DNA from: Saccostrea cucullata
Lineage: Eukaryota
DNA length: 64,000 nt
Assembly: GCF_032062105.1 (NCBI RefSeq)
Contig: NW_026932503.1
Coordinates: forward strand, 372,001-436,000
Reading direction: 5' to 3'
In this document: positions 1 to 64,000 of the stretch, piece after piece
Layout of the letters: every line of letters begins with the position of its first letter
Numbering within the stretch: the stretch's first letter is position 1
Translations under genes and position numbers: made by a program
The notes under the pieces: generated by a model
Told to the model about the DNA's origin: nothing
Databases searched by the model: none
The model's input: only the letters and a program-made list of their open reading frames with translations

Positions 1-10809: not shown

Positions 10810-13349
10810 GGAGGTTGACAAAACACGGATAAGTCACGGAATACGGATGCACGGAATACGGAAATAAGTTTACAAAATACGGAGAAATCACGGATAAAGT
10901 TTTATGTACGGAATACGGAAAATTTATATTACGGATAATATTTTTTTTTTATTATTCCGTAGTTATTATTATCATTTAACTTTTATAGTTTACGGAAATC
11001 CGTATAGCTTTACTGTATACGTAACAATGGTATCCACGGTGACGTCACAAATAGAACTAGGATTTGGCGCGAGATGGATGACGATAAAGCTACAGAAGTT
11101 CAACCTATAATTTCGAATAGGCACTCTAGCCTTAGTGTTAGAGATGTTGAACATTTAATGTTATATAAAGAACATAATTCACAAATGCCATTTCGCCCAA
11201 AAGGTGGCGAAGTTTATGTTTTTCATCCAACAAATGAAATGGAGAATAGAGATTGGGTTGCAGATGGACATAGGTATATTTCAAAGATTTATAATTAATA
11301 AATATATAGCTGTAAAAAACGGTTCTTATACTTTTTTAATCTATCGATTTTCTCTTCTTTCTATCTCTTATCTTTCTTTCCTTTCTTATGCGTAGCTTTT
11401 CATGTGAAGGAACCCGGAAAGTGAAAGGGAACTCCGGAGAATTAAAAAAGTATTAGCCTATTACTATTTGCATATTGCTACGGAGGGGAGAAAAAGAATT
11501 ACAGACAAAAGGTTTAGGAAAGAAGTGTATGTTCCTTTATCATCGAACTTTAAAAATATTTTATATGTAGCCTATGTAGAAAAATTTGTTAAAATGCATC
11601 CCGAAAATGGTGTAACATCTAACCAAAGTGAGGGTTTTAACTGGTTAATGAAAGATCTCAACAACTGGAAGGAAGGGCCAATAGATGCTGTTGTATTATC
11701 CTTCCGATTCTTACAACAATATTATCTTGGTGAAGTGAGACGAGGCAAAGCTGGTGTAGGGAATTTTACTCTAAAATCAGAATACCAACATTTACAGATT
11801 TCTCTTGATGAATATAAACAAAACTCGGATTCTGTCCGTAACTACAAGTCTATTGTAGAATCAATTAAAAACTCAGAGTTCTGCTTCACGGATGAACGAG
11901 AGGAATCTACGGAATCCTCAAACCTGACAAAAATTGCAAAGTCAAAAGAAATTATATCAGGTGACATAATTTCGTTTGTTCCTAAAATGGGATGTTTTGT
12001 TGTAATGGGGTTTACGGGACAATTATATACGGTTCAGGTCTTTCCCAAAGAAAAATGTTCCTGCCTTATTCCCAACAACTGCTGTCATATTATGTCGGTC
12101 AAATTATCACTAAGAATGGATGTTGACACGTCAGTGTCTACAAAATCCGTAAACCTGACAGTATTACGGAAAAATGCCCGTGGTAAAAAGAAGCCAGGTA
12201 GGAAGCAGCCAAGGCCTGGGGATGTTGAATGTGAATATCCTGAAGATAGTGCTGGCAAAAAAGCAAAATTTGAAGCAGACGACCATTCCGTGACAGAGGA
12301 AACAGCTGATGCCCGTAATGTCCGTGCAGAGGAAACAGCTGATGTCCGTGATGTCCGTGCAAGTGTTGAATCCGTGGGTGTAACAATCACGGATGAATCA
12401 CTTGGGCGGATTAATGGTACCGTAGATAACGGATGGCTCGACGATACCTTGATCGATGCAGCTCAAACAATTCCCCTTCATTGCCGGCTTTCAGCCTTGT
12501 GTCTATGCTGAAAAGCCGTGCTTTCGCCCAGTTGTTGACAATTTTATTCAAATTGTTAATACACACCCTAAAACTCATTGGATTATGTTTACAACTATGA
12601 ATGTGAAATTTGCATCCTCGTGCGTTAAACTTTATGATAGCGCAATGTCAAACTCAATTTCATCAGCCGTTCAAATGAGCATTGCTAATATAATGCATTC
12701 TCCAGAGGAAAACATTACAGTTCACTTTATGAATTCTGATGTCCAGGTAAATGGCAACGACTGTGGTCTCTATGCCATTGCAAACGCGGTAGAGATATGT
12801 TTCTGTGGACTTCCAGAAAATACTCATTTCCACACTGAAGCAATGAGGCCCCATTTGATGAAATGTATCACTGACGGAATTTTCCGTAAATTTCCGTCAT
12901 CTCCGTGTAAACGCCAGCAGTCAATAGAGTTTACATTTGAGATGAAGTTGTTTTGCACGTGCAGAATGCCTGAACATGGATTCATGTTTAATTGCACTAA
13001 GTGTCGTCAGTGGTTTCATCCACGATGTCAAAATACAACGCTTAGTGAAAAACAAATTAGAAAGTCTAAAACCATCAAATGTATGGATTGTAAGAGTTCA
13101 TGTTTATTATATAAATCTTCGTTATTAAATATTGTAACATTTTCTCCCTATAAATAAATTCCGTGAATATTACTTCACTTGTTTTATTTTTATTTATAGA
13201 TCTCACGGATTATTCATGTTGATTTTTTAACGTACGGAGATGCACGGACGGAATTATCATCCGTGCAAAAAACAATCCGTGATTTGTACTATTTTCTATA
13301 TTTCCGTGAATCCGTGTTTCCGTGACCTGTCCGTGTTTTGTAAACGGCG
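10810..13349 (+). mobile_element. Defective Mutator-like element in the presumed first intron of the RRM gene
   Basis: 9-bp TSD TTCTGTTTA at 10801-10809 and 13350-13358. Imperfect TIRs (gtt.acaaaacacgga / tccgtgttttgtaaac) with many (C/T)ACGGA subterminal motifs. Confidence 0.9.
11074..13157 (+). pseudogene. Decayed MULE transposase-SWIM-Ulp1-PHD gene with the DDE core deleted
   Basis: RPKGGEVY...DW (cf. RPKAGEIY...DW in the 1014-aa protein), probable intron 11274-11395, GVTSNQSEGFN, SWIM CSC...CCH, HW..D..NGNDCG, PHD FCTC...MFNCTKCRQWFHPRC. Stop/frameshift at ~11455, frameshift at ~12470, and ~300 codons holding the first two catalytic Asp are missing near 11575. Confidence 0.85.
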
Positions 13350-13419
13350 TTCTGTTTATTTATAGAGTACTATGGCTGTCAATCATTTCTTTTAAGCAGA
13401 AAATTTTAGAGTGTGAAAA

Positions 13420-16237
13420 ATGATGCCAAGAATGATGCGTCCAAGACCACCAGCTCCTAGACACGGTGGGCCCGGTCCAATAGGCCCTGGACACAGAGCT
13501 CCAAGGGGAATGGCTCCACAAATGAGTACACAAAGTTATAGTTCTGGGCCAGCTGCCAATGTAGGAAGTGTGACAAATGACCCCAATACAGCCAGGTCCA
13601 GAGTTTTTGTAGGAAATTTGAACACTATTGCTCTTTCAAAGGAAGATGTGGAAGGAATCTTCAGTCGTTATGGGATTGTCACAGGACTTTCCATGCATAA
13701 GGGTTATGCCTTTGTTCAATACAGCAATCAGCTGGATGCTCGGCGAGCCTGTGGTGCTGAGGATGGAATGACTTATGCAGGACAAGCTCTAGGTGTGTAC
13801 TTGTTATCAATCATGTAAATGTTTTGTTATCTTGTTTAAAGTTCAGTTGAACTTCAGTATCTTGAAAATTGATGTCTAAAATACCACAAATATGACAAAG
13901 TGAGTTGGATGTCCCAATCACTTTTCCTTATTTAATTTAACCTTGATACATCCAATACTTCTTAGTGTCATAGAGTTGAAGTTTGTCTATACTTGTATCC
14001 ATTGATAAACTTTAAGAGTTTGAAATTTCTGATTAGTTATTCTCTTAAGTGAACTTTTATAGATATCAATATTGCCTCTGAGCCAAAGCACAGACCAAAT
14101 CAAAAGACAACACCCACTTCACAGACTTCCAGGTATAATACTGTTGTTTACATAAATGTCATTGAAGTTTTTGTAAACTAAGATGGTACAGTGTATCAAT
14201 ATAGAGTAAAACCTATCTAATTCTGACATGCACTTGGACACAAATTTCATATAGGAATAGGCAAGATGTCACGTTATAAAGAGGGGGCCTGTAAAAAGAA
14301 TTGAAAATATAATATTGCAGATGAATTTACAGTAAAACAGATTGCTCCAGTGTCAGTTTTCACTGTATTTAACCTGTAAATTGCATTTTTTAAATAGAGA
14401 AAACATTGAGACATATGATTTTATTAAAATTTGATAAAAGAATTTTGGTATGGCTTATTTCATATTCAGTAGTACTCAGTTGGAATCCTCCGTAAGTATG
14501 TTCATTGAAATAAAATGGGACCAAAGATACTTATTTGTAATCAAAAGTGAATTGTTATTTCAAAAACAAATTTTATTTGTCTAGTGGTGCGTCACGTCTC
14601 CTCAGCACACAGAGTGGTCCTCCAGCCAAGAAGATGAGGACAGACTCAGGAACGGGGGGCATCAAGAGGACACTGGTGAATCTTACCTCTGGAAACAGTT
14701 CTACCGCTCCAGCCAGCAAAACTATTACTCAGCTTGCACAGGGTAAACTTTGTGTTGCTTTCATTTGCCATCTCATGTTAGAAAGAGAGAAGTCATGCTT
14801 GAGAAAATTTATCTCTTATTTTTTGTTAAATTAATAAATTTGCATTTACCAGTGTAAATATTTTAAGATATTAATTTTGAAAGTTACAGACAAATCTCTA
14901 CATTTATGGACATTTATTTTGCAGCTGCCAAAGATGTATTGATTTGTGGTGTGTGTAAGACGTCATTCAGCAGTCTCCATAGTCTAGCCCAACACAAGAA
15001 GACGCCGTGTCGACTTAAGATCTCCTGTCAGTGTCAGAGTACCCCTCCTCCAGGTGGGTTATCCAATCAGATTCACTGTCCTTTATGATATAATTATCAA
15101 AATCATTCCCTCAACTGAAACTCCAAATAATGGGAAGATTTATAATTTTACAATGTCAGTGCTTTCCCTTAAATTTAAAGTAAAGGGTAAATAGAGATCA
15201 ATAGTAACAGGCGAGAGGGTTGATGTTTAGAAAAAAAATCACTAAGGGCCTAACAACAATTACTTTAAAAAAAATTTTTAATGTGGCAAATTTATCAAGT
15301 AAAGTCAATTTGGTTGGTAGCTGGTTCTTTGGGAAAACACTGCAATGTGTAAGAACAATTGATATTTGCTTGCTTAATTAGGATTTTTTTTCTTTGATTC
15401 AGAGTCCCCTGAGCCTTCCCAGCTGGTGTGTGCAACGTGTAATGCTGAGTTTGCAGCGGCATGGGAACTCTGTCAACATGCACAACAAGAACATAACCTC
15501 AGCATATACAAAGTGGTAAAAAAAAATTTGAATTTGCTCTGGAAGGGTTTTCACAAGGGCTTTGTTTTGTTTTGTTTTGAACATATTTATTGACAAAAGG
15601 ATTGGACACAAGTTCCAAAAACATAAGGCTTTGTCAAGTTGAATACTGGACTCCATCATTTTCTGACAAGCACTTTCATTTTGTATTTATCATGCAGATC
15701 CAGTGCTGCAAATATGACAGCCCGAAATAAAATTGACATCATGCTATCAATTTTTTTTTCAAATCTCAAAATTAATTTTTCCTATTGAAGAGATTCTACT
15801 CTACTGACAAATATGTTATAAAATATGCTTATTTTTCAGGAGGAAGAAACAGTTGAGGTTACTGTTAAAGAGGTAAACCTTGAAAGTGCAACTTTTGTTT
15901 AAGATGCTGTAGATTTACATTTTGCATAATATTTCATTTGTACATGTATGTAACCATAACAGTGAAACAATTAACAAAGAAGTGAATTAATCAGTGTGGT
16001 AGGATTTTATAAATATTTAGTAGATTAGTTTTATAAACTTCCTGTTGTAAGAATTCAATTTTAGGTCCACCACCCCAAATTAAAAAACTAAATGATAACG
16101 ACCCCCCGTCCCCTCTTGCAATAAATTAATAAATACATTTACCTAATAACAGATGTTGAGACAAATGTTGCTTCATTTGACAGGAGGTTGTACTGGTGGA
16201 TGGTGAGAGTAATGAAGTGAGTGAGAATGGTCAGTAA
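13420..16237 (+). CDS. hnRNP C/RALY-family RRM protein with two BCL11-like zinc fingers and acidic tail, 309 aa; exons 13420-13792, 14063-14132, 14585-14742, 14925-15053, 15403-15515, 15840-15872, 16184-16237
   Basis: All introns are GT-AG and phase-consistent (930 nt). RRM SRVFVGNLNT...HKGYAFVQY...AGQALDINIASEPK is hnRNP C-type. PPAKKMR is NLS-like. DVLICGVCKTSF...HKKTPC (CCHC) and EPSQLVCATCNAEFAAAWELCQHAQQEHNLSIY (C2H2). Candidate polyA signal at ~18349. Confidence 0.88.
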
Positions 16238-18695
16238 ATATCAGGAAGCTACAACAGAGGAGTGGATCCAAAGGACAGTATGGGGCATGTGACAACACAC
16301 ACTTTTCATTTAACCCTCACTTTGTAACATATTTTCCCATAAATGGACAACTACAATGTATAAACTTTTTTCCTCATTGTATTTTCTTGTCTCTTTGCCT
16401 ATGAACTGTTTTTATCATTCATTTAAATGATCATGTTATCAATGACTCATAATGTGTACAGAACTGGTGTGTAACTTGCTCATGTTTCTTTACATTCATT
16501 GAAATTTTTAGCAAGATGGAATTGTTTTGCGTATTGTGTCTTTTTTGTGAATAAGCATGTTCATGATCTGGTTTTTACTGTGGAATCATTCTTGTTAAGT
16601 TCATCATTTTTTGTCAGAGTTGTAACTCGAAATTGCTTATAAAAGGCTTACTGTTAGATTATTTGTTATTCGAAAAATAAGGTGTTCATATCATGAAGTG
16701 TGGTAATGATCTTCATAAATTGATGTTTTGCAATTTGAAAATATTCATGTTCCCTCGATTACCTTAGTTAATTGGAGTATCAATTCATTGTAGATCTTCC
16801 TGTATACTTAAAATTTGAAGATAAAAAATAACCCAGCCTCCAGTAGTAGAACTGATAATACTTTTTGTTAGATTTGTTTCCTTTTTTTCGAAGAAACTTC
16901 ATATTGCAGGAGTATTATGATTTTTATTGAAAGAATAATTAAAAGTATTTTTAATTTTTACGAATTTCATTTTCAGACATGTTTTTCAGTATTGTTTCGT
17001 ATAAATTGAACTGGATTGTACTTGTAATTTTTTTGTCAATAAATTTTGGGCTGGTATTTTTTCTTTTTTTGCATTTTTTTCCCCCGATATATGTTAAAAG
17101 AAATGTTAAGAATATTTTTTTCTTTCCTTTTTTTTTTTTTTCGATAGAGAAATATACTATTTAAAAACATTTTTTTTTGAGGGGGGGAGGGGTGGAAATG
17201 AGGAATCTAAGGCCCAAATATGGGTTTTTAAATGTGACCATTTAAGCTTTGGTTCTTTTACAAAGGACTATAAACTTTGATTAGCAAGACTCCATTTTTC
17301 TTGTGCTAAAAAATTAAGTTATTGAAATTCATGTTGAAATATTGTAGTTTCAATGTCCAGCAAAGTTTTCTTGTTTTACTTGAGAAGAAAAGGTCCAAAA
17401 ATATATAAAATCATGGATACTTATTTTAAATTTTGAACGATTTAAAGATGAATAATTTCTAAAACCAGTGGCGTTGAAGTACTTACTTTATAATCATATC
17501 TTTCTGAGAAGAAAAAAAGATCTTGTATCTTTTTTTAAGTGCATGGATATACTAAATTGAAATACTTCTTCATTTCAAATGGTATCCATATCTTGAAAGA
17601 AAATAAATGATCTCAAATTTTTGCCATATTGACATCCAGTTTTTGTGCAGATATTGTCATGAAGGAAGTCAATTCAGTATTTTTGGGGGAACCCATTGTC
17701 GTGATTCGTTTGAAAGGTAATGTATGATCTTAGAATATACATTGGTTGTTTTGAAAGAGGTCTGTGAAAATAAATATATATATATGTACTTTTAAAAAAA
17801 AAGCATCGGGCAGGGAACTATTTAAAGTTTTTTTTTAAGGGTTGTTAACTATATCCATGTAAAATATGAAAGAAGTGGTTGCAAAAAGCCTTTTCATCCG
17901 AATTTTTAAGTATTACTTGCCATCAATAAAATCATTAGTGTTCATTATTTATACTGATGTGGCAACATTTTCTGTGAAATTGCCTCGAATATTGGCGATT
18001 TTGACATGGAGAGGGAAGACAAAATCAGTTTTACCATGGAATAAATCAATTGGAGAAAAAAAAATGCATAAAGACTTGTATGAAGTAAAGGCTACAGAAT
18101 TTTTAATTTTATACTTTTTTGAACTTCATTGATATTTTGTGATAATTTTAGAAATCCATATAGATCTTTGTTTCAAGGTATAAAGAATTGTCCAAATTTT
18201 TCTCAAATTTTGTTGACAATGTTGTTTTAAGGCAGCTCACTGAGGGAAGAAAATCAGTATTAACTGACAGCAAAAGACTTGCCAAAAGTTCATAATATTT
18301 TGGTTAAATGGTGCAATAATAGCATTCCAGTGTGTTTAAAACGATGTGAATAAATAATATTAAAAACAGCATTGTCTCTAGTTTTCATCTCCGTGGCTAC
18401 ACCTCTGTTGAAACAAAGAGGAATGGGTTCATTGGATACATGAAAATGAGTTATCTTCTGTATCTGTATTGTTATGTCAATCCCTTAGGGCTTTAAGTAT
18501 CCAGTTGTATTTTTATTGGCAAGCTAAAGAAGAGGACGTCTTCTGACGGAGTTAAAACTGCGAGGTTGATGAGGAACATATAGAAAATCATTTGGCCCAT
18601 TTCAGATGTTGAGGAAAATTAGTCGGGATCGGTATTCCGTTTATTCCAACACAAAACTTCAACGTGAGACTCGTCCACCGGTAAAAGACTGAAAA

Positions 18696-21600
18696 ATGAC
18701 TGCATTCGAAGGTAATTGTGTTTTATTTTCAGTGCACATGTCTGTTATTTTTTTCTCAGCCAAAGCATTAGTACGTTCTATAGAAAAAATGGTGTTTTTC
18801 GGCAATGTTGCATATAAATTGCGTAATAGAAAATGATGCCTATTCAGCAATGTCCAACATCAGCAACGCAGATATTTTGTTTTGTATGATACACATTGAA
18901 CATTACACACAATAAACAGTTGAATTATATGTAGCAAATAATTAAATATTACAAGCGTTCTCCAAGTTTATATTGAATGCTCTAGTCTAGGATTATCTAT
19001 TTAGTAGGGCCAGGAATATGCCCCTGTGTCAGTCTGTGTATATATACATTTAGAATATACAAATTAGAATACATTTGACTTGATTTGATATTTTAGAAAT
19101 GGGTGTCATGCCAGAACTTGGACAGGCAGTGGAAGAAATGGATTGGAGGTATTTTTAAAAAAAATTTTTGAAACATTTATGAAACTAGTCTGAAATATCT
19201 GAGGTTTACCTGGCATTTTTTATATTTTTGATATTTTATGTGCCAGGAAAACGTCGGAAACGGGGCCATTATGAAAACTGGAAATTTCGTCGTCTTCAAC
19301 TTGAATTGATTTTGGTCACTTGCGAACCGAATTAATTGCCAAACTCGCAATTTATCAATAGCACAATGCATCTATTACTCACCAATATTATGTTATTAAT
19401 TATTTATATAAATTATTATTATAATTCATATAATTTTGTAAATGAACCATAGAAAGGGATGTTGATGAGTACCAAAAGTTTTGTACTATTGATAAATAGT
19501 TAGTTTGTCATTCAATTTGGTTTGCCAGTATCGAAAATCAACCTGAGAATGCTGCCTCAGGTTTGAGGTGGAGAATTCCTAGTTTTTGTAATGGCGCCGG
19601 TTATGATGTTTTCCTGGCACGTAAAATATCAAAATGGTGAAAAAAAGCCTGGAAAACGTCAGATATTTTGAACTTATTATGAAACATGACTGTTAATTTC
19701 TTGTTATTAGATGCTTTTTGTTTTAATATATGCATGGTCATTTGTTACTAATTCTGCATTACCCTATCTTTACGGTTTACCTCAAGAAAAATTGGATGAA
19801 ATATATTGATGTTATTTTGGTGTTGTTGCATTTATACAAGCTATATACATAATATTTGACTATCATGATTCTTGGTGTCATTTTGTACAATACCATAAGC
19901 ATAAGTCATTTTGATTTAATGAAGATCATATTCATTATGACTATGTGTTTCAACTGACAAGCTATGTCAGAGAAAACGTAATATTTGTCACTAAACAATT
20001 TTTCAAAATGCTGACCTTCAATATAACTTGGACTACACAAAGTAAATTCTTGTATCATTTTGTACGGTGTTGCCTACCTAAAAGCATAGAAATCTTGATT
20101 TCAATATAACTTGGCACAAAGTAACTACATAAGATACATAATTCTATTATCAGTGAAAAGAAAAACGGTGTGGTTTAAAAATTTTCATGAAATTCAACAT
20201 GTTCCACCTACAGTTTTTGGATTTCAATATGGCAAAAAAATACCTAAGATACATAATGGTTCTCCTACAGTTTTGGTCTGATTTCAATATACTTAGCACA
20301 CAAGTAGACTACACTAAAATACATAATTCTGTGTATAAATTTTTGATTTCAATAAGCGGTGTTGCTATTATTTAAAAATAGAAATTTCTATGAAATTCTT
20401 TACTCCATGATAGAACAGTTTTGGTTTGATTTCAATATAAAATGGCACACAAGTAGACTACACTAATTACACTTGATTTAGAGCAGGTATATTTTAATTG
20501 TATTTTTTGCATGATACAAAATTCTGTATATCAAATTTTGATGCTGTGGTTCTGTAGAAATCATGGGTGAACTCCTTTTACAGTTTTGGTCTGATTTCAA
20601 TATAACTTGGCACACAAGTATTACACTAAGATACAAATTTTTAATCAGTTTTTGACTTTGATGAACATTATTGCTTTGGTTACTAAAAAATTTCTGTCTC
20701 AAAACTCCAAATAAATCTACATGTGTGTCAAGTGTTAAAGAAAAATTAATTGTTCTCAAAGTTTCAATATTCCCAACTGCTAAAGAACTTTTCTCTTCCT
20801 TTGCTTTAAGTTTGAGCAAGTTTTCTTTGTTTTGAATTTCATATTGACAATTACAGTCATATAAAAAAATACCATGGTTCTTTACATACACTGTCATTCA
20901 TTTTTCCATGATAGAATATAATGAGGTAGCTGCCCATGAATTCACTTTAGAAGGAAATTGTATTTTTTGCATCAAAATTTGATCTCTGTGATCATGGATG
21001 AAACTGTAGTACATTGTTTTAACTTTGCCTAAAGTGCACTATAGATTAACATGTATGTCAAGTGTTAAAGAACAAATTAAGTCAAAATGGCGAGAGTATA
21101 TTTGCAAATTTTCTTTGTCGTTTCAGTTTGCCCACAGATGTGCAGGCTGAAGCCATTCCAATGATCCTGGGAGGAGGGGATGTTTTAATGGTATATCAGT
21201 ATTACACACACTTCTGTAGAAACTCCCCCCCAAAAATTTTGCACTTTTATGTAAACTGTTAATGGAATTCTTCTACTGACAGCAGACTGATCACAAACAC
21301 AGAGAAAAAGAAACTGGCACATTTTAAACAAATGAGAATAAAGACCTGTTGTAAAATAGGATTATAGCTCATTCACATATTAATTTGTAAACACACAAGG
21401 GAACTCTTACTAATCTTAAGGTTTCTAATAATAATTTTATCCAACAGAATTTATATTTGACAGGCAGCAGAAACTGGAAGTGGAAAAACGGGGGTAAGGA
21501 ATGATATCACTTAATTAAAAACCAAGTTTAAATTTTTCTCTCTTTTCAAGAAGTATATTGACCTTTCGCATTTTGAAACAAAATTTCAATTAGGTAAGAT

Positions 21601-24600
21601 GTAATTATTATTATATTTCAGGCATTTTGTCTGCCAATCATCCAGATTGTGTACGAGACACTTCGAGACCAACAGGAAGGAAAAGGGAGCAAACTCTCCT
21701 CACACCATGCTGGTAATGATCAAAATAAAAAGGATGAATTTGTTTATTTGATTAATTGTTTTCATTTCACTGGTAAATCCCACTCTGTTATGCATAAAGT
21801 AGTGGGCGAAGGGGTAGGGTGGAAATCTTCCCATGTTAATGTATTCATAAGAAAATTTCTTGTTGGAACTTTTCCCTTAAACCCCTTCACCACACAATAA
21901 CATTTCTTGAAACAATTTTTGCTCGTCAAAGATTTTCTGGTAAAATATCAGCTGATATCAAAGTAATATTTTATTACAGATAATGTTAGACTTTGTATTT
22001 TACCATATTTTGGAGATATTTTAGTCTAAAACTGTAGAAGAAGAAAATTTGCAGGGGAAGATGTTTTTTACAGTTATTTAAACTGGGTATAAATTGGATA
22101 TGTTATTTGAATAAAGTTGATATGTACTTTGCATATTTTTAGGTCATTCATCTAGTGCACATTGGAAGATGAATCCATATGACAGGGGTGATGCCATGGG
22201 TAGGAATTCATATTTCATTTAATATTAAATTCATATATGGAATCCTAATTTTAAAGAACACAGACCTTGAGATATATCTTAGATTTAATTACTTTGACTA
22301 CAATTTATTTTCTTTATCTCTGATCAAGGAAAACTTTGAGATACAAAAGTTTGAAGTTAAAATACTGAATAAAAAAGGGTTGGGACTTTTCAATCACTTT
22401 GACATACACAGTATTTGAGATATATGGGTTTCTGAGATACTGAAGTATTGCTGTATGTTAAATATATACATTCTTGTTCTTGATAATTTTTACTCCTACA
22501 TTCTACCTCTAATGGTATCCTTGAAGCACAAATATTTGATTTGTGGAAAAAGTCTTGTAAACATTGTTTAAAACTCGATATATAGTTAGGGTTTCCTTAT
22601 GAGCTAGAGTCTGATGTTTGAGAGTTGTTGGTTAATATTTGATATTTTCTTTACCCAGCAATTGACCCAGAGGGACTGTTATGTCAGGCCAGAGATCCCC
22701 AGGGCTGGCACGGCACCAGGAGTAACAAAGCCGTGGTGGGGGGAGGTAAGGTGTTACACAGAAATGTACTACATAGTACTACTAGCAAGTAGAGGGAATT
22801 AAAGTTTCAAACGACAAAGTTTCGTAAAATACAGTTGTTGAAGATTTTTTTTTTCTCTGAAGTAATTCAATCGATTTAAAGGTGTAGTTAAACGATAAAT
22901 AAAAGTTTATGTAGTTAAAAAAAAACATGGATTTAATAAATATTAACTCAAATATTGTGAAAAGGAATTTTGTTTATAGAGGCAAAACTAATCCAGAGCA
23001 ATAACAGTGATGTAGTATTAAAATAAAAGAGAAGGACCTGCATTGTATCATTAAAAGAAAAACGAAAATGTTAAATTGTAGCAATTTCCTTGTAAATTTT
23101 ACAGGGAAGTACTATTATGAGGCCACAGTAACAGATGAGGGTTTATGTCGAGTGGGCTGGTCCACAGATAAGGCTACTCTGGAACTGGGTATAGACAAGT
23201 TTGGATTCGGATTTGGGGGGACTGGAAAGAAGTCCTGGGGCAAGCAGTTTGACAGTTATGGAGAGGTGAGAGGTCAAGCCAAATAATTATGTCAATGGCT
23301 GTGCAAGATTCTAAAGCATTAGTGCCACCATTTGGTATAAAAAAAGAAGAAAAATATACAAATGTTGTTTTATTCAGGCTTATGGAATCAACGACACCAT
23401 TGGTTGTTATCTGGATTTAGACAAATTGGAAATCAAGTGGTCAAAAAATGGTAAGAGTAACACAATGAAAATTTGTGAATTTTTCAGTTAACGCTTCGTA
23501 TAGTATAAAATTTTAGGATTTAATGAAAGTCTCATGATATGAATTAATTTTCCAATTAAATGCCCTGACTTCATAAATATCAAATAAAACGATTCCAAAA
23601 ATATTTTTCAGGAGTGGATTTTGGTAAAGCTTATGACATCCAAGCACATCTTAAAAATGAGAAGTTCTATGCTGCTGTTACTCTAAAGGTATGGAATTTA
23701 TGATGCCAAATAATTTATAATACATAAATGTTTTATTTTTTCCACAAAAAAAAAATTCTATTTCTTTTATAAAAAATTTATAAATATTAGGTCCAATCAC
23801 CCTTGTATAAGAGGGAAAAAACTTCAATTTGGATAAATGACATTTCTGTATAACATTGTCAAATTAATAGGCCAATTCTATTCAAACTTTGCCCTGCTGA
23901 TATGTCGAAATTGTTTACATTTTAATTATAAAATCAGATTTAATTTCTTTTGGGAAATCATTTGCAATTGAAACAAAATGTTAATGTCTTCATCTTCTTT
24001 TTTTTTTTTTTTTTTTCTTCTCATGGTATTATCTTTCATATTCTGATTTTAGATATTTCTTTATGATTATTGTAGAATGCTGAAATGAAGTTCAACTTTG
24101 GAAATACTCCATTCAAATATCCACCCAAGGTAAGAAAAGGCTACTTTTTGAAAGGAACATTGAACTAATGGTAACTACCTGTAACTATTTGTGGTTAATT
24201 TCTTATGGAATTTTGGAAGCATTTAATAATCTAAAGGGGGGGTCAACATTACCGCTACATCGCCAAAAATTTCAACTCATTACCGCTACATTTTTTCAAA
24301 TTTTCAACCGATCATTACCGCTACATTTTTTCAGTTGAAAACAACTCATTACCGCTACACATTGATTCAGCCAGGTATGCAGGTACGAAATATAAATTTC
24401 AATCACAAAGTCAAAGAATTCAGCACATTGTTTAACAGTAACTGTTCTCATTCTAAAATTTTTGGCAATGTTGAAAGAAGTTAAATATATGACAGTGTGA
24501 AATAAAACGTTAGGTTGCTACCATGTAAGCATAAACTGCTTCAAATAATAAAATATAATACTTAGTCCATGCATCTCATTCTACACATTTTGGAGTTGCG

Positions 24601-27600
24601 TGTGAATGGGGGATTTTGTACTTCAGGATACGGGTCTTATGCACGTATATGTTGTACTTATGTCAATCTGAACACGCACAAGTGGCTGGCTAACGAAATA
24701 GGCAATGTAGCGGTAATGTAACGTTTTTTGTCGCGGTAATGACTATGTAGCGGTAATGAAAATTTTGAAAATGTAGCGGTAATGATATGCACCCATCTAA
24801 AGAATACTCCTATTTTTTTATCGACACAGTAACAGCTTAAAATACAGTGAAAATTGTGAAAGTTTCAAAAATTTACTGCATTTAAGTCTCTCAGGCCTCA
24901 AAAGTTACTTGTTCTTAAAATGCTAGAGATAGATTCACAAATAATGCAAGATCTTGTCCAAATTTTAGTTATTCACAAAAATGTTTAAACTTTTCCTTGT
25001 AATTATTTTTTCAGGGTGGATTTATTGCAGTATGTAATGCAGCCTCTGAGCATGTTGTGCAGTCCAGGATTGTAGGTATGTTTGTAATTTCTTTATACAT
25101 TTCTATTTATTATTTGAACTATCTGGGTCACACAACCGATGTAGATGTACTCTTATCCTTGAATTTTGTGCATACTGCATTGCCTTCTATCAAACAGCGT
25201 TGTATGTATTTCAAATATACTTCACACAATTATGAAAATGAAGTTGCATGCCCCAGGATAGGGCAAAGTTTGAATATGTGTTAAAGCTCAAAGACTCCTT
25301 ACAGTTTTACAGTTGGATATTAATGTAGTACATAAATTGTTTATGTAACAAGATTTATCATGAAAAATTTTATTTCTCTTAAAGATGTGAAATTTATGTC
25401 CCTTTGTTCATGCTCAAGAATGGAGGTTAGTGATTAAAACTTTAAGCATCAGACTAATAAATTTTAAAATAATGCAGCATGGTTACAAATTCTAAAGTAA
25501 GAACAAATTTCACAGTCATTTTCAACAAATAATTATGAAGTTTATAGTATATCTGACACATCTTGTAAGACAAAATAAGGGAACCCCATTTTCCTTCAAT
25601 TGAAAAGTTTTAAGGGGATGGGGGGTCATATGTCAGCTATTAAAGGGATAATACAGTGAAGGTTTTCTGCAATTAAAACTTAACTTAATTATCCCAACTA
25701 TAATGTAGTCATCATTAAAAAGCTGACCAAAGTGAATTTTTATTGACTTTGGTCCATTTTTCCACTGAGATCTTAGGTTATAAGTAAATCTATATTGAGC
25801 TATTATAGAAGAAAAAATGCATCCCTGTTTCAAGTATTGTTTGCTTAGGAAATTCAAGACTAGAGAGAGATAAATACAAATTTATTTCCATGAGAGTGAA
25901 TGTTCTGTTATGAATACATTCAATTTGATAAACTTATAAGACTTGCTCCTGAGGAATTAATTCTCATCAATTCTGAAGTGTTGCTCTCTCGTGGTATGAA
26001 CAATAACATTTATCTGCATTAGATGTAGAGTGTATAGGAAAAACAGTTCACTGAAAGTTCAGATTTGTTTATCTTTTATTTTACAAGTGCTTTTAAAGAA
26101 GTTATCATCTGGCAGAGTAATAAGTATTTTCATAATGAGTTCATTATTTGTGGAGTAGGGTACTGCGATTTTTTTTTCAACATCTTTCAAACAGATGTAA
26201 ATGAAAAACAAAACATTTTTTGCCCAAAAGTTCAAATTACATTGGTGAGTTAAATAAAATTTTGAAAATATGTTTCCTAACTAAGCACAAGTATAATTGC
26301 TAGATAATATAATTATGAATTCTTACAAGTCTAGATTATATATTTTAATTGTAGAATTGAATAAGAGATCAATACGCAACTTAAGATATGTATTTTTTTA
26401 GTTGATAAGACTACACAAAATAATAATTGCTAGCGCTCTCAAGTGCTAGCAACTACATTAGTCCATATTTCTGGAATATGCATGCTCGGCTTCACGGTCG
26501 GGCATTCTGGGAAAACTTCACGGTCTAGCAATCTGTGACTATAGATAGACTGTACGATAACAATTTCGTTGTGTCATTAAATAACTCTGGCCTTTTCTGT
26601 TTGATTCTGAAGTTTGTTTATTTATTGTGTAACGTACACTTTAAAGTTTACTACACAACAAAAGCTTATATAAACTCATATAATGCCAATATTCTAGACA
26701 TTTAGCTTCGAGATATGCCACCTATCTGGATAATACTGTCAAACTCATTAAAAATCTTTTTTTTTCTTTTGAAAGTTTGTTGGCAAGACACGATAAGCGA
26801 TTGATACAATGCAGTTCCACACTAATATTGAGTGCGAAGCTCGAACTGTGAGCTCTAATGACAAAGTTTGAGCGAAGAGTTCTGTACATTCATTCGATAG
26901 AATTTTTTTCTGCAGCAGGGCTCCCACTGGACTGAAAATATTTTTCGCCACTTTTCGCGACAAAAGGAAAGGCATACTTACATCTGATTTCTCGACAATG
27001 CAATGCACTTTATGTTAGTCATTTTTTCAAATATGTTTATCTGACACAGACATTGTTTTAAATTTGTAATGTTTAAAGCTTTAATCATGGTAGTATCCAT
27101 TTAAAAAAAAAAAACTTATGTTGGAATTATACAATAAATTTGAAATTGAATTGATATCAGTCAACTTGATCTTGACAGAAAATGTCCTCTTGTTTATTTT
27201 TTTTTTGCCTGTGAGGGAGGGAGGGGGGGGGGGTCAAAGACCTAGTAAAAAAATGACATTTTTTAAAAATAGAAATTTCATCATTTCATTAATCAATTGT
27301 GAAAAGAAATAATTAAAAAGTAATGAAAATTACGTTTGAAAGTTGACTTTATTTTAACAACTTGTAGACTCCAGGGTTTAATATGCAAGCTCATGTTATT
27401 GTAAATAATTCAGTGTTATTTACCAATTAAAGATAATTCTGTTTCCAAACCAATTTCTTTTTCACTCTTTGTCAGTTTATGGTTATTTAATGTACACATT
27501 TTTCAATTTTAATCAGGTAAAATTTGAAGCCATTCTTTACCATGTTTCCCTACTTTCGGTTTTAAAAAAACGATCTACATAGATCCAGATTTTGTTGATA

Positions 27601-30600
27601 AAAATCTTTATTTTCTAACTTCTTATCTTAATAACACTTTATACCCCCTTGTTTAATCCAAATTATATTATTTCAAGCAATTTTGTAACCCTTTATTGCT
27701 CCAGGCCAGTTACCTAATCAGCTGTGATTTCCTACATGTAGGTTTCAGTTTTCACACCTCTGATGCATTAAATAAACATAGGGACTTATCTGTGTACATT
27801 GAATAAACAAAGGAACTAACCAGGACTACTCAAATTTTGTACATGGTACATCAAAAAAATTCATTTTCGCCACTTATGAATTTCTTTTCGCCACTTTTGA
27901 AAAAAATTCGCAATTGGCGACAATGGCGAATCACAGCTCGAACTTTGGACCTACAATGCATAGCTTCCTATACAAAAGCTAAAGCAACGTTCTTAGGGGA
28001 AAAACAACAAAAGTTTAAACAAATACATAAACTGGCCTTGATTTAATGAATTTATAGCAGAAAAATAGTCAGTAAAACATTTCTTCATAAAAATCACCGG
28101 TTTAGGCTTCGGTCGGTAATGCAACATGAATATGATGTCATGTGACGTCAGAGTTTAGACGCACTGACATCCAGAACACCGCGGGCCTTTCACAGAAAAA
28201 ACATCTGTGAAAGGCCTGAGGTTTTCTGGATGGACCTACCAAATGTCGTGCGGTTTGATGAGCCAGATCTAAATTAAAACTGAATAAGTATCTGTGCTCG
28301 CCCTAACGGTTGCACCGTCAACATATTATAATTTTAATTCTATAGAATATACTTCACAAATAATTATAACTCTATCAGACTCCATCCTCTTAAAAATTAA
28401 AGAGTTCAGTAAAAAAATCAGTTGATCACGAACCTTCCTTTCTGTGTTTAAAAATTGCTACAGCGCTGGCTCACCTTTCTTTTTTAAAAGATGAACTTGT
28501 CATTATTAAAATAGCAAGTTATACTAGCACTTTTTTTTTCATTAAATATGTTTGTTTTTCCAACAAACCATTTTACTTTGAAAAATATTGTCCTGTTACA
28601 ACATTTACAATGTATGTCAGTAAAAGCACTGTCAAATACGCAAGTTTTGAGATTATCTCCCTTGGTGCGCTGTTTCGTTGATGAGGGGAGTTTAACATAA
28701 ACAGACAGGTGGGACAGATATTTATATATTAGATGTACTGCATCATTGATAAATTAAACTGGTTTATCGTAACTACATAATTGTCAGGATGCAATCTTCA
28801 ACTCAAGTAGAAATGAATTTATGTAAAGGCGTCATTTTTTAAAGCAAAATAATCAGAACAAAAAAGAAAATATCAATGGATGTGAGACTTTTCAGACGAT
28901 GGAAGAGATATGGACCTCCAATAAATACAGTACAAATACTTCTGATCATTACACGTCGGCAATCTAAATGACAAATTGTTTCTTTTCCTTATTAGAACTT
29001 AAAAAACCACTTCTCTTTTAGAAAATGTTTGTACAATCAAGAAAATCATTTTTGTTAATAAAGACCACGTTACTTCATTTTCAAGTACCCTATAATTGAA
29101 AGTAGATTTGTAAACAGACATAGTTGAGCTTTATAAAATCATCAAATGCATCACTGCTTAACATTATTATCTTTCTGTAACATCGTTCATTTATTTTTGT
29201 ATACAGAAACAACCTGTCCCACCTCCATGCTGAAACAGATACTTTTTGCGCCTCTATCGTAGGAGAGTTACAATTTCGAAACTCGCATAGTAATTGTATA
29301 TCAAGATTAATATGTTGATCCTTTCTAAATTGAAAAATAGGGAGGAAAAAAAGGTTTAAAAAATAATAAAAATCAAATGAAATGATTAACAGGGAATGTA
29401 TTGTAGTAAATGCCAGCTTTTTGCTTCCCTTCCTTGGAAACAATCTTTACATTTCCATCAATCAAATGCATTGTAAGTGGGAAATTGTCTGTAAGACTTT
29501 GCTTGTGAATGAGAATGTATTAGAATACAAAGATCACCTGCTGAAAATGAAAGGAGAGTTCTAACTCCTATAAGTAATTATTAAATAATGATAAATTACT
29601 TAGTGTTTTCCTCCCATGGTTCTCCATTGATTAGTTCCTTAGCCTTATGAATAGGAGTATTGAAGGATGAAATGGACTAAAGTGATTTATTTTGAGCCAC
29701 AGTATCATTACAGATTAATATGTATAAAATCAACCTGCAGACATGCAATTTTGACGTACAATTGGTCAGAAAACAATTTGCCATTAGGTATTTTTACTTC
29801 ATAATTAATATACAAACCCATAAAAACATTAATGGTCTGAAAGCCAAATCAACTGGATATTGACCAGATCAGGGAAACGTGATTGTAGAATCACCTTGAC
29901 AAAGGGCATATCTTGAAGGACATTGTGAACACTTGCAGGATGTGCTTTGTAGCAAGAAAACATTTTACAAGCATATCAAAATGATGGAAAATAAAATTTC
30001 TTTTTGAAAAATAACAGTGAATTTTTTCTCTTCAAGTAATTATTCTCATCCAATCAGATGAGTATTTAGCACTATTATTTTTTTGGACAAAAAAATTATC
30101 AGACAAATTGTTTTTAGCTTTGTTGTGTGTACCATTTTCAGAGAATAGTCTTTAAAGACCCAATTTTTTTACCGTACGGTTACCTGAGAGGGGGAGTGGT
30201 CGAAGTAACAGTGGTGTTAATTACCTGGAGACCCCCAATACCCAAGATGTCAAAAATCTGTGTATACGTAGCATTACACAGGAAGTGTGTTTGGTAATCA
30301 GGGTCATCATTACGTGTTTTGTGTCTGGTTTTGAGTGAAACTACGTAAAATAATTATTTTAATATGAAATTTATTTGTAAACTTAACGCATTCATCGTAA
30401 TCATGGTAATGTTTTGAAGGAAAAAAATAATAAGATACATGTATATCGTTTTGGAAAATGTTTTTCTTACATAAAAGAAAAAATCACGAGTAAAAACTAC
30501 AAATCAATAATATTTATCTTTTTTAATCTTCAATAAAAGAAATCACTTGATTAAAAAAAGTCTGAATATTGAAATATAAAAAATTATTAATCCACCTATC

Positions 30601-33600
30601 CATCGTGCATGTGAACATGCATTTACCGCGATCGTTGGCCAAAATATTCCATATTTTTGATTCTTCGTGTGTTAACAAAATTTTATTGTTAGAAAGATTT
30701 CTTTTCAGAATCGATCACTATTAATTATCTTCACATTTTCATTACATATCTATACAGATGCTAGAGGAAATTCCAGCTTTAATTCTGACATCAATTTCTG
30801 TACAACATCGTGCGGATTGTAGCCATAGTACAAAATAAAACATCTTTTAAAAACTATGCTCTATGCCTTAAAAAAAATTTAAATCATCGGACTTCCAATT
30901 ACGGCAAATAGAGCTGGTTTCTGTGGACGCGGTCTTTTTTCTACAGATAACGTGGACGATATAACACTTACAAGTAACAAACAGCAGTGAAGATAGAAAA
31001 GAAATATTTTATAATGTCAATATTTTAATAATCTACTTTCATTTATTTTTTGAAATAAAATTCAAACATATTGGAGGTTTCTAACCCGCGTGTATACTAT
31101 GCGGGTATACATGAAAGAGTTTGACGCGTGACCAGGTAATTGTTTTCAAAACATGCAAACTCAGGTTATCAGAAAGCACAGGTAGCTGACCTGTCAATCA
31201 AATCAGAAGCTATTGTTTTTTATGATTGACAGGCAGTGAATTATTGATCTTGAATCAGGTAGATTTTGGGGGCGTTAACATAAAATTGGGTGTTTAAGGT
31301 GCCTTGACCCCTCTGTTAAGAGAGATAACTCTCTCTCTGGGATAATGATAATTACATGTATTCCTTTATGAAGATGTTTAGTTAAATAGCCATTTTTGTC
31401 AAAATTTTGTCTTGCAGGGTATGCTGAAATTGTTTGCAGTTTAAATATGAATTAGATTTCTCACATTATTGTTTATGATTCAACAGAGGGAAATTAAACC
31501 TTAGGCAACACATAAAATCAGAATGAGGTGATTAGTATTTCTGTTGGAAAATGAGACCTGTTTTTTTTTCTGATGGAGTTGACCTGTTATGCTTATTACA
31601 TCATCAAAATGCCCTTATAGTTGATTCAGTTTTTGTGTAATATATCACATGTATTGTATATTTACTATATAAGAGGAGGATGGGTAGAGGATACAATTTC
31701 AGTATAAGGGTCATTGATTGTGATGCAATAAACCTGACATTTTAAATAATCTGCAGACCTTATATTTACTACTTGGGTAAAGGAGGATTTGAAGGAACAC
31801 CAATTTTGGAGAACATTAGATCAAGGTCTTTGGAAAAATAATCACTGAAAAGATGTTCATCATGTGTACCATATATCATTCCATTTACTACATCTTACCT
31901 TAATAGTTATAGATTTTACTTTCTCAGTCATGGAGAGGGCTTAAATAAGTTAACTAAGGATTTACAAAGCACAAAATTTTTATATTGAAACATTTTTTTC
32001 TCAATCCCCCTCTCGTGTTTATTACACCTAGCTGTAGTTTATATAAATCTTAATTAGATCGTTAGATAACAAAACTGGGTCAGAGATTTCGACATTTTAA
32101 TACCACTATATCTCTGCTGGAATCATGGTACACAGTCATTTTTTCTGAAAGGAAAAGTGATCCTCGCATCAAATGACTTCCGTTTTCCAGCATTAGTGGT
32201 TACGTATAGCCAGCATTAAGGAGATAACGATTAATATATATAAATGAGGTCAACATAACAATGGTGTTTTTTGTATGTCTGTTACATCACAGTTTGAAGG
32301 GATTAGGATTTTTAGACGGAGGCTTAGCCTCCGCTCTATTGGTACCGCTCAGCTGCGGCGGAAGGGAATTTGCGATCGCCATCTAGCGGCTAATCACGTT
32401 AACTTTGATTATCTTGGTCCCCCGGCTCATTCTTTCCAAGGCAGGAGTACATGAAGCAAAACAGGGACAGGGAACCAGACTAAACTTTGATAAACTGGCC
32501 TGCCTGTCTGATATCGGATATGTGCTGTATACAGACAGGTGATCAGTAATGTTTAGAGTCCGCTGCTGACACACTCATTGGCTGATAAAAACTCTCGCTG
32601 ACATAGAATTTAAATTGTTGGGGAAACCAAAACAGATCACCGAGTGCAGTTCTCTGCATCTGCTTTTGATGCCATTAATCAAATTCGGTCACAATATTTT
32701 CCACATACAATATATAATTCCTTTTTTTCTCATGGACCTATAATTATCTCACACCTTTCACCTCACCTGGGGGATTTTAATTAGTTTGCGAAGGTCCTAT
32801 CACATCAATACCCTACATTACCTAGATAGAAGAAATCTGCAACATTGTTTAATTGAAACTGACATATTTTAAATGTTCACTCACTGACTCAGCAGAGAGC
32901 TGCGGCTTGTCTGTTTATAGCTCTGCTGCATCTCCTTATCACATGTTTCAGAATTTAGATGGGACAAACTGACCCACATGTTTCTATGTTTACATGACCA
33001 AAACCAAAACTGTGGCTTGAATCTTACTTTGTGGTGTAAATTTAGTAATATTATGGCTAACCTGTGCAAAAAAGAATGCAATAAAACACTGTTGTCATGG
33101 AATCTGCAATAGTGACTCAAAGTATGCCCACAAAAAATATATGCAAGGAGTTGAATTTATTAGATTTCCCAAACCTTGGAGAGATATTGAAAAAGTGTCA
33201 AGGATGGGTGAATGCTTGTAAACGGTTCATTGGCGGATCCAAGGGAGGGGGGTCCGGGAATTAGAAGCCCACTTTATTTTCTGTCTAGTGGAGAGAGAGA
33301 GAGAATGAAACGTTTTCCGAGAATAAATAAAAATACATATACATGTATTTGTACGTCTAACTTATGTATTGAATAGATTGATTCTCACACAATAATTTTC
33401 TTCCACTCACTTTTCTTTCAAGAAGGATATGGAAATAACGAACAGTATTCAATCTCAACGTCCATTAAACAAATATATAAAATAAGAGCAGAGCAAACAC
33501 GGACCTCCGAAACATCAGAGGTGGGATCAGGTGCCATGGAGGAGTGAGCATCCCCTGCCGACCGGTCACACCCGCCGTGTGCTCGTTGTCATAATCAGGA

Positions 33601-35204
33601 AATAACGGAAAAAATCCGTGGTCAATTCAGTGTATAAATAATGGACTAACAATTGGTATGAAAAACGTCAGTCAGCATTTCATTCAATGATAAATTGTAT
33701 TTACTGACAAGGTCATTGTATCGACCATTGAATTTACGAAATGATGACTTTAAACGAGACTGTTGATATTCTTGTTTCATCAACTTGCTTGTCAATAATT
33801 TACCTCGTTTAAGAAATTGTTCATACGTAGAGCATGCTCTTGCGTATCGAATCAACTGAGATATAAATACTCCGTATGCAGGTGATGAAGGTATATTGCT
33901 GCATAAGTAAGGGAAGTTGACGATAGAAAAGTTAAAGTCATCACGTTTATCATATAGCTTGGTTGTTAGATTACCATTAGTGTCTTTTTCAAGTAAAATA
34001 TCCAAGTATGAAGCAGAAGTGTCGGACTCTGTGGTATCTTTAATCTCAAGCTAACCAGGATATATCGTGTCGACGTAGGAATGGAAATTACCATTATTGA
34101 TTGACAATACGTCGTCGATATACCTAAATGTAGAGTTAAAGGCCACATTAAGTGTTTTCTTCTTTTCACGCAAAAGATTTTGCATAAATTCTGCTTCATA
34201 TGAATATAAAAATAAGTCTGCTAATAACGGAGATAAATGATATCATAAATGATATGATTAAAACGGTTCTATATTATATGAACCGTTTTAATCATATCAT
34301 TTGAAGGAACTAACATGCAACTCTTTGTTTTAAACCCAACCTGCATCCACCACGGATTTTTTTTTCAAACTCGAAAAGAAAATTCTTTGTACTCTTTGGA
34401 AATGCTGCAAATCCATTTGATTTTAATTAAGGCTTCAGCAGTTTTTTTTTATTTTTTCTTTAAATTCGGACTGGGGGACAAAAGAAATAAATGGACGTAA
34501 ACAAATATTATTTACCGAAACCTAAGAGTTATATGGGGTTATATGGACAGTACAACCCTGGAACCCCTCTTTCAAGAGTGGCTGGATCCGCCTCTGAAAC
34601 GGGAAATATTTTCAACGAAAATGGGTATTATCCGTAAAATCGCGTATAATACTGGATATGAGGGTATCGTTGAATCCACAATATCTAGTCAAGGCGGTGT
34701 AATCACTTTATAAAACTTGAACAATGGGATGGCATATTTTGCGGAGTCAACTTTCACTGGACAACAAATACCGGTACCTGTAGAGCTTAGTACATTTCAA
34801 GATCTGCACCCAAACAGGCGTTTGTTCTGCTTGATATTTTTCATAATGTTGGAAATATTTGGATCTTCTTTATGTTCATACCCAACACAACAGAACTATT
34901 AATTAAAAGTTGAATGTGCATGTAGATCTACACTGTATGCATTGTTATATCTGAATGCTTGTATCTCAGCTCCTTTTAGTCCTGAAGAGTTAGAGATACT
35001 AAAGTACTTTTTGGCTTTCTCACATTTCAGGAAGCTCTTACCAGGAGTCACTAAAGAATTGAAATTGATATAGTTTATTGCAATTAGATTGGTTTGTCCT
35101 TTTGATGAAAAATAGGAATTCAGTAAATTACATAATTAAACATTAAATTAGACCACGGTAACATAAATGAAGGAGATGTGTTTGTGAAACACTGTTGCCC
35201 CCCG

Positions 35205-35235
<31 letters not shown>

Positions 35236-38200
35236 TATATATCCCTTACCATTCAAAAGTCATGGCCAAGGTTAAAGTTTTTTCATAAGTAAAGAATATC
35301 GAAGGTCAAGGTCAAAAGGTCAAGTTTGTTAATATCCAATAAAAAGTCTTTCCACAAAAAAAAGATATTTGAAGTAATAATGTCCTGGTATCTACTTTTC
35401 AAAAGATATGGCCAACTACCCTTAGGCAAATGTTGGGGTCAGAATATGAATAAAAAAAACAATCATGTTCATTCCAAGCCTCCGTCTATCAGTACTTTCA
35501 GTACTTTGATTTTGTTTTATAGCTGTAAGAGCTCTTAGGGGAGGCTGCTGGTGAAGACATGACTGCCTCGTTGCTGTCATTATAGCAAGGAGGTTGTAGT
35601 TTTATTGACAGAAATCATTATATTGTTGGAGAAATATGTGCCTCAGATGCATGTCGGCACAATTTAGGATATCATTAAAAGTTTTAAATTGAAAGATGAA
35701 GATTTTTTTTGTGCTGACAATTACATAATGTTTAAGACCAGTTTGAACATCAAGATCAGTACAAAATTTTTGAAGAGCTATTTAAAAATGTGTATTGGAA
35801 ACAATTAGGACTGCCAGATCAAACTTTTTCCAAGGTTGTCGATCTCGATTTAGAGACAATGTTAAGCATGATAAAGAACCATTTTTAAAATCATCTTTCT
35901 GGCATTTACGAGGATTGATCCAGAAATAATGTCAAAACTGCTATGAAGTCCTTAATGATCGAAAGTTATCAGCTTAATATACTTTGTGAAAGTGATTGTC
36001 TAGCTATATGTCTCTGTCTTTTAATTTTAGAATTTTTCTTTTCAAAAAAGCAATTTCTTCTTCAGTTTTGCTTTATTTGCAATAAAACTTTTTATAAGGA
36101 CAGAAATCATTCATATAAACCTAAAATAATGTCTTTCATGTTCAAGCACATCATTTTTCCTTCTGCTATTTTAAATTGGTAGAGCCAGCCTCATTAAAGA
36201 ATTCTGGAGGCACAATGAAACAGCTGCCTGCTGAGACAATTAGAGGAACAAGTTGTCAGTAGTTATCTCTAAAACATTTGTCACCTAAGAATTATAAATG
36301 TATTTATATGAACTGCGACACATTTGTCCTTTATTCTCATGAGACAATTAATAAAAAGAAAATCTTTATATAAATTATATATGTAAAATACTTGCCTCAG
36401 AATGGTTTTTTCCTCTCTCCCTTTTTAGCTTGCCTGAGCCAAAGGTTCAAGTTCAAATATGTCCATTTTCCGTTGTTGTTGTTGTTGAAACTCATGTGAA
36501 AGCATCCTCAGGTAGAGAAGATTCAAATTTTTTAATCATTACCACCTGGGGTAGGATGGGGCCATATTGGGGAATCAAAATTTAACATAGGTATATATAG
36601 GAAAAATTTTTGAAAATTCAGATTTTCAACAACAAAAAAATGCCAAGGTGTACAATTCTTTAAATATAAAACTTGCATTAAGGAATTTATACAGAATGAA
36701 AACCAGTAGAGCTACATCTTAGAGATTTCAGGTTAATTGAATTAGGTAAAGAAAGGAATATGCTTTCTGCAGGTCTATCACAAAAAGAATGGAGAAAAGC
36801 TGATTAACTAACAGGGTTTGACCTTGAGGCACGTCCGACCGACTGATTCTAGTAAAAGATGGGTCTGGTCGGGTAAAATGTCTATGTACTAGACCGACTG
36901 GTCGTGTAAGAAAAATAAAGGAACTTATATGTTTTTAAACAAATTTATTATCAATGAAAAATAAAATCAAAATGTTTCTAATTTACCACAAGAAAGAAAA
37001 CTACATACATAGACCGAAGCGCTATTATTAACAGCAGTCATTGTAGGCATTCGTAACTACTCGGCCACTTTTCTAAAGAGAAACAATAAACTATCGAAAT
37101 GGCTGAGAAGTTACGATTGTCTTTGTTGAAAGATTCACGTTTACGACATCGGTAAACTGTGTAAATGGCAATAAAACTATATAATGATATATTTTTTACT
37201 ATTAATACTTAAATTCTCTGAACAGTTTAATTTATGGTATGGTATTGATATTGTATACAAGTTGATTAAGTTAAGTTAGGACTAAACAAGACATGCCGCA
37301 TGTATATGGCCTAGTTTCGATGTTGACGTGTGCGGGAAGATTTCGTTATTAAAATACAGATTATAAAGATAAACCAATACAATCAAACAGATGATAAAAA
37401 AGGGTTATTCAAAAATTATTACTATTTCGTGCTTTAAATATTTTTTCTTTAGTTTGGTCAGGGCTAGTGGTTAAAGGGTCAGTGCTAGTAAAAATTTGCC
37501 AGAGTAGCCAGACTGGTCTAGTATTCCAAAATCTTAATGTCAAACCCTGACTAAATTTATGTATATTAAGGGAATTTTTATGAGTAAAAATCTCATTGTT
37601 AGGTACATGTATGCCATGTGTTTCTTTATCTATTATGATGCAAATGGGAGTAATATTTAATATGTGTTCAAAAAGTCATATTTTGATTGCTAATTAAATC
37701 AAATCTTAGTAGCATTAATGTCAATAATTAAGTTATAAATAATTTTTCTGTCGAAAGTTGATTTTGAAGGCTTTTATGGCTAAGTGTTCAGGCTAATTTG
37801 AGTTCAAGTGAAACCCTTTTGACATAAGCTGCATCCTTGGTATTTTCAATCAATAAAGTGTAATCCATCAAACTAGTCACTAAAAACCCTGAGAGCTGAA
37901 TTTTTTTAAGCATGTGTGATAATTGCTAAAAAGATTTGAATGTTTAGCAACATAATTTCCATATTAGATCCTTTTCTTAGCAGCAGCTGCTTTTTTTTTT
38001 AATCACTCAGGGGTTGAATTATAGTAAGAGGAAGGCTGAGTATGTACATGCATCTAGGAGACATTGATCCCATCAGGGGAGATCACTGGTCTTGTACCCT
38101 AGTGGTTGGCCATTCAGTTTGGAAGGTCAGGGTTCTATCTTTGTATCTAGCGCTGTGTCAAATGTAAATGTTCAAAAGAGTTACTGCAAGTTCCTTAGTG

Positions 38201-60425: not shown

Positions 60426-62087
60426 ATTAATACTTTTTCTGAATAGTTGTATCACGTCAGATCTTAGTTTGAATTTACAAAACTAAACAATTGCCCTCTC
60501 CATTTAAAATAGTAAGAGGTAGACAATCATTAACAAACATGTTTGATTTTCTTTTCCAATCCGTTTTTTATTTTTTTGGTCATTTTTTGCGGAGAACTTA
60601 CTTTAGGAAAGATTCATTTAAAGACTGTGTATACATGTATGTTTGACTGATTCGGCATATGATACATCATGTTTGATGTTACACTGCAGAATTTAAAATT
60701 ACTTTGATGAAACACATTTTTAACGAATAACCGACTAAAGAAGTTTTAGTCGATAGTCGGTATGATCGAACGATAGTCGGGTACTCGAATATTCGTTGAC
60801 ATCCCTACTTTATTTAAGTATCTATGGTACTAACTGGTTTAGAATCACTAAAACTTTGTTTGCTGATGCATCTTTGGTTTTTAGAGAATGTTGATCAAAA
60901 AGTAGGTCATGGTGACCTACTTTTGAATATCTCAGGTACTTTTTGGCTTAGAATCATCAAACTTTGTCAGTTGATGTATCATGGGTTTTCAAAGAATGTA
61001 GACAAAAAAGTAGGTCACGGTGACCTACTTTTAAATATTTCAAATACTTATTGGCTTAGAATCTTCAATCTTTGTTTATTAATGCATCTTGAGTCCTCAG
61101 AAAACTTCAGTCTTAACATAGGTCATTGTGATGTACTTATGGTTTTTCATAGCTTTATTATTAAAAATATTTTCAGTCATTATTGGCTAAGAATCATCAA
61201 ACTTTGTCAGTTGATGCAACTTGGGTCTTAGGATACTTAAGGTTAGAGGCTTCAAATAGAAGTGATAGATTGTACAATTTATCAGAAGAGCGATTCAAGG
61301 CCCTTGGGCCTCTTGTTTTAAACAAGGTCATGTAGTCCTTTCTATTAATTTGCTGTTAGTCAAATCCTCAAATGGAAGCTGCTAGGGTACCACCTCAATT
61401 AGTTTTGCATTAAAGAAAAGCACAGAAATTGCTATGGTCAAGGGACGAAATGCTAAATCTAAATCATATAACAGTAGAGACGTCACTTTATGCCGCTGAA
61501 GGGCTTCAAATTTAGACCTATTCTCGGCACTCAGGGTCATTAAGCAGTGAGGGCTTTTTATCGTGCCAACGCTAATACCATGACACAGGACCTATGTTTT
61601 TAAGGTCATATCCAAAAGACCTGTGACTTTCACTTCTAATGCTGAGCACTTGGCGAAAGAACAGTTTTTGTCGTCAGTCGGAATATCATAACATTAAAAC
61701 AAACTGCTCAAACCTGCAAGGTTTTCTTCATCAGTTTAAGGTCCTGTCTGCTAAGTATAAGTACTCAATTATAAAATGCTAAAGTAAAGAAAAATATATA
61801 TAACCAACTATCAAAACCCCACCAAAATCCCCAACTGTTGTAAAATTCTATAATTCAATGAAATTGAATCAATTTACCCTTGTCTTCAACAGTACTTATA
61901 TATCAGTTCCTTGATAAACTAGATCCTGGAATATGTCTAATTTAAGGATGGTCTTTTGTCTGCTGGTTATGGTGAGATGATCAACAGACTTCATCAACAG
62001 ATCCCTAAGGTCACTAACGATGGCAAGCGACTTCAGATGATCGTCTGCTCCGCTACTTTGCACTCCTTTGATGTCAAGAAAATGGCT
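18696..62087 (+). CDS. DDX1: ATP-dependent RNA helicase DDX1, first 18 coding exons (420 codons), incomplete at 3'; exons 18696-18711, 19097-19148, 21127-21190, 21464-21493, 21622-21712, 22143-22199, 22659-22745, 23105-23265, 23378-23450, 23612-23688, 24076-24129, 25015-25075, 40150-40208, 42829-42852, 51622-51674, 52358-52418, 54257-54355, 61947-62087
   Basis: Spliced product [56 protein letters not shown]..., with a SPRY insert ([21 protein letters not shown]) between motifs I and Ia, then PSRELA, TPGRL, DEA/D and SAT. All introns are GT-AG and in phase. Confidence 0.97.
19186..19676. mobile_element. Mutator-like MITE (491 bp) in DDX1 intron 2
   Basis: ~100-bp imperfect TIRs (aaatatctga...gtgccaggaaaac / gttttcctggcac...tcagatattt). 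9-bp TSD TTATGAAAC at 19177-19185 and 19677-19685. Confidence 0.75.
20010..20640. repeat. Degenerate tandem repeat (ttcaatataacttggcacacaagta-type core, ~6 irregular copies)
   Basis: Core recurs at ~20017, 20100, 20222, 20282, 20430 and 20595 with variable spacing. Confidence 0.6.
24237..24794. mobile_element. MITE with 8-bp TSD and repeated CATTACCGCTACA subterminal motifs
   Basis: TSD ATCTAAAG at 24229-24236 and 24795-24802. GGG termini. Four motif copies at the left end and four inverted copies at the right end. Confidence 0.85.
30152..31297. mobile_element. Non-autonomous DNA element with TTAA-bounded ends (Kolobok- or Crypton-like)
   Basis: ttaaagacccaattt ... aaattgggtgtttaa inverted ends (14/15 match); internal ctgtcaatca/tgattgacag inverted pair. 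Superfamily uncertain. Confidence 0.55.
32374..32391 (-). promoter_or_regulatory. Candidate CTCF binding site
   Basis: Minus strand AGCCGCTAGATGGCGATC fits the CTCF core CC(A/G)C(C/T)AG(A/G)(G/T)GGC, within a local GC-rich island. Confidence 0.5.
33081..33227 (+). pseudogene. Relic THAP-domain coding sequence (transposon-derived), interrupted by a MITE, resuming at ~34597
   Basis: [38 protein letters not shown], frameshift, [10 protein letters not shown] gives the THAP CxxxxC...FP...W pattern. The final CxxHF was not found. Confidence 0.5.
33228..34596. mobile_element. hAT-like MITE (CA..GGCGGATCCA termini) hosting a Penelope-like fragment
   Basis: Termini cattggcggatcca ... tggatccgcctctg. 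Degenerate 8-bp TSD aaacggtt (33220-33227) / aaacggga (34597-34604). Confidence 0.7.
33428..34233 (-). mobile_element. 5'-truncated Penelope-like retroelement (RT C-terminal half plus 3' UTR), inactive
   Basis: [15 protein letters not shown]...[16 protein letters not shown]...[18 protein letters not shown]...[16 protein letters not shown]. In-frame TAG at 34051-34053; natural stop at 33646. Confidence 0.88.
36812..37549. mobile_element. hAT-like MITE, 11-bp TIR CAGGGTTTGAC
   Basis: Perfect TIR pair, subterminal ccgactg/ctagt motifs, flanking 5-bp repeat ACTAA. Confidence 0.75.
38090..38410 (+). mobile_element. Degenerate tRNA-derived SINE
   Basis: Weak A/B-box-like head (tagtggtt...gggttcta) and tail gggacattaaacaacacacagtcaatcaatc resembling oyster SINEs. 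Heavily diverged. Confidence 0.4.
39734..39817. repeat. Perfect 28-bp tandem repeat x3
   Basis: CAGCATATTTTGCAAATTGGCAAAATAA three times. Confidence 0.95.
40560..40792. mobile_element. Tc1/mariner-type MITE (TA-flanked)
   Basis: tactgtatatgtagaatttt ... aaatttccacttttacggta inverted ends; internal tcgctaaa repeats. Confidence 0.55.
40891..41885. mobile_element. Tc1/mariner-type MITE interrupted by a HINE
   Basis: tactgtaaattccttat ... aattaggaatcgacagta inverted ends. Confidence 0.55.
41043..41817 (+). mobile_element. Complete HINE (CvA/pearl-like) with ~145-bp tandem array x4
   Basis: 5' ataccccccgc...gggggggtat hairpin, (GTCC/GTCT)n microsatellite, 4+ units, 3' subTIR gcggggggtat, hairpin tgtcc-cgatt-ggaca, ctagttt end. 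Confidence 0.9.
47672..50719 (-). mobile_element. Putatively autonomous hAT transposon (3048 bp)
   Basis: 15-bp TIR cagtgcctgggaagg / ccttcccaggccctg (1 mismatch). Flanking direct repeat CAATAAT at 47665-47671 and 50720-50726. Intact transposase gene. Confidence 0.92.
47925..50475 (-). CDS. hAT transposase (ZNF862-like: TTF zinc finger, DDE core, hATC dimerisation domain), 705 aa; exons 50475-49087, 48968-48757, 48553-48427, 48314-47925
   Basis: Splices in frame (2118 nt, GT-AG). Motifs RKFQSSW...FCTIC...[40 protein letters not shown]. Confidence 0.88.
56518..58687 (+). mobile_element. Solo LTR (Gypsy-like, ~900 bp net) interrupted by a HINE
   Basis: TGTTACG...CGTTACA ends, 4-bp TSD TTTA (56514-56517, 58688-58691), TATA box ~56980, AATAAA at 57313. 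Confidence 0.75.
57354..58620 (+). mobile_element. HINE with two ~158-bp units
   Basis: 5' hairpin tagggccccgcaa...ttgcgggtgcccta, (GTCC/GTCT)n, 3' gcggggccct plus ctgac-tg-gtcag hairpin plus ctagtt. Confidence 0.82.
58940..60424 (+). mobile_element. HINE carrying a Cg170/HindIII-like ~167-bp satellite array (~7 units)
   Basis: 5' tagctcacctgagccgaaggctcaagtgagct, GTCC microsatellite, units aaaatcttcttctcaagaaccactgggcca, 3' ctcaggtgagcgatgtggcccatgggcctcttgttt. Confidence 0.92.
61475..61665 (-). mobile_element. Core-SINE fragment of the common bivalve tRNA-SINE type
   Basis: Minus strand ttcgccaagtgctcagcattagaagtgaaagtcacaggtcttttggatatgaccttaaaaac...ctcactgctt...aggtctaaatttgaagccctt, recognised from memory as an oyster SINE core. 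Confidence 0.65.
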
Positions 62088-62521
62088 GTAAGTTTCAGAT
62101 GTAAGCCAAGATATAGGGTGTCACCAAATGAAATAGGGGAAATAATTTTCTTAGCTACTTACGTGATCTGTTGCAATATACGTTTTCATCCTTTTATATA
62201 TAAATTTCTTGATCATTGATGCTTTTCTTTTGAAATTAAAGAACTATTTTGGGTGTGTCAAAGAAATTAACAATATTGCTTGATCAATAGTGTTTGATCA
62301 GTACAATGAATCTGAAATAAGAAGAATTATTTGGGATATATTAAACAAAATGCATTTTCAAATGAAATAAGGGCACTACAGAGCAAAGCATCCCCTCACA
62401 AAGAATATATCTATAAATCAAGAGAGCATTTGACATTGTTCCCAATGCAAATGATGCCATTTCTGTTTCACACTGGACATAACAAACCCATAAATAAACA
62501 CACACACACAATTGTTACTAT

Positions 62522-63555
62522 TGTTACGAAATTCGTTTCGTCACTTTTATATATTTCATTAATCACTCGCAGCGTATGCAGTCGTTATCAGCATATTGAT
62601 ATGTACGTGATTGTTTGTTATTAAATAATTGATAAAAAGTTGTAAAAGAAATAAGTTATATGTTCACTGTATTTCGACCCGGTCTCGATCTCGATAGCAT
62701 GTTTGAAGTCAATTATCACGTTTCGTCTTTGAACATTGTAATGTCATTGTTTAAATCAACTTAATAACGTAATAGCTACTTGTACTTATCGTATTTTGGT
62801 AGATAAAATCCCATTTTGTATGGTTAGTAATGATTTTCTATTAGAAAACTTCTCTGCGTGCACTTTCCCTGATTTGTTTATACCGGAAGTGGCGTAGGGT
62901 CATTCCGGGTCAGCGATTGGCTAATTGAGGTTACCAGTGGGTACAGTAAAGGTATATAAAGAAGCGAAAATTTCGTCTGCTAGAGGAGAAGGGGGGGAAG
63001 TTGGGAGGATACGGAAGCCTCCAGATTATTATCTTACAAGTGCTCCCATCATTGGCAGTCATTTAAAGGGATGGCAGACCCTATGCAGACCAGATGGGTA
63101 ATTATATTAGTCAAGTTATATTAAATTGAGACGCTGAGATATCCCTGTGGGAGGCCCATAAGTAGAGTGGGAGACCCATCGACGGGAAAACTTATGGGAG
63201 AATTTATGGGAGTTACAATTTATTATTAAAACTATAAAGGACTTATAGAATAGGTATAAATAAATTATATTAAATCAAGGAAAGCATATTTTAGTACAAG
63301 CAGCTAATTTTTATAACTATTTTGGGAGATTTAGATTTTACCTACGGGTTGTGGGAGTGACTTCACTTTATAAGAGACTGATATTGTATTGTGATTTTTT
63401 TATTATAACAATACTTACATTTAATTGTACATAGTGTAAATAAATTTTATTTGTTGAACTTTTATCCTGACTTAATTATTAATTTATAAGTTAACATACG
63501 AGAGTGGAAAGCCCACACAGTTGCCCCACTCTCTCCCGAGGTGGGAGGCGCAACA
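62522..63555 (+). mobile_element. Solo LTR (Gypsy-like, 1034 bp)
   Basis: TGTTACG...CGCAACA ends, 4-bp TSD CTAT (62518-62521, 63556-63559), TATA ~62953, AATAAA 63439. Inserted beside a HINE-like palindrome (63560-63590). Confidence 0.8.
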
Positions 63556-63805
63556 CTATATACCCTCTTACTCCGTTGCGAGGGGATAAAAAGAATATTA
63601 CAGTGTAATGTTATCTTTAAATAATTGTTTGGTCGCCATCTTCTGACTAACTGGCTAAAACTTGATACAATGTTTTTTAATTCCTATTATCCTGTCAACA
63701 GATATGTTGAGATTTTCTGGAAAAAAGATTTCATAACCAACTTAGTGATCGAATATTTTTACCTGAGTCGAAAGAGGGCAAACAAAAATTTTAAAGATGG
63801 CCAAA

Positions 63806-64000
63806 TACTGTATACAGGGAAATTTTCGCCCTCGTTTTATTTTCGCCCCCTTTCCCCCTCTTCATGAGTGGGTGAATTTAAAACGGGGCGAATTCAAGTA
63901 ACACAGCATAATTTCTTAAGCAGAACTAAGAATGGGCAAATTTAAAACGGGGCCGAATTGTTCACAACTGCAAATGGGCGAAAATAACACGGGGCGAAAA
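63806..64000. mobile_element. Tc1/mariner-type MITE, cut by window end
   Basis: tactgtatacagggaaattttcgccctcgttttattttcgccc start; inverted gggcgaaaataacacggggcgaaaa at the window end. Confidence 0.65.

Follow-up and report, generated by a model that had tools for sequence, protein, structure and literature searches.

The oyster Saccostrea cucullata has a single orthologue of vertebrate HNRNPC, RALY, and RALYL, and the protein it encodes carries two zinc fingers at the position equivalent to that of the vertebrate leucine zipper. Judged by profile and reciprocal searches, the second finger (finger B) is genuinely homologous to BCL11 ZnF1, and profile comparisons place the first (finger A) in the protein-binding CCHC class together with BCL11 ZnF0 and the FOG/U-shaped fingers. 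The same arrangement recurs in relatives from several phyla, so that the zipper appears to be the exception and most animals' hnRNP C to have two zinc fingers that go undetected in standard domain scans. In vertebrate hnRNP C, the zipper tetramer is central to measuring and packaging nascent RNA; to our knowledge, research on hnRNP C is nearly confined to vertebrates. BCL11A ZnF0 and ZnF1 are required for stable BCL11A protein and for the silencing of fetal haemoglobin. A second, very old family with a ZnF1-type finger provides an independent set of sequences for locating the residues involved in assembly, and the oyster, mosquito, and tick proteins are simple systems for studying the finger pair as a possible general oligomerisation device.

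Gene structure and transcripts

The gene lies in a 64,000-nt stretch of contig NW_026932503.1 (positions 372,001 to 436,000), which we call the window and whose numbering is used throughout. A 309-aa open frame is assembled from seven coding exons, with GT..AG at 6/6 coding introns (Table 1), and transcript contigs from four runs in four studies place all six exon joints at the predicted sites. An earlier note on this DNA, made from the letters alone, had read the RRM and the fingers as parts of one spliced ORF; this reading holds, as single RNA contigs (1036, 1651, and 1778 nt) take in the RRM exon and both finger exons and continue into the 3′ UTR, the junctions 14742/14925 and 15053/15403 are both among the joints found, and the finger peptides it quoted are in the sequence as written. 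A gene-fusion artefact is ruled out by these contigs and by conservation across phyla. The closely matching relative from Saccostrea echinata, listed as an "uncharacterized protein", is identical at 303/309 residues. Searches used exon sequences or an orthologous protein, and the spliced oyster protein was joined only for the frame check and the identity counts.

Transcripts also include an additional upstream non-coding exon: 19 unplaced letters of one RNA contig (X17), ahead of 13398, match the window solely at 10303-10321, and the donor context in the sequence is AAG/GTTTGT. At the other end, the 3′ UTR extends past 16700, the limit of the region compared, which the RNA contigs reach.

Table 1. 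Exons of the oyster hnRNP C-type gene, in window coordinates.
Feature	Position	Strand	Coding part	Content
5′ UTR exon, 3′ end	10303..10323	+		Non-coding first exon; GT donor at 10324, joined to 13400
Exon 2	13400..13792	+	13420-13792	Start codon 13420; Pro/Arg/Gly-rich N-terminus, then bulk of hnRNP C-type RRM
Exon 3	14063..14132	+	Whole exon	End of RRM, with hnRNP C-type D-I-N-I-A-S-E-P-K motif
Exon 4	14585..14742	+	Whole exon	Ser/Thr/Gly-rich linker; basic patch G-P-P-A-K-K-x-R; no coiled coil
Exon 5	14925..15053	+	Whole exon	129 nt, symmetric phase 1-1; finger A (CCHC) 14933-15010, then C-x-C pair
Exon 6	15403..15515	+	Whole exon	Entered in phase 1; finger B, BCL11-ZnF1-type C2H2, 15411-15509
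Exon 7	15840..15872	+	Whole exon	Acidic micro-exon of 11 codons; joints 15514/15839 and 15870/16182 in 4/4 runs
Exon 8, coding part	16184..16237	+	16184-16237	End of acidic tail; TAA stop 16235-16237

Within the protein, the part of the RRM encoded by exon 2 spans residues 62-123 (~13603-13788), and the motif that follows in exon 3 is covered when the Magallana orthologue (P0001) is aligned with the RRMs of RALY and hnRNP C. The basic patch of exon 4 is kept in the family alignment and is likely a nuclear localisation signal; a Pfam scan found no family match in this linker. Finger A has the ligands C208, C211, H224, and C229 in the spacing C-x2-C-x12-H-x4-C and is followed by a conserved C-x-C pair (C235 and C237, at 15026-15034). 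Finger B has the ligands C253, C256, H269, and H274 within the pattern E-P-S...S/A-A-W-x-L...I-Y. The final 28 residues, rich in Glu, Asp, and Val, form an acidic C-terminal tail.

An hnRNP C orthologue without the zipper

The first coding exon matches Pfam RRM_1 at E 6.8e-10, and for typing the RRM the Magallana orthologue, which is 86% identical, served as a stand-in query. Its RRM matches the structures of RALY (1WF1, E 8.2e-28) and hnRNP C (1WF2, 1.4e-27), with the next-best RRM structure at only 9e-8 (about 1e-7), which places the domain in the hnRNP C/RALY subtype, as the note had proposed. A search of the whole 1.17-Gb genome with the oyster RRM gave the self-match only at E<=0.001, and the locus is the single oyster orthologue of the three vertebrate genes. 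RefSeq names its relatives variously as "hnRNP C-like 3", "hnRNP C", "Raly-like", or uncharacterized. The likeness to the vertebrate proteins covers the RRM (~60% identity in alignments of the Magallana orthologue) and the order of what comes after it: the D-I-N-x-A-x-E-P-K motif is followed by a basic patch and, at the C-terminus, by an acidic tail.

The difference is that the leucine-zipper tetramerisation domain is absent from the oyster protein, with two fingers there instead. The note had seen no hnRNP C-type coiled coil, and the searches agree: in the Magallana protein, no match to the hnRNP C zipper structure 1TXP appears at E<=1; a fish homologue (P0135), run as a positive control, does match it (residues 195-222, E 1.9e-4), and the oyster linker exon shows no heptad region. 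The oyster fingers begin at residue 208, compared with 195-222 for the fish zipper.

Relationship of the fingers to BCL11

The relationship to BCL11 is specific for finger B, which the note had likened to ZnF1. The finger B exon alone has the oyster's own BCL11 ZnF1 as its top non-self match in the genome (E 0.0016); the matched locus is BCL11, its ZnF4-6 matching human BCL11A at E 5e-48. Given the genome, the family profile of finger B gives BCL11 ZnF1 44.7 bits (E 1.5e-8), as against 28.2 bits for the next finger, and in the reverse search BCL11 ZnF1 finds the finger B exon at 28.6 bits, with the next match at 19. Across 120 BCL11 orthologues, the best match of the finger B profile has a median of 45 bits and the second-best finger a median of 2.6 bits; 95/120 exceed 30 bits, all at ZnF1. 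In hhalign, finger B aligns to BCL11 ZnF1 with 99.6% probability and a score of 92.8, against 20-30 for the ZnF2-6 controls. The family consensus agrees with that of ZnF1 at 22/33 positions, and the oyster finger, compared through the 37-residue peptide of exon 6, shares a median of 17/33 residues with individual ZnF1 fingers.

Finger B carries the ZnF1 signature E-P-x3-C-x2-C-x3-F-x2-A-W-x-L-x2-H-x-Q-x2-H-x3-I-Y with H-x4-H, including the C-x2-C-x12-H-x4-H spacing, an E-P-S lead-in, the S-A-W-x-L helix start, H-A-Q, and the I-Y end, and in both genes the finger opens an exon entered in phase 1. The five-residue helix start is A-W-E-L-C in the oyster, A-W-D-L-M in the family, and A-W-[FSV]-L-L in BCL11, so that four of five positions are kept while the third is Asp or Glu in the hnRNP C family and hydrophobic in BCL11. 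The two settings also differ in spacing, as finger B lies ~23 residues after the CCHC finger in oyster hnRNP C and ZnF1 ~100 residues after it in BCL11, and in host, an RNA-binding protein as opposed to a DNA-binding repressor. Single-sequence scans of the finger exons against Pfam and the PDB gave generic C2H2 matches, with CTCF and ZNF423 fingers above BCL11 chains, and are too unspecific to decide kinship; the PDB, which contains no ZnF1 structure to match, returned none. A Foldseek search of the PDB with an AlphaFold model of the two fingers gave generic tandem C2H2 arrays only, none at E<=0.001, and fold comparison cannot discriminate among fingers this small.

Finger A is placed less narrowly. 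In hhalign, it aligns best to BCL11 ZnF0 (97%, score 44.6), ahead of ZnF1 (31.6) and ZnF2-6 (17-22), and against solved structures the best finger matches of its profile are the U-shaped CCHC finger 1FU9, a weak match (18.8 bits, E 0.01), and BCL11A ZnF0 (9BV0/9B4P). It shares with BCL11A/B ZnF0 (PF25491; tetramer, PDB 8DTN) the CCHC ligands, a D-[ILV]-L-x-C-G-x-C beta-strand, F at +3, the H-K-x3-C end, a place before a ZnF1-type finger, and a phase 1-1 exon. To this extent the note's comparison with ZnF0 stands; it does not extend to the details of the finger. The gap between the second Cys and the His is 12 residues in all 34 sequences of the finger alignment (A2, the window's exon and 33 family sequences) and 14 in 45 BCL11 ZnF0 fingers; the helix has only two hydrophobic positions and lacks the hydrophobic knob, a helix start of the I-L-I-F-I type (bioRxiv 10.1101/2024.12.10.627839). 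The ZnF0 tetramer core is described as the 14-residue spacing together with a five-residue hydrophobic helix start (PMC12006351). The C-x-C pair after finger A is an extra with no counterpart of that form in BCL11. Against Pfam CCHC_BCL-11A (PF25491), finger A scores 14 bits, over profile positions 1-11 only, where the cut-off is 27, and it is missing among the genome-wide PF25491 matches, which include BCL11 and one other gene at 56 bits. When the finger A profile is run on the genome, several unrelated CCHC fingers (28-32 bits) score above BCL11 ZnF0 (25.4); for finger A, unlike finger B, other fingers of the genome thus equal or outdo the BCL11 one.

FOG-type CCHC fingers bind other proteins, as in the FOG-GATA pair. 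Finger A has their spacing exactly, along with the H-K...C end; the FOG fingers differ in sitting within multi-finger cofactors that bind GATA factors. Because finger A is of the protein-binding CCHC class, precedes a ZnF1-type finger, and shares the intron phases of the BCL11 gene, the oyster pair most likely shares ancestry with the N-terminal ZnF0-ZnF1 pair of BCL11.

Distribution and ancestry of the architecture

The combination of an RRM with two fingers was found in >130 proteins from molluscs, a brachiopod, arthropods, flatworms, a nematode, and a hemichordate. Both fingers are present in 33 cluster representatives and in 102/103 further proteins, including that of the hemichordate Glandiceps; the Lingula and hemichordate members have a longer, acidic tail. 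By this survey, the finger architecture is old and widespread, occurring in most invertebrates' hnRNP C rather than as an oyster novelty. Because it spans protostomes and a hemichordate, the fingers are probably the ancestral bilaterian state of hnRNP C and the vertebrate leucine zipper a replacement. The earlier note had called for a look across protostomes, which this survey supplies for molluscs, a brachiopod, arthropods, flatworms, and a nematode, and it had pictured the fingers as a swapped-in oligomerisation system; the direction of that swap is reversed, with the zipper probably the newcomer.

The architecture is already in many RefSeq models, yet the fingers are unannotated: precomputed Pfam annotation shows nothing beyond the RRM in 119 of the 120 listed family members. 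Our literature search found no paper describing fingers in invertebrate hnRNP C, and a word search with the hemichordate finger region found only itself. Fly CG42458 has been treated as an hnRNP C orthologue, with no mention of fingers (PMC5570092).

Possible roles of the fingers

By analogy with the vertebrate protein and with BCL11, we give somewhat better than even chances to a reading in which the RRM binds U-rich nascent RNA, as it does in vertebrates, and the two fingers form a self-association module that does the work of the zipper. Under this reading, the fingers would make protein-protein contacts rather than read nucleic acid; they would associate at least as a dimer through finger B, and perhaps also by beta-strand pairing of finger A; and several RRMs could thereby act together, which is the job of the vertebrate zipper tetramer. 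At the helix positions that would contact bases, finger B has A, W, E, and Q, and finger A frequently has acidic residues, a pattern also reported for non-DNA-binding fingers (bioRxiv 10.1101/2024.12.10.627839). A passage of PMC12006351, citing Science 386:1010, describes tetramerisation of BCL11A ZF0 and models ZF1 as a dimer interface. We infer assembly through the fingers from such parallels, and some features speak against it, among them the acidic residue in the middle of the finger B stretch that is hydrophobic in BCL11, the lack of ZnF0 tetramer-core features in finger A, its low score on the ZnF0 profile, and an AlphaFold model of the finger module with two independent fingers joined by a floppy linker (pTM 0.40). 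A homodimer prediction for an orthologous module with zinc scored 0.24 with the mark at 0.32, a value that counts neither for nor against binding.

A different view takes the fingers as a docking site for another protein, either BCL11, whose ZnF1 would pair with finger B, or some further partner bound by both families. We consider docking unlikely, if worth keeping in mind. Finger B has surface residues in common with ZnF1 across phyla (E-P, S-A-W-x-L, H-x-Q, and I-Y, within the consensus agreement given above), and such conservation is more readily accounted for if the two families have a ligand or a homotypic interface in common. BCL11A forms hetero-multimers with BCL11B by way of the N-terminal fingers (PMC12006351), and the FOG-type fingers, to which finger A is also close, are protein-binding; for BCL11 as the partner, however, the acidic middle residue of the helix patch, hydrophobic in BCL11, may prevent mixed pairing. 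If docking were true, the binding of nascent RNA would be tied to a chromatin repressor.

It is rather improbable that the fingers instead provide extra RNA- or single-stranded-DNA-binding elements that widen or sharpen the choice of RRM targets. C2H2 and CCHC fingers are frequent in RNA-binding proteins, these two share a chain with an RRM, and there are weak, sub-threshold Pfam matches to zf-met and zf-C2H2 types. However, the contact positions are occupied by Ala, Trp, Glu, Gln, or acidic residues, the tail around the fingers is acidic as well, the nearest relatives, ZnF0 and ZnF1, are those BCL11 fingers that do not bind DNA (PMC12006351), and the fingers are two isolated units with neither a tandem array nor a canonical linker. 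We hold a bolder proposal to be quite doubtful: ZnF0-ZnF1 would be an ancient portable assembly module of two regulators not otherwise related, the chromatin repressor BCL11 and hnRNP C, which packages nascent RNA; the two invertebrate proteins could co-assemble through their ZnF1-type fingers or meet on a common partner and so couple nascent transcripts to a NuRD-recruiting repressor, and vertebrates would have lost this link with the arrival of the zipper in hnRNP C.

Finally, a merely generic C2H2 resemblance to BCL11, with no special kinship, is very improbable: the order of hits in the single-sequence scans and, for finger A, the unrelated CCHC fingers that outscore ZnF0 would fit it, but for finger B it is excluded by reciprocal best matches in a 1.17-Gb genome with a gap of at least 16 bits over any other finger, by 45 bits at ZnF1 compared with ~3 elsewhere in BCL11, and by the hhalign result.

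Gene structure and family identity

The earlier note had described one spliced open reading frame joining an hnRNP C/RALY-type RRM to two zinc fingers, and transcripts bear this out. Every intron of the gene has GT..AG borders, and the joined coding exons (Table) form a single open frame of 309 residues. In transcript contigs from four runs of four studies, compared over 13300-16700, all six coding joints lie at exactly the predicted places. Single contigs (1036, 1651, and 1778 nt) span the RRM exon and both finger exons and run into the 3' UTR, so the RRM and the fingers belong to one mRNA. Mismatches to the window at 3-4% of positions mean that the contigs derive from a different allele or a close relative. 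Search queries were individual exons or database orthologues, the joined protein being used in local scripts only.

Table. Coordinates of the hnRNP C-type gene and associated features (exon numbers count coding exons)
Feature	Position	Strand	Remark
Coding region	13420-16237	+	one open frame
Non-coding first exon	3' end 10323, spliced to 13400	+	transcript contig and sequence
Coding exon 1	13420-13792	+	RRM
Coding exon 2	14063-14132	+	
Coding exon 3	14585-14742	+	
Coding exon 4	14925-15053	+	finger A (CCHC)
Coding exon 5	15403-15515	+	finger B (C2H2)
Coding exon 6	15840-15872	+	
Coding exon 7	16184-16237	+	
First intron	10324-13399		3.1 kb
First-intron ORF	11468-12511		
First-intron ORF	12456-13157		PHD finger
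ETS-type motif	10236-10250		C-C-G-G-A-A-G-T
C-x-C pair	15026-15034		C235, C237
Second gene with ZnF0	G000:C12276:999540-1000490	-	loci L015 and L031

The ETS-type motif precedes the end of the 5' UTR exon by ~60-80 bases. Two long ORFs lie in the first intron; the second encodes a PHD finger (Pfam E 6.8e-6) along with an N-D-C-G motif like that of cysteine proteases, and looks like a transposon remnant.

Exon 1 encodes the RRM (Pfam, E 6.8e-10). The 309-residue model is identical at 303/309 positions to the Saccostrea echinata 'uncharacterized protein LOC133206311' and at 265/309 to the Magallana orthologue P0001, whose cluster includes a RefSeq protein named 'heterogeneous nuclear ribonucleoprotein C-like 3'. 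Among solved RRMs, P0001 matches those of RALY (E 8e-28) and hnRNP C (E 1.4e-27), with the next at ~1e-7, and in the 1.17-Gb genome the RRM query matches itself alone; the gene is therefore the single HNRNPC/RALY/RALYL orthologue. Vertebrate hnRNP C carries a leucine zipper, whereas the oyster protein has fingers at the equivalent position. The zipper structure 1TXP is matched by residues 195-222 of a fish homologue and has no match in P0001 at E<=1, in keeping with the coiled coil having gone unseen at first reading; since the oyster fingers start at residue 208, they occupy the zipper's place.

Kinship of the fingers with BCL11

The second finger (finger B) had been said to resemble ZnF1 of BCL11, and in comparisons with it BCL11 far outscores generic C2H2 fingers, contrary to the outcome that the earlier note had named as a refutation. 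Exon 5 alone has one outstanding non-self match in the whole genome (E 0.0016), which opens a 738-codon exon. The remaining fingers of that exon match human BCL11A ZnF4-6 (E 5e-48); the exon belongs to the oyster BCL11 gene, and the finger matched is its ZnF1. A finger B profile built from the window and 33 family representatives finds BCL11 ZnF1 in the genome at 44.7 bits (E 1.5e-8), against 28.2 bits for the next finger, and in the reverse search exon 5 is the top match to ZnF1 (28.6 bits), with the next at 19. Across 120 BCL11 orthologues (molluscs, arthropods, a brachiopod, nemerteans, and fish), the profile's best match has a median of 45 bits and the second-best finger a median of 2.6; in 95 of the 120 the best match, located at ZnF1, scores above 30 bits. 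With hhalign, finger B matches ZnF1 at a probability of 99.6% (score 92.8, compared with 20-30 for ZnF2-6). The two family consensus sequences agree at 22/33 positions, and the window's finger B is identical to individual ZnF1 fingers, fish BCL11B included, at a median of 17/33. The proposed kinship with ZnF1 is right and strong.

For the first finger (finger A), the proposed resemblance to ZnF0 holds for its CCHC class and for module order, not for family membership. Finger A (C-x2-C-x12-H-x4-C) is nearest to ZnF0 among BCL11 fingers, by hhalign score (ZnF0 44.6, ZnF1 31.6, ZnF2-6 17-22) and by hmmsearch (21-25 bits for ZnF0, <=13 for the others), and its best finger matches among solved structures are the U-shaped/FOG CCHC finger 1FU9 and BCL11A ZnF0. 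However, 12 residues precede its histidine where ZnF0 has 14, and its helix has two hydrophobic positions where ZnF0 has five or six (features defined in PMC12006351 and bioRxiv 10.1101/2024.12.10.627839). Its score with the Pfam model CCHC_BCL-11A, 14 bits, falls short of the cut-off of 27, and a genome scan with that model found BCL11 and one other gene, not the finger A exon. The finger A profile also scores seven CG-x-C...H-K-K..C fingers at other loci at 28-32 bits, above BCL11 ZnF0 (25.4). Because of its spacing, helix, sub-cut-off score, and these rivals, we place finger A in a wider protein-binding CCHC class.

The form C-G-x-C-x12-H-K-K-x2-3-C occurs at several unrelated loci of this genome (L038-L046; C15732, C9854, C230, C5401, C23205, C19994, C10137, C18071), each scoring 15-18 bits with the Pfam model of BCL11 ZnF0; these fingers look like a loosely defined class outside any Pfam family. 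A BCL11-type ZnF0 with a full score (56 bits to PF25491) also occurs in a second gene, where a degenerate ZnF1-like finger lacking the Trp (26.7 bits) follows ~0.8 kb downstream; this gene may be a BCL11 paralogue or a further carrier of the ZnF0-ZnF1 pair. Five residues past finger A's last ligand lies a C-x-C pair (C-x-L-R-F-x-C-x-C), kept in most family members including the hemichordate and missing from a few (family alignment A3). Two cysteines alone cannot hold zinc, and the pair might be an inter-chain site or alternative ligands.

Exon design extends the comparison to the pair. The BCL11 exon for ZnF0 is phase 1-1 and is followed by an exon that opens, in phase 1 and within a Glu codon, with ZnF1; in the hnRNP C-type gene, the finger A exon (129 nt) is phase 1-1 and the finger B exon opens in phase 1 within a Glu codon, three codons further upstream. 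Phases alone would agree by chance about once in ten, and it is the equal order, equal phases, and true ZnF1 homologue together that make common descent of this pair and the N-terminal BCL11 pair likely.

Proposed function

By homology with hnRNP C, the RRM would bind U-tracts. The fingers would make protein-protein contacts, as suggested by their nearest relatives (BCL11 ZnF0 and ZnF1), their base-contact positions (Ala, Trp, Glu, Gln, or acidic residues), their isolation outside any array, and their position at the vertebrate oligomerisation domain. ZnF0 and ZnF1 of BCL11 do not bind DNA and mediate multimerisation (PMC12006351). AlphaFold2 gives two confident fingers (pLDDT >90) joined by a flexible linker (pTM 0.40). 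Of the elements that finger A shares with ZnF0, the beta-strand D-[ILV]-L-I-C-G is the best conserved, and it is through this strand that two ZnF0 copies pair in BCL11A models. The tetramer-forming hydrophobic helix face of ZnF0 is not conserved, so the protein would be expected to form dimers or open chains and not a tetramer of the ZnF0 kind. One surface is strongly conserved across both families, which would allow a shared partner or mixed pairing of these fingers with BCL11, though we consider either rather improbable. Putative oligomerisation through the protein's own fingers is a reasonable reading of the sequence.

Distribution and age

Far from being a local novelty, the RRM-finger architecture is ancient and occurs widely. 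An RRM-exon search gave 33 cluster representatives with an RRM and CCHC and C2H2 fingers, and a family-alignment search gave 103 further proteins, 102 with both fingers. Carriers include oysters, scallops, gastropods, a chiton, and Lingula; aphids, beetles, ants, mosquitoes, a termite, a copepod, a millipede, ticks, spiders, and a sea spider; and a trematode, Pristionchus, and the hemichordate Glandiceps. Fish and hagfish homologues are fingerless. With the finger form in protostomes and a hemichordate, it is most likely the older, and the zipper most likely a chordate or vertebrate replacement. Literature searches found no paper on the finger module, which has gone unnoticed because precomputed Pfam annotation shows the RRM alone in 119 of the 120 proteins listed.

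Different lineages have duplicated and trimmed the module: the Pristionchus fissidentatus protein P0046 combines two RRMs with a doubled finger pair, and the crinoid homologues P0006 and P0423 have two RRMs and finger B only. Two 'Mycobacterium' hypothetical proteins of 32-44 residues, clustered at 90% identity with an Aedes albopictus family member (P0097 cluster), are most likely mosquito contamination of bacterial assemblies.
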